A stretch of DNA of 61,718 nt, the filler included, from Globobulimina sp. (lineage: Eukaryota), in NCBI GenBank assembly GCA_003354225.1. It is 24 parts of 24 records of this genome, joined end to end, with 100 filler letters (N's around TTAATTAATTAA, not from the genome) between each part and the next. Parts side by side here need not be neighbours in the genome. Positions count along the whole stretch, not along the records: positions 30,921 to 33,396 come from PIVH01006462.1; 23 more parts are not named here. One strand, given 5' to 3'. The position numbers and the translations under genes were made by a program. This document shows, piece by piece, positions 1 to 61,718 of this stretch (the stretch's first letter is position 1; every line of letters starts with the position of its first letter). Under the pieces are notes generated by a model that searched no databases, had not been told where the DNA came from, and saw nothing but the letters and a program-made list of their open reading frames with translations.

Positions 1-68
1 TTGGAATATATCGATATGTCATAGACTGGAACTCACGATTTGTTGTCAAGCTGAAATAAAAAAAATTA

Positions 69-1604
69 TCACTTCCACACAGATTTCCCAGCCTTAAGTC
101 GTGCAACTTTTATTTTTCTTTTTTTCACTTTTTTAGGCATTTTATGTTTCCTCCTCTCTCTATTCGTTTTTTTAACAATTTTCTTATTTGCTTTTCTAAT
201 CTCCTTCAATTCCATTTTTGTCATTGTATTTTTATGATACAATGCATCTCCCGGCGATTCTGGATACATTGTAATCATATCCTTCTTATTATTTTTAGTA
301 TTCACCTCTTCCTCTTCTTCGTTTCCCTCATCGTCCTCTGATGACTCATCATTGTCCTCACTCTCATTTTCATTCAATTTATTCACAGAGATCATTTCTC
401 CCGAACCCTTTAACAAAAACTTTGAAACTTGTTTAAATTTATCCTTATTTTGATGAATTTGAAATGTATCATCGATGTCAAATAAACTTGTCATTATTTT
501 AGATTTCAAATCAATACAATCACTCACTTCCTTTTCCTCATTCACATTGATCATTTTATCCCATCTCTCACGACAAATATTCTCTATTTTCCTCAATAAT
601 TTCGCATCAATCACCTTCTCATTATTTGTCAAATGCCGCTCATCCAAAACATATTCAAACAGCTCCAAATCCGACAATGTCATAATTCCATTTTTTCTCC
701 GAAAATAATCATTTACATTTTTGCAGTCCATCGCTAAAAAAACATACGAATTTGGATGTGCTGGTTCTACGGATTGCGACACATCGATGATATATGGCAA
801 CTGATTAAAATATAAAATATTATATTCAGATAAGTCCGCATGAATTAGATTGCATTTCCAATACATTAATCGCATATATTTCACAATCAATCCATAGCAG
901 GAATAGATGTCATCGATATTCGTAAACTTATAATCTTTTAACCGCGGCGCAGCAACGCCATCGCCACCGATCAGAGTCATTAATAATACGTTTTGCCGCA
1001 CATACATTGGTTTCGGCGATGGTATATTTGCAGCATGGATGCGATGTAAATTTCGAAACTCTTTTTCAGCCCATAACTGTACCATTTTTCGCGGGTTTTT
1101 GGAGAAACCTTTGTCAAAGCGATGCTCGCCACGAATATAACGAGCGCGGTCTCTGAATTTCAAGATGGAGGTTTTATAGACTTTGATGGCCAGTAATTGC
1201 GTGTTTGCGTTTGTATTACAATAATAAACATTGGCTTCTTTGCCAGTCGAGATACAGCCAAAAATATTGTCAATTAAGCCTTTGCTTAGCATTTGATATA
1301 AAATGGTCTTTGTTCTGTGATCTAAAACCATCTCTGTGGTGGCTCGGTCTTTTTTGTCTTTTTTACGGATGCGACGAGTTTCATGCGTTTTGGTCTGTGT
1401 TCTGTCGATGTTTTGTTTCATGGATTGTGACATTTTTAGTTTGCTGCCATGATTGTCGTGGATATCACCGAGGTTGATACGATGCAAATATTTTGATTCC
1501 AATCGCTTTGATTTGGGGATGTTGTGTTTGGACCAGTTGTTGTTGTTGACTGCAAATGATCCTTGATCCCAAAAATGAGCAAAGGCTGCGTCAGCAGAAG
1601 CCAT
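69..1604 (-). CDS. RIO1: RIO1 atypical Ser/Thr kinase (40S ribosome maturation)
   Basis: DKKDRATTEMVLD, ISTGKEANVY, AIKVYKTSILKFRDR, WAEKEFRNL, LIHADLSEYNILY, IIDVSQSVE, and a basic C-tail ERRKHKMPKKVKKRK. Confidence 0.96.
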   Translation of the reverse strand: MASADAAFAHFWDQGSFAVNNNNWSKHNIPKSKRLESKYLHRINLGDIHDNHGSKLKMSQSMKQNIDRTQTKTHETRRIRKKDKKDRATTEMVLDHRTKTILYQMLSKGLIDNIFGCISTGKEANVYYCNTNANTQLLAIKVYKTSILKFRDRARYIRGEHRFDKGFSKNPRKMVQLWAEKEFRNLHRIHAANIPSPKPMYVRQNVLLMTLIGGDGVAAPRLKDYKFTNIDDIYSCYGLIVKYMRLMYWKCNLIHADLSEYNILYFNQLPYIIDVSQSVEPAHPNSYVFLAMDCKNVNDYFRRKNGIMTLSDLELFEYVLDERHLTNNEKVIDAKLLRKIENICRERWDKMINVNEEKEVSDCIDLKSKIMTSLFDIDDTFQIHQNKDKFKQVSKFLLKGSGEMISVNKLNENESEDNDESSEDDEGNEEEEEVNTKNNKKDMITMYPESPGDALYHKNTMTKMELKEIRKANKKIVKKTNRERRKHKMPKKVKKRKIKVARLKAGKSVWK

Positions 1605-2478
1605 GACAAAAATGAAGTAAATTGGAAAAACTTGTTGATGTATTAAATTTAATTACAAAAAAGATGTCCTTTTTCTGAAGATGATGAGCGCACAACTGTT
1701 ACATTTCATCCCATCCGGCCCAGGTACTTGAATCAGTACAGGGGGCAACAATAATATTTTCATTTACTGCCGGACGTGGCGGTGATACATCAACTCCTAT
1801 CTTTTAAGCAAATACAATGAAAAATCAAAATCAAAACAAAATGCAATCAACATAATGATGTTTTTATAGCAGTATACAGGTATTTGAATCAGTGCGATAA
1901 CTAAATATTTAGTTATCTTTAAAAATATCCCTAATGGGATGTATAGTGTTTACCTCCGTTATATTGTCTCATTGCATGTAAAGCTGGCTCTTTTCCCTTT
2001 AGTTTTCATAATGATCATGATAATATTTATGGTTTCTGCTTTTTTTGATTGGTTTCATGGGACAAAAAAAAATATTGGTCGCATTAATCGTGGGACCAGA
2101 GAACACGTAACGAAGTACTTCCTTCTACAGCGAACTAGTCGGGATTGTTCTGGTGGATTGAAAAAGGTCGCTCAAAAAGTAATAATATTTTGATATGCTG
2201 TTCTTTAATGTAGAGTTCAGTTTGAATTGAATTTGTGTGTGATTCTGTTAGACAATCGATCAAATCTGGCAACAACCAATATTACGGAATTAAAGTTATT
2301 GTGATGCATTTTAAATTTCAACAAAACCAGCAAAAACAAAACAAAAAAATTAATTGATTACAGAGGCACAAACATTAAACAAAGAAATAATTAGTATACA
2401 AAATCAAAATGCAACAAACACAAAAGAAATATAAAATGTAGCAAACAAAATAAAAAACCAATCAAATCAACCAACATA

Positions 2479-2578
2479 NNNNNNNNNNNNNNNNNNNNNN
2501 NNNNNNNNNNNNNNNNNNNNNNTTAATTAATTAANNNNNNNNNNNNNNNNNNNNNNNNNNNNNNNNNNNNNNNNNNNN
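2479..2578. other. Artificial contig spacer N44-TTAATTAATTAA-N44 (first of 23)
   Basis: The same 100-bp spacer, with stops in all six frames, recurs every ~2.58 kb. Contigs: 1-2478, 2579-5056, 5157-7634, 7735-10211, 10312-12788, 12889-15364, 15465-17940, 18041-20516, 20617-23092, 23193-25668, 25769-28244, 28345-30820, 30921-33396, 33497-35972, 36073-38548, 38649-41123, 41224-43698, 43799-46273, 46374-48848, 48949-51422, 51523-53996, 54097-56570, 56671-59144, 59245-61718. Lengths fall monotonically from 2478 to 2474. Confidence 0.99.
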
Positions 2579-4634
2579 TCCAAATTAATACATAAAGATT
2601 GCGCTGATTCATTCACATTCAATCACCGCCAACGTGCTATATTCGCCGAATTAAAGTCAAAAATACAAAATATTGATTATTTGCAGCATCCAGACCCACG
2701 TAAACCATTCCATGTATTTACCGATGCTTCAATGAATGCTCGCTCAGAAGAATGAAAAGGGTCAATTTCACCCAATCGCGTATCGAAGACCTTTGACAGA
2801 AATATTTGCTGTGATACATTGTGTGGAAAAATGGCAATATCTTTTAAATTGGAAGAAATTTGTGGTGCATACCGATCTCAGTAACCTTGAAAATCTATTT
2901 AATAAAGCCAGGGATTTTAGAGCCGGTAAATTGTATCGTTGGGCTGTGCGACTCCAAGATTTCCATTTTGAATGTCGATTTATTAAAGGCAAAGATAACA
3001 AAGCCGCTGATTATCTTAGTCGTGATGCCTTGGACTTGCCTGCAAACCGACCTCGGACAGTGACGAACCTCAACGGCATAAAAATAATATATTTACGCTC
3101 GACTATGGCCAAACGAGTGAATCTAGCGATGATTTACCCATCGACGACGCATATTTTCCGCCTGGCCATGCAATCCATGTTGATACCGACCCAAATACCA
3201 CAGCGCCAATACGTACATCGACCCGTATTGCCAATATTAATGCAAATCCATCGGATCGCATTGATCCCGACAACCACTACCTACTACGCCTCCGAATCGT
3301 TGAAATCATCCATGGATCTTCGCAAAAAACGGACCTTGGATCGTAAAAAAGAAAAAGCGAGGAATAAAAGCATAATAAATGATAAAGTATATTTTATCCA
3401 TTTTACAGTACGCCGATCCAAGATTATTATACCTCGATAATCAATCCACAAAATAAAGCAACGCAAAATCTAATTATTGAAAAGCAATGCGAAGACCCTT
3501 GCGTCCACGCTATAATCCGATATTTACGCGAGAATAATCCGGATTTAATCAATACTCTGCCAAAATATTTACAGCGCTATGTACTATCGGCCGCTATAAA
3601 ATAAATGAATTCAATGGAATGCTGTGTTATATGCATAATACAACAAATGAGGAATTAATCGTCGCGCCATGGCAATTACGCAAATCTATCATGAAATTTG
3701 CCCATTCATCACTCCATCCTGGCGCTACTACAATGAATCGAATTATTATTAATGAAATGGGATATTGGTGGCCCAAAATGCCACCACCTGCGATACCTGT
3801 CAACGCGTCAAAGCTGGCTCACATAATCGGAGCAAAAAATCGCATAAAATCAAATTGTTCCCAGCCACGAAGCCTTTCGAGCAAATATCCGTTGATATCG
3901 TCGGACCATTAATGTTATCATCGTCGCGCAATCGATATATTGTAACCATGATCGATAAATTCAGCCGATATTGCATGATGACGCCCGTCCGCGATATACG
4001 AGCAATGACTATCATTAAAGCCATTGATAAATGGATTGCCATATTTGGACCGCCCAAAAGCATCTTATCTGACAATGGGAGCCAATTCATTTCATCTATT
4101 TATCATAATTATATGTTAAATAATAAAAAAATAGAAAGAAAATATACGAGTACATACCATCCGGAGTGCAATGGACAGATTGAACGGTTGCATCGATGGC
4201 TAAAAGAGAGATTGGCGCTGATCGCCCAAGATGGAGGCCTTAACTTTCTCGATGGTACCGATGATTGGTCTGACTATCTACCAATCATACAATATACATA
4301 TAATTCGCAGTCAAACCGAATGACTACGTACTCGCCGACAAATATTATATTCGGCCACGATCCATACAAGCCATTACAATACGAATTTGACCCTAAAAAT
4401 CCATTGGCATATACCCGATTTATGGCGCACAGATTGAATATAATTCGTAATAACGCCAATGAGGCCCAACGAATCTACGATAAAATGCGCCAAAAATCAT
4501 ATGATTTGAACAAAATTGACGACACATTCGTCATCGGCCAACATGTACTATATAATATGCAATCGCATTATGTTGGAAATACATTTAATACCATAAATCA
4601 TTCATTATTAACCATGCAATCTCAAGATGCATGA
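2579..4634 (+). mobile_element. Degenerate Ty3/Gypsy LTR retrotransposon pol (RNase H, H2C2 zinc finger, integrase), frameshifted
   Basis: FHVFTDAS (~2710); LAQ..HPIAY..EIFAVIHCVEKWQYLL..FVVHTD..RWAVRLQDFHFECRFIKGKDNKAADYLSR; AHSSLHPG..YWWPKM / TCDTCQ; PFEQISVDIVGPL, SDNGSQF, YHPECNGQIER. RNaseH-then-integrase order is the Gypsy order. Several frame breaks. Confidence 0.93.
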
Positions 4635-5769
4635 ATGCTTTCAATTGAATTAAATTGTTCTCGGCGCCATTAATGTTCTCGGCGCCATACTGCAAAAATT
4701 ACATAATCCATTCGATCCGAATAAAATTAAATAATATGCAGATGTCCGGAACATAATATTCCAGGAACCAACGACGACGCCATGCAACCACAATGATAAT
4801 GTAATTAAATTGTTGAAATTGATAAAAATTTGCAAGGTTTATGCGTTTTACTGATAATAATATCACGAGGATCCCCCCAAAGCGTAAGGGTTACCCAAGG
4901 CAGACGGCGATATAACCCATGCATAGGGCGCTTCTGTGACCCATCAAAACCACGCAACGAGAAACAATGAACCAATTGGCACAATGGACATTGCTACAGA
5001 TCCAATCCACAAAGCGAATGCCAAGAACGTACATGCGCAGTGATTGACCGATAAACNNNNNNNNNNNNNNNNNNNNNNNNNNNNNNNNNNNNNNNNNNNN
5101 TTAATTAATTAANNNNNNNNNNNNNNNNNNNNNNNNNNNNNNNNNNNNNNNNNNNNGGGTGGGAGTTATTATGATGCGATGATCATCAAAACGAGAAAAT
5201 AATTTATATTTTAGTTTTGATGGTACTATATAGCCTTTGGTTGCTTTGCGTTTTCTATTACGAACGTGACCTACAAAAATTGGTTTGTTACAGTGTGCAC
5301 AATGAGTTCATGCTGATGCTGTACAAATTCTGAATGATATATCATGCGGGTCATCCATTGTTGTCCACCTTGCGCTTTTTTCATTTGCTTCCATGTTAAA
5401 TTAATTTAAAAAAAACCGTTTTTCTTCGAACATTTAGCACTATTGACCATGGAAGAAGATGCCTCTGTACACAAGATAGGGCATATCCAAGTATAGTTTA
5501 TTGATCCATAGACTTTAGAGGAGTAGGAATTGCAATTTAAAAGCCTACACAGAAAATGAAAAAAATGATCAGGTTCTTTGCAAAATATAAATCACTATCA
5601 ATTACAAATCGGTGATTATGTGGATATAAAACCAATAGGTTCAGAGGTATGGACAAATTAAAATTGTTTACATCATTGAAACAGATAACGATGTCTTTGA
5701 TGATTCTTCTAAATATCAATGGAGTCATTTTGATGATAAATGTGAATTACAACCATTGCAAACGAAAAA

Positions 5770-6200
5770 AGGGAATGTATTGTGACGATTCATTTGATTG
5801 TAATGCCGTTTTAAGGGAACATGTAATGTCCAGTCATAAAGAAAGAAAATATATTTAATTTGCCAATATTGTCCCGTTGCTATTCACAGTAGAAATGTCT
5901 TACAAATCCATATGAAACAACATACAAAAAATCCATGCTTTATTTGAATGCAGCTCCAGTTTTATAGAAAAGGGCCAATTTAATAGAATGGCACAGAAGA
6001 AAACACACAAAATTAAACATGATACAATTACGCCCGCATCAAAAACACCAATCCATTCACCAGCGCTCCAGAAGCAAATGGTTGCATATTATTGCATTAT
6101 TTGCGAGAACACATTTCAAAATAACTCATTCTTCCAACAGACCGCATATTTGTGGCCAATGCCCGCGTGCTTTCCATAGTCGATCTAAAAAAATAAGCTG
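5770..6200 (+). pseudogene. Degenerate tandem C2H2 zinc-finger gene
   Basis: Finger fragments in different frames: YCDDSFDCNAVLREHVMSSH, CQYCPVAIHSRNVLQIHMKQH, YYCIICENTF, RPHICGQCPRAF, interrupted by stops and frameshifts. Confidence 0.65.
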
Positions 6201-7131
6201 TGAAAACTAAATCTTTATCATGGCAGCCAGCCGCAAAAGGTATTTCTTAAACCATTTTTAGCGTTTAACATTTATTAAAATCAAGGCCAGGCCGAATCCA
6301 TCACGTTTGATTGTGGCGAGAAACAGAACAGAACAGATTTGGTGGAATTGCTGTGCAGTTGGCGCTATTTCCCGGACAATCGCATCAAACATTATGTGGT
6401 GACCAAAGGCCTCAACCAATTGTCCGACATGAAAATCAAGCACATTTTGTTGCAGTTGGTGCAAATTTCTCCTTTGTCTCTTATTTCTTGATCCGGCGCG
6501 CTCTGCGCAGTGTGACCCGCATCGGACACTATTTGTATTGGTATCTCTTAAATTCTCGGAATTGGAAATGGATGGATATGGCAGTCATTTCTTGGAGGAT
6601 TTCTTGGTGCATTGCTTCGATTTAAATATCCGGCGAAGCTCTGCCTGCAACAACAAATAGTGGCCGCTTTGAAGGAGGTTTCCTGCATTGTACAGAAAGG
6701 CACATTTTGCGGCGGATCAACAAGTCGATGACATCCCTTTAAACCCTTTAAAAGTACAGACTCAAACAGCTCGATTTGCGACAGGATCTGCTCACTCTGC
6801 AGATCATGGATGCTATGAATGAGTTGTGGTTAATATCTAAGGGGATATTGTATGCGATTACGCCTTTATAAGGTGATGGCAACGGGGCGCAACTGCGGAT
6901 TTATCCAAATTGTGGGCGATTAATATTCGCGCACTTTTGACGACTTGTCGGTGAATTTAGGCCAAAGGTGGCATTGTGCGCGGACCAAAGGACAATATTA
7001 ATATTAATGGCATACTGTCAGATGGCGCAGGATATTAATCGCTATTTACGTTCCTGTGCCTTTTGGGTATTGCATCGCTTCAATTCGTGGATCCTCGGTA
7101 TTGGCCATAGACCGGCACAGCGACAATCTGA

Positions 7132-7634
7132 TGGTTAAAGCATGACTGCGGCACAGCGACTAAGTTATATTTTGTACCGGATGGCTCATTATATCCATAT
7201 TCCAGTGATCCGAAAAGTCGTATCTTTGGTATTGGTGGCTGCGCATTGGTCATTTACTTTGGATTTGACATAATTGATACAATTACAATCCCGTTATCGG
7301 TACGTACGCATATAAATGTTATGGAATTTTTCGTAATTTTACAAGCTTTGATATGGATAAATAATCCGATGAATAAAGCGAAATATGTCGATAAGTCCGA
7401 TGGGATATCAATAATTACGGACAGTCAGAACTGCCTAAATATAATATCACAGAAACATGCCCCAAAAGATGAAGTTATTATTGATCTGTATATAAAACTA
7501 AATGATGAGATCAGCAAAATAATAAAATGTGAATATATTTCAGATTTCATCAAATTTTTTTGGGTGCATAGCCATTCTGAATCAAACATGAATGATTTGG
7601 TCGATATGCTTGAAAAATGTGCAGCAGGTACAGT
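7132..7634 (+). mobile_element. RNase H1 domain of non-LTR retrotransposon type (3' truncated by contig end)
   Basis: The frame of ORF 7246 extends upstream to LYFVPDGS..GIGGCA, then HINVMEFFVILQAL, IITDSQNCL, FFWVHSHS..NDLVDML; these supply the D-E-D-D catalytic set. Confidence 0.8.
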
Positions 7635-7734
7635 NNNNNNNNNNNNNNNNNNNNNNNNNNNNNNNNNNNNNNNNNNNNTTAATTAATTAANNNNNNNNNN
7701 NNNNNNNNNNNNNNNNNNNNNNNNNNNNNNNNNN

Positions 7735-9129
7735 AAGCTTCAAACGCAAAATAAAAATATTAAAATGGATTATGTTCCATTGCTATGTTCAATGATATTA
7801 ATTACAAATAAATTGAAAGGAATCTCAGAATGCAAACAACTCTGCAAATCACTGCTGCAAAACGACCAATTTAATTTGCGATTATATAATATTTTTGCAC
7901 AAATAAACAAACAAAACAATCAATTTAAAAAAGTGTATAAAAATGCATTGAAAATGTTGAATTTGGTTCCAATGGAAGAAAAATGTTATGCGCCAATGTT
8001 ATTTTTTGAATATTTAATGATTGAGATATTACATAAAAATAATAATAATTTGCCACAAATTATTGAATTGGTTATCAATGCGGTTCAATTTAAATTTAAT
8101 GTCATTTCAAATAAACATAAACATAAAAAAGAGTATGATATCAATGCAGCAAATGCAAAATATAATATTTTATTGTCACAAAAGGATGAAACATTTTGGA
8201 AGTCGCCAAATGAGACATTGATGGATATTCCGTGTTCCTTATTTAATTCCAGAGCACCAAGTACATATTTCTTCATTTTTGGATTTATCTTAAATTTATT
8301 AACAAACAATAATATGCAGCAAAGTATCAATTATGTTCTATATCAATTAATATCGAAAAAAAATGAAAAATACATCGGAAATAAATTCAAAAATAAATCC
8401 GAAATTGAATTCGTTTTATATTATTGTATAAAAATAATTGAGTGGCATAAAAATATGAAAAACAGCAACAATAACAATGGCAATAAATATATAATGGATT
8501 TAGTTAAACATTCATGCTGTTTATACCCAACAAATGCATATTTTTTGTCTTGCATTGAAATATATTCATTCAATAAATTTGCGATTCGATCAATTTATAA
8601 ATCATTATTGCAACCAAACAACAAAAATAATAAAAATAAAAAAACAAATCAATTGATGGTGGCAATAAAATATATACTATTTGAGATTGAAAATAATTTA
8701 TCCTTTTCATGTTTAATATCAATTTTTAATGATTGTTTGCTAATTAATGCTTGTAAATATAATGTTGCCTTTTGGCGGCTGTATCTGTATTATTTGAAAT
8801 GCAATAACAAGAATAGGAAAGCAATAACAACACAGAATAACCACAACGATAATAATAAGAGTCGATACCAAAGACAAAGATTAAAGAGACAGAGACAATT
8901 ATTACTAAATGAAAAAGAAAAACACATCGATCGATTGAAAAATATATTTGAAATGGCAGTGCAAACAATTTGTAACTCAAAAATGTTATATTTATCTTGT
9001 GTACATATCATACATTCACATTGCGACGCGGATGAACTTAGAAACTATTTCAAGTTTTTTCAAACAAAATATTTGAACATTTCCCAACATGAATTACAAA
9101 AATATTTAATATCAAAGAGTCACAGCTAA
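7735..9129 (+). CDS. NRDE-2-like HAT-repeat protein, C-terminal part (5' truncated)
   Basis: LRLYNIFAQI..KKVYKNAL; LYPTNAYFL; VAFWRLYLYY..NIFEMAVQTICNSKMLYL..DELRNYF resemble the NRDE2 C-terminus. Frame is open from the contig start. Confidence 0.7.
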   Translation, partial: KLQTQNKNIKMDYVPLLCSMILITNKLKGISECKQLCKSLLQNDQFNLRLYNIFAQINKQNNQFKKVYKNALKMLNLVPMEEKCYAPMLFFEYLMIEILHKNNNNLPQIIELVINAVQFKFNVISNKHKHKKEYDINAANAKYNILLSQKDETFWKSPNETLMDIPCSLFNSRAPSTYFFIFGFILNLLTNNNMQQSINYVLYQLISKKNEKYIGNKFKNKSEIEFVLYYCIKIIEWHKNMKNSNNNNGNKYIMDLVKHSCCLYPTNAYFLSCIEIYSFNKFAIRSIYKSLLQPNNKNNKNKKTNQLMVAIKYILFEIENNLSFSCLISIFNDCLLINACKYNVAFWRLYLYYLKCNNKNRKAITTQNNHNDNNKSRYQRQRLKRQRQLLLNEKEKHIDRLKNIFEMAVQTICNSKMLYLSCVHIIHSHCDADELRNYFKFFQTKYLNISQHELQKYLISKSHS

Positions 9130-10079
9130 AATAACAATTAATACTGCCACACAACAACAAATTGTAACACATAACATTATTTTCCTGGTTTTTGTCTGAT
9201 GTTGTTCAGCTTTCACCAATTGTTTACTTCCAGATTGTACCAATTCCTTCGCGTCCACAACATTGCGATCCACAGAATTAATTAAATCCTGTTGCTCAAT
9301 TACCAAAATATTTAATTCATTAAATAATTCTTTCAATTCTTTTACAGATTTTTCAAGTTTTATTAAACCATTATGTTGTTGTTCTAAATCAGTTAAACGC
9401 GTCAATAACTCCGCATTGCTCGCGTCTGTTAGTTTATATTTTTCATCAATAAACTTCTGCACAGCTAAGACATCCTCACTGTTTACCAATTTCTCTCTAT
9501 CCTCGTCTGTTAATGTATGGTTCATATCGACCACCGATAATTGACGTACCTGCTCGCCTGTTTATGCAATATATGTATAACAGACATGTATAGAACGATA
9601 GGTATATTAGATACATTTCACTGTAACATCAAACTGGTTGACAGCTTGCGAGAATGTGTTGAATGAATTCTTAAAATGCATCACCAAATTGTTGAATTTT
9701 TTTCGGCCTGTATCTTCCATTTAATTTGAGTTGTTAATGCTGTATTCTTTTGAACCAACGTATCCATTTTATTCATAATGTTGCTGTATTGATCAGTTGT
9801 GGCTAACTTGTATTTGTCACTCAACTGTTTTACAGATGTTGCGTTATTGATAATGTGTGATATGTCAGTTCTTATTTCATCTCTGGTTTTGAAAAATTCA
9901 TCATCCAAATCATCAATAGTTATTGCTGTCGACAATGGGATGTTTTCATTGCTGCCATAACCCGCGTGGTCTGGGTTTTTAGTATGTGCTGGATTTTGCC
10001 ATTTAGATTGTCTTAGTGCTGTGGTAGCGTAGGTACTGTCATATGTGTTTCCAAGTTCGTTCATTAAATCTGTTGCCAT
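9112..10079 (-). CDS. Syntaxin (Qa-SNARE) with C-terminal TM anchor; one intron (9558-9614) and one frameshift at an A7 run (9697-9703)
   Basis: SNARE motif LTDLEQQHNGLIKLEKSVKELKELFNELNILVIEQQDLINSVDRNV; Habc start DEFFKTRDEIR; TM tail; 57-nt GT..AG intron. Confidence 0.88.
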
Positions 10080-10474
10080 GTTGACTAAAGATAGCTCAAA
10101 ACGTTTTGTTTTAAAGTTCAATTCATTAAAAATTGATTATAAATATCAACTAACCATTATTTTATTGCAATTTCAAAGCCTGGTATGATCAATACATTTT
10201 TATCTAATATCNNNNNNNNNNNNNNNNNNNNNNNNNNNNNNNNNNNNNNNNNNNNTTAATTAATTAANNNNNNNNNNNNNNNNNNNNNNNNNNNNNNNNN
10301 NNNNNNNNNNNGTTTCCATTTTATACCATCAATAAAACGGAAACGTTTCTATTTTATTAGGTAGTCAAGCAATAAAGTGACTTTTATAGTAGTCAAATAA
10401 AAGTTTTTTATAGGCGTTTTTTGGGATAAAGAAAGAATACAATGTGGTGAAAGTGGAAACAATTAATTTCTTAT

Positions 10475-12788
10475 CTATCTTCTGATGGAGGAGAGGTCGT
10501 TTGCTTGATTGGGATGCATATTAATGTCCGCGACATCCGACACAAAATACGAGATGGCGCCGTAGCAGGCGTCGCAAACTTTGATCAATTCGCTGATTAG
10601 CATGGTTTTTTTATCCGGCAATTGCGTTTTCTTTCGCACGCAATCTTTGCAAATTATATCCAGACACCACGGGCATTTTGACTTTCTCGTGAATCTTTTG
10701 AATGGTTTGGCACACAATTTGCACGGATTGGAGCGCTCAAAAAACACTTTAATTTCATACAAAACGTCGGGATTCAGTTCGCGACTGTTTTTGATTGCTT
10801 TTCCATTTTGCACCCGATTCAATTCGTGTTTTTTCGGCGCGCTGTTGCGGCCCAAATATTTGCTCACTCGCGCCGTCTCATGATATTCCTGCAAGGTTTG
10901 GTAGTTTTCGTTGATCCATCTCTCGCGAGACTCGATTTGTTTCTTGATCGCATTTTCAATCAGCTGGAACCATTCATGTTTCTCTTTGCCAGTCTCCGCA
11001 ATCAGCAATATATTTTTCTGCGGCGACACGATGCGAAACGCATTTTTCATATTTCGTAGAAAGCCGTCGCGCAAATCCAAGATTTTGCACAGCGACAAAT
11101 GCAGCACGCGGTGAACCACTCCGCCGTCGGACACATAAATCAATAAATCATTAAATAGGTAAAATTTGTACAAATCCAAGTCGCCTTTTTTGCGCTGCTT
11201 CGTCAGCGGTCCGCTAAAAATAAACTTTCGGTCGGGATGCACCAAATAAATACACATTTGCAGCTCCTGCTCGATTTTGCGCAGCAATTTCTGGTTCGCG
11301 TCGTACAGCACTTTGCATTTCATGTCATTGCAGATATGCGACACCACCTGGCACGCCGTCTTGATGTTGAATGTCTTGGCGTAATTCATGATATTTATGA
11401 ACCACTCTTGCGACAAATGCTCGCCGCGAATGATCTGCAGCTTGCACTGCGAGACTAGCAAATGCTTGTTTTCCTCAATAAACACAAAGCGCGCCAAGTC
11501 GCACAGAAAAGCGTGCAGCTGCGGCGACGCCAAATGTAAGCAAATGGCGGCGGCACACGAATATTTGATGGCGTCCAAGCAAATGGATTGCGTCCAGGGC
11601 ACGTCCTGTTCGTTAACACTATTATTGGTCTGCTGCAAAATGGTGGTGATCGACGCCAGAAACTTCATCCAAGTCACCGAGAACAGCGTCTTTACGATCT
11701 CCTTTTGGCGCGCTTTGTGCCAGACATGTTTCCGAAAAGCAAACACGCGCAACTTTGCCAGCGACTTGTTGACCAAACTGATGCATTCCTTCCTGAATTG
11801 GTTCTGTTTGTACAGCGTGTTGCTCGCAGTGTGCTCATCGATGTCCGTGTCGTACATTTGGATTTCCATTTGGATGGCATTCTCCTTGACAGAGTCGTAA
11901 ATTCTGCACAACAGCTTCTTGTCCAACTTTTTCTTGTGGTCGCCGCTCTGCACCAAATTGTTAAACTGCTGCTTGGTCATCGCGGTGTGCCCATTGTCAA
12001 ACAGGCGCGGATCATGCAACTCGGTGTTTAACATTAACATTCCATACGCCAGGAACAGCGCACTGTCGTTGCTGCCGCAGAAATAGTGCGGATTATGTTT
12101 GATGAACACGCAGCTGAACGCCACCAACAGCCGCTCGATTTTCTGCGCTTCTTTGGGTAAACGGAAGCCGCTGTCGGTCAGAAAGTGTCGGAACGCAGTG
12201 TCGAAGGACTGGCCCGTAAAGTTTAGCTGCTCCACATACAATTGCAGCAACTTGGCGTGCTCCTCTTCATCGAACACCATCTTCGTCTCCAGCGCAGAGA
12301 TGAAATCGCCAATCTCCACCAAGTCCAACGTCTCGTGCGTGTATAGGAACTCTGCGATGTACTCCAATGTGGAAAATTTCTTATACAGATCGTTGTGCTG
12401 ATGCGAGACTAAAAACTTGATGGCGGTTTTTAGTTTCTCGGTGCGTGCTTTCTTCAGAGCTTTGGCAATGATCATGTTCTCTTCCTGATGCTGCGAATGC
12501 CGTAGAACAGAGCTGTTGCGACGGCCAAATTTCATACCTTGCAGCTGATCCGCCGCAGCCATTAAGTTGACGCCGTCAGAGATCAACGGCACAGAGTCCG
12601 AGCCCATGGTCATATGCCTGATCCTTTGCTGTTGCGCATCATCCAAGAAAATCGAGGGTTGGTTCGGTACATCGAATTCCTTCAATTCCCCCATGTCGTC
12701 CTCTTCGCCGTTGGCATACTTCTTCTCCTCCCGATCAGCATCGTTGTGTTTCGAAGGTAAGAGGTTCAGTCAGGATTTGGATGCTACT
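10475..12788 (-). CDS. Arf-GEF with Sec7, PH and degenerate FYVE domains (probably 5' truncated)
   Basis: Sec7 glutamic finger FRLPKEAQKIERLL and LMLNTELHDP; PH block FYLFNDLLIY..NAFRIVSPQK..EKHEWFQLI; C-terminal CKLC..CPWC..ICKDC..KVCDACY. Confidence 0.88.
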
Positions 12789-13262
12789 NNNNNNNNNNNN
12801 NNNNNNNNNNNNNNNNNNNNNNNNNNNNNNNNTTAATTAATTAANNNNNNNNNNNNNNNNNNNNNNNNNNNNNNNNNNNNNNNNNNNNATAGTTATCAAA
12901 AAATTGCATCAATATTAATAACAGATGGATTTTTATTGCAAATATTATCGTATTTATCAAATAAAAATAATACATGGAAATTTATTGTTATTCAGCATCC
13001 AAAAAATAGTATGAAATCATTAAATAAATTAATAAATAAACATTCAATCAAATATGCTAAATATAATTATAAATTAGAGATTGAACAAAATAATCATCCT
13101 CGATATGGTAAATTTCATTCTTTTCGTGTGAGTCCATTGTAGTAATTTTTTGAACTACTATTATGTTGCGTTTGTTTGCTTTTTTTCAGTGAATTCAGTG
13201 TTTGTGTTTGTGTAATATATCGTTCAGTGAATTTGACTAAAAAACTAAAAAACAATAGCAGC

Positions 13263-14199
13263 ATGAATATGTCACAACAACTACAAGATTTGAAGATGAA
13301 GCTAGAATGTGTTGAACAGGAAAACAAAATTTATCTGTTACAAAAAATCCAATATGAGAACGAGGTTTCTTTCTATATTCTAATTATAAATTTTGAGTAA
13401 TAATTAACGAGAATGCAAACAGATAAACAATCTCAATCTGCAAAATGAAGAATTATTAATTGAAAAGAATTCATATTCAGATATGGCCAAACTTGCTGAA
13501 GAACAGATATTATATTTACGGAGTGTCTCGACAGAGATTAAGGAAATTGATGGTAACAATCAGGATATAAATATTCAAACATCTCAATATCAAAACCTTG
13601 TCAAACGATTAAATTCAAAATGTATAAAGTTACAAAATCAAAATCAAAAATATGAAATATTAATCAAACAATTAAATAATGATAAAGAAAAACGAGAGGT
13701 TACATACAATAAAAATAGGTTAAATTTGGAAAGAAAAATAAATAGTTTGCAGAATGAATGTGATATTTTACAAGAGATGAATGAAAAACAGATTGCTTCC
13801 AATGATGAAGAGAAACAGTTTAAACCCTTTGCGTTATCACCGGATATTGCATCGAACCAATCTTACTTTCAATATTCAGCCATTGTGGATGCCAATGGAT
13901 CAGCTGCTATGCGGAGCAGTTACGCATCGATGAAGGACGACGACCATATTAACAATCGATTGATTAACACAAATGATCAGATTCAGAATGATATTGACAT
14001 TGAATTGGAAAATAACAGACAACAAAAACATGAAATTGCAATGAAAGAAAAAACGATTGAAATTGAGAAACTAAAGGGAACGAATGAAAAGAATGAAAGA
14101 AAAATAAATAGATTACAAAAAAGGATCATAAGTTTAAAAAGCAAAATTGACGAAAAAGAAGATAAAGGATGTATTAAATGGCAATTTGGACTGTTCTAA
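13263..14199 (+). CDS. Coiled-coil protein of unknown function, two exons (intron 13365-13422)
   Basis: A 58-nt GT..CAG intron joins the ORF 13176 frame to ORF 13483 in frame; Q/E/K/N-rich heptad pattern. Confidence 0.7.
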
Positions 14200-14525
14200 T
14201 TATCGTTGTTGTGTTTAATATTTTGATTAATTTATGTACAGCAAACATTTGATCACTAGATTTACTCACAACTGCATTATGCCCCTTAACCTATCACTTT
14301 TGTCCATGGTTTCTTTGTCAGCAAAGAAGAGCTCGCAACTAGAATTTCATAAAAACCTTTTTTTTTTCATTATTAACTTGTGACAAAGCATTAATCAGAT
14401 AAACCCTTTGGAAATACATGAAAGCAGAAACATAACAAAAGAATAACGTATTAAAAAAAAGATGAAAACAAAATTTAGTAATAAACAGTTTGCAAACTAT
14501 AGATGGCAAATTACGGATTATATAT

Positions 14526-15364
14526 TCACGCAATAAAACCTTCGTTCATCAATGCTTCTCTATGTCCGTCGTCGTCAAGAAGTACCACATTATTTCCATG
14601 GTCAAACCCTTGTAATTCGAAATTATTTATTGGGGCCGGATCGACTTCAACATGGCCATCATAATAATCACCGTCTACTATTCCATTGGCAGCTAAATAT
14701 TCCACTCGTTCTTTTCTATCGATATCGTTTTCTCGTTGAAAATTAAATTTTAAATACGATCGTTTTCTCTTTTCATTACACCAAATATAAAAACATATAA
14801 AAAAATAAAACATCAACAATACGCCAAATATAATATATAACAAAGTAATATTATCTAAATCCGATATAACCGATGCAGTGTGCGGTACTTTTGATTTATT
14901 GGAGCCGCGTTCACTCGGTGATAGTGTCGGTTCCATTGTTGGTGATTTAGAAGGCGTAATGGATGGATTATATGTTGGATTTATTGTTGGTTCCACTGTT
15001 GGAAATATTGTTGGATTTGAACTTGGATAAAATGTTGGAAATATTGTTGGATTTGATGATGGAAAAATTGTTGGAATTGATGTTGGATTTTCTGTAGGAC
15101 TCAGTGTTGGTTGTAATTGTTCAGTATTGTTCATTTGACAACTTTCCAACTGTAATATTTAATGTATATTTATATATGTGACATAGGTATATTGTGCAAG
15201 GATATTTTCACTGTAATTAACTCTTTGATACATGTTATATGTACCGGTTGTATAATAATCGCATAATCGTGAATATTGAATCAATGTATCATTATATTGT
15301 GTGCATATATTATCATTATATATATTTATTTGAGCTTGAAATCCATCACAAGTCATCCTGTTTT
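14526..15364 (-). CDS. Type I membrane protein with Pro/Thr (PT-repeat) stalk, 5' truncated, probable intron near 15150-15185
   Basis: PTLSPTENPTSIPTIFPSSNPTIFPTFYPSSNPT... followed by a hydrophobic helix LLYIIFGVLLMFYFFICFYIW and a basic stop-transfer KRKR. Confidence 0.75.
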
Positions 15365-15464
15365 NNNNNNNNNNNNNNNNNNNNNNNNNNNNNNNNNNNN
15401 NNNNNNNNTTAATTAATTAANNNNNNNNNNNNNNNNNNNNNNNNNNNNNNNNNNNNNNNNNNNN

Positions 15465-15555
15465 CGCATATCAAACACCTATAATTATCCCTTACAAGTA
15501 TCTCGTTTGCTTTTATTTTCCATTGCACAGTTCGGATTTGTTCCCTGTATGTCAT
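15465..15555 (-). CDS. N-terminus of a phage-type HNH endonuclease (truncated by contig end; not in the ORF track)
   Basis: Manual translation MTYREQIRTVQWKIKANEILVRDNYRCLIC matches the Y....W...R.EIL.RD.Y.C..C start of phage HNH proteins. Confidence 0.7.
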
Positions 15556-15560
15556 ATAGC

Positions 15561-15675
15561 ACAAAACCCCTAAAAAGAAAAAAGACAGAAAAACGGGCTT
15601 CCACTCCCTGCAAACTGTCTAATCTCCCTTTAAGGGTATATTTTTAAATAAGTATAATCTAATTTCATGTGGAAG
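15561..15675 (-). promoter_or_regulatory. Structured leader: 12-aa leader ORF (15668-15630) plus 22-bp hairpin (arms 15636-15615 and 15588-15567) whose loop is complementary to the leader start region
   Basis: 20 of 22 positions pair on the minus-strand RNA, including four G.U pairs. Inner hairpin GGG-AGUGGAAG-CCC. Loop GUGGAAG (15604-15598) is the reverse complement of CUUCCAC (15675-15669) directly before the leader AUG. UUUUG follows the stem. Confidence 0.7.
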
Positions 15676-15693
15676 ATGTTTTTAAATGCACTA

Positions 15694-15701
15694 CAAATAT
15701 A
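15694..15701 (-). promoter_or_regulatory. Bacteroidota-type -7 promoter box (TAnnTTTG)
   Basis: Minus strand reads TATATTTG in an intergenic gap ~25 nt upstream of the leader ORF; no clear -33 TTTG. Confidence 0.55.
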
Positions 15702-15731
15702 GCACTATTTTTTATATATTAACCTTTTTTA

Positions 15732-15974
15732 TTAACGAAAAGCATTTATATTTTTACTTGTTAGAGCTATAACTTCATTAACATGTGTATTTAAGTTTTC
15801 ATCACGCAACGTATCGTGTAGCACAACAAATCCATCAGACTTTTGCCACAATACAGTGATTTCTTCATCAAAAAACTCTTGTAACAATTCAGCCATTATT
15901 TCACATTGTGAATGCATCTGACTCTCTGCTTTTTTTGCTCGCATATGTGCTGTATTAAATTTCCGTAAGTCCAT
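15732..15974 (-). CDS. Small phage hypothetical protein
   Basis: ATG lies 2 nt after the upstream stop in a tightly packed, co-directional, intronless cluster. Confidence 0.65.
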   Translation of the reverse strand: MDLRKFNTAHMRAKKAESQMHSQCEIMAELLQEFFDEEITVLWQKSDGFVVLHDTLRDENLNTHVNEVIALTSKNINAFR

Positions 15975-15976
15975 AA

Positions 15977-16267
15977 TCAATCCTCCCTGGTTTCGTTTAT
16001 TTGTATTTTTTCTTCCATTAATTCTAATGCATTATAACCGTTGTGGGTTAGATAATTGATACCAGCCAGAATTATATCAACACATTCTATTGCAGCTTTT
16101 TTGTTGAATTTATCATCAATAACTTTAGTTTTTAAAGTGGTTATTTCGGCTTGCATTTCGCAGAATTCCTCCACTATCTTTTTGTTGAAATCTGAGTGGG
16201 TAGTTTGAGGGGTAATTAAACCCCTCTTTACTATTGAATCGTAGTTGCGTTTTATTAAATTGTCCAT
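15977..16267 (-). CDS. MazG-like / all-alpha NTP pyrophosphohydrolase (phage type)
   Basis: KIVEEFCEM ... AIECVDII ... MEEKIQINETRED fits the EExxE..ExxD signature; start overlaps the upstream stop (TGATG). Confidence 0.65.
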   Translation of the reverse strand: MDNLIKRNYDSIVKRGLITPQTTHSDFNKKIVEEFCEMQAEITTLKTKVIDDKFNKKAAIECVDIILAGINYLTHNGYNALELMEEKIQINETRED

Positions 16268-17940
16268 CAGAATAAATTTAATTGTTTTTCTTTTTCAACA
16301 ACCCTCTTTATATTCTTAGATGCAGTATCAAAATAAGATTCCTTCAACTCAACACCACAACCAAACCTATTTAATTTAACAGCCTCATAAACCTCTGATC
16401 CTATTCCAAGGAAAGGAGTAAAAACAACGTCTCTTTGATTTGTCCAGAACTGGATAGCTCTCCTAATTACAGTCAATTGTAATGGTGCAATGTGCTTTTC
16501 ATCTTTTATCTCTGTTGATTCACGGTTGTTTAATACGTCAGTCCTTCTAATGTCAAACCAGCTACCAGTTAACCAATTAGGGTCTAAATCCCATTTAGAT
16601 TCATCAGTAACATCTACCCCGTTCATTTCATAATAATACTTAACAAGTTCGATTAATTCAGTTTTAGGTATTTTTTCACCCCAAACAGGACTTGCCCAAC
16701 GTTGCCAAGTATCTAAAGGGAAATTATCAAATGTTTTATTTGTAACAGGAATATAAGCTTCTGTTTGCCTAAAATCTTCTAAACCGTCCCATTTCTTAAA
16801 TATTGTTATGTATTCCGGAAGCCCAACTCCGCTAAATCTTGAATCTTTCCTTAATTGCTTATAAAGTAATCTTTGAGTTTTAGTTCTCTGCATTTCAAGT
16901 ACAGGATCAGTCCAAATAGTTATTTTAGAATGATATCTAAATCCTGCCTTTTCCATTGCTCTATGATAATCTCCAGTAAAATCATACAAACCAGTGTAAC
17001 CGCTCGAACCTTTGTAAACAGCTAAATCTTTCGAATGAACGCAAACAATACCGCCAATTTTCATTTTATTGAATAATTTATTTAATAAAAATTGGTTTTG
17101 CTCAAAGAATTCAGCATGATTAACACAATTACCCATATCTCTATATGAATTAGAGTATGTGAAAAGCATTGAAAATGGAGGACTAAATATTGAAAAGTCA
17201 AAACTCTCATCTTTAAAACAGTCTATTTCTTTGACGGAATCACCATTAATTATATGGTAACTTTCATTTTTTACTTCTTTTTTTTCGTAATCCATAACTA
17301 AACTATATTCAGAATTAATACTTGTAACCATCTCTTTTCTCATATTTTCAAACATCTTTTGTTTGCGCTCAATTGTTAATTTAGCATTTTCCATTGTCTG
17401 AATCGAAATTAAATAAACTACTACTTTTTCTTTTCTTCCAAATCTATGCGCTCTTTTTAACGCCTGATAATAAAGTTCAAAACTAAAGTCAGGGCTTACA
17501 TGGATTTGTATATCACAGTTTTGATAATTCATTCCAAAACCTGCAATGCTTTTTTTTGTTACTAAAATTCTAAACTTATTATGAGCAAACTCAATCAAAT
17601 CCCTTTCCTTATCTTCTGGTTTATCTGACCCTCTAACCTCTCGGAATGATAATTGTAACTCTTTTAATCTTCTTTTAATATAATCAGCTTCATCATTCCT
17701 CTCTACCCAAGCTATTATTTGTTTTTCTGGATTGTTAAGAATTATTTTTATAGTTTCCTCACAACGACATACTAAAGTCCTCCTTAATTCAGGGTGTTTT
17801 TCTGTTGCTGAAACTGCAAAATCATTGAATAATTTTCCATTATCTTGTTTCTCTACATCAATAACAACGTCAATAATTTCAAGCTCTGGTAATTCATATT
17901 CTTTACCCTCATTTTCAAAGCCTAAATCGCTTGGAGAATT
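16267..17940 (-). CDS. Phage SF2 helicase C-terminal region fused to an N4/N6 DNA methyltransferase (5' truncated)
   Basis: Frame is open to the contig end (..PSDLGFE..YELPEL..EVRGSD..); helicase motifs ILVTKKSIAGFGMNYQ and YYQALKRAHRFG; MTase FSIFSPPFS, DEKHIAPLQ, VVFTPFLGIGSE, GVELKESYF. Confidence 0.88.
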   Translation of the reverse strand, partial: NSPSDLGFENEGKEYELPELEIIDVVIDVEKQDNGKLFNDFAVSATEKHPELRRTLVCRCEETIKIILNNPEKQIIAWVERNDEADYIKRRLKELQLSFREVRGSDKPEDKERDLIEFAHNKFRILVTKKSIAGFGMNYQNCDIQIHVSPDFSFELYYQALKRAHRFGRKEKVVVYLISIQTMENAKLTIERKQKMFENMRKEMVTSINSEYSLVMDYEKKEVKNESYHIINGDSVKEIDCFKDESFDFSIFSPPFSMLFTYSNSYRDMGNCVNHAEFFEQNQFLLNKLFNKMKIGGIVCVHSKDLAVYKGSSGYTGLYDFTGDYHRAMEKAGFRYHSKITIWTDPVLEMQRTKTQRLLYKQLRKDSRFSGVGLPEYITIFKKWDGLEDFRQTEAYIPVTNKTFDNFPLDTWQRWASPVWGEKIPKTELIELVKYYYEMNGVDVTDESKWDLDPNWLTGSWFDIRRTDVLNNRESTEIKDEKHIAPLQLTVIRRAIQFWTNQRDVVFTPFLGIGSEVYEAVKLNRFGCGVELKESYFDTASKNIKRVVEKEKQLNLF

Positions 17941-18040
17941 NNNNNNNNNNNNNNNNNNNNNNNNNNNNNNNNNNNNNNNNNNNNTTAATTAATTAANNNN
18001 NNNNNNNNNNNNNNNNNNNNNNNNNNNNNNNNNNNNNNNN

Positions 18041-19532
18041 GCAAAAGCATCGATAAACAAGAACATAAAAAACAGTCTGAAATCGAAGAGATAATCGAGA
18101 GTCGATTCAATTCAATCTTTTCAGAAATGGATGTCGACGATCCGTTACATATTGATTTAAAAGAAGGCGAATGGTTAAAATGTTGTAACGGCTCAATAAA
18201 ATTATCATTAACTGTCGCTACCATTTTAGGAGCAGCACTTGGCGCAATCATTGGCATCGCCATTACTTTAAATACAACACTAACCGACGAATGGTATAAA
18301 ATTATCTTATTACCCGGTCAAATATGGATCCGTGCTTTAAAACTATTGGTATTGCCATTGATATCGTTGATGATGGTAATATTGCCATCACGAGTTGACG
18401 AAGTTGGCTCTGTCGGCAAACAATGCATTCCATTATATATATTCACCTCATTTTGCGCTGCAAACAAAGCCAAGGCTCATTCTGGGGCTGGACAATGAGG
18501 CCCGGGGTCCACGGCGCAGTGATGGAGGACAATGAGACTGACATCGACCCGCAAGACATAACTGAGTTGGACGCATTTTTGGAAATTGCCTATGGTGCAA
18601 TCCCAGAAAATATCATTGTGGCAATGTCTGAATTGAGCGTGTTAGGGATCATTATTTTTTTTTTATGTCTGGGTATTTTGTTAAAAGATATACAAAACGA
18701 CGAGAAAATAGTAGTGTTGAAATTTTGTAGAGCTGTGCTAAAATGAACAATGAAAGGCATTGTGGCGGTGATCTGGTTGACGCCGTTTGGAATGTTGAGT
18801 TTAATCACGGCGCAGATTGCGTACACGCCGGATTTGCCGGCATTGCTAACTAGCTTAGGATTATATGTGCTGACCATTATGATTGCGCTCTCTGTTCATG
18901 TATTTATATTCTATCCATTATTGTATTGGGCTACAACTCGAAATAACATCTGTGGTGGATATGGATTCTTGGCTCAGATCTATGAAGCACCGTTGCTTGC
19001 CTTCGCAACGGCGTCTTCTGCGGCAACATTGCCCCGCTCTTTGTTGGTTGCGCAGAAAGCAGGGATCTCCAAAGAAGTGTATCAATTTATAATTCCGTTG
19101 GGTGCGGCAATCAATATGGATGGCACTGCGACCACCTTTCCGATTTCAATTGCGTTGATTGCGCAGTTGCATGATATTCAACTGTCGATTGGCGTGATTG
19201 TAATGATAGCATTGTTGTCCGTGGTTGTGTCCATTGGCACTGCACCAATACCCAATGCTGCTATGGTTTATATTTTAATGTTGCTACGTGCTGCGGATTT
19301 GGATCAATATGAAACGGAAGCAATTGCGACTTTGTTTGTGGTCGAATGGTTTAATGATCGCTTGCAAACGGCGGTCAATGTTTGTTCAGATCAGTTTGTT
19401 GCGAAAATATGTGATGATATTAAAATAAAAGCAAATAAACAAAATAAAGATATTTATTGTGGATGTTATGCCGCAGGAAAAAAAGAATCAAAATCATCTC
19501 TTGCTATTGTTAAAGAACAAGAAATGGTTTGA
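18041..19532 (+). pseudogene. SLC1/DAACS (glutamate/dicarboxylate:cation symporter) with a frameshift (~18460) and an in-frame TGA (18744-18746)
   Basis: PGQIWIRALKLLVLPLI; IPENII; AFATASSAATLP; PLGAAINMDGTA; SIGTAPIPNA; VEWFNDRLQTAVNVCSD. The three ORF pieces are collinear. Confidence 0.85.
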
Positions 19533-19760
19533 TATGATATTTAGTATATAATTGTTAAATAGATTTAGTATATAAATAATATAATTGTTAATAGAGGTTT
19601 TTCGTAGTCTTACCAGCCAGGGTTTTTCCTTTCGTTATAGTTTTTCATGTCTGATGTTTCTTCAAAACACTAAGAAATCAATTTTCATTATCATGCACAA
19701 TATAATGTTATTTAATGAGGCAGAGTTGAAGTAAAAAGAGTAAAAAACTGGCAATATTAA

Positions 19761-20516
19761 TCAATCATCAATCCAATCAAGGTTATTATCATAATTACTT
19801 TGATAAATTTCATCATCGGAACCCATGACCATATGTCTTATATCTTTTAAAACTTTTGTAAATATAAAGCCTCTCGAATATGACGAGACATGTCTAGATT
19901 TTTTTTTTTTATGTTTCTTTAACTTCAATCCGCCAACAACGCCTTGCAACAAATTCAATCTCCTCACACTTGGCTGCGGCAAATGACTCGTTCTTCGTTT
20001 GGCAGTTAAATTATGTCCACCTTTTTTTAAACCCACAAACTGCACATTACTTTTCTCGTTTTTCTCCTCTGGTTCTTTATGGTCATCATTCATAATATTA
20101 TCCAAAACAATTTCCAATTCCTTTTCAATCTCAGTATCATTCACAACATCCATTGCATCCTCATTTTCATTTATATTATAACCAAACGCCGGTATGACAA
20201 CAACCGTTTTCTCATCATAGGGTCCAAAAACATTACTCATTGGATGGTCCGTATCCGCATAATATTCCTCATTCTCGTCCCATATTATCTTCTTATTTAA
20301 CACCACAAAGGAACCTTTCATGTCCATCACTGCATCCTTTATCTTATAAAACTGCGACGATGCAATCTCCAGCCAATTATGCGTGAATTTGCCGCATATT
20401 ATTTGTGTGACCCAACACGGCGGTTTTATTTCGCCAATGGTCATTTCTAAGGAGGGCTCATCTCTTCCCACTGCGGATTGGACCAAAATATTGTGTTTTT
20501 TTAATACTTTCAAATC
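19761..20516 (-). CDS. Hypothetical protein, C-terminal part
   Basis: 250-codon open frame running off the contig end; no recognisable motif. Confidence 0.55.
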   Translation of the reverse strand, partial: DLKVLKKHNILVQSAVGRDEPSLEMTIGEIKPPCWVTQIICGKFTHNWLEIASSQFYKIKDAVMDMKGSFVVLNKKIIWDENEEYYADTDHPMSNVFGPYDEKTVVVIPAFGYNINENEDAMDVVNDTEIEKELEIVLDNIMNDDHKEPEEKNEKSNVQFVGLKKGGHNLTAKRRTSHLPQPSVRRLNLLQGVVGGLKLKKHKKKKSRHVSSYSRGFIFTKVLKDIRHMVMGSDDEIYQSNYDNNLDWIDD

Positions 20517-20921
20517 NNNNNNNNNNNNNNNNNNNNNNNNNNNNNNNNNNNNNNNNNNNNTTAATTAATTAANNNNNNNNNNNNNNNNNNNNNNNNNNNN
20601 NNNNNNNNNNNNNNNNGGGCCTCACAATATATTGCAGCCATCGGTGCAATATTTCAAGCACTTGCGACTATTTGTAGTTGTGGTTTAGGATATGGGGATG
20701 ATGATTAATAAGAACAAATATGAACAATATAATAATTTAGTATTTCAAATAGGTCTTTGTACAGAAATAATTAAAATTTGTGTTGCTAATGTTTTTATAT
20801 CTTGTATATGATCATGAAGTGCAAGGATATCACCACACAAACACTAAAAACATTTTGCTTGAAATCTCAAAAACATTTCCGAAATAATGTTGTGAAAAAA
20901 CTTTGAAGACCATATTAATAA

Positions 20922-23019
20922 ATGTCACTGACGCAACACAGCCTCTTTGACTTTGATACGTGGATCCATCAAAATCAATTAACACCATTACAAAATGCAT
21001 TAATTGCTCTGGAATTTAATAACCTAACTTCTCTTTTATCATTATCCCGACCATTGATAGCTTTCATAATATCCTCGCACACATCATTGCAATCACTAAA
21101 TACAGATAAAAAAAATAAATTACAATTATTATTAATTGATGCACTTAAACAGCTTAAACAGCACCAAAACCATCAAGAACCACAAGAATTATTCCATAAA
21201 AATGGTGTTAAAAATGGCAAGGAACAAAAGTCACAGGACACATTTGTGATAATTACAAAGGAAGAAAACAAAGTATTGCAATCATTAAAAAACAAACTAA
21301 AAACTGTAGCAAAGTACGAATTTGAATTAAATGATTTACAAAAACAATATGAAATTCATAAAATTGAAGCAACGGATTTGTATAGAAAAGAAATGGAAAA
21401 TATTTGCAATATAATCAATGAAACGTTTGAAGCATTGCATTCTGCATTGGACAAACAACACAAATTGTTATTAAATAAAACGGATATTATAAAACAAACA
21501 GAGCTCAATAATAATATTGGATTTTTATCCAATTTTGAGCAAGAAATAAAAGAATGTGTTGCTGCATTGGATGATGAAAGAGAACTGATCACAAACTCCA
21601 TCAACAAATATCAAAACATAATGAGAAACTCAACTCAATGTTAAGTGGCATATATCCAACAACAGAAAGCTTATTATTTCAAACCACCTCAACCCATACA
21701 TGTGCATAGCATGTGTGCAGTTATTGGAATTTGATCAGGACTTAACAAACCGCAGTAATTTGATCTCATCGATGGGTGCTTCCGTGGACAAAAAATTTGT
21801 GTTTGCCACCAATAAATTGGATGATATCATGCGTTCAATGAATAACAAATTTAAAAAAGAGTTTGAATTTCTAGGACATTGGACGTTTGTAATCAGCGAT
21901 GTGATGCGAGATTTACAAAGCAATAAATATGAAATTGGAATCATTGACAAAATAACAAGTACCAATATTGTGGATGTGGACTGGATTGATAATGGATCAC
22001 TGGTTTTATATCTATCACAAACACCATTTGTATATAATAATAATGAGGAGAATGAGAAGAAGAATGAAATAAATAATTTACAATTGAAACAATATAAAAT
22101 AAGGTATAAATATATTGATAATGATAATGATAATAAACAAGAGTCGGAGACTGAGACTGATGATATACGGGACGATGAGTCCTATGATGACGAGGACAAA
22201 TTATTATTGTCAGAGATGGACAAACGAGAAGAAGATATATTTAATGATTTAATAAAAAAAGAGAATGAATGGACAGAAATTAGTTTTAATAATTTAGAAA
22301 ATGAATTTTTATCCACAATCCCATTAAAAATCAGACCATTTTGTCTGAATAATACAAATATCCGCAGACAATATCAATTTGTTTACATTGCGCAATTTAT
22401 TTGCATTCAAATACAAATTTCTTGTCAATTCAAATTAATTCGTAACAATATGTCTTTTTGGACCAAATATTGTCCCATTTATATTGTAACACAAAATAAT
22501 ATTGTTTTAAATGATAATTTACGGATTGAGGAGAATTCAAATCAAAATATAATTGATAATGATGAGAAATATAATGGCAATAATCATGAGAATGAGAATG
22601 AGAATGTGAGTGATAATGAGATTGTTGAAGATATGGAAGAGATCGAAGAAGAAGATTTAATATTTTCGTCCGGCATGGTTCGGGCGTGGCGGTTTGATGA
22701 AGAACAGGACAAATGGAGAGGGCGAGGCAAAGGAAATCTATTTTTATATAAAAATACACAATTTAATTCATTACGGATTATATTTAAAGATGTTAAACAT
22801 GAAAATAAAATCCGTTTGTTACAAAAAATTGATTATTTATATGAACATTGTGGTGCAAACGTATTGAATGAAGTGGAATGGCATGGAAATGATTACAGTA
22901 TGGATCCCCATCAGCCATTAAACAGTTTATGGAAAATAAAATTCATTGATCAACCTCAAAAAATTGACAAATTTATCATGATATTTAATAATGCCGTTGA
23001 CGATGCTATTCAAACATGA
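20922..23019 (+). CDS. Coiled-coil + acidic protein with a C-terminal RanBP1-like (RanBD) domain; intron 21640-21709
   Basis: EEEEDLIFSSGMVRAWRFDEEQDKWRGRGKGNLFLYKN..LRIIFKD..KIRL resembles RanBD (WKERG.G.VK). A 70-nt GTTAAGT..CATAG intron joins the two ORFs in frame. Confidence 0.72.
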
Positions 23020-24020
23020 TATTTTTTTTGATTTTGATTGTTAAATAAGCTCATTTTGATCCACGTTGAAAGCTGTACTCAAAAAATTAAACNNNNNNNN
23101 NNNNNNNNNNNNNNNNNNNNNNNNNNNNNNNNNNNNTTAATTAATTAANNNNNNNNNNNNNNNNNNNNNNNNNNNNNNNNNNNNNNNNNNNNGAAAATGA
23201 TCAGAAAAACGATTTCCTCTGAAAATAATTCTAATATCATTTTATACCCAGAAAACAGTCAGAAAACGTTTTTCTAAGTCAGACTTTGAAAATGCTGCAG
23301 CTTTGCTTACAAGTTCTTACGAATGAAATTTCAAATCGTCACGTAACAAAAATTATCACTGTTTATTGATAAAAATCTGCTGTATTATCAACGCATTGTC
23401 CAAAATTAATGAGATGACGAAAGGTTTTTATCGATGGAAACACCACTTTTATGCGATACTTCCAATAAATGCGAGACAAAGTGATAATGACAGACCAAAA
23501 TATAAAACGACCCAACTTCCAGCAACCATTACAAATAAATTCCATCGTTCATACAAAAGAGCTAAATCAAAAAATACGAAATTAAAAATACAAGAAAAAA
23601 TACAGATGAACGAACAATATAAACACTTTGTAATGAATGGAGAATATCCAACGTCTGAACTAGACCTCGTTTTGATTACAAATAAAAATAGAGAGAAACA
23701 CTGATTTTTGCGAATGCTTCGGTGATCATCAGATATTAATACAAGCACTAGCTGAAAATAAGAATAATATTGTTGTGGCTAAACTGATCATGAATATCAT
23801 AATCAATTTTGAAATAGGGAATAATCTGCCTTGAATTGATAAAGAAATATTCACCAAGATAAGAATGGAAACGCCAATAAACATTACTGTTTTACTTTGC
23901 AGCTGCTTTGCAGATCTCGGATTTTCGCACAAACCACACATTAAATTAATTTTCGATACGTTACGTTGCATTACTTTAAATTTAAATTATGGTTTATATC
24001 ATGTACACATTTGCAATACT

Positions 24021-24911
24021 AATGATGATGACGCATGGATCAGAGACACTGGACCCACTTTCTTGGTGAATAAAGATAACAAGCTTTCCGGAATTGATTG
24101 GTTTTTTAATGCTTGGGGGGGGGTTGGAAATCTGTATAACGAACATCAACAAACATGGCAACTTGAAGGATCTTACTTTCCATGGAAATTAGATGACATG
24201 GTTGCTAGGAAGGTTCTTGAAATTGAAAGAGCGTATAGATACCGTTGCCCTTTAATATTAGAAGGAGGCGCTATTCACGTAAATGGCCAAGGAACTTTAA
24301 TTGCGATTAAACAATGCATTCAGGGTAGAAACTCAAATCTTTCTCTAAAACAAATTGAAGATATCCTGTCCAAATATTTAGGTGTTAAAAATATTCTTTG
24401 GCTAAATAGAGGCTTATATATGGAAGAAAATGATGGTCACATAGATAACATGTGTTGTTTTGCAGACTCCAAAACAATTCTATTGAATTGGTGTGATGAC
24501 AAAAACGATCCTCAAAGTGAGATATCTAATGAAGCGTATGAAATACTAATGAATGCTAAAGATATTGATGGAAGTTGTTTTAATGTTATAAAAATACCAC
24601 AGCCTCCTGCTTTATACATTACTGAAGAGGAAAATATTGGTGTAGATTCTTCCGAATATTCAATTCCAAGAATTCCCAATGATAGATTGCCCGCATCATA
24701 TATCAATTCTTACATAATGAATAATGCAGTCATTATACCTTCTTTTTCATCCGAGTTTGATAAAAGCCCAAAAGAATATGATTTAAAAGCCTACAACTTA
24801 TACAAGAAAATTTTTAAGAACAGAAAGGTAATCCAAATACCAGCCGGAGAACTTTTGTTAGGAGGTGGAGGAATACACTGTTTATTACAACAAATACCCA
24901 AGAAAAACTAA
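24021..24911 (+). CDS. aguA: Agmatine deiminase (bacterial type), N-terminal part missing
   Basis: DDAWIRDTGP, DWFFNAWGG, LEGGAIHVNGQGT, GHIDN, RLPASYIN, GGGGIHCLLQQIP (catalytic Cys). The first ~52 codons of ORF 23865 are unrelated sequence. Confidence 0.9.
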   Translation, partial: NDDDAWIRDTGPTFLVNKDNKLSGIDWFFNAWGGVGNLYNEHQQTWQLEGSYFPWKLDDMVARKVLEIERAYRYRCPLILEGGAIHVNGQGTLIAIKQCIQGRNSNLSLKQIEDILSKYLGVKNILWLNRGLYMEENDGHIDNMCCFADSKTILLNWCDDKNDPQSEISNEAYEILMNAKDIDGSCFNVIKIPQPPALYITEEENIGVDSSEYSIPRIPNDRLPASYINSYIMNNAVIIPSFSSEFDKSPKEYDLKAYNLYKKIFKNRKVIQIPAGELLLGGGGIHCLLQQIPKKN

Positions 24912-24931
24912 TTTAGTTACGGAGGATGATT

Positions 24932-25668
24932 ATGGAAAAAAAAATTGCATTAGTAACAGGGGTTTCTAGAACAAACGGAATTGGATATGCCATCTGCATG
25001 AAATTATTATCAGAGGGTTATTTTGTACACGCTACTTACAATTCAGAAAATGAATGTGAAAGTGAATTCTTAGCTAAGTATGCCGATTGTTATAAAGTGC
25101 ATAAAGTTGACTTCACTGATAGAAATATACTCAACAATTTTATTTCAGATATTAAAGATCAAACTTTTAACCTAATTGTAAATAATGCAGGTGCCTTCCC
25201 GGAAGATGAGGACTATAACAATTATGATATGTCCATATGGGATGAAGTTTTTGCTGTAAATGCCACGGCACCTTTTGCAATCAGTACTGGCCTTAAAAAC
25301 TCTATGTGTAAAAATGGAGTTATTATCAATATTGCTAGCACAGATGGATTCAAAGGTGCATTCAGTAGTATGTCTTATGCAGCAAGTAAAGCTGCATTAA
25401 TCAATATAACTCAAAGTCTCGCTATAACTTTTGGTTATGACGAAATGAAAATTAGAGTTATTGCCATCGCACCAGGCTGGGTAAAAACTGATGTAAGCAT
25501 GATCCCCGAAATTTCATGGAAGGTTGCTCCACAAATGACACCGTTGGGCCGTTTTGCTGAAACTGATGAAATTGCTGAGTTTGTAAGTTTTCTAGCATCT
25601 GATAAAGCAAAATTTATTACAGGTTCTACTCATGTAATCGATGGTGGATTTAATTGTGTGGATTATAC
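24932..25668 (+). CDS. Short-chain dehydrogenase/reductase (FabG-like), bacterial, 3' end just truncated
   Basis: ALVTGVSRTNGIG, VNNAG, SYAASKAA, IAPGWVKT, FITGSTHVIDGG; GGAGG Shine-Dalgarno at 24921-24925, 6 nt before the ATG; 20 nt after the aguA stop. Confidence 0.92.
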
Positions 25669-25768
25669 NNNNNNNNNNNNNNNNNNNNNNNNNNNNNNNN
25701 NNNNNNNNNNNNTTAATTAATTAANNNNNNNNNNNNNNNNNNNNNNNNNNNNNNNNNNNNNNNNNNNN

Positions 25769-26549
25769 AAAATTAATATTCAAAAAATATTGGAAATTAT
25801 TATTTAAAATCTTTTATTTTTTATTAAAATTAATTGATAAAAATGGTACAAAATTATTTGGTCCGATAAATGAAAGAAAACAGGAATTGGGATATATGGA
25901 AAAAGAGATGGATGCAATATATTTCAAGTTATATAAATTATTGGATGTGTGTGATTCGTTGTGTTTGATTATTACTAAATGTTCGTATTATTTCACTTCG
26001 ACCACAACTGCAACGGTAAAACATTGGAAATTTTTTGTAAAATATAATTTGTTTGAATTGATGTGTAATGCTATACATTTTGAATATATATCTTCTTATC
26101 ATGATTATATGAATTGGGGCAGAAAACCATTGGGTAGGTGTCGTTATTTTCAATTGTTTTATGTTGCCTATGGATGCAATGTTAGATATCCAAAGATTTT
26201 ACAAAATAATCTTTGTTATGCAATTCGGAAATTAATTAAACATCCACAAAGTATACATTTTGTATCAAAAACGAGTTGGCTGCATACCGCGTTTGGTAAG
26301 AAACATAATTATCTGCAATATTCCATTTATAATAAACTTAAAATACGGCGGAATAAATTTAAGCAATCAAAAGAATGTCATTGCCCAAAATGTACTAAAA
26401 TTCAATTTGATGAAAAGGATATTTCTTTCAAGAAATGTGCAAATTGCCGTTTAGTGGTTTATTGCAGTAAGAAATGTCAAAAATATGATTGGTCGCGAGG
26501 TGGACATAGATTGCAATGTAATAAATTGAAAGATTTCAGATTAAAATAG
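25769..26549 (+). CDS. MYND zinc-finger protein (5' truncated)
   Basis: CHCPKC..FKKCANCRLVVYCSKKCQKYDW..GHRLQC. Confidence 0.88.
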
Positions 26550-26685
26550 TTATTTGACAAAAATCAGTAAGATTAAAAATAGAACTTTATGTTCGCTGGC
26601 CACAGGCCGGGTTAATCCGATTACCGTTTTTCTTTGTCGGATTAAACAACTTTTGATGCTCAAAAACTAGAAAAACATTAGTAGC

Positions 26686-28145
26686 ATGGCGCCACTTTTA
26701 TTTGTGTTTTTCCTCCTTTTGATGACGCAAACGAAAACCAAAAGTATATGTGATAAACCACTGAATCTTAACACTGCGCCAACATCAGAACTTGTTAAAT
26801 TGCCGTATATAACGAAAACAAACGCTGAATTAATCGTTGATATCCGTCCAATCTGTTCTCCATTGGAATTAGCAGCTGTACCAAAACAAATTAAAGGAAT
26901 TAATGAACGTCGATTGAATAATAATTGGGATTGGTTTAAAGGGAAACGATGTTCGACGACCTGTTGTAAGGCATATGCTGTCTGCCAACTTAAAATCGAC
27001 TCTGATTCGTACCATGATCCTATGCATGAATCTGTTGTATTTTGGTGGAAAGCTGGTGATTGGGATGTATGTACAACTAAATGTGGAAAAGGAACGCAAC
27101 ATCGAGCTATAAAATGCTATGATTATGATTCAAAGGTTGTTGATGATAAATATTGTATAACATTGGTTGACGACAAACCATTATCGAAGAGAGTATGTAA
27201 CGTTGATCCATGTCCAAGTTATGAATGGAAGCCTGATAAATGGGATGAATGTACTCCAGAAACAGAAACAGATACTGATATTAATTGCAGTCAACAACGA
27301 ACAATCAAATGTTACGACACATCTAATAATGAGTTATCTGCAGATTCAAAATGTGAGCATAAGAAAAGGGCACATACTGAACAAAAATGTGAATGTAAAG
27401 TACCAAAATATGCATACGATCATCGGTCGTTATTATGGATCGACGATAAAGGTATAAAGGTTGGCGGTGATGTTGTTGCTGTTGATTTATTGAATGAATT
27501 CAATTCGAAACAGTGTAATACTGAAATGTACAGAAATATTGACGATAAAGAAAAAATATTAATTACTCGAAGAGCGTGTACCATATACATTTATGTTCAT
27601 ATTCGTGGGGATGGAGCAGCGACAGATTCTGATTCTAGAATTGATGTTTCATGGTTTAGTTTGGACGCAACATTACAAGCAAACATTAATGAAGTTGATA
27701 GTGTGTGGAATGGGAAATATTTATCATGGCACGACTATAAACACGAAGGTGATGTTACAATGGGATTGCTTGAGATTGCTTTACCAAATAATGCGAATAT
27801 TGGAAAATTTTTATGTGATTTATATTATCGGAAAATGAAGGTGGCTGCTTTTACAGTATTTGTATTATTTAATCCGTATAATGCCGACGATGCGGTGTCT
27901 ATGAACTCGTTAATTGATCGTAATGAATATATAGAAAATGAATTTGGTTTAATATGGGTCGGCAATGCCGACGATAACTCTGCAATGAAATGGAAATACG
28001 ACCAATTTCATTTTCCAAATCTAGAAATTGCAATGAATTTATTAAATCGATTGACATTGAAATATAGAAATAACATTGTTTTAATCTCACGGCAAATCTC
28101 ATACGCTGTACAAGAAGATATATGTTATGGTAAATGGGGCCAAGG
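26686..28145 (+). CDS. Secreted protein: signal peptide + ComEA-like helix-hairpin-helix + two TSP1 (ADAMTS-type) repeats + unknown domain
   Basis: MAPLLFVFFLLL; PLNLNTAPTSELVKLPYITKTNAELIVDIRP..LEL..IKGI; WKAGDWDVCTTKCGKGTQHRAIKC and WKPDKWDECT..QQRTIKC. Confidence 0.75.
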
Positions 28146-28244
28146 ACCATATACATTTATGTTCATATTCGTGGGGATGGAGCAGCGACAGATTCTGATT
28201 CTAGAATTGATGTTTCATGGTTTAGTTTGGACGCAACATTACAA
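28146..28244 (+). repeat. 99-bp exact direct copy of 27580-27678 at the contig end
   Basis: accatatacatttatgttcat...gacgcaacattacaa is identical at both places; the second copy is read in a different frame. Confidence 0.95.
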
Positions 28245-28543
28245 NNNNNNNNNNNNNNNNNNNNNNNNNNNNNNNNNNNNNNNNNNNNTTAATTAATTAA
28301 NNNNNNNNNNNNNNNNNNNNNNNNNNNNNNNNNNNNNNNNNNNNAAAACATCCCCATCGACACTGGCAGACAAAACCAACCCTCCACTCTCTAATAATTC
28401 CAGCTATTCGCCTGTATCCAGCCACACTTCATCGCCGCAACCGCCATATGCAAACAATAAAAAGTTAATACAAAGCATCCTTGCACACATATACCAAATT
28501 TAACCCATTTAGCCCCATAACCTCATACCACAACAGTTTGAAT

Positions 28544-30130
28544 ATGACGCTGGACAAATTCAGCAAGGAAGACTTATTCAAATTGTTTGGCAAAGCGCGT
28601 AAAGAGAATCGTGTACTAAAACGAGGCAACGAGTCGTTAAAAGCGAAAAACAGAGACATATACAAAGCATTAAACGCCTCCAATCGACAAAATGAAGTGT
28701 TACAAATCGGCAATCAACACTTGAGAGAGGAATACAACGCATTAAAAACCAGACTGTCCACTGCCAATACTGACTCCTTACACAAATATGCCGCATTACA
28801 GGAAAAACTACGTCTGATGCAACGTACCAGTGAGGAGCGCATATCTTTAATCAAAACGCAGTCCGCCTCGTATATCGATGAAATCAATCGGTTAAATGAG
28901 CAGATTGATGCTTTATCCATAGATAATGAGAATGTACAGTGTAAAATCGGTGAGCAATATAGCGAGTTTACAGTGCAAATTAATGTGTTAAAACAGAGTA
29001 TGAATGCATTGGAAAAGGAGATGACTGAAAAGAATAAACAAAATGACATATATGAGCATGAGATTGAGCTCAGTCAACAGGAAATCAGTAACTACGAAGC
29101 ACAGATTGGAACATATAAAGACATGGCCAGGAAGGCGGAGACCAATTTGGATCGCATAGAGTCGTTAGAAGAGGAGTTACGGGATAAAATCCGCGAAAAT
29201 CATCAGTTACAAATCAAGACACGATCATTGAACCAAAATATTCAGAAATTAACGCTGAAATTGGAACAGCAAAACGTGGAAATGCAAGCTTTGCAGCACA
29301 TGCAAATACAAAATAACTCTGACTTGGAACAGTTAAAAAGCGATAACAAAACATACAAACAAGACAATGGATTATTGAATGAGAAATTGGACATTTTGTT
29401 GAAGGAAAATGCGGATAATACGTTAAAATCTGAGCGACAGATCGGAAGTATTGAGAATTACCACTTGTCCAAATACAAAACTTTGCTAAATTCGTTCCAA
29501 ATGATGAAGAAACGCATCGAAGCCAATAATAAAATGAATGAGATGCATGACAGTAATAATAATCATAGATACTCCAACATTGGATACAGCAATGAAGGAT
29601 GGAAGAAGTACCACGGTGACATTACATTGAATAATAAGGATTTGAATCAATATAAAAACAATTTGACATATTCTATAGATTTGGAGCTGGATGATGATGA
29701 ATTTAATGATAACATTAATGATTTGAATCACAATATAAATGCGATAAACAATACCAAGAGTGCAGGTTTTGTGTTTGATTCGGACAATAATAAGGTTCGG
29801 AAATACGAGAATCTGTGCAAGGAATACAAACATATTATACATTCGTTGCAGAAACAGCTAAAGCGGAGCGTGAATATGATAGAGTCGGAGAGGGAGACAA
29901 ATAAAAAGTTCCAAGCAGAGAATAAAAGATTAAGTAAACCAAAACATATAAATATTGATTATTTGAGGAATGTGTTGGTTAAGTTTTTGATATTAAGCGA
30001 ATATTTGACGGATGAACAGGTTGTGTTGATACCTGTGCTTGGATCCATTTTGAAGTTAAGTCAAACGGAAAAAGAGATGATTGACAATTCCTACAATCAA
30101 AACGTATATTTCATGGGCGCAGTTTCGTAA
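28544..30130 (+). CDS. GRIP-domain golgin (long coiled coil)
   Basis: Extended coiled coil; C-terminal INIDYLRNVLVKFL..EQVVLIPVLGSILKLSQTEKEMI is a GRIP domain with its conserved Tyr. Confidence 0.9.
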   Translation: MTLDKFSKEDLFKLFGKARKENRVLKRGNESLKAKNRDIYKALNASNRQNEVLQIGNQHLREEYNALKTRLSTANTDSLHKYAALQEKLRLMQRTSEERISLIKTQSASYIDEINRLNEQIDALSIDNENVQCKIGEQYSEFTVQINVLKQSMNALEKEMTEKNKQNDIYEHEIELSQQEISNYEAQIGTYKDMARKAETNLDRIESLEEELRDKIRENHQLQIKTRSLNQNIQKLTLKLEQQNVEMQALQHMQIQNNSDLEQLKSDNKTYKQDNGLLNEKLDILLKENADNTLKSERQIGSIENYHLSKYKTLLNSFQMMKKRIEANNKMNEMHDSNNNHRYSNIGYSNEGWKKYHGDITLNNKDLNQYKNNLTYSIDLELDDDEFNDNINDLNHNINAINNTKSAGFVFDSDNNKVRKYENLCKEYKHIIHSLQKQLKRSVNMIESERETNKKFQAENKRLSKPKHINIDYLRNVLVKFLILSEYLTDEQVVLIPVLGSILKLSQTEKEMIDNSYNQNVYFMGAVS

Positions 30131-30921
30131 TTTTTGTTGCATTTTATATGTATTTTGTTTTGATTATGTCGTTGGAAAACAGAACACATTGTTTCCAGAA
30201 AACGCAAATGCAAATTACAGTCCAGAAAAGAAGAAAAAACGCAAAAAAAGAAAAGAAAGGGACAAGAAAAAAGATGGTAACATGACAATGTAAATCGGCA
30301 ATATTTAACTGTTTTTTTTTTGTTTTGTTTTTATGTATATTTATATCATGAAAATGTTATTGTACTTGTTGTGATATCTCGTGCCAATACTGTTTAGATT
30401 CACAATCTTTTAGAACGAAAAAAAAATACGATATAGCTAGATATTATATTTATTATCTACAAACACAACAAATAGCAATCAACAAAAAATTAAATATTAA
30501 ATGCATACACACTCAGCCACATGAATAAATATATTTAATTTATAGAATACCTCCATCGCAATAAAAATATCGATTCCTGCAAAAAGTTTTTGTTTTTGTG
30601 TTTATTTTGTTGAGTTAGTAAGAGAGAAAAACAAATTGTTTATCTTATATATAATAGACAAAAATACAAGAGAACACATTACATTCCACCAAAAAAAAGG
30701 TCCTAAAAATATCAGTAAATAATCTCAAAAAATCTACAAATGCAATGATTTTGCATGCAAACGTATATGATTACGGTACAAAAACATAACAAATATAAAT
30801 CAAACACAAAAAAAGGATGANNNNNNNNNNNNNNNNNNNNNNNNNNNNNNNNNNNNNNNNNNNNTTAATTAATTAANNNNNNNNNNNNNNNNNNNNNNNN
30901 NNNNNNNNNNNNNNNNNNNNT

Positions 30922-32370
30922 GCTGGACATACCATCGTAATCGATGTTGATATGGATGAACCCATCGGCACTTAGAATGGCACAAAGAATGGAAAAGCAT
31001 ATTTTGTTTGCGGTGATAAACACGCTCTGTTCACTATAAAGGACAATTTAGCAGTATTACCAGAGGGAAAACCACAATGTTTACATCCAGAAACATTAAT
31101 TAATATTATCAACAATGATAAATTGGAACAAACTATGATTCAACATATAAATATTGCAGATAATATCTTATGTTATGATTTCTCATGCAACCAATTGAGA
31201 GTTTCTACTGTAACTAAAAAGTTCAAAGTCCATTTAAAAGATACTAAAAACAGTAAATTGGTGAAATTAACACTTATTAACAAGGACGCTCAAATAATAT
31301 GTATCCAATGTACAGACAATCATTATTTTTATGAAAGCAGTCAAAACAGATATAAGATGGTGAAAGAACTCGTCATTGGGAATCAGTTAAAATGTTATAA
31401 TGAACAATTACAAATTGTAACAGATGTGTCAGTACATAATATTGAGTATATTCAACACAGTACAAATATGGTAATTGTATATGATTTACGCATTGAAAGT
31501 TATCACAGTTATTTTGCAAACTCAATTCTTTGCCATAATATGAATCCATTACCACCAATTCCATCGATATCGATATCAAAAAAGCAGAATGCATTGCCAC
31601 CAATCCCTTCATCAAACGTACAATCTGATAACAGTCAGCAAATAGATTTAGATCCAGAAACATTAAAAAAAGAATGCGAAAAGGCAGAAAGAATCAAAAT
31701 AAGTGGTACTTTTTATAGGTATCAATTGAGCGAAGATGAAAAACTGCAACAAATTCAACATCCAACCATTGTGGGCAAGGTAATGCATAAAGAATATCAA
31801 TTATTTATTGGTCTATTTCAAGCGCGGCGGTTATTGCCCTCTGATCAAAGTGGTTTAAGTGACCCTTATGTTGTCATACATTGTTATGGCAAAACCTTCA
31901 AATCAGACATCGTCAATAAACGACTAAATCCAGTTTGGCATCGCGGATATTTGCAAAATATAATATTGCCGCACCCAATCAATTATTCACCGCCTCTTTT
32001 AGTACAAGTCTGGGACTACGATGCTTCGACACTAAAAAGTGGATATCATAAAAAAGAAAATGATTTCTTAGGTTCGTGTTATATATCAACACAAGATTTA
32101 ATTGTGGAGGAATTGAATGTTATTACTCCGAAACCAAAATGGTATCCGTTATATATTAATGATAAAAAAGATACAGCCAAACAAATTAAATTACAAAGTC
32201 AAGTTTTACTAAATTTACAATTAATATCTGGACATAATCAAAATATACAATCTTTGAATAAAGCTGTTACTATTTCTCATCAACAAAATGAAGAAAACGA
32301 CAATGATGAAAAAAAAGAAGAAAAAGCGTCAGAAATAACGAAAGCAAATACATTTGGAGAAAAACTTTGA
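30922..32370 (+). CDS. CAP-Gly-like + Hint (intein-like) + ferlin-type C2 domain protein; 5' truncated; in-frame TAG at 30973
   Basis: Upstream in-frame translation: VDMDEPIGT*NGTKNGKAYFVCGDKHALF (CAP-Gly). Hint at 31078-31539. C2: LFQARRLLPSDQSGLSDPYV..LNPVW..PPLLVQVWDYD..DFLG. Confidence 0.8.
31078..31539 (+). other. Hint / bacterial-intein-like (BIL A-type-like) autoprocessing domain, 154 aa, no endonuclease
   Basis: Block A CLHPETLI; block B IQCTDNHYFY (TxxH) then VKELVIGNQL; blocks F/G VYDLRIESYHSYFANSILCHN; +1 residue is Met. Confidence 0.9.
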
Positions 32371-32388
32371 AACATTATTATCGCTCTA

Positions 32389-32904
32389 ATGTCTTCCAAA
32401 AAAAGAAAGTTAGATGCTAATGAATCAATATCACCGAAAAAACGAAAATTAAACACTAAAGAAGAAACTGATAGTTTACCTAAACGTAATTACAATATAT
32501 TATTTCAACAAGTACGTAAATCATCATTGGTAAAGAAATTACATGTTGAAGATGACATTGTTAAATTGATATCAGAATTTGGTCGTGGATATATCACTGA
32601 GTGTTGCTATTGTCAAACTGAAGAACATTTGGATGATATTTGTACTTTATTTAAGGAATTGAGTGATTGGAGACCTTGGGAAAATAAAGGTTATGATCCA
32701 GAACCAACATGTCCAAAATGCAGTTCACAGTTTGAATGCACATTCTGCCAGGAATTAATGGAAGACACATATAAATGTGAAGCATGTGGCTGTAATGTAT
32801 GCCTAAGTCGTAATTGTGAGAGTGAACACCAGGAAGAACATATGGGACAGGATTTGGGATTTACTGAATCTACACTCGAGGGTATGGCATATGAATCATA
32901 TTAA
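32389..32904 (+). CDS. Small Cys-rich hypothetical protein with basic NLS-like N-terminus
   Basis: SKKRKL..PKKRKL; CxxC pairs CCYC, CPKC, CTFC, CEAC and CNVC. Confidence 0.6.
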   Translation: MSSKKRKLDANESISPKKRKLNTKEETDSLPKRNYNILFQQVRKSSLVKKLHVEDDIVKLISEFGRGYITECCYCQTEEHLDDICTLFKELSDWRPWENKGYDPEPTCPKCSSQFECTFCQELMEDTYKCEACGCNVCLSRNCESEHQEEHMGQDLGFTESTLEGMAYESY

Positions 32905-33496
32905 ACACTGGAAAGAGGACTCATTTCCGATTATTTCTCATTTATCAAATAATTTCATAATATCTGATATCAAGTTTGTTCACCCACTGCGGATTTAGAC
33001 TCAGACAACCGAAAACACACAACCATGATTGTCAAAGTAGCCCAGCAAATTCTGTAACTTCTAACTCGTTTCTGAATCATTGTTGCACATTCTTCATCAA
33101 AACACATTCCTGTACAACATCCACGATTCGTTTCATCTCAATCTATCCAAACCGCCAAGATAGACCCATCAAATTACACAAAACAAATCGGAATATTCTC
33201 CAGGAATCTATCTCTTTCTTTTCCTCCTTTTTCCTTCCGGCAAACCATGCATTATCGTCAATAATTTTTAATAAATAAATAAAAATAAATGGGTAATTAT
33301 CTATATCACTGTGGTTTTGCAATAAAATTAAGTGTGCATTTCCATTCTTATTTAAACATTCATTCCAATAAATATTGCATTTTTCAGTGTTACTTGNNNN
33401 NNNNNNNNNNNNNNNNNNNNNNNNNNNNNNNNNNNNNNNNTTAATTAATTAANNNNNNNNNNNNNNNNNNNNNNNNNNNNNNNNNNNNNNNNNNNN

Positions 33497-35880
33497 ATGG
33501 TCCCCGTCAAGCGTCCTTTGCTTATTAGGCGAAAAGGACATGGAAATATTAAATAGTATGAAATTAGGCATTACTTTGGTGACTTTTGCCGACGACAACG
33601 GCATTATATCAAATGGCCAAATCACTGACCATATCATATTAACAAATAACATTAATTTTGCACTCCGGATAATCACTTATATAATTCGCAGTAAACAACT
33701 TTTAATGTCTGTACCCAAACAGCAATATATTGTATGGCTGCCAACCAACAAAATCCCAGATACATATATTCATTCTATTAATTATTTGGATATTATTATG
33801 TTAAAAGACTCAGATAACGAATACGCGCCAATTACCCGCGAACTCACTGTCGTCAAATATTTAGGAGCATGGCTCGACATTCATCTTACATTAGAAATCT
33901 GGATGAAAAAAATCTATCATAAATGCAAGAATTCAACACTAAAAATCATGACTAATTTTGGAAATTCAAAAGCAATGAAAGCAATATGGATACAGCGCCT
34001 ATTCAAATCTCTCATATTACCGAAGTTTTATGGCATCGAATTATGGGGTTCATCCCCAACAAAAATCAAATTAAAAATCAAATCATTGTACAACGATATG
34101 ATACGATTCAGTAACGGCGACAGCGACCATTCCTCGCCACTTAACATCATTACTATGCAAATTAAATGGCACAATTTCGATGATTTTGTCGAATATCGCC
34201 AAGCGAATCTCTGGTCGAAAACGCTTCGCATCCCCGAAACAAACATATTTGCTGCATATATCGACACAAATTATTGGACTGATTGGACGAATAAACGCGA
34301 AGAAGACCAAACCAGATTTAATATAAAAACAAAAATCACCAAAAATGAAATCAAATTAAAATGCGAGAATATAACATTGAGCGATATTGACATCATTGGC
34401 CAATTAAAACGAAGTAATCTTAATTCATCTTCGTGGGAATATGCAGATAATGATGATGATGATGCAAATTATATTACTAAATCATATAAAAAACCAAAAC
34501 GTAATCCAAAGTTATTAAATATTGAAAAAGGACTATTGAATACCTTATATTATGCAGCAAGAAACATAAAATCGTCAGATTACGTTTTTATGCGCGGTAT
34601 GCCGCTAAAACAAATTCCAAAAAGCACCCTCTCTTACTTCCCTCCATTAAATATCCCAACCAATCTAACATCGCATGCCTATGATAAAAATAATAAATTA
34701 GTCGATTTCAGCAAAGATTGGCTTAAACAGTTCCTGCTCTCTCACCAATTACAACCGAAATTATTGCAGCTTGGATTCACCGACGGATCAAACAAAAATC
34801 AATTCGGCGGATCCGGTCTATTTTCTTGCTCCGCTCATTATTATATTCACCAACTTTCATATGAATCTATAATAAATAACAAATTCGTGGATTATGATAT
34901 TACAAATAACCACAATTCAGTCTCGAATTATTTCTATCACGCCAGGTCAGTGAGTGTCCGATCAAGTATTGACCACTGCGAAATTGATGGAATCGACCTT
35001 ATATTGGACGATCTCGATTATTATATAGAACAAATCAAACAAAATGATACCACAAAGATCCCCAATCACATCTTATTAGTCATCGATAATTTAGGTGTAA
35101 TAAATTGGATCACTGGCAATAACACTATCAAATCAGCTATAATACATAACAAAATCATGAATATTCATAATCAAATCCGTGTATTTCAACAATATGATAT
35201 CACCGTTCATCTAATTTGGAAGAATTCCCATACCGGAGAACCAGGGAATGATTTGGCGGACTTATTTGCCAAACTTGCTATGTACAATTTATATCAAACA
35301 ACCAATTGGAAAGAATTTAAATTATCGCCAACAATAAATGAGTGGAACAACTATGATTTTCAAGCAGTAAAAAAGGAGCACAAACGTAGAGCATGGCACA
35401 ATTCGCTAAACAGACTAAAACAAACATATCAAGTCAATAAATCAAGAAATCATCGAAATAATTTATCTAAACTCTACGTCAAATGGAACATTACATATAG
35501 CCGAATCTTTAAATGTGAATTAAATGAATTAGAATTCTATAAATGGAAAAATATCTCGACGCTACGTACTGGCCATGGAATCCTCAAAGCTCAATCAAAG
35601 TGGAAGACGGATAGAATTTGCCCGCACATAAACTGCAATAATCTCGAAACCACTGCCCATTATCTACTACAATGCATAAACTACAGGGATCTGCGAAATA
35701 TCTTAATGGACGCATATATAGATATTATCACTGAAATAAATCCTGATTTTGATTGGCCACAATCTATAGATAACCAATTAAAAACTATTCTTTTCCCATT
35801 GCAAGAACAAATTATGAACAAAGACAACCAACGCAACGCCACAGTATGGATTCAAATAAGCAATGCAAGGATTGCCTGTC
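33497..35880 (+). mobile_element. Non-LTR retrotransposon ORF2: RT C-terminus, RNase H and CCHC knuckle
   Basis: TFADD (RT catalytic), KYLGAWLD..LT; RNase H FTDGS..GGSG, EIDGI, IDN, WKNSHTGEPGNDLADLFAK; LRTGH..CPHINC..ETTAHYLLQC. Confidence 0.92.
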
Positions 35881-36327
35881 TTTTGTTTCTCATTACTCTA
35901 TTTTATCACTTACACACTTTCATTGACTCTGCCGCATTTATACTAGTTTTAATTATGTATCTTATTATTTTTNNNNNNNNNNNNNNNNNNNNNNNNNNNN
36001 NNNNNNNNNNNNNNNNTTAATTAATTAANNNNNNNNNNNNNNNNNNNNNNNNNNNNNNNNNNNNNNNNNNNNCACTAATGACTAGCTTACTTCGTTAAAA
36101 TCAATGTTATCACCTCTCAAACGACAAATTTTTAGTTTTCTTGCCAGTGATCTAAAAAATATAACACTCTGCCGATTCACCAACAAGTGCGAGGATATAA
36201 TATACAAAAGTGAAACGTATTAATATTTAATAACTAGATAGTGTACGCGCGCATATATATACATTCAAAAAAAAATATAGCGTAATAAAAAAAACACGCC
36301 ACAAAAAAAAAGTGTTTTCATTGATGA

Positions 36328-38271
36328 TCAGTCCATATCTAATAAAGCTTGATATAAAGGAGTAAATATTGGTGTACCAAGTCCAGTGACGGGATCCCAA
36401 CCATCTGCCGCATAAAAACCAATATCATTATCAACTTCACAGCCAACATTATATCCCTCTGTAACATCATTAAAATACTTATTTTCATCTTTGCTTTTAC
36501 TACACAATGAATACAAGACAGGATTAATAAATCCCAACGAGGATTTGCCAGATTCAATTCGTTTATAATTAATCATAGATATCATGCCAGCCACAGTCGG
36601 CGATGACGCTGAGGTTCCCGATACAGTATAAAACTGAGCATTGATATTTATTATAAAATCAACAGCCTGCGCTGAAACATCAGGATACGCCCTCCCTGTC
36701 GACACATACCGTGATTCATCCGGAAACGCTACATTTTCTTTAAAATATGAACGGATCGCTTTTTTTTGCCAATGGGGCGCATCAAAATATTGACTGAATC
36801 CGCCACCAGAGCCACTCCACGCGATCTCATCAGTTGTTATCCCGCCCTGCGTACCGCCAACAGAGGTCACATACGGTGCCGATGCAGGGAATGCCGCATT
36901 GTATGCATCATCTTCACAAAAAGCACTGTCTCCTTTCACGCCGCTATCGCCCGACGAGGCAAACATTGTGACCCCAATTAATGCCAATTTACCAAATTCT
37001 TGATTCGCTCTGGTTACATATTCTTGGCCTAAATCATTTTCATTCGCACCGTAAGACATTGACACAACAAACGGGAAAATATCTGTTGTCAATATGGCTT
37101 CAGTTAAACTAATAAATGGATCCTCTTCGTCATCCATATAATAGACATACGTATAGACCCCTTTTCCTGTGGACTGTTATATATATTATGTACAAGCAAC
37201 TTGCTATAAAAAAAAAGACAGATCGCAGATTCGCTAAACTGTAATATATTGCGTATCCAATTCGGCCTCGGCGCCAGTTCCTTGTGGTTGAGTGCTTGGA
37301 TAACGTTCCATTTCTGACTGTGGTTCAACACCATATTTATCCCAAAATGATTGCAAGTCGTCATCGCTATAATATTGCTCGATTGTGGACAAAATAGCCT
37401 GTCGACAGACTGAACCATCCAAACTGTCCACATTGCCAATAATATCAGACAGGCCCTCTGTCATTGAATATAATTCGTATAACCTTTCCGGTGTATTATA
37501 GGTCTCAGAGTCGGCCACGTCCTCAGTACTGATCATCTGCATCGTTGCGGTGTGATGTTTCAATGGAAAGCGTATGGTCGGCGATATAAAGTCAATATGC
37601 TCATAAATGGCCTCTGGAATGTTATACAGTCCATCTTCAACATGTAAGTGAGTCAAACCATCTTTATTTTCGTAAAGCATATACTTTGCATTCAATAAAG
37701 TATTCGCTTCGGCGCAGCTCAATGATAATGTAATGACGTTGCCATATTCTGAGACAATGTTTAAATTATTATTTTCTGCGGCAAATCCATTCGACGATAA
37801 CCACTCTAAGACAGCATCTAAGCATTCTGGCGATGGCTTGAAATATGAGCGGACTTTATTTTTATCCCAATATTGATGGAAGGAGTCACGGTGCGGATCG
37901 GATACGTCAGTGATATGTGCATCTAATAAGTCGGTGTTTTCTTGTTTCAATGCCAATGTGAGGGTAAATGCGTGATCATCAGTACATTCTTCCTTTTCTG
38001 ACCACGAGGAAGGAACTTGACGGGGTCCAGCTTGACTTTGCTCCATTTGGACCCAGTTCGTTTGGGGAGGATAATGATTTTGTTCCGCGGCCGGTGCTGA
38101 CAGGGCATAAATGATTATCGCTGCACTGATTAATGATACTATGCAAAATAACACTATTCTGGCTCTGCATAGATATGTTTTAATGGTTGTGGTTGTTTCT
38201 GCAGTGTTACTCTTGCTGCGACGCACATTGTTGTTTGTGGCGAGGAGTGGTTCATATTCGAACGTTGACAT
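36328..38271 (-). CDS. Sedolisin (S53) / tripeptidyl-peptidase I-like protease with pro-domain; intron 37174-37239
   Basis: Pro-kumamolisin-like ALKQEN..VSDP..Y; EAELDTQY, VVSMSYG, ASSGDSG, GRAYPDVSA, SGTSASSP, GWDPVTGLGTP; a 66-nt intron joins the ORFs in frame. Confidence 0.95.
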
Positions 38272-38648
38272 GGTTGGAACCTCGTTTTCTTAAAAGATCC
38301 CTTTTTGTGCGCTATCGGGTTTACGGACGTTGTCAGTTGTATAAAAAGTGCGTGTGCCAAATATGTGTTTGCTAAAAAAATTATTAAAAAATATAACCAA
38401 TTATTATACAATCAATATTTAAAGGTATACAATACATTAAGCGATGCATTAACATCCTGTAATAAAATAGTAAACGGATAAAAAAACTGATAATTTTGAT
38501 ATTCAATTTCTGTTCCAAGAGTTTCTGGTTTTGCTTTATGATTACTTGNNNNNNNNNNNNNNNNNNNNNNNNNNNNNNNNNNNNNNNNNNNNTTAATTAA
38601 TTAANNNNNNNNNNNNNNNNNNNNNNNNNNNNNNNNNNNNNNNNNNNN

Positions 38649-40997
38649 AGGAATTTGGGAGCAAATTGTGGGTTGGCAATTTTTAGGTTGGTGCGGTCCA
38701 GCATCGATTTCATATAACGGTAGTGTCCATTGGTATTATGATCCATGGTCAAGTCACCAATGACGTACATATTATGGCACTGTGATTTATATCTATTTAT
38801 ATCGTCAGTGAGGGAGTTATAGAATTTAAGGCTGCGGTCACTCAACTTTGGTTTGTATGTTCTGGCGTAATTTATGGCAATGTAGGTAGGTTTGGATTGA
38901 TTTTTGATTTTAACAGAGATCCAAACGGTATTATGTCCTCTCGTTTTTTTAATTTGATTCGGGTCGATGTTATTGGCTCAATGAAGGGATATTTCAGGAT
39001 TATATCAGGAATTTCATCATCGGATTGCAATGCATTATTGACGTGTCCTTGTATTACTTTACTGACCAAATAGTTTTTATAATTTCGGAGTTGTGTGTTC
39101 TTGGTCCGATATTTATTTATCGAATGTTTGAAAATTTGATTTAAAGATATTATTGCATTATTTTTTTGATTATTTATCCAGTTATCTCGGTTTCCAGAGT
39201 GTATATCTATATTTAATCTGATGTGTGCCCTGCCAATGATTTTTTATATCGCAAACTTTTTTATTCGTGGGGACAAACCATTAACCATTTTATGTGATAG
39301 TTATTGTTTGCAACGGCTTGTTTTAGAATTACGTCGTTTTCAACATAATGGTTTTTGAGTATGAAGTCATACAGAGCCAAAACTTTCGCTGGACTTTTAT
39401 TGAAAGCATGGAGCTGTTTGTAAACAGTTAGTTCAGAGGTTTCATTTAGATATGGGATCTTCTTGAACCTTATCGTTATATGCTTCGGAAAGTGGCGCAC
39501 AATGTAGGATTTAATTGGATGATAGCGATGTTGTGGCATCCGTATAGTGATCCACCTCAATGATTTATCCATTATGATCTTTATATGTCGATAGATTTTG
39601 CGTATTCGATGTTGGTGACGCTCAATGAATCGATAAAGGGATTGCGTGTGTTTGTGGTCTTTAGCGCTGATCATGTAACCTGTTACACACTTAGTTTGGA
39701 TGACATTCCTGTAATGATTAAAGTAGTTATGGACGGAGTATGTTGTCTTTATTCCGAGGTAGAATCTGTTATTTTGCAGTGTTTCAAGCATGGAGCAAAA
39801 CTTGCTGTTGGTCACCACCGTTATGTATATGTTTTGTTTTGCGAGTGATTAAGACAAGAATTGATTTTGATTGTAATTTAAAATAAGGAGAATGATTCAG
39901 TGCATTGGTAGTGACAATGTTCACTTCATGCAAATCAATGAACAAATTTGCAAAAAAAGAAGATTGTAAATGTAATAAAAATAAGAAAAACGTAGTATAT
40001 AAAGTTAATAAAATTGAGAAAAAAGAGGTGTTTTTAGGTAGAAACGGAGAAAAATTAGAATTTATATTTGTTGGTAGGAAAAAAGAAGGATTGGCAATGG
40101 ATAAAAATAGCGAAAAAAGAGAGCTAATGTTGGTATGTATGCATATAATTTGAGGCAAACATAATGATAATAATAAAAAACAAAGGTAGGAAGTTGTAGT
40201 ATTTGGTCGCGAGTTGTAATATTTTATGACGATTGGGCTGATACAGCCATTGTAAATGCAGCCAAACATATCGATTATGGGTCGGCGACGAAGTTATAAT
40301 CATCATTAATGGCATTATTATTGTTGTTATTATCGCGGTTATTGCTCATTATCTCATTGTCCGCGTCCACATCGTCGTCTTCATCCTGCTCTTTGTCGTC
40401 ATTCTCATTGTCGTCGATCGAGTCATTATCATTTTGGATGGCATATTTCTTAACAACTTTGGTGCGAATACGTAGGGTGAGCAGAGATTCCAACGCATTC
40501 TCGTTCAAAATCAGATCATTTTGACCGGAGATTGTCAATATTTTATGGAATAAAAGATTGCCAATGCCATTATTCTGAAATTTTGCAGCAATTTCTTCAT
40601 GAAATGTGAGTCCTAACTGGTCGATTGTACTCATTTCACTCCATACGACAGGCATGCCATTGATTGTGAGGTCTTTAATACGAGAGACAGCAAAGGAGTG
40701 GTAATAAGTGATTAAAGTATGCTCACTCTGTGCATTTCCTAAGCCAGTGATGCCTTTAAATCCATCCTCTAATTGGGGTCTTATCATTGGGCATCCTTTG
40801 CATTTTGATGTCAAATGTCCGCATTTTGATTGGATGGTGGCTTTGTGCAATTTATTGAGGGCCAAAGTGATCGCATTTGCTGTTTTGCCGTCTCGGGCCA
40901 TATCGATTTCAATTTTAGTCTTCAATTCTTCCAATTTCGCATAAATGATTTGCAATGGTTCGGCGTCGACGCATTTGTTTGCTAATTGTAGGTGCAT
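38649..40997 (-). mobile_element. Probable decayed 5' half of a non-LTR retrotransposon (ORF1-like pieces and APE-like endonuclease fragment)
   Basis: The 38649-38845 frame gives YVIGDL..NG..LDRTNLKIANPQFAPKF, like the APE 'IGDFN..NG..L.I.N..PTF' block. Upstream ORF fragments are broken and not identifiable. Confidence 0.45.
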
Positions 40998-41223
40998 TGT
41001 CGAAAGTATTATATCATTTATATTGTTCAGGGTATTGTCATTGTAAATTATCGTTTTAGATTTTTTGTTGTTGAAGCGATATTGCCATTGATTGCTGTGG
41101 TTCTGACATATTTTTAAGAGCTTNNNNNNNNNNNNNNNNNNNNNNNNNNNNNNNNNNNNNNNNNNNNTTAATTAATTAANNNNNNNNNNNNNNNNNNNNN
41201 NNNNNNNNNNNNNNNNNNNNNNN

Positions 41224-41418
41224 TTTATCTTTTATTCTTTTAAATAAACGAAAATGACCATAATGAGTCATATCAAATACACCATCCAAATAGATGCGTA
41301 ATTTACGTTTATCACATGTCACTTGCGTTATATCAATATTTCCAGATGTAAATGGTACATTAATGCTACCCTTTTCATCCGTCTTTGCTTCTATTTGCGT
41401 TGCTGTTTGATTTGCCAT
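41224..41418 (-). CDS. Choline/ethanolamine-phosphate cytidylyltransferase, N-terminal fragment
   Basis: RIYLDGVFDMTHYGHFRLF (HxGH motif). Confidence 0.85.
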
Positions 41419-41563
41419 GTCAATCAATCTAAAACGCTAAACACCAATCGGAGATTGACAAAATGGAAAATGATGATTATTAAAGTTTTTTTACGTAGAA
41501 AATGACAGACATAATTACGTGAATGCATTCACAACACAAACATGCATCAGATTATCATTCAGG

Positions 41564-43563
41564 TCAAACAACAGTTTTAACTGTTACTACATCTCCAACT
41601 GTCTCAAATTCATCATTTATGGGCAAGTACGAAAGGATAATTGCTCCCAAATCAGGACCAAATCTTTCAATGATGATTGCTCTTCGGATCGGAATAAATT
41701 TATTTGTATAATAAAAATTTGTAATCTCTTTAATTTTTAATTCAACTGTTTGTGTGTCAGCCACTCTGTTCACAGAGGCTCTTGATGGCTGTAAATGTGC
41801 CATCAAATATTGTTCCTTTGCATTAAAATAAAATAATATGGATAAAATAGTACATAATGAAATATAAATTGTTATCAGCACAATTTGAAAAATATGAATG
41901 CGGTTTGTATTCCATATATTGACATTATATCCAAAATATAGATAAAACACAATAAATGCAGGAAATGCTAACGTTACAAATCTAGAGATAAAATATATTG
42001 GAGCAAAAAAGAAAGTTACTGAGCCAACAGCTATGGCCCACAATATATCCAAAGTGCATTCATGTTTGTCAGTAGGACATCCTCTGCCATTTACACATCG
42101 TTTACAATGATTTGTAGCCGATGAAGAAGCTGACCCTTTCCATACATCGCCGTACCACATCCAAAACTTGCCACGAAACTGTGATTGACTTCGATTCTGT
42201 GTATTCTCTCTCAAACCTTTCATTGTTACATTCAAAAATTGACTTTCGTTTCTCTCCTTTTCTAAATATGCAATGAGTACTTCATCATTATCTTTGCACA
42301 TTATATAATTGATACTCGCCAATCTCATCATTTTATCTTGTTTTTTTGTATAGGAAGTGCACCCTTTATATGTGCTGCCAATATGATGCTTTTCAGCTGA
42401 ATTTATCCATGACATCAATGTAAAATAAAATTGTAACGATAATTTATGATAGTTAGGGAATCTCTCAGTGCCTAAAAACACAAATGTCAAAGCTATCCAT
42501 GTCCATCCTGTTATTTCACAGACCAACACACTGGCAATGACACCACAGCTCCATGCTATGCTAACGCCAATAATGCCAAATAAAGTTGCCATGATTTGTT
42601 TAAAAATACTGTTCATTTCATATGAAACGAGCACTGTTGCTAATAAATGTAAATCGAGTGATACAAAAGCAATCATTGGGAATTGCAATATGCATAATTT
42701 GTGGAACCAAACAGTTTGTATTGTGGTGAATGCATTTTTCAAATCCGTGTCATTTGGTTCATAAAATACCCAAGCGACTACAAAGAAGACGCCAAAGAAA
42801 TCAGTGACAGCACACAGCCAATTAAAAGCTAATTGTTTGAAACTCGAGGAAACTCCAAATGAAAATACAAGTGATTTACTCACCACACTTAGTAATGATA
42901 TCAATATTGATATTATTGCGATTATATTTGTTTCATCAAACATCACAATGGCTATCATTTGTATTATTGCTATATATTGAATTAAGCCATCAATCAATCA
43001 AAGTAATGATATATATAATACCTTGCGGAAACGCTATATATTTTCAATGAAATTTGTTTAATTATAATGAAATTAAAATGTATATCGATCATATAATAAA
43101 CACAAATACCTTCAACAAGACTTTCTAATATGAATCCTAAATGTCTTTCAATTTTTGATTGGAAAAATTGTTTGAATTTTGTGGCGTCGTTGGAAGTGGA
43201 ACTTGCATGGAATGACATATCCCAGCAACATAGATGGTTTTCAATAAATCGTGGCAATTTATCACTGTTTGGCTGATTAACATAATAAATCACAAATGGT
43301 ATAAATGGCGAGATTGGTAATAATGTGATAAATACAGCAACGAGTTTGTGCACTTGCCACTCATTGGAATATAAACTGACGCAGGCGCCAGTATATCCAA
43401 TTAAAGCTAACAATATTATTGTTAATGACAGTCCAAAAAATACCATTCTATCATTTTGATAAAATTCAATGCAGACAATAATATCGGTAATAACATCCAA
43501 AACAGATATTGTTTGTGCTAATACATCGTAACATGTTCCCACAATTTTTAGACACGCCATCAT
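41564..43563 (-). CDS. XK-related-like multipass membrane protein; introns 43034-43109 and 42970-43021 flank a 12-nt exon
   Basis: LDVITDIIVCIEFYQNDRMVFFGLSL; splicing gives ILESLVEAFPQAIIQMIAIV (E..PQ..xQ motif of XK proteins); many TM helices. Confidence 0.72.
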
Positions 43564-44632
43564 ATGTAGCTAGCTACTATAGGTATAGTCACACTAACTC
43601 GGTCGTCATTTTGTTTGCTTTGTGCGTTTGATATTGTGTGTGTATTGTATCAATCAGATAGGTTCTAAAAGGAAAGACTTCAATTCTTCGATTTGGCANN
43701 NNNNNNNNNNNNNNNNNNNNNNNNNNNNNNNNNNNNNNNNNNTTAATTAATTAANNNNNNNNNNNNNNNNNNNNNNNNNNNNNNNNNNNNNNNNNNNNGA
43801 GATAAATGGATAGCTGCTGTAATGTCATTGGATAATGGAATGAATAACAATTTTGATAGTTTTATACCGTTAGTTGATGAATTAAAAGATAGTATCTGTT
43901 CACCTCCATTTTTTTCAATTTTATTGAAGGCTTTATCGGAAGATTGTGATTTGTTTTCCAGAGCTCCATTGGATGTTTGTTTTGTAGTCATGGAATTTAT
44001 TGTGCCTTCTGCTGAAATAAGATTTATTGCTCAAAACACATTGTTGCATCCAAATCAATTTCCTGTGTTTGGACAAAATAAAAAGGGGATTATAAAACAA
44101 ATGGCTGCTTTTGGTGCCGGTTGTGATGCTAAATTGCATCAGTTCATTCAAGATATTTCATATAATAATTAAATTAATTTGTAGAATATAATCCTATTTT
44201 TTTTTTGGTTGCACGTTACTTGTATGAATGTCAGATGTACCATGATCTAACAAAACCAATGGATTAATTTTTTGTACTACTGATGATGCAATGAAAGAAT
44301 ATAAAAATAAGTCGGATTTCAACATAAACACACAAAAAAAACAAACATTACCATTTGAACGTTCGCTTCAACGATTTGCAACGTTCAAAATCGGGGAAAA
44401 AATACACATAAATAAAACCAAAACGTAGTAAAGTTGAAAGTAAAAATAATAAACAATTGCAAATATATACCTTCTAAAAATCTAAAATAATAAATATTAA
44501 TGCAAGACACACTGAAATATAAAACGAAAAAAAACTATAAAAACAGAATCAAGATAAATAATAATAATATAAACAGCAAAAGAAAATTAAATAAAAAAAA
44601 AATAATACATAAAAAATAAAAAAAATTAATAC

Positions 44633-46273
44633 TCAAAACTCAGAATGTTGTGCATTTGAGTAATAACAACTAGACTCAGTCATATTTGATCGCGACTCCT
44701 CATCCTCATCCTCATCATCATTATGAATCTCCGGCGTATTGACATTAATCATAGTATTGGTCGATTTGTACCCACTCGTAACAGTATTTGGCGTCGATTT
44801 ATATCTCGTTCTTGTATCCGGCGTATACCCCATGGTTATAGTGTGCGGTGTGGATTTATAACCCGTAGTAATCGTTGTATTCGGTGTTGATTTATATCTC
44901 GTCGACGACAACGAAGTGGCCGCAGTATACGTAGACACAGTGGCACTTGACGTTGACTCTGAATTTGAATGTGAAGAATTCGAATTTGAGCTGGAAGCAG
45001 ATGAAGACATTGAATTTGAATTCGAACTCACAACACTTGTGCTGTACGCATAGGAGTTTGAATTATTCGACGCCGAACTGGATGACGACGAACCGGACGA
45101 ATTTGAATTATTCGACGCAGAGCTCGATGACGAAGAATTGGATTGGTTGGACACGTTCGAACGTATACTCTCGCCGTTGATGGGTAATTGCAAGAAAGCT
45201 TTCGCTGTGACGCTGACCGGCGTATTATTGTTAGTGTTGCTATTTGGACTCTTCATGCTTTTAAAGGACGGAATGGATCGCTCTTTATGGATATTAATGT
45301 CAGCATCGTCTTGTTTTAACTCTTCTTCTTCTATTTCCTCATCGCCATAACTGATACATTTATGATTTCTGCTTTTCTCCATCTCAATATTACCCAAACT
45401 ATGGTGATGGATTTGATTTTGCTCATTTCCATGATCATACACAATGAGTTCGCCATTACCGTTCCTATTGGTAATTATATCATCATTGACATTCACATTT
45501 GCGTGGTCGATGTGGATCTGATACTGTTTGCCCAGCGATAATTTCCTATGGTTTGGCATCGGCGGCCGCTGCAATTGCAACTTGTGCATATTTGGCGAAC
45601 CCGAGCTATGCTTATGAACATATAAGGAATAATGCGACGGATTGGACGCTGCTTTTTTCAGCTTGCGAGCAAAAAAATGGCCGTGCGCATGGCTGTGGTT
45701 ATGGCCATGCACAGACTCGGCCATTAACGGCGATAATATCGATGGACTCGACTCGTTAGTTTGTAATTGCGTGTTTTCATCCACATCGTCAATATCATCC
45801 ATCTCAATATCCTCCTCCGTCAACGTCTGGGTCTGAGTCTGTGCCGTCTGCTGCGTATTAAATGCAGTAAGTTGCAAATGTGACACATGTGTTGGTTCGG
45901 TGCCGCATTCAATATCACTGGCACTCAGTTCTATGCTCTCATTGTTCCTATTTATGGATATCTTGTGTTGCAATTCATTCTCAGTTTGGTCGCTATTGTG
46001 CCGGCTGTCCATACTCGGGATTTGTTCCGTAAATTCTGTGCGTTGTCGATACCGATTCTTGGCCAGTTCAACAACGGTTTGATTCGAGTTTGTCAGGGTC
46101 GCTGTACATGTTTTCGTGTGGTTGTGGCTATGCGTTATATGGCATGTCTGCGACGGCGACGATGAGAATCTGTTCGATATACATTGCGACGGCGAGGTGG
46201 TAGGCGACTGGATATCCTCTCCATTGATGATATTGATGCTCTCCATATCCTCTTCTTGCACCACTGCCGCACT
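44633..46273 (-). CDS. Low-complexity Ser/Thr/His-rich, probably disordered C-terminal region (5' truncated)
   Basis: 543-codon ORF; repeats SSSSSSASNNSNS x2 and YKST(P) x4. Confidence 0.65.
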   Translation of the reverse strand, partial: SAAVVQEEDMESINIINGEDIQSPTTSPSQCISNRFSSSPSQTCHITHSHNHTKTCTATLTNSNQTVVELAKNRYRQRTEFTEQIPSMDSRHNSDQTENELQHKISINRNNESIELSASDIECGTEPTHVSHLQLTAFNTQQTAQTQTQTLTEEDIEMDDIDDVDENTQLQTNESSPSILSPLMAESVHGHNHSHAHGHFFARKLKKAASNPSHYSLYVHKHSSGSPNMHKLQLQRPPMPNHRKLSLGKQYQIHIDHANVNVNDDIITNRNGNGELIVYDHGNEQNQIHHHSLGNIEMEKSRNHKCISYGDEEIEEEELKQDDADINIHKERSIPSFKSMKSPNSNTNNNTPVSVTAKAFLQLPINGESIRSNVSNQSNSSSSSSASNNSNSSGSSSSSSASNNSNSYAYSTSVVSSNSNSMSSSASSSNSNSSHSNSESTSSATVSTYTAATSLSSTRYKSTPNTTITTGYKSTPHTITMGYTPDTRTRYKSTPNTVTSGYKSTNTMINVNTPEIHNDDEDEDEESRSNMTESSCYYSNAQHSEF

Positions 46274-46539
46274 NNNNNNNNNNNNNNNNNNNNNNNNNNN
46301 NNNNNNNNNNNNNNNNNTTAATTAATTAANNNNNNNNNNNNNNNNNNNNNNNNNNNNNNNNNNNNNNNNNNNNCATTGTTTAAAATGACTGCGAAAAAAG
46401 TCCAAGTTTTACGAATATTACAAAACAATATATAAGACATTGTTCAACAAAACACACTATACCCAATATTGTTTTGATATGCACAAAAATGAAATTATCA
46501 AACAAAAATAAATCAAAATATATAGACAACAAAGATAAG

Positions 46540-48848
<2,309 letters not shown>

Positions 48849-49697
48849 NNNNNNNNNNNNNNNNNNNNNNNNNNNNNNNNNNNNNNNNNNNNTTAATTAA
48901 TTAANNNNNNNNNNNNNNNNNNNNNNNNNNNNNNNNNNNNNNNNNNNNATTGTGGTGATTTTTTACCCGATTTAACTGTTGTTGTGTTGCGAGAGAAACC
49001 ATTTAATATCACACATTTTGGACATCGTAGGGATTTGGCAAAGCATTTTAAATCACTTCGCATTCCTAACAATAATATGGATAATGAAGGCGATATCACT
49101 CAATATCACGCTCATTAAAAAAACATTTTTACTTTTTTTTGTTTGTTGGAGATTTCCCCAAAATTCTGATCCGAAACCATGACAGCGCCAACCACTGAAT
49201 TGACTGAAATTGATAGATTAAAAACAGTTATATTTGTTTATTCTTTATTATTATTTTCAAGGAGAAGGGGGTTGCATCCTCATATTACCAACGACATGAT
49301 AACCAAAACAAGTAAATATTAATACATTTGCGAATTATCATGTCTTATAAATCTTATATACAACACAGAAAAAGGAACAACAAACACAACAAAGGAACAA
49401 CTTATATACAACAATATCACACAACAAACACAACAATATCATGTCCTGGCCCATCCTGCTTCTTATTTATCCGCTTGCATTTACTATCTTGATCTATTTA
49501 TATTGAATACCAACGATCCATGTTTGTCGACTTTAATTTCTCTTTTTCTCGCCGCGCATGATCGACGTTGCAGCATTTAAATTTGTTGAATCGAAATACA
49601 AATGAAACTACAATTTATCAATTTAAAAATGACATCAATGTATCAAATAACAATGTGTGTAATGTATAATGTATCAAAATCATTTGAATATCATCGC

Positions 49698-51422
49698 TTA
49701 TTCTTCTTTAACCACTTTAATATCTTCAACCTCATTCCCATCCTTATCCTCATCCCCATCCTCATTGCAATTGCTTTGTCCTTTACCATGCTTATCTTTG
49801 TCGTGTTTATCTTTCTGTTTCACGTACTTTTTCACCAATTTCTCAATATACATTTGATTCCGATTCGATTCTAAAAACATTGTCGCAGTCTCGACATTAT
49901 ATTTACTCTTCTTTTCTTTATATCGATCCTGTACTCTCTGACTGCATTTCTTTACCGTTGCTTTATATTTCTTTGATTCTGATAAATATTTTTCTTTATA
50001 CTTCCGGAACTCAATAGACACCGCATCGAATATCCTCATCATTGCCTTTGCCTCTCTCTGTTTCCGTTTCTTTTCCTTTCGCTCTCTCTCTTTCTCTCTC
50101 TCTCTCTGTCTCCGTTGCCGTTTTTCCCTCTCTCTCTTCTCGCGCTTCTTCTTCCCGCTCGAACTCGAACGCGCTCTCCGATGCTTCTTCGCTTTCCTCT
50201 CTTTCTGCTGCACCACGCCCACAATCAAACATTCATTCTCTACGTTGCTCGCATTGCTAACTAACGGCGAGTTGAATGGCGATATATCGGGTGGCGCAAT
50301 CACCGATTTCTTCTCCTTAATGTGCGTCGACTCTGTCTCTACGGCAATGACCGATTCTTTTTCAACTTTACTTCCCGCCATTTCTTCCGTACTTTGCTGC
50401 TTTTTCGCCGAATTGCGGTGCTCTGTACACGTGTTATTTGCGTGCTGCTCATACTGCGGCTTGTCAGGAGTGACATTATTGAGAGTTTTGGAGCCATTCA
50501 ATGCTTTATCAGTACCAATATGATCAGTGCTCGTCGCAATAGCTGCTTGCGCACCATTTACAAACATTGGGTGACGGGACGGCAGTAATGGTGCTAGAAA
50601 AGGATAAAAATATCAATAATGTTCACTCTCTGCAGGGTATATATATAACAACAAACCTCCGTTTATATACGGCGCAAAGTGTGCTATATGGTGAGGCGAA
50701 GGGTGCGTGGCATGGGGATGAGGCGCAGTGTACGGCGCTATGAACGATGTGGGATACGCATGAGGCATATACGGTGGTGGCGGTCCATGCGGATAGGCCC
50801 CGACGGGATGACCAAACGAGACACCATGGCCATGGCCATGCGCATTGCGCGTCTCGTACCGGTCGTATCTGTACGGTCCATATTGCTGCGCTTTCTTCAA
50901 TTGCTCCTATAATACGGCGCAAATTAAACAAACGCACTGGGAAATAGAAGGGAGACAACATACGAGTTCATGGAACAGGTCGTCCGGATACCGTTTGCTC
51001 TCAAGCTTCAATGTCCAGTTTTTGTTGCTTTCGACTTGATTGAGTTCAATGGTACGGTAATCCTCACACAATTTCGCGATCTGATTAATATGCTTCCGAT
51101 CGTGGATAAAGATCTGTGTGATGTCGTAATAATTGTTCTCTTTCCTTATCCCATTGATAGTGCACTCCGTCCTTTGTTTGAACTGCATAAAACCGATAAT
51201 TTGGCCGCTTTTGAAGTCCTCATACAAAATGAATTTAACTTCGTCGTCTTGGATCCATAGACCAGTCAAGTTATCGTTGTCTCGCTCTCGCTCTCTCTCC
51301 CTCTCCTCTCTGTATTTGTATTTATAACTCCTCTCTCGATCCCGATGTCTGCGATTCTCTCTCTCCCGTTCATAAGAAGAGCTATATCTCACTTTCTGCG
51401 CTGATTTGTTAGAACCGCGATC
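49698..51422 (-). CDS. RE/RS-, Pro/His- and Lys-rich hypothetical protein; introns 50907-50963 and 50594-50656
   Basis: Two GT-AG introns (57 and 63 nt) join ORFs 50907-51392, 50613-50900 and 49698-50567 in frame. Confidence 0.7.
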
Positions 51423-51689
51423 NNNNNNNNNNNNNNNNNNNNNNNNNNNNNNNNNNNNNNNNNNNNTTAATTAATTAANNNNNNNNNNNNNNNNNNNNNN
51501 NNNNNNNNNNNNNNNNNNNNNNTGTTATTTCTTATTGTACACATTCTAAATATATACACATAGAAATGTACGTACAGTTAACAATAATACCCATTTAGAA
51601 CAATTTTGTGCATATTATTTTAGAATGTGGACAATAAGAGATGCATGAACCACTGTACACGAACACGAATGTATACTCATTTCAGGGCG

Positions 51690-53996
51690 ATGCAATATGC
51701 CGCATTTATATATTTAAAAGAAAAGATGGGAGTTTCTGTGTCTTGGTATCCAGAAATGAATGAAACAGATCCAGAGATATTGTTCTATTACGACTACGAA
51801 GACAGAGACAAATATCCTATTTTTTATTGGAGTTGGATTGACCGAAACAACTACGACATGTTGGTTGAAATGTGGCCGGTGGCCGCATATATGGCAAATC
51901 AATACTATGCAAATGATACTGTTCTCTATGTGGGGACTCCCGGAGATGCCGTATATGGCGAAATGGGATGGTTTGTTTGTTTACCCGCAAAAAAATATTT
52001 GTTTACAATGGTTACAATACAAACCCAATATTTGTTTTTTTCAATAGGTTTGTTCCTCAATATATGGCGGATGAGAATCTTTTGGCGACGTCGCCGTATC
52101 ATTTAGACTCAAATGAGACATTAAAACAAATGTTAATTGAATCGTACACAAATTTATCAGACATTGATTGGGTTCAATATTACAATGAAAATGTATGGGA
52201 TGAAGATGATGAATGGAATATATATGACAAAGCAACTTATGATAAGCCAATAATATGGGGGTCGTCTCCATTGTATTTTACATCCATTTATTCACATAAG
52301 TTAACACAAAATATGTTCGACGGAAAGGGCATTGATTTTACTTTTATTCCTGTTGGAACAGAAAAAAAATTATCTCAATTCATCGATGATTTATACTCGA
52401 AACAATTACCGTTCATTGTCAACAATTACAGTCCAAGTATTGATTTTGCATTAAATTCGGGATTTGAACGGGTTTCAAATCCGCGCAATCCATCCAATGC
52501 AGTTCGTGATGAATGTTATGAAAAGGCGGAATGTGCACAACCTATTCAATTGCTATTCAAATTAGCCAATCCTAGATTATCTACACAGTTTCCAGAGATT
52601 TTGAAGTATGTCGAATCATTTCAAATGATATCGACCGACGTTAATCATATATTGCAGACTCAGCATACGTTACTTACAAATAATGCAACGTTGACATTGG
52701 ATGAAACGTGGATGATGGCAGCATGTGAATGGCTAAAGGCATACACGCATGTTACAGATACTTGGCATGTCGATATTGTTCGCTATGACTGCCCCGATGG
52801 AATATCAACGAATGAATGTAATATCATAGTAATGAATGATGGCACCACTTCCATAATATTATTGAGTTTGGGCGGAATTGTTGGTTTAATCATACTCATC
52901 ATTGTAATTTATAAAATGATTGCTTTTTGCAAAGAGTTTCAACGAAAGTACGGTGCATTCGAAGGTGATGCGAATGATTTACATTCACAAAAGTTAAAAA
53001 AACAAAAACGTCGTTTACTGACATCAATATTTTCCGATTGTTACGCCTTTATATTGAGCACTGTTGATGTCGCCACTGATATTTTTTCGTCAGTGATTAT
53101 TATCGATACATATAAAGAAGATAATAAGCGGTATTCCAAAACGTTTGTAATATGCTATTTTGCACTGACTGTTCTCATTTCATTTGTCTCTGCCATTCAT
53201 ATCTTTATTATATGGAAGAATATATTTGTGGCATACAACGAATTTCGACGTGGGGTTTTATACAAAGAAGGCGGCGTTGCAATGAATTTAATTAAACGTC
53301 ATTTGCATGCTCCAATGACAGCCACTGCAGAAAGGACCGAAATTATTGCGAAAGGATTCCGGGAGATACAAGAGTTGGAATTTAGAAAACATGTTTTAAC
53401 GCGAAAAATTCAGGGCGATTCAGTGACGATTGCTGTAGCATTTTGTGAGGATTTGCCATTTTTAGGGCTCAATTTATTTGCTATAGTGTCAAATTCGAAT
53501 AATACGTGTGCCGCAATCAACGGATATTTAATGGCATCATTGCTTATTAACTGTTTAAGTTTTGGGTATAAAATGTGTATTGCTAAGGCATTTTTTGGTA
53601 ATCTGTTTGAAAGAAATTCATTAAATCAATTGATAGCAACAAAGAAGTTCATTAAATCGCAGCGTATTTTGATTGCACAAAAGACACAGTTGCTGTTAAC
53701 ACCTGATATCGATGACACTGATGATTGTTATGATGGGATTGAAATGAAAACGGAAAGATATATGCCAAAAGATATTGATTCAATGCCAGAATTAAAAGAA
53801 ATGGAAGAAATGGATATTGATTCAATGGAAAAACCGGAACCACTCCGTATTGCGTTCAGCTTTCGTAAATCATCGCGTAGTGACAGTTCTTCATTGAGTA
53901 AACAAAGGGACACTGACACAGATAATCAACAAATCGGTACAGATAATCAACAAAATGAACAAATTGGTACGCAATTGGAAGGAATATTGAATGTTG
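51690..53996 (+). CDS. Membrane protein with an extracellular OpuAC/glycine-betaine-binding-like domain and a multipass C-terminal region; intron 51971-52047
   Basis: YLKEKMG..DMLVEMW..spliced GEMGWFVPQY..KQLPFIVNNYSP..LFKLANPRLSTQFPEI..AACEWLK..W, then a TM helix and STVDVATD..FCEDLPFL..SFGYK. Confidence 0.7.
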
Positions 53997-54097
53997 NNNN
54001 NNNNNNNNNNNNNNNNNNNNNNNNNNNNNNNNNNNNNNNNTTAATTAATTAANNNNNNNNNNNNNNNNNNNNNNNNNNNNNNNNNNNNNNNNNNNNA

Positions 54098-54220
54098 GTT
54101 ACAGGGTTACGTGTTGTTGATGCGTCCATATGGCCATATTCCACTAATGCTGGTCCTATGGCGTTGGTATTTATGTTGGGTGAGAAATGTGCGCAACATA
54201 TTATTCAACATAGTCATTAA
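54098..54220 (+). CDS. GMC oxidoreductase, C-terminal fragment (not in the ORF track)
   Basis: Manual translation VTGLRVVDASIWPYSTNAGPMALVFMLGEKCAQHI. Confidence 0.85.
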   Translation, partial: VTGLRVVDASIWPYSTNAGPMALVFMLGEKCAQHIIQHSH

Positions 54221-54359
54221 ATTTGATTTTACTTTTACTTTCTTAAAGAATTTATTCTTTCATTTAATTTTATTCTTTAATTTTACTGTTTGTCTCAGTT
54301 TGTAGTTATACATTATAAAGATGTCGGATTTCTAGCTGAAAAACGTCATTCACAACTAA

Positions 54360-54620
54360 ATGGCAACGCTTTTAGGCATAGGTTGTGTGATTATAATCAC
54401 AGCAGTCGCAAAACCAAATTGCACCACGACATCATCATTATTCGGCTCAACGATTGAAAATGGCTACAACGACGTCACAATCGATTTGTCAGCATTGCCC
54501 AGTAACATTCCACATTCATTTCTTCGATTCAGTACATGCTCAAACGCTACAAATTTCGACACATACTTGTATTTATACAATGAAGACCAAACCAATATCA
54601 TCGACCAATGTGATGGATGA
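54360..54620 (+). pseudogene. Signal-peptide-bearing fragment of a secreted protein, broken by a frameshift/stop
   Basis: Hydrophobic N-terminus; FSTCSNATNFDTYLYLY..DQCDG followed by a stop. Confidence 0.4.
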
Positions 54621-55175
54621 TTATTGTAGTATTATTCAGACAGCGCCATGCATGAAAAACGATAAATTATTTGTCAGAAACATTGCCGTATATTCCTCAT
54701 CGTTGATGGCAGCAACACCTTGAACTGCATATATATGCGATCACAAAAACCTTAGGTGTCCATTATTGGACTCCATGGAACACTCAAATGCGTGCAGTGA
54801 TATTTTTGATGAGATGGAGAATTACTATCTATCCACAAGTTATCTCGATGCATATTTAACTTTGTGTTATTTTCCTAGAAATGTTAAACAAATGGTGGTA
54901 CGTTATGATTTAGTATGCGGCTCTGTTGTTGATGACTGTAAATATGTCAATACGTTCACTGCCTCTGACCATAGCTGGGGCGCTGAAACATGGATAAAAT
55001 TTGTCTTATCCATCAGAGATTGCATATATGCTATCTAGTTCAAAAACGGATCAGTAAACATAAAAAAAAGGGCATACTTGATACTATATTATTAAAACAA
55101 GCATGCAAAAATTAAAAGAGAAAAAAATAAAAATAGATATTGTACATATGTATAGATACTAGTAAGTCGAATAAA

Positions 55176-56570
55176 TTATATATGCTCTGCAGATGTAATT
55201 TCATTACTTGTATTTACAGCAAGTTCTACTTCACGAGTCTCATATATGGCAGTGTTTGTTTTATGTATCTCTTCTTTATCAATACTGTCATTTTTATTTG
55301 CGAGTAATATAATTTCGGTGTCAAACATTGCTGCCATTTGTAAATGAAGAATAGTCACAATAAGCTCACAGATAATCAATCCTAATATTTCTGGATAAAA
55401 AATTCTATCCTCTTCACGAATAGTTTCGGCAGTTAATATTACCACTTGCCACAGTAAACAAATAACAGTAATAATGACAGACAAAATAACTCTTAACAAC
55501 CTTTCATGTTTAGCAACTTCGAATTCAATTTTGGCGACGCCAGTAGTTCCTAACGCTCCTAATAATAAATACGATGAAGACACCAGGGATAAAACAATAT
55601 GCCTGGGGTTGAATCCTAATGCATAGAATTCTAAAACAATATTGACAACAAGCAAAATAACAGCAGCTAAATAAAATACAAAATCGCCAGACCCAAGATG
55701 TCCACCATGATATTTATCAATTAATACAGATAACGCTATATTTGGTATAATACGATAAAGGAAATCTGTTACAATGTATAGCCACGATATCCATGTCACC
55801 CATTTTTTCTTTATCATTTTTTCTTCGTCACCGTTTTGTATCAAATGATACAATGAGTCAGTCACATTTGCGAATGATGTTGCCAATGAAAAGAGTAATG
55901 TCTGATTAAATTGGTTAAATACGGTAGCTATATACAGTTGGAGTGCCACACTATTTACCGACTCCCATACCATTTCATTGATTTTTAATGTTTGCATTAC
56001 TGTTTCTTTATTATTCAATCTATCATTCGATAATTCGGAGTCATTTGCTTCGTTTTCTTCGTTGCTTATTGTTAAGCCATATTTAATTCGGCCAGCAATT
56101 GCAGTAAATACAAAACCTACGATATCCCATTCTTTTGGCTCTCCCAATGCTTTGCTTTGAAAAATACCATATTCATCAATTGCGCCGACAAGTTGTCCCA
56201 TCAAAATAAAAACTATTTGCAATATTGCCCAAGGAAAAGAAACGCGCGAACCCCACCATAAAAGAATAAGATTAATGTCTGTAAATGCGTCATATAAACT
56301 TACTGCTAATCCAACGAACGGCACTAATAATTTATTCAATCTCTCTTCATCTGAGACACCCAAAAAAATTAATAATGTTGGCATTCCTGCGAATACGACT
56401 GCCCAGGTCTGAGTATAACCACTATGTATCAACATAACAGCACTCACAATCATGTATACAATCCAAAAGCCTACGAATGTAACCATACCAACACTAATGC
56501 AGCAAACAACAGAGATGCTCATTGCTGCAATAAAATTAATGTATAAATCTTTCCATGAGTTATCTGCATG
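55176..56570 (-). CDS. Multipass membrane protein, XK-related-like (5' truncated)
   Basis: About 10 hydrophobic helices; YDAFTDINL..W and EMVWESVNSVALQLY parallel the XK D..TD and E..ES....LQ motifs. Confidence 0.6.
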   Translation of the reverse strand, partial: HADNSWKDLYINFIAAMSISVVCCISVGMVTFVGFWIVYMIVSAVMLIHSGYTQTWAVVFAGMPTLLIFLGVSDEERLNKLLVPFVGLAVSLYDAFTDINLILLWWGSRVSFPWAILQIVFILMGQLVGAIDEYGIFQSKALGEPKEWDIVGFVFTAIAGRIKYGLTISNEENEANDSELSNDRLNNKETVMQTLKINEMVWESVNSVALQLYIATVFNQFNQTLLFSLATSFANVTDSLYHLIQNGDEEKMIKKKWVTWISWLYIVTDFLYRIIPNIALSVLIDKYHGGHLGSGDFVFYLAAVILLVVNIVLEFYALGFNPRHIVLSLVSSSYLLLGALGTTGVAKIEFEVAKHERLLRVILSVIITVICLLWQVVILTAETIREEDRIFYPEILGLIICELIVTILHLQMAAMFDTEIILLANKNDSIDKEEIHKTNTAIYETREVELAVNTSNEITSAEHI

Positions 56571-56804
56571 NNNNNNNNNNNNNNNNNNNNNNNNNNNNNN
56601 NNNNNNNNNNNNNNTTAATTAATTAANNNNNNNNNNNNNNNNNNNNNNNNNNNNNNNNNNNNNNNNNNNNACTCTAGCTAACCAAACTAAGCCAAAAAAG
56701 TTAATTGTTGATTATAATATATAATTATACGTTTTCAAACACAATTTTGAAATTCGAACCACTTTATAATAAGGTCAAAAGAAATGTCAAAGTACTTAAA
56801 TAAG

Positions 56805-58988
56805 TTAAATTCTTTGTAATATCAGACAATGTGTTAAAACGTGTTTATACGATCTATCCGTTTCTTTGCTAACCGATTCAACATCAATCTCTTCATTTAA
56901 TTTCCAATTTATTCTGTTATTATTACTATTTGTTGATAATAACAATATTTTTAGTGCATTTCGAGTGTATATTGCTTTATTCTCTTTATCATATTTGCCA
57001 CCAATCCAATTTACTTTTGCTGTATGTTTTTGGTTCCATGAATATTTATCACATAAAACAAACGTTGCTCCGATATTCGTCCTTTCATGGATCATATTCA
57101 AAAATAACAATGGATTCGATAAATGATGAATTATATTTGATGCAATCACTAAATCAAATCCATTCAATTTTTTATCCATATTTTGTGCATCATTTTGTAT
57201 AAAATATACTTTTTTCATTAACTCATCATTGTAACATAATTCGTCTGCTGTTACTTTATAATGTTTCTTTATATCACCCTCTTGTTTTAAATCCCATTCT
57301 AAAAATTTATTCTCCTGCATTCTGTAACCAACACCAATTAAACGAGCAGTAACGTCTAAGCCAACAACATTATCAAATTCTTTTGCTAATTCAAATGCTG
57401 TTCGGCCGGGACCACATCCAACATCCATAGCTTTCCTTCTCATAGATTTATTGCTATATTCCATAGCAATTTCAGCTATTCGTTTGGGGTAATTTTCAAT
57501 TCCGAAATATGCTTCATCCCAAAAATGAAAATGCGACAAAACATTGACAAAACATTGGCTGTTATGATCAATATCTGCCAATGAATCTAAATACGTCAAA
57601 TCCCGCTCAGATTCAACATACCGAATGCCCTAAAAATGCAACCAAAAAAACAAAAAAAGTATACCATATATAATATATCTGACACTTAACAGCAAACTGA
57701 AAAAAATGACGTCTAAATTGATACCGCGATAACCGCATTGCTTGATTCCCTGTGGAGACCCACGAACCACCTTTAATGATATTATGGTGCGGACCAAAAC
57801 ATGGCGCAGTAAAATCATCATACAATGGATGCACTTCAAAATCAGCAAATGGATGTTGTGGCGTCAACGTATGCTGCCAAACATTGCCAATAATATCATA
57901 AAAACCGGTGGACCCAAATTCAAACATATCAACGGGGCATTCAGATGCAAAATATTCTAAATTTGTGTTCCCCGGAGCCATATCCCAATCCATCACATCA
58001 ATATCTCCAAATTCACCCAATTGGCGCAACACATGCCATTCATCCTCAGTTAATAAACGGATTGATTTATTTAATTTGCTTGACTTCCAAGCAGTGAATG
58101 CTAGACCTTCCAAATGGTTGGTAATCACCGGCCAGTCCCATGGCAATTCAATTTCATTTAACATATTCCTCAGATACCATTTTCCCTCTTTTTTGAGCCA
58201 GAATTTTGGTGCGATTGTTTTTGTCGACTGTACCCATTGCCAGCCTTCCTCGGACCAATATTTTCTATCTAAATATCCACCATCTACGACAAATTCATAA
58301 TATTCTTCGTTGGATACTAAATAACGGGACGCCTTGAAATCCATTACATCGATACCCATTTCACCAAATTCATTATCCCATCCATACACGGACAGATTAC
58401 GAGAAAAATCGTTAATTCTTCGACCATAAGATACATGTTTGCCTTTTTATGAATAAACAGTTATGTTTGCAAAACGGAAAAAAGTGTAATACCTTTAACT
58501 GGCACCAATCCATTGGTGGGAGCACGAGCAGAAGTTGCTAAGTCACCAAATATACCAACTTTACATATATTATCCCAAACAGCGGATATATTCTCAACAA
58601 ATACAGAAATTGGTAATTGTCGAAACAAGACAGAAGAGGTTTCAATATGAATTCGTTCATGTTCGATGCCCATCAAAATTGTATAAAAGATAGAATTCCA
58701 TTTAATGGGTAAGGATAAAGTCGAGGTATCAATGATATTTAATACAATCTCTCTGATTTCTGCTCTATATTTAAATATATGAGCTGGAGGAGGCCAATCG
58801 TCTCTATCTTGCAATTTGTCGTCCCAGCTCATCTCATCCACTCCCACAGCAAATAGTGATTCAAAATCACCATTATGTGGCTCACTGATTGCACCCGACA
58901 CTCTGAGTTTATTCACGTAGAAAGCAGCCGAATGAGCTGCATACCAACATACTGGATGTCGCAATGGATCTGCTCTATTCCAAAAGTA
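56805..58988 (-). CDS. ovoA: Ovothiol biosynthesis enzyme OvoA (DinB-like + FGE-sulfatase-like + SAM methyltransferase); introns 58443-58492 and 57630-57690; 5' exons missing
   Basis: DPLRHPVCWY..H..FYVNKL, GVDEMSWDD, EHERIHIET (Fe ligands), YGWDNEFG, spliced RRHFFQFAGIRYVES, DVGCGPGR. Confidence 0.95.
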
Positions 58989-59415
58989 CTAAAAAACAAA
59001 TAAATAAGAAAGGGCAATAAATTAATTAGAAACGGAAATGAGAACAACGCGTTTAATTTATCACAGATGTTTCAGGTTTGTAGGTATGACAAAATCAGAT
59101 AACCTACAAACCTCTAAACATAAAAAAACATGAAACCTAAAACCNNNNNNNNNNNNNNNNNNNNNNNNNNNNNNNNNNNNNNNNNNNNTTAATTAATTAA
59201 NNNNNNNNNNNNNNNNNNNNNNNNNNNNNNNNNNNNNNNNNNNNTGATAATTTTTCTAAAATGGATAAACTCCATACGGGTTGCAGTCGAATTTTTATCT
59301 ATACAAAAAATCAATGATGGGAAATCTGGAAAAACCGGAATAATAATTATCTCGCATACTGTACTGAAATCAATATCGGAATAGCTGGGAATACCGGAAT
59401 TACGTCAATAGGTTT

Positions 59416-60363
59416 TCAGTTTTTGTTTCTTAATTTCCAATTACTCAGCCATTCATAATATGCAGTATCTGTTCCTAATAACCAATCTTGAAAGTGACCT
59501 CCATAATTTCCAATATTTTTTGTATGATGGAAATCATGATACAGCGCAATATCAGCAAAAGTACAGCCAATTTTATGCATAAATGTTCCGTGAAATGAAT
59601 ATCCAGAATGTGTCTATCGTAAAATTAAAATTATCACAAAAACAAGAATACAGAGTACACAGCAAACCTCATAGGTTTCCCAAAGTCTCCAAAATAAATA
59701 TACATGAAATACCAATGCGGGAGCTCCAGTATGCAAACACCCAGCAAGTGTCGGATAAAAATTAGCAAATAAAGCTTCAATCGGATGGGCATATTCTGCT
59801 GCAAAGCCAATGGTGCCTTTATATTCATGATGTTGTTTATGAATAATGCCATATAATTTGGGATGGTGCACCAAACGATGAACGATATAAAATAACCATT
59901 CCATCAATTCCTGGGAGAAAGCTATGATACCAAACACGTACAGAAATGACGGGGGTTCATCCAATCGCAATTTACATCCATACGAATTAAGTAATGGCCA
60001 AAGAATGAAAATAACTCCGAGCGGTTCAATAATTAATTGAGAAAAGGCAGCCTTTGTGATGGTGCTATAAAATAATTCATTTGATACTTTTTGAGATTCC
60101 AATCGTGGAATTTTATATTGCTCGAATATTTTGTTTCGTTCGCAATACAGAAAAAAGCCATTGGTACACCAATATTGTATGATATGATGGACACAAAGAC
60201 AGAGAGTAAATATATATGTGTCATTCATGGCTGAATATGATGCTAATTTGTCGTAAAGTGCATTGTAATATGGGTGAACAATGAAATATAAGATGGTGCA
60301 AGCTAATGACCCGCGTGTTATATGTTTGATGTGATCAATTACAATATTCGAACCAGTTGCCAT
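59416..60363 (-). CDS. Fatty-acid hydroxylase / sterol C4-methyl-oxidase-family protein; intron 59614-59667
   Basis: His boxes HRLVH, HKQHH, spliced YETHSGY and HDFHH; AEYAHPIE; DWLLGTD. Confidence 0.92.
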
Positions 60364-60417
60364 GCTCTGTGTTTCTGAAAACACTTTTGGTGTAGTTACT
60401 ATCTGACACCTTCGTAA

Positions 60418-61533
60418 ATGATGTCACTTTTCCCAATTTATTTGATAGGTTCATTTCCAAAACCATCATATTTAAAGATTCCGTCATGGTTTGATTCAAC
60501 TCAATTTGGTTTCAGTGCGGACAAATTCTCCGATTATATGAAACATCATAATAACAAAAAGAATCAAGAAGCATTACAAGAAGCATTTGGTGAAGTGATC
60601 AAAGAACAAATAAACTTAAAATGTGATATTATCACTGATGGAGAAATTGACAGAGAAAATTATATGTGGCATTTTTGTCGATTCTGTTTGAATGGCTTTG
60701 ATTTTAACAATTTACAAAAAATTACACCTCGGAATGATATAACCTGCATGATCGCACCTCGCATATTCAAGAAAATCACACTCAACTCCGACAGTGCGGA
60801 TTTTATGGGAACTCAATGGATGAAACTTCAAAAACAATCTGCAAAACCAATCAAAATTGCAATTCCTGGCCCGATGACAATTATGGACAGCACTTACAAT
60901 GAATATTATGCTGATAACATCGAGGAATTATTGCTTGATTTAGCAAAATGTATCAATGCATTTATTTTGGATTTGACAAAGAAATTCAAAGTGAAATTTA
61001 TACAAATCGATGAACCGGTATTTGCGAGAAAGCCGGACTTAGCAAATAAAATTGGTTTTGCCGCAATGAAAAAATGTTGGGAAAATGTCCCAAAATCTGT
61101 GTATAAATCGATTCATATTTGCTGTGGTTATTGGGACGAATTGGATGTTGAATATGAAAAAGCTGAGAATTCGGCTTATGTCAAATTGGCTCAATATGGA
61201 ATGGATGATTTTTTGTTTGATGAATGTGGAGTTAATGCCATTTCCATTGAAGATGCACATTGTAGAGTGCCAATGGAATTTTTCAAATCGATCGACAAAT
61301 TGGATGTTATTTTAGGAGTTATTAAAGTTTGTGAAACTGAAATGTACTCAACATCGGAGATTGTACAAAGAGTGCAAGATATTATCAACTTTGGTAAGAT
61401 GAAAGCATCAAAATTATTATTATCGCCTGATTGTGGTTTAGCAATGTTACCGTTGGGTATTGTTAGAAAGAAAATGAAGACGTTGTGTGAAGCGCGCAAT
61501 GTTTTGAGATTACACTACCAATCGAAATTATAA
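60418..61533 (+). CDS. Cobalamin-independent methionine synthase-like protein, catalytic (C-terminal) domain only
   Basis: IGSFPKP, DIITDGEIDRENY, IPGPMT, IQIDEP, HICCGY (Zn His/Cys), SIED, SPDCGL; 371 aa, intronless. Confidence 0.9.
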   Translation: MMSLFPIYLIGSFPKPSYLKIPSWFDSTQFGFSADKFSDYMKHHNNKKNQEALQEAFGEVIKEQINLKCDIITDGEIDRENYMWHFCRFCLNGFDFNNLQKITPRNDITCMIAPRIFKKITLNSDSADFMGTQWMKLQKQSAKPIKIAIPGPMTIMDSTYNEYYADNIEELLLDLAKCINAFILDLTKKFKVKFIQIDEPVFARKPDLANKIGFAAMKKCWENVPKSVYKSIHICCGYWDELDVEYEKAENSAYVKLAQYGMDDFLFDECGVNAISIEDAHCRVPMEFFKSIDKLDVILGVIKVCETEMYSTSEIVQRVQDIINFGKMKASKLLLSPDCGLAMLPLGIVRKKMKTLCEARNVLRLHYQSKL

Positions 61534-61718
61534 AAATTACTTTTGTTGCTCTCCATCCTTGCACAATTGTAGCATAAGCGCGATGAGCCCCTTGATTTAA
61601 AGATTTTTTGAAGTGAGTTAGTGGCTTAGTGCTCATAAAAGTTAATACTTTAGAACAGATCTTATAGTTTCAAAGCTGCATGTTCCAAAAGAAAGTGTTT
61701 AGTGAATGTTTGAAAGGC

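Follow-up and report, generated by a model that had tools for sequence, protein, structure and literature searches.

Analysis of the window, a stretch of 61,718 nucleotides consisting of 24 short contigs and the linkers between them, pointed to an uncatalogued leader RNA located ahead of an early/replication-type operon in Flavobacteriaceae phages and their uncultured relatives, in which contact between a hairpin loop and the upstream leader would gate expression. We assign this reading a probability of about 0.6. In total, 11 leader types with a common layout were recognised, each carrying a loop/target pair of its own that is perfect over 7-10 nt. They derive from the window, from seven contigs of IMG/VR and from cultured phages of Cellulophaga, Flavobacterium and Olleya. 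Since the layout is kept with different letters in front of the replication genes of the relatives, it probably represents an RNA control element that has so far escaped cataloguing.

The leader would form the promoter-proximal part of a phage early/replication-type operon, which in the window starts with an HNH gene. Its proposed parts are, in order, a -7 box, a short 5' target that most often sits in a small hairpin loop, a spacer, a large hairpin, a U-run and the first gene. The large hairpin would act as a promoter-proximal terminator (attenuator), while an intramolecular contact between its loop and the leader would set the amount of transcription or translation that reaches the downstream genes. 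Such a contact would be of the kissing or pseudoknot type, given that the complement is part of the loop rather than of the stem. Furthermore, the base of the window stem buries an SD-like AGGGG, so that read-through RNA would be poorly translated for as long as the hairpin stands.

The timing of early and replication genes in Bacteroidota phages is little known. The design described here recurs with 11 pairs and is simple to recognise by its box, its target and a hairpin loop that represents the complement of that target, and for annotation purposes the leader could be used to mark operon starts. If the contact gates termination or translation, the leader would be an attenuator of a new type, regulated at the loop of the terminator rather than at its stem. 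The hypothesis lends itself to direct testing, as leaders of this kind are present in phages of Cellulophaga, Flavobacterium and Olleya that are open to culture and mutagenesis.

The leader and its surroundings in the window

The leader is located in a 2,476-bp contig (positions 15465-17940), the relevant features of which are listed in Table 1. Every element listed in the initial annotation of this DNA was confirmed in position, from the box and the pre-AUG heptamer through the 12-codon ORF to the hairpin with its loop complement and U-rich arm.

Table 1. Features of the leader-bearing contig, in window positions
Feature	Position	Strand	Remarks
Promoter-like -7 box TATATTTG, Bacteroidota type TAnnTTTG	15694..15701	-	Also reads as an extended -10
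Target heptamer T, CUUCCAC	15669..15675	-	Perfect complement of the apical loop; abuts AUG 15668-15666
12-codon ORF MKLDYTYLKIYP and stop	15630..15668	-	UAA 15632-15630 inside the 5' arm
Long terminator-like hairpin	15566..15637	-	15-pair lower stem, 2x2 internal loop, 6-pair upper stem, small apical hairpin
Loop heptamer T', GUGGAAG	15598..15604	-	Inside the 8-nt apical loop AGUGGAAG
U-rich stretch	15563..15582	-	UUUUUUCUUUUU (3' arm), then AGGGG (SD-like stem base), then UUUU past the stem
HNH-type endonuclease gene, first 30 codons	15466..15555	-	Small gene, truncated by contig end
80-aa protein gene, function unassigned	15732..15974	-	ATG after GGGAGGA
96-aa gene	16267-15977	-	
Helicase_C and N6/N4 DNA methylase fusion gene	17940-16267	-	Open at contig 5' end

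The source of the contig is likely a Bacteroidota-type phage, as had been proposed. A blastn search of the contig against GenBank phages returned a single 123-nt helicase match, and relatives of the helicase-methylase protein (approximately 50% identity) were found at 27 loci in IMG/VR and 28 loci in metagenomes. Leaders of the same layout were present with three of these relatives (L005, L020 and L021), and the 80-aa gene was not found beside leader and HNH gene at any of the 27 and 28 loci. The 80-aa protein has only three relatives (63-72% identity) among 5.8 billion proteins; the protein or its alignment retrieved none from IMG/VR or GTDB genome contigs, nor did tblastn of the protein against phages. 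One sequencing run (X1) contained contigs identical to the window, with a word depth of ~5 and no variants seen, and none of the sequencing runs recorded as RNA contained the window sequence.

The contig ends inside the presumed HNH gene, so that only 30 of its codons are present. That a gene starts directly after the stem held true (its ATG, at 15555, lies 11 nt past the stem end), and its assignment to the HNH group comes by way of another contig: the fragment is 47% identical over 30 residues to a 103-aa ORF of L003, which matches PHROG HNH families, and the fragment itself produced no family match. Its N-terminus is of the Y-x5-T-x-Q-W-x2-K-x2-E-I type, similar to that of the 117-aa HNH protein encoded by L179, the closest relative of the leader. 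Searches of IMG/VR with strict HNH N-terminus patterns yielded three and then four stretches, the latter four comprising two chance matches and two that belong to the phage of L179, while tblastn of the L179 HNH protein against phages produced two distant matches. An L003-type HNH gene was discarded as a leader carrier, as the mere 35 nt upstream of it leave no leader.

The box also reads as the extended -10 element TGcTATATT (15704-15696, minus strand), and a -33 TTTG is absent upstream of it. TAnnTTTG occurs by chance in 21% of shuffled intergenic regions and four times on the minus strand of the contig, three of these being inside genes. The box 13-mer AGTGCTATATTTG is identical in the window and in L171, which in addition carries a -33 TTTG 19 nt upstream of its box, and the L179 equivalent is GCTATGTTTG. 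At the equivalent position, TATATTTG was observed in the leaders of Cellulophaga phi19:1 and of Flavobacterium and Olleya phages, with phi10:1 exhibiting the variant TATATTTA, and the box is absent from the L020 leader. The box is typically positioned 120-160 nt before the downstream gene (window -146, L179 -143, L171 -138, phi19:1 -142, FspS -154, morran -156, L062 -122 and L081 -158), except in Harreka_1 (-287), where an annotated small CDS lies in between. The putative promoter box is thus conserved across relatives, including cultured Flavobacteriaceae phages, in support of its initial annotation as a promoter.

The target starts 27 nt after the start of the box, compared with +20 to +41 in the other ten leader types, and CTTCCAC and GTGGAAG are each present once in the contig. 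In eight of the 11 types the target lies in the loop of a local hairpin; no such hairpin was predicted around the window target.

The arms of the large hairpin are formed by 15636-15615 and 15588-15567, for which RNAfold predicted 15 and 6 pairs and one further A-U pair at the base. The 78-nt hairpin has a folding energy of -33.5 kcal/mol on the minus strand (z -5.5; 0/200 shuffles as stable), compared with only -17.9 for the plus-strand fold. The hairpin is therefore far from chance and specific to the gene-sense strand, in agreement with the RNA-level structure originally suggested. The apical hairpin, GGG-AGUGGAAG-CCC, is unexceptional when taken alone (z 0.06), and its loop heptamer has a probability of 0.987 of being unpaired in the full leader. 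Conversely, the AGGGG at the 3' base of the stem has a probability of 0.001 of being unpaired.

The stem base CCCUUA...UAGGGG is followed by UUUU, and the U-run past the full stem comprises four U only, which is weaker than in the cultured phages. In L179 a U5 is located 5 nt after the stem, and among the relatives U4 to U7 runs start 0-5 nt past the stem, some of them as clear U7 tails. The upper stem of the window hairpin (AGACAG/CUGUCU, then UUUUUUCUUUUU) alone has an energy of -12.2 kcal/mol (z -1.7), and a consensus terminator scan, which requires a loop of 3-8, did not call the window hairpin. An antiterminator-like fold, in which AAAAAC-AU-CUUCCAC pairs with GUGGAAG-CCC-GUUUUU, forms in partial transcripts of the window leader and is marginal (24-54/1000 shuffles for the duplex; 42/500 for the partial transcript). 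This fold was not relied on because the complement belongs to the loop rather than to the stem.

Loop/target pairs across leader types

The closest relative of the window leader is L179, in which leader, HNH gene, DnaD-like loader and DnaB-like helicase follow one another. A second contig, L253, scored equally (166 bits) against the model and does not differ from L179 over the 300 nt shown. The loop/target combination is AUCUGAC/GUCAGAU in L179, compared with CUUCCAC/GUGGAAG in the window. The loop heptamers of the two leaders share alignment columns, and their targets are at most 2 nt apart relative to the AUG. Four of the seven loop positions differ, at 73% column identity for the whole leaders. 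The hairpins of this pair are 70 and 71 nt long and have 19 base pairs in the same columns (eight invariant, four with one-sided and seven with two-sided changes). All cells of these 19 pairs are able to pair, a proportion that drops to 51-61% when the 3' partners are slid. Column-based covariation was counted for the window and L179 only, as five- and seven-way MAFFT alignments shift the helix registers by 1-2 columns.

When the 8-nt window loop was used as the query, a complement of at least 7 nt arose in 9/5000 shuffles of the 95 nt upstream. This number rose to 25-33/5000 for a 7-nt complement to the loop +/-2 nt, to 76/5000 for the whole 26-nt interior, and to 347/5000 when downstream sequence was also allowed. 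Under a uniform rule, by which the loop (+/-2 nt) of the largest hairpin was compared with the 5' leader, six types each displayed a perfect pair of 7-8 nt, starting 21-27 nt after the start of the box. Equally long complements were obtained by chance in 25, 80, 14, 78, 51 and 39 of 5000 shuffles, corresponding to a nominal Fisher p = 6e-8, a value that is inexact as the sequences are related.

Three further types were picked by eye from nine weak matches (E 2.6-9.1) to model R2, which covers 10 pairs and was built from the leaders of five cultured phages. For two of these three the automatic hairpin rule was unsuccessful, and the hairpin used for L005 and L020 was the one preceding the U-run. 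L021 exhibited a 10-nt pair (0/5000 shuffles), L005 a 9-nt pair (30/5000) and L020 a 7-nt pair (121/5000). Across the nine types tested, shuffling thus produced a complement of the same or greater length in 0-121 of 5000 cases. The remaining two types, L062 and L081 (8 nt each), surfaced in the negative control and both possess the full layout; the real-sequence background then amounted to one false match among the remaining 74 hairpins. At other R2 matches (L012, L175, L010, L022, L031 and the plus strand of L062) the design was absent from the match site. L171, which shares the box, and L170 did not match model R1 (window and L179) and were excluded from the family count; their loops are complementary to the HNH start region over 7 and 10 nt, respectively.

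In the relatives, the gene context is that of early and replication functions. In the cultured phages, an SSB gene with its own canonical terminator is followed by the leader, a 70-aa gene, and a gene for a replication protein or primase-helicase. Downstream of the leader, L005 encodes a loader and L020 a helicase-methylase, and a small HNH gene directly follows the leader in three of the 11 types (window, L179 and L062). In the complete genome of lillamy9-1 (38,268 bp), target and loop octamers occur once each, and the leader was the only intergenic sense-strand unit found; a second copy of GCTTCGACCT, at 9027, is without a partner.

Judged by sequence comparison, the loop/target complementarity is real, co-varying and kept through complete sequence change in 11 types. 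The pairing between loop and upstream target noted at the outset is thereby extended to L179 and nine more pairs, and L179, the closest relative, displayed both the conserved stem and the loop complementarity that had been put forward as the check on homologues.

The window and L179 are tied to the other nine types by layout and synteny, without significant sequence or profile similarity, as the models do not cross-detect: up to E = 10, R2 detected neither the window nor L179, and R1 recovered its own sequences only. The shared layout of the two groups may also have arisen through convergence. A cmscan of the contig against Rfam 15 (E up to 10) returned six unrelated weak matches, none of which is in the leader, and five relatives gave no matches at E up to 1, consistent with the suspicion that the family is unnamed. 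An exact 36-nt hairpin pattern had no matches in IMG/VR, and no paper on this design in Cellulophaga or Flavobacterium phages was found in the full-text literature outside subscription journals.

Alternative modes of action

A trans-acting antisense RNA of the P4 CI or P1 C4 kind, whose accumulated hairpin loop would pair with nascent leaders and shut the HNH/replication operon, is a tentative alternative. In all cases the complement is exposed in a loop, as in antisense RNAs, and in the window it is predicted to be almost invariably unpaired; the target itself is loop-displayed in most types; and the divergence of the loop between the window and L179, at the given leader identity, fits a specificity determinant. 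Replication genes lie downstream in the relatives, as the cited part of a study on P4 describes for that phage (PMC4825925), and c4 RNA pairs via loops around a ribosome-binding site, according to the relevant section of PMC12197685. Against this reading, pairing within one RNA is kinetically favoured over pairing between two RNAs, and there is a single target (the heptamers occurring once each in the window contig and the octamers once each in the lillamy9-1 genome), compared with two in P4. Furthermore, the Rfam models of the C4 and IsrK/seqA type did not match the leader. If the RNA did act in trans, it would represent a sequence-coded specificity system for phage replication.

It is also conceivable, at a similarly low level of confidence, that the RNA is self-targeting, in that the short leader accumulates and its terminator loop kisses the target loops of nascent leaders, giving rise to a phage-specific replication switch. 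Such an RNA could serve in immunity, superinfection exclusion or copy control, with the 11 pairs as specificity classes, and would be a sense-strand counterpart, in Bacteroidota phages, to both P4 CI and plasmid countertranscript attenuation.

It is rather improbable that the hairpin mainly limits HNH translation by burying the ribosome-binding site, as at T4 I-TevI and segB and at Aeh1 mobE. Stable structures that sequester the ribosome-binding site, together with terminators, are found at T4 homing-endonuclease genes according to the part of PMC2988022 cited here. Similarly, the AGGGG, 11 nt before the HNH AUG of the window, is almost fully paired, L179 carries UAGGGG 12 nt before its AUG, and the 3' arm of L062 places GGAAAGGGAU 7 nt before its AUG. 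Hairpins of -25 kcal/mol or below were also about twice as frequent upstream of small HNH genes (23/83) as inside them (10/83). However, the same leader precedes non-HNH genes (the 70-aa gene, the L005 loader and the L020 helicase-methylase), which indicates that the element belongs to the operon and not to the HNH gene, and the co-varying loop/target pair is left unexplained. Moreover, no T4-like internal late promoter was seen, the only box preceding the two arms, and translation in Bacteroidota is generally not dependent on SD sequences.

Ribosome-mediated attenuation, in which translation of the 12-codon ORF decides whether the terminator forms, is very unlikely, even though the AUG abuts the target and the stop codon falls within the 5' arm. 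An AUG is found at the equivalent point in L179, whose ORF agrees with that of the window in the residues encoded by codons 6, 8, 10 and 12. However, a closed ATG ORF of at least 12 codons arose in 1992/5000 shuffles, and only two of the 11 types have an ORF of at least 12 codons after the target, namely the window (12 codons) and L179 (33 codons). These two ORFs differ in length and stop, that of L179 crossing the hairpin to end 15 nt before the HNH AUG. In two Flavobacterium types the target is followed by no more than AUG-AAG-UGA, and an AUG beside the target was not seen in phi19:1 or Harreka_1. The L179 AUG, moreover, makes up the 3' side of GCAUU/AAUGC, the small stem on which the target is displayed, and no run of one regulatory codon was found beyond the expectation for A+T-rich sequence. 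The 12-codon ORF is thus probably not a conserved coding feature, and the 12-aa leader peptide of the initial annotation is not supported. The antisense-immunity or attenuation switch that had been envisaged retains its RNA-level leader, its co-varying pair and its analogy with P4 and C4, and loses the peptide.

A plain intrinsic terminator between modules, or an RNase III site of the upstream operon, with box, ORF and loop complement present by chance, was dropped as largely refuted by the comparative data and is highly improbable: although the 80-aa gene ends ~96 nt before the U-rich-armed hairpin, box and ORF are individually unremarkable, and a 22-bp stem interrupted by an internal loop is reminiscent of RNase III substrates, 11 different perfect pairs occupy the same place (compared with ~1/74 in other hairpins), the box is conserved, and the cultured phages carry a separate canonical SSB terminator that is followed by box and leader.

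Comparison with known systems

The lambda pR'-6S RNA-tR' region is a leader with a promoter-proximal terminator that is read through by Q. The leader proposed here resembles it in the succession of a putative promoter, a leader of ~100-150 nt, a terminator-like hairpin and an operon; to our knowledge, loop-to-leader pairing is not known for the lambda pR' leader.

As in the T-even genes I-TevI and segB and in Aeh1 mobE, to the extent covered by the cited part of PMC2988022, a very stable hairpin is located right before an HNH-type gene and buries its SD-like sequence. In the T4 scheme a late promoter lies inside or after the 5' arm, whereas here the box is upstream of both arms and no promoter-like box was seen between the arms of the window hairpin. 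In further contrast to T4, the same leader also precedes non-HNH genes in the relatives.

Intrinsic terminator loops serve as a regulatory surface in the action of the E. coli RNAs SdsR, RseX and ArrS on fepA, and these sRNA terminator loops likely work without base-pairing, as stated in the cited part of PMC11979758. The E. coli loops act in trans, whereas the loop described here is matched by a perfect, co-varying partner within its own RNA.

In P4 immunity, the CI RNA (seqB) has two targets, seqA and seqC, within the replication (alpha) operon leader. These targets lie one on each side, whereas the present leaders have one, located upstream. P4 CI RNA is processed and trans-acting. In the leader presented here the complement is situated in a hairpin loop before a U-run, and no sequence or Rfam relation to P4 was detected. 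The hosts also differ, being enterobacteria for P4 and probably Bacteroidota here. On the side of likeness, CI RNA derives from the leader and stops transcription before the replication genes, and both systems combine a leader ahead of replication genes, a short self-complementary segment and a tie, putative in the present leaders, to premature termination, as far as the cited part of PMC4825925 describes P4.

For c4, the pairing sequences of P1 and P7 differ and thereby result in heteroimmunity (PMC12197685, in the section cited). The same section describes short loops that pair with targets beside a start codon in the same operon, with pairs that differ between phages, which parallels the present leaders. 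Unlike these leaders, c4 acts on an antirepressor operon rather than on replication genes, and the leader has no Rfam match. Membership of the C4 family or of the P4 scheme is accordingly not supported, and P4 CI and P1 C4 are fitting analogies.

The leader and its contig

The window is composed of 24 size-ordered contigs of 2,474-2,478 bp linked by N44-TTAATTAATTAA-N44 and does not represent one molecule; the leader lies within a single 2,476-bp contig (15465-17940, G+C 0.317), on which all genes are encoded on the minus strand (see table). The small gene behind the leader was designated HNH-type based on 47% identity between its 30 available residues and a 103-aa ORF of a relative locus (L003) matching PHROG HNH families. 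Adjoining contigs carry long low-complexity ORFs of eukaryotic appearance, indicating that the assembly is mixed. Three relatives from IMG/VR have a helicase-methylase match in two pieces (query residues 1-381 and 330-443) approximately 820 nt apart, representing a predicted insertion inside the methylase gene.

The leader lies in the 176-nt gap separating the 80-aa gene from the small HNH-type gene. All leader elements listed in the initial annotation were present at their given positions. The 78-nt hairpin was predicted to fold at -33.5 kcal/mol on the gene-sense strand (z -5.5; 0 of 200 shuffles), compared with -17.9 kcal/mol on the other strand, which upholds the earlier argument from G.U pairs for a strand-specific structure at the RNA level. 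The apical GGG/CCC mini-stem by itself was at chance level (z 0.06), and an extra pairing (AAAAAC/GUUUUU) and partial-transcript folds were marginal relative to shuffles. By itself, the box is weak evidence of a promoter: TAnnTTTG occurred in 21% of shuffled gaps and four times on this contig strand, and a TTTG at -33 was absent upstream of the window box. The 12-codon ORF arose in 1992 of 5000 shuffles and thus provides no evidence. The sole unusual detail of the window taken alone is the loop complement, as a complement to the 8-nt loop within 95 nt upstream occurred in 9 of 5000 shuffles, rising to 76 to 347 under wider, post hoc definitions.

Initial searches of GenBank phages, IMG/VR and metagenomes returned no close relatives of the window locus, and the hairpin was first read as an intrinsic terminator separating gene modules, one that would also bury the Shine-Dalgarno-like AGGGG of the HNH gene, which lies inside the stem (probability unpaired, 0.001). 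Among 83 non-redundant small-HNH loci, strong hairpins (-25 kcal/mol or lower) numbered 23 upstream of the gene and 10 inside it, a roughly twofold difference, and comparable structures at homing endonuclease genes are described in a review of T4 mobile elements (PMC2988022). This reading was left after the closest homologue and the wider design were found.

Comparison with the closest homologue

The closest homologue, on an IMG/VR contig (L179), was reached through a search with the HNH N-terminus, not through the upstream genes; a contig from another sample (L253) had the same model score and was identical across the 300 nt displayed. The L179 and window leaders exhibit 73% column identity, compared with ~50% for the flanking coding DNA (manual count), and share the box context, with GCAUU(U)AAAA after the box. 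Their hairpins measure 71 and 70 nt, are closed by CCCCUA...UAGGGG and CCCUUA...UAGGGG, and end 12 and 11 nt ahead of the HNH AUG, respectively; the L179 leader was predicted to fold at -48.1 kcal/mol across 150 nt (z -4.0). Among the 19 pairs that two independent folds place in shared columns, 8 are invariant, 4 are changed on one side and 7 on both, and all cells pair, compared with 51-61% for slid partners. This pair conservation is supportive rather than decisive, since only two sequences are involved and the structure was derived from them.

In the alignment, the two loop heptamers share their columns but differ at four of seven positions (GUGGAAG in the window, GUCAGAU in L179). Each has an exact complement closely 5' of the small-ORF AUG, with CUUCCAC spanning -7 to -1 in the window and AUCUGAC spanning -9 to -3 in L179. 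Under a definition set by the window, which compares the loop ±2 nt with the 5' leader, complements of at least 7 nt occurred in 59 (L179) and 33 (window) of 5000 shuffles; for L179 the widest definition gave 782 of 5000.

Loop/target pairs in cultured phages and related loci

Over 123 nt, the DNA of the L179 loader gene is 72.6% identical to that of Cellulophaga phages phi19:1 and phi10:1. In the gap before the homologous phi19:1 operon, a TATATTTG box is located 142 nt ahead of the next gene, with GUACGAC in the 5' leader and GUCGUAC in the apical region of the hairpin UACCCUUAUAG...CUAUGAGGGUA, followed by UUUU. Through a conserved piece beside this leader, 30 Flavobacterium phage records and Olleya phage Harreka_1 were reached, and eleven further phage records were examined for leaders. 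One leader, with the pair GUGAGACG/CGUCUCAC, is common to eight Flavobacterium phages; a single compensatory pair sets the morran9-1 leader apart (GUGAGAAG/CUUCUCAC), and Harreka_1 carries GUGGUGG/CCACCAC; the hairpin base in these types is AUC(C/U)(U/C)A...UGGGAU, followed by U7. A scan of the complete lillamy9-1 genome (38,268 bp) identified 13 terminator-like hairpins and a single intergenic sense-strand unit with a loop complement, each of whose two octamers is present once in the genome. Directly 5' of the 70-aa gene start, a 46-nt element, ~85% conserved in the 30 Flavobacterium phage records and also present in Harreka_1, folds as a small hairpin adjoining the AUG.

Under a uniform rule, a perfect 7-8-nt pair was found in all six types then known, beginning 21-27 nt past the box start (14-80 of 5000 shuffles each); the nominal Fisher p of 6e-8 is not an exact probability because the sequences are related. 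A model of five cultured-phage leaders gave nine weak matches among 68 sources. Three of these, chosen by eye, are loci of the window's helicase-methylase relatives (L005, L021 and L020), with the layout complete save for the L020 box; for L005 and L020 the uniform rule chose the 5' hairpin, and the tabulated counts use the hairpin preceding the U-run. As a real-sequence control, 76 other HNH-upstream hairpins were analysed, three of which had a complement of at least 7 nt: L062 and L081 (8 nt each) possess the whole layout including the box, the HNH AUG of L062 immediately following U7, and L167 is an A+T-rich false positive.

In total, 11 leader types with 11 different loop/target pairs were obtained, a positive outcome for the co-variation expected from the earlier proposal of loop/target pairing. 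The proposed leader peptide was not supported, an ORF of at least 12 codons following the target only in the window (12) and L179 (33); in L179 the AUG belongs to the 3' strand of the target-presenting stem (GCAUU/AAUGC). In 8 of the 11 types a small local hairpin carries the target in its loop, giving two hairpins with complementary loops and indicating that a loop-loop (kissing) contact is the usual form; no stable local 5' hairpin was predicted around the window target. Profile searches with the window/L179 and cultured-phage models gave no link between these two leaders and the remaining types, and membership is by layout and synteny.

The HNH leaders of two further loci, L171 and L170, are a different RNA without a model match. 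L171 has the 13-mer of the window (AGTGCTATATTTG) and a TTTG at -33, and loop sequences of both complement the HNH start region (GCGUGAU/AUCACGC and AUAUCUCUUU/AAAGAGAUAU).

Coordinates and properties of features in the window and in relative loci (L handles)
Feature	Locus	Position	Strand	Remarks
Helicase_C + N6/N4 DNA-methylase fusion gene	window	17940-16267	minus	runs off contig end
96-aa gene	window	16267-15977	minus	
80-aa gene	window	15974-15732	minus	
Small HNH-type gene, first 30 codons	window	ATG 15555	minus	cut by contig end
Leader, 9-nt pair	L005			loader-like gene behind; 30/5000 shuffles
Leader, 10-nt pair	L021			directly 3' of methylase gene; 0/5000 shuffles, uniform rule
Leader, 7-nt pair	L020			5' of helicase-methylase gene, without box; 121/5000 shuffles
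Target as loop of 5' hairpin	L005	5960-5995		equivalents in L021, L020 and L081
Different HNH leader	L171	763-903		
Different HNH leader	L170	150 nt 5' of HNH start	minus strand of locus	
46-nt element	L257 (Cellulophaga phage phi19:1)	2241-2286		equivalents in L258-L267
Split helicase-methylase match	L023	2606-4780		
Split helicase-methylase match	L024 and L025	4001-6175		

Genomic placement and proposed function

In L179 the leader is followed by HNH (117 aa), DnaD-like loader and DnaB-like helicase genes; L171 has the box, its different hairpin leader, HNH, an O-like initiator and a primase-helicase; and in cultured phages an SSB gene, which has a canonical terminator of its own, is followed by the box and leader, then by the 70-aa gene and the gene for either a replication protein or a primase-helicase. 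From these gene orders in relatives, the element belongs to the start of an early/replication operon. An HNH gene lies directly behind the leader in 3 of 11 types, namely the window (15555), L179 (901) and L062; since a replication gene or the 70-aa gene takes this position in the others, HNH cassettes may use the leader/gene junction to land.

The promoter claimed in the initial annotation is supported by conservation of the box among relatives, not by the window alone. Its suggestion of a Bacteroidota host is likely correct, given the type of box, the link to Cellulophaga and the occurrence of the design in cultured Flavobacteriaceae phages, although the GGGAGGA located 7 nt ahead of the 80-aa gene ATG (15975-15991) argues against it, such a strong Shine-Dalgarno-like site being unusual in that phylum. 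No Rfam model matched within the window leader, consistent with the earlier suggestion of a possibly unnamed RNA family.

The leader is a real, conserved RNA element that is absent from Rfam. Sequence comparison establishes a conserved hairpin whose loop has a predicted, co-varying contact with the 5' leader, situated between a promoter-like box and, in relatives, early/replication genes. From its form, the hairpin would act as a promoter-proximal terminator, a form which is clear in cultured phages (U7) and weaker in the window, where U4 follows the full stem and the U-rich tract is the 3' arm. As the complement is always in the loop, the contact could coexist with the hairpin and would not represent a classical antiterminator. 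On our best reading, the contact may tune termination, RNA stability or ribosome access in cis. That the leader RNA instead works in trans on new leaders appears unlikely; such a reading is modelled on P4 CI RNA, which acts in this manner. The element represents an uncatalogued variant among leader and attenuator RNAs, and the mechanism given here is a proposal.

Follow-up and report, generated by a model that had tools for sequence, protein, structure and literature searches.

Hint domains of the bacterial intein-like (BIL) type are, to our knowledge, bacterial, with a sole eukaryotic exception in the BUBL loci of ciliates, where ubiquitin-like domains are conjugated without ATP. Hog domains end in a sterol- or adduct-recognition region that lacks a terminal His-Asn, and inactive Hint-like domains are usually without the catalytic residues. 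BIL2 conjugates its N-terminal flank through protein splicing, by a lysine isopeptide bond made without ATP, in the account given in section 2.4 of PMC8616854. A-type BILs, as treated in section 3 of PMC7765530, carry a conserved terminal His-Asn and undergo cleavage at their own ends; for the features of this class we follow the summaries of Amitai et al. 2003 and Dassa et al. 2004 in that section and in PMC2362128. Vint domains keep mainly motifs A and B, according to the relevant passage of PMC2362128.

The window analysed here, 61,718 nucleotides of DNA from Globobulimina sp. (assembly GCA_003354225.1), consists of 24 contigs of ~2.47 kb each, strung into a chain (46 runs of N, forming 23 linkers); the assembly is mixed, and one contig is bacteria-like. 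Because the window is such a chain, a gene on the contig PIVH01006462.1 is truncated on its 5' side by the contig end at 30921, a point overlooked in the initial annotation. The evidence base for this gene is that one truncated, low-coverage contig and two fragmentary relatives. We read it, with slightly better than even confidence, as part of a eukaryotic gene in which a CAP-Gly array, an endonuclease-free BIL-type Hint domain of 154 residues, a disordered linker and a ferlin-like C2 domain follow one another, and whose product would process itself by the chemistry of Cys1 and Asn154.

A Hint domain in one frame with CAP-Gly and C2 modules

The Hint-C2 ORF consists of 464 open codons (30976-32370, + strand) that are free of TAA and TAG and closed by TGA; shuffling the contig 300 times gave no ORF longer than 159 codons. 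The host DNA is AT-rich, with ~30% GC. Translation bears out the initial annotation, which had described a Hint domain of 154 residues in frame between a CAP-Gly-like part and a Pro-rich linker leading to a C2 domain, and which had listed Cys1, TDNH, VYDL, the terminal His-Asn and the +1 Met, every position that it gives being correct. The location of the Hint domain between CAP-Gly and C2 modules in a single frame is therefore confirmed, at the coordinates collected in Table 1.

Table 1. Features of the Hint gene and its contig (positions along the window)
Feature	Position	Strand	Basis or remark
Contig carrying the Hint gene	30921..33396	.	N44-TTAATTAATTAA-N44 linker at either side
CAP-Gly domain, C-terminal half	30940..31038	+	CAP_GLY Pfam and P0005 alignment; remainder beyond contig end
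In-frame TAG in GKNDG-like motif of CAP-Gly	30973..30975	+	Translation; P0005 alignment; variant contigs
Hint domain (intein-like, BIL-type), 154 residues	31078..31539	+	Motifs, profile, AlphaFold model, Foldseek
Cys1 (block A nucleophile)	31078-31080	+	Aligned to conserved column of alignment A1
Block B TDNH (T-x-x-H)	31312-31323	+	Aligned to conserved columns of A1
Block F VYDL	31477-31488	+	Translation and A1
Block G terminal His-Asn	31534-31539	+	Translation and A1
+1 residue Met, no splicing nucleophile	31540..31542	+	Translation
Pro-rich low-complexity linker, predicted disordered	31540..31698	+	pLDDT 22-35 at ORF residues 191-270
C2 lead-in, from ISG[ST]F motif	31699..31797	+	Common to Hint-less C2 proteins P0002 and P0003 (by-eye comparison)
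C2 domain, ferlin-like	31798..32151	+	Pfam C2, PDB matches; acidic residues at expected Ca2+-ligand loop positions
Lys/Glu/Asn-rich tail and TGA stop (32368-32370)	32152..32370	+	Contains A-rich low-complexity stretch 32283-32325
Next ORF, 171 aa, basic NLS-like N-terminus, Cys-rich	32389..32904	+	Same frame as Hint-C2 ORF

The (nearly) invariant positions of blocks A, B, F and G in A1 are all kept, namely Cys1 and, in first-row numbering, T83, H86, H157 and N158. In Pfam the Hint assignment falls below the cut-offs (PT-HINT, 21.4 bits vs 27.7; Intein_splicing, 19.4 vs 35.8), so this part of the initial annotation is left to be carried by a family scan, a profile derived from its hits, and the fold, which together support it strongly. 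HMMER, run in full against 1.84 billion representatives, yields 139 proteins that match the Hint domain at E <= 1e-3, just two of them close (45% identity). A profile made from 24 of the 139 gives the ORF 125.7 bits, as against 3.6 bits or less for 200 shuffles, a figure that depends on the query because the rows were picked as matches of the same domain, the close relative P0004 included. The AlphaFold model of the Hint domain (pLDDT 93.6, pTM 0.88) has the horseshoe-like all-beta Hint fold, and Foldseek finds 68 PDB matches to it at E <= 0.001, all of which, among the matches listed, are Hint folds (BILs, inteins or Hedgehog). The top match is BIL2 of the BUBL1 locus of T. thermophila (E 1.9e-11, TM 0.76-0.83), after which come the NrdJ-1 and DnaB mini-inteins and, in ninth place, a BIL of C. 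thermocellum (E 1e-8); Hedgehog structures stand far lower in the list, 34th and 36th (2e-6 to 4e-6). No second match to the Hint profile occurs within the window, where the A1 profile finds this ORF alone among 623 six-frame ORFs. ESM Atlas comparisons place ORF residues 1-200 near phage and bacterial Hint clusters (0.81-0.86) and one Rotifera Hint cluster (0.81), and the whole ORF near a dysferlin cluster (0.76); all of these are below 0.9, and they therefore serve as leads only.

Class of the Hint domain

The combination of a His-Asn end with no +1 nucleophile and no endonuclease makes the domain A-type-BIL-like, hence neither a Hog domain nor a canonical intein. This reasoning was already part of the initial annotation and holds up against Pfam, Foldseek and a survey of +1 residues. 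Like canonical inteins, the domain has blocks F and G with the terminal His-Asn; its +1 residue is Met in place of Cys, Ser or Thr, and it does not sit at a conserved host site that also exists intein-free, the homologues of its C-terminal flank (P0002 and P0003) starting near the junction and having no CAP-Gly. The pairing of a His-Asn end with no +1 nucleophile is the A-type BIL feature described in section 3 of PMC7765530, and the variable location between unrelated domains is seen here too, as relatives of either flank lack the other flank. Ubiquitin-like domains on both sides would mark a BUBL protein; the ORF has no Pfam match to a ubiquitin family, while the BUBL-like matches P0006 and P0011 do carry one. 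What follows the His-Asn end is a Pro-rich linker and not the adduct region of a Hog domain. On sequence criteria, then, the Hint domain does not pass as a canonical intein and shows the A-type BIL pattern, within a protein of eukaryotic type; that the protein is eukaryotic, as first annotated, is supported by the types of its flanking domains rather than by taxonomic placement.

Met at +1 recurs in P0004, the closest relative of the C-terminal half (HN-Met-Asn). Cys, Ser and Thr are missing at +1 in 109 of 179 HN-ending matches from 137 proteins (K in 62, M in 6, and others), so domains of this kind are common, and four of the six cases with Met are ubiquitin-BIL junctions of the BUBL type.

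A mobile mini-intein of the canonical kind that had entered a host gene recently and lost its +1 nucleophile would resemble this domain in some respects. Helicase and CDC21 inteins are among its sequence matches, and a FastTree tree of 108 Hint domains places it loosely (support 87, not starred) among mostly canonical inteins starting with Cys-Leu. In that tree it belongs to no supported clade and is not with the BUBL BILs, so no origin can be named. An invasion of this sort seems highly improbable, given that the +1 Met is common to P0004, that the site lies between unrelated domains and not in a conserved host motif, that the C-flank homologues starting near the junction have no N-flank counterpart, and that the endonuclease is absent. 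A search for intein-free homologues with contiguous CAP-Gly and C2 parts at the same site found none.

Flanking modules and integrity of the gene

Upstream of the Hint domain, CAP_GLY (PF01302) scores 7.7e-6 and 26.2 bits against a cut-off of 26.5, over profile positions 29-61 of 65 and with the 17 codons before the TAG included; it falls just short because only those profile positions are on the contig. The protein P0005 consists of four CAP-Gly domains (5.3e-75) followed by the N-terminal half of the same Hint domain, inside which the record stops. It aligns with the window over 142 residues (44% identity, E 2e-32), collinear from its fourth CAP-Gly domain into the Hint domain, with Arg in place of the window's Gln at the residue before Cys1. 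The CAP-Gly-like sequence of the initial annotation thus turns out to be a real CAP-Gly remnant, and at the level of sequence the independent P0005 record confirms the CAP-Gly-Hint junction.

The GKNDG motif of CAP-Gly domains binds EEY/F tails. At the equivalent positions P0005 has GNCNG, GTNNG and GKHNG, and the window reads G-T-stop-N-G, the in-frame TAG aligning without gaps to the position of a Cys codon in P0005. The window copy carries this TAG, so as assembled the full protein cannot be made. The stop had been listed as a caveat from the start, and it is indeed present; it proves to be limited to this copy, since in runs X3 and X4, from the same sample, variant contigs have A>C at 30974, giving TCG (Ser), and its position inside the GKNDG-like motif had been overlooked (run X1 has no cover there). 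A variant genetic code was rejected as the source of the TAG, all three stops ending long ORFs in the window (TAA 17, TGA 12, TAG 4) and same-frame ORF pairs showing no pattern; an intron was likewise rejected, as the P0005 alignment is collinear and gap-free through the codon.

Downstream, Pfam C2 (PF00168) matches ORF residues 275-392 at 6.6e-14 and 52.4 bits (cut-off 22) over profile positions 2-104 of 104, and in the PDB it matches myoferlin (6.5e-23) best, ahead of dysferlin (1.2e-17), otoferlin (7.3e-14) and synaptotagmin-1 (3.9e-11). The initial call of a ferlin-type C2 domain with acidic residues of the Ca-ligand type is upheld by these matches, and the domain probably binds Ca2+, judging by those residues. 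Ferlins make up 24 of 26 longer protein matches, all 26 of which cover the C2 part only. The ORF is nevertheless no member of the ferlin family as it stands, having a single C2 domain and, in Pfam, no ferlin-specific family, with its 3' end uncertain. In an AlphaFold model of the whole ORF (mean pLDDT 58.3) the Hint domain alone is confident and the C2 part, from a shallow alignment, has pLDDT 35-58, so the model is uninformative on domain packing.

The two nearest relatives of the C2 part, P0002 (51% identity) and P0003 (44%), are both without a Hint domain. The ISG[ST]F motif comes 52 residues after the start Met in P0003 and 53 residues after the +1 Met in the window ORF. From this correspondence it would appear that the architecture probably arose when a CAP-Gly-Hint gene became joined to a C2 gene at the start codon of the latter.

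The ORF ends after one C2 domain, where P0002 (753 aa) goes on to a second. That it ends soon after the C2 domain had been noted as a caveat, and the stop is as described; what had been overlooked is that a low-complexity repeat adjoins this end and that contigs disagree there. Matches to 32283-32325 come from many unrelated contigs, contigs of run X1 diverge from the sequence seen here after 32270, 32319 and 32337 and before 32374, and read depth steps from ~4.6 to 8.5-13 near the 3' end of the ORF. The 3' end is accordingly uncertain, and the early end may be a mis-join; the alternative X1 contig that departs after 32337 suggests that the ORF may run on into additional C2 domains. The next ORF, of 171 aa, has no Pfam family, and no homologue of it was found; it is deeper than the Hint-C2 part and shows two differences in 544 nt to run X2, from another study. 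It is probably a separate gene, and its adjacency to the Hint-C2 ORF is uncertain.

The low coverage (~4.5x), the conflicts around 32270-32374 together with the depth step between the contig halves, and the mixed assembly are also what would be seen if the Hint and C2 parts came from separate loci and had been joined by the assembler. We consider such a chimera very unlikely. A 493-nt Logan contig of run X1, made with another assembler, spans 31289-31781 with 0 differences, from block B through block G, the HN/Met junction and the linker to the first 28 residues of C2-family homology (the C2 lead-in); the frame runs on unbroken, the contigs conflict on the 3' side of the C2 domain and not at the Hint domain, and the junction on the other side is independently backed by P0005. 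X1 is probably the same data set as the window contig, and runs X2 to X4 cover parts of the contig only, so that their uncovered stretches count neither way. The Hint-C2 junction is seen only in the window contig and X1, and no other record was found to hold Hint and C2 together: P0002 and P0003 are Hint-less, and P0005 ends within the Hint domain.

A decaying gene would account for several of these observations, namely a CAP-Gly-Hint gene rearranged onto the first part of a multi-C2 gene, its window copy unexpressed as protein and its motifs as yet uneroded. The in-frame TAG, the truncation after the first C2 domain relative to P0002, and the tiny family with its two close matches would all agree with this, as would P0004, in which the T..H of block B is missing in the alignment and which ends 33 residues after HN-Met, losses that hint at decay within the family. 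Set against it are the 464 codons that stay open past the TAG in DNA of this composition, the retention of all catalytic residues, the sense codon in same-sample variants, and the existence of single-C2 proteins of the P0003 type (284 aa, four cluster members), so that stopping after one C2 domain is not abnormal. On this evidence decay is doubtful, if still to be taken seriously.

Searches for relatives of the entire protein agree that the architecture, which was not recognised when first annotated, is unfamiliar. The nearest-protein search gave two matches from 4387 candidates, both to the C2 part only; none of the 26 longer proteins (from 4324 candidates) is a full-length relative, covering 33% of the query at most. 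None of 51 pattern matches in metagenome contigs is related, and a contig scan with a two-row alignment gave one locus (L001), matching query residues 142-188 only. Related loci number 0 of 19 in genome contigs and, in viral contigs, 0 of 2 both for the ORF and for P0005. In the papers searched, no pairing of CAP-Gly with an intein-like or Hint domain was found (additional files of PMC2362128 might list more eukaryotic Hint architectures); among the matches listed, papers on intein and ferlin concern gene therapy or genome editing, and a search on bdelloid and Hint brought up only the everyday word "hint".

Proposed processing and relation to known systems

Domains, domain order, catalytic residues and fold are as set out above; each chemical step and the biological role we infer. 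Autoprocessing or thioester transfer, as put forward in the initial annotation, is plausible from the intact catalytic residues and from BIL2 as the best structural match. Cys1 would undergo an N-S acyl shift at the Gln(-1)-Cys1 bond, aided by Thr79 and His82 of block B, to leave a thioester holding the CAP-Gly part. Cyclisation of Asn154, aided by His153 and the block-F Asp, would cut the Asn-Met bond and release the linker-C2 part. Because Met is unable to serve as a +1 nucleophile, splicing by the canonical route is excluded. Either hydrolysis of the thioester would follow, giving three pieces, or an amine would attack it; this amine might be the freshly exposed N-terminus of the C2 part, in the manner proposed for A-type BILs, or a lysine, in the manner reported for BUBL BIL2. 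The overall outcome would be a post-translational uncoupling or re-coupling of a microtubule-end-binding and a membrane-binding module.

Carried further, the amine route would make the Hint domain an ATP-independent conjugation device outside ubiquitin, moving the CAP-Gly array from the Cys1 thioester onto the freed C2 N-terminus, a lysine of another protein, or a phosphatidylethanolamine-type amino lipid near the Ca2+-bound C2 domain, and so anchoring microtubule-end binders covalently to membranes or partners; this extension we regard as unlikely. A Hint domain that serves as a non-catalytic structural or binding module, in an uncut protein that tethers microtubule ends to membranes, is quite improbable as well: it would be compatible with processing that is only deduced, with a +1 Met that rules out standard splicing and with a -1 residue that varies between the window and P0005, and is opposed by the retention of Cys1, T..H, the block-F Asp and His-Asn alike.

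The CAP-Gly-Hint-C2 arrangement is previously undescribed and is known from fragmentary DNA only. If self-processing, a catalytically complete BIL-type Hint domain between cytoskeletal and membrane modules would widen the eukaryotic use of protein-splicing chemistry, and would offer mechanistic studies a compact, natural, endonuclease-free Hint domain whose +1 residue is not a nucleophile. The gene may also be a clean example of how such architectures originate, when a gene ending in a Hint domain fuses with the start codon of the gene next to it. Its value is limited for now by the few and partial records described above and by autoprocessing that is read from sequence.

Comparison with known systems sets the gene apart from each while tying it to several. 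With ferlins it shares a C2 part whose top PDB matches are ferlin structures; it differs in its single C2 domain and in having no FerI, FerA, DysF or C-terminal membrane anchor, and is not a ferlin. Hedgehog/Hog and Vint proteins, as covered in PMC2362128, are alike in Hint fold, eukaryotic hosts and variable N-terminal partners, and differ in that the window Hint domain has full F and G blocks and in the low fold ranks of Hedgehog. The canonical mini-inteins (Ssp DnaB, NrdJ-1, Pho CDC21-1) are similar in blocks A, B, F and G and in fold, whereas the window domain has Met at +1, lies outside a conserved host motif and has no known intein-free host allele. A-type BILs correspond in the His-Asn C-terminus, in having neither a +1 Cys, Ser or Thr nor an endonuclease, in their variable, unrelated neighbours and, through the C. 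thermocellum BIL, in fold; the window domain differs in its eukaryotic-type flanks and sub-threshold PT-HINT score, the likeness being drawn from general features and not from A-type-specific motifs. The BUBL BILs have ubiquitin-like flanks, with the -1 residue coming from a ubiquitin-like C-terminus, where the window domain has CAP-Gly and linker-C2 flanks and Gln at -1; BUBL BIL2 is ~20% identical to it and does not group with it in the tree. BIL2 (T. thermophila; PDB 6Y75, 6TMM) is nonetheless its best fold match and among its best PDB sequence matches, and the BUBL BILs are likewise eukaryotic, endonuclease-free domains of ~150 residues with Cys1 and a His-Asn end, in a class of proteins where Met occurs at +1.

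A Hint domain in a long open frame

On contig 30921-33396, the + frame holds 464 open codons from position 30976 to a TGA at 32368-32370, where the longest ORF in 300 shuffles of the contig has 159 codons. Upstream, 17 further in-frame codons and a TAG (30973-30975) run up to the contig's first base, and the gene is therefore cut at its 5' end. All the Hint features of the initial annotation are found at their positions, including a Met rather than a nucleophile at +1, the residue after the domain, which spans 154 residues with no endonuclease insert.

Coordinates of the Hint features in the window
Feature	Position	Strand
Cys1	31078	+
Block B TDNH	31312-31323	+
Block F VYDL	31477-31488	+
Terminal His-Asn	31534-31539	+
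+1 residue Met	31540	+

The HMM searches proposed in the initial annotation give a divided answer. Pfam by itself is weak support for Hint identity, as PT-HINT (3.2e-4, 21.4 bits, cut-off 27.7) and Intein_splicing (1e-3, 19.4 bits, cut-off 35.8) both fall short on the ORF, but stronger tests agree with a Hint domain. When all 1.84 billion cluster representatives are scanned with HMMER, using the residues around the Hint domain as query, 139 proteins match at E <= 1e-3 (2 at E <= 1e-10). Of nine matches put through Pfam, seven score above the threshold of one or more Hint families; P0004 and P0005, fragmentary database relatives of the Hint, do not, and the database protein P0010 likewise scores slightly under all cut-offs. 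With a profile of 24 short HMMER matches (the window's row left out), the ORF scores 125.7 bits vs at most 3.6 bits for 200 shuffles, a test not fully independent in that its rows were picked as matches of the window's own Hint, the close relative P0004 included. In A1, the alignment of Hint domains, the window's row retains the His-Asn, which is invariant there, along with the Thr and His of block B (nearly invariant) and the His and Phe of block G.

The AlphaFold2 model of the Hint made from A1 (mean pLDDT 93.6, pTM 0.88) draws 68 PDB matches at E <= 0.001 in Foldseek. The top four are chains of BIL2 (a bacterial intein-like, or BIL, domain) from the polyubiquitin-like BUBL1 locus of Tetrahymena thermophila (6Y75, 6TMM; E 1.9e-11 to 2.3e-10, TM 0.76-0.83), identified as BIL2 in Table 1 and section 2.4 of PMC8616854; these chains also rank with the best sequence matches in the PDB. 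The fold ranking continues with NrdJ-1 and DnaB mini-inteins and then a Clostridium thermocellum BIL (E 1e-8); Hedgehog is only 34th and 36th.

Flanking domains and a proposed origin of the architecture

The CAP-Gly-like assignment of the N-flank holds. With the TAG read as X, the N-terminal 39 residues match CAP_GLY (Pfam; 7.7e-6, 26.2 bits, cut-off 26.5) over positions 29-61 of the 65 in the profile, corresponding to the half-domain that the contig contains. P0005 (420 residues, from another collection) has four CAP-Gly domains (5.3e-75) leading directly into the same Hint start. BLASTP aligns the ORF to it at 44% identity over 142 residues (E 2e-32), collinearly from the last CAP-Gly past Cys1 as far as block B, the point at which the contig of P0005 stops. 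Because P0005 carries the same junction, CAP-Gly-Hint is a conserved architecture rather than an accident of assembly.

On the other side, ORF residues 191-270 are Pro-rich and predicted to be disordered, and residues 275-392 are a C2 domain (Pfam; 6.6e-14, 52.4 bits, cut-off 22). Its best solved relatives among 51 matched sequences are myoferlin (6.5e-23), dysferlin (1.2e-17) and otoferlin (7.3e-14), ahead of synaptotagmin-1 (3.9e-11); the best-matching stretch of each ferlin is the C2 domain around chain residues 800-1300. Alignment to myoferlin places acidic residues at loop positions S-D-Q...S-D-P, W-D-Y-D and N-D-F, where Ca2+ ligands are expected in C2 domains, and "ferlin-type C2" is a fair description. 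The ORF is not itself a ferlin, having one C2 domain only and neither a Fer or DysF region nor a membrane anchor. The ferlin Pfam set occurs in 24 of the 26 longer proteins found.

Neither Hint nor CAP-Gly domains are present in the two closest C2 relatives: P0002 is 753 aa long with two C2 domains (51% identity), and P0003 (44% identity) belongs to a cluster with 4 members of its length, 284 aa. Their likeness to the ORF begins at an ISG[ST]F motif, 52 residues past the start Met in P0003 vs 53 past the post-His-Asn Met in the window, and many Hint matches terminate one to four residues past His-Asn. A CAP-Gly-Hint gene ending at or just past His-Asn was probably fused to the start codon of an adjoining C2 gene. 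P0004, the closest relative of the C-terminal Hint half, likewise reads His-Asn-Met-Asn, so the +1 Met is not peculiar to the window's copy.

Source of the contig and integrity of this copy

The window (61,718 bases) contains 46 N runs of exactly 44 N, paired around the letters TTAATTAATTAA; the 23 N44-TTAATTAATTAA-N44 linkers separate 24 contigs, each about 2.47 kb, which get gradually shorter along the window (1-61718). It is several loci, not one, and features across a linker are no true neighbours. More than one organism is behind them. Contig 23193-25668 has a bacterial layout, because a GGAGG, a short spacer and the ATG of a short-chain dehydrogenase gene follow its Porphyromonas-type arginine deiminase gene (23835-25668: an arginine/agmatine deiminase ORF upstream of the dehydrogenase). 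Other contigs carry eukaryotic genes as long unbroken ORFs (RIO1 kinase, Sec7-PH-FYVE, a GRIP-domain coiled-coil protein, RanBP1, zf-MYND, sedolisin). The assembly is a mix of a low-GC bacterium and a eukaryote, and for this reason organism-level conclusions are drawn from contig 30921-33396 alone.

Elsewhere, an 824-codon ORF occupies a whole contig (33498-35970) with no Pfam match at E <= 0.01; RNase H-like and Cys/His knuckle-like motifs seen by eye in its C-terminal third are reminiscent of non-LTR retrotransposons. Minus-strand ORFs include one at 16267-17940, cut by the contig end, with helicase C-terminal and N6/N4 DNA methylase domains, and an adjoining, slightly overlapping pair at 56805-58446 with FGE-sulfatase-like and methyltransferase domains, perhaps a single gene interrupted by a short intron or a frameshift. 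At 49698-51470 (minus strand), on the contig with the highest GC in the window, ORFs of 187, 97 and 304 codons share one frame with only TAG and TGA between them; the 304-codon ORF has no Pfam match, and a pseudogene or chance, through base composition, may account for the trio.

Four points speak against a working gene as assembled: the TAG, the 3' end, support for the Hint-C2 junction, and P0004. The single TAG noted initially in the CAP-Gly part is present and in frame, on a codon position within the GKNDG-like motif. The P0005 alignment, collinear and gap-free across it, rules out an intron or frameshift; a reassigned codon is ruled out by stop usage, since long ORFs in the window end in TAA (17), TGA (12) and TAG (4), and neither TAA nor TAG occurs within the 464 codons. 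At 30974, A>C gives TCG (Ser) in both variant contigs that other runs of this sample contribute (30921-31066 with 11 differences, 30921-31041 with 4), and thus the TAG either belongs to one copy or is a mistake where a contig ends at low coverage. Run X1, the probable source data, with 0.81 of the words sampled from the contig, has no contig over the site.

As initially described, the assembled ORF ends soon after the C2, but contigs conflict there. An A-rich stretch (32283-32325) matches many unrelated contigs; X1 contigs diverge from the window after 32270, 32319 and 32337 (the continuation past 32337 is open in frame across the 30 bases shown), and another differs before 32374; depth is ~4.6 over the Hint-C2 part vs 8.5-13 over the next ORF. 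Given these conflicts, the repeat and the depth step, a mis-join may account for the early stop and for the gap of 18 bases before the next ORF. That ORF (32389-32904, 171 aa; with the preceding TGA, 32368-32904) is in frame with the Hint-C2 ORF, the TGA being the sole separator, and is Cys-rich with two KKRKL-like basic clusters; searches for a Pfam family and a homologue found neither. A second study also has it, in one run, at 2 differences over 544 nt.

On continuity over 30921-32370, also raised initially, P0005 backs CAP-Gly-Hint, and a single 493-nt X1 contig (31289-31781, no differences) spans Hint-C2 from block B to the C2-family lead-in. No record independent of the source data shows Hint and C2 together. 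P0004, whose block-B Thr and His are missing in the alignment and which ends 33 residues past His-Asn-Met, hints from its sequence at decay in the Hint family.

Class of the Hint domain and known systems

As a canonical intein the domain fails on two defining points, the +1 Met and the absence of a conserved host protein interrupted at the site; full F and G blocks with a terminal His-Asn set it apart from the Hog type. His-Asn ends 179 of the 194 matches that reach the C-terminal block (137 proteins). In those 179, the +1 residue is Cys, Ser or Thr in 70 and another in 109 (K 62, A 8, G 7, M 6, I 6, others); Hints ending His-Asn without a +1 nucleophile are common among the matches. Of the six with Met, four are junctions between ubiquitin and BIL in BUBL-type proteins, including the T. 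thermophila polyubiquitin/ADP-ribosyltransferase P0090. In the foraminifer Nonionella stella, the transcriptome proteins P0006, P0046 and P0179 consist of ubiquitin and BIL domains in arrays, their junctions reading His-Asn-(Ser/Ala)-Met-Gln-Ile-Phe, and are BUBL-type loci outside ciliates.

A FastTree of 108 domains groups the window's Hint with inteins and BILs that mostly start Cys-Leu, in a group that is unstarred (support 87); no well-supported clade in that tree holds it, and the BUBL BILs sit apart. The tree gives no placement, so the domain is termed BIL-like by its features. In the likely mechanism, an N-S acyl shift at Gln(-1)-Cys1 would be followed by Asn154 cyclisation, cutting the Asn-Met bond, and by hydrolysis or aminolysis of the thioester. 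If so, a microtubule-binding array and a Ca2+/membrane-binding module would be separated or covalently re-coupled.

The initial annotation did not recognise the architecture, and our literature search likewise found nothing linking CAP-Gly to an intein-like or Hint domain; for intein with ferlin, the matches listed were only gene-therapy or genome-editing work. The available text of PMC2362128 names three eukaryotic Hint families (Hog, Vint and inteins) and describes BILs as primarily bacterial. The Hint family, its chemistry and the eukaryotic BIL precedent in BUBL loci are already known. What is new, from fragmentary single-sample DNA with an in-frame stop, is the context: a CAP-Gly array, a BIL-type Hint and a ferlin-like C2 in a eukaryote-type gene. 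BIL2 is described in section 2.4 of PMC8616854 as forming an ATP-independent Lys isopeptide bond by which the ubiquitin-like domain on its N-flank becomes conjugated to substrates. Section 3 of the review PMC7765530 cites cleavage at the ends for A-type BILs. It also gives their pattern as a conserved His-Asn end, no +1 nucleophile and position between variable domains; the window's Hint, as initially proposed, fits this pattern.
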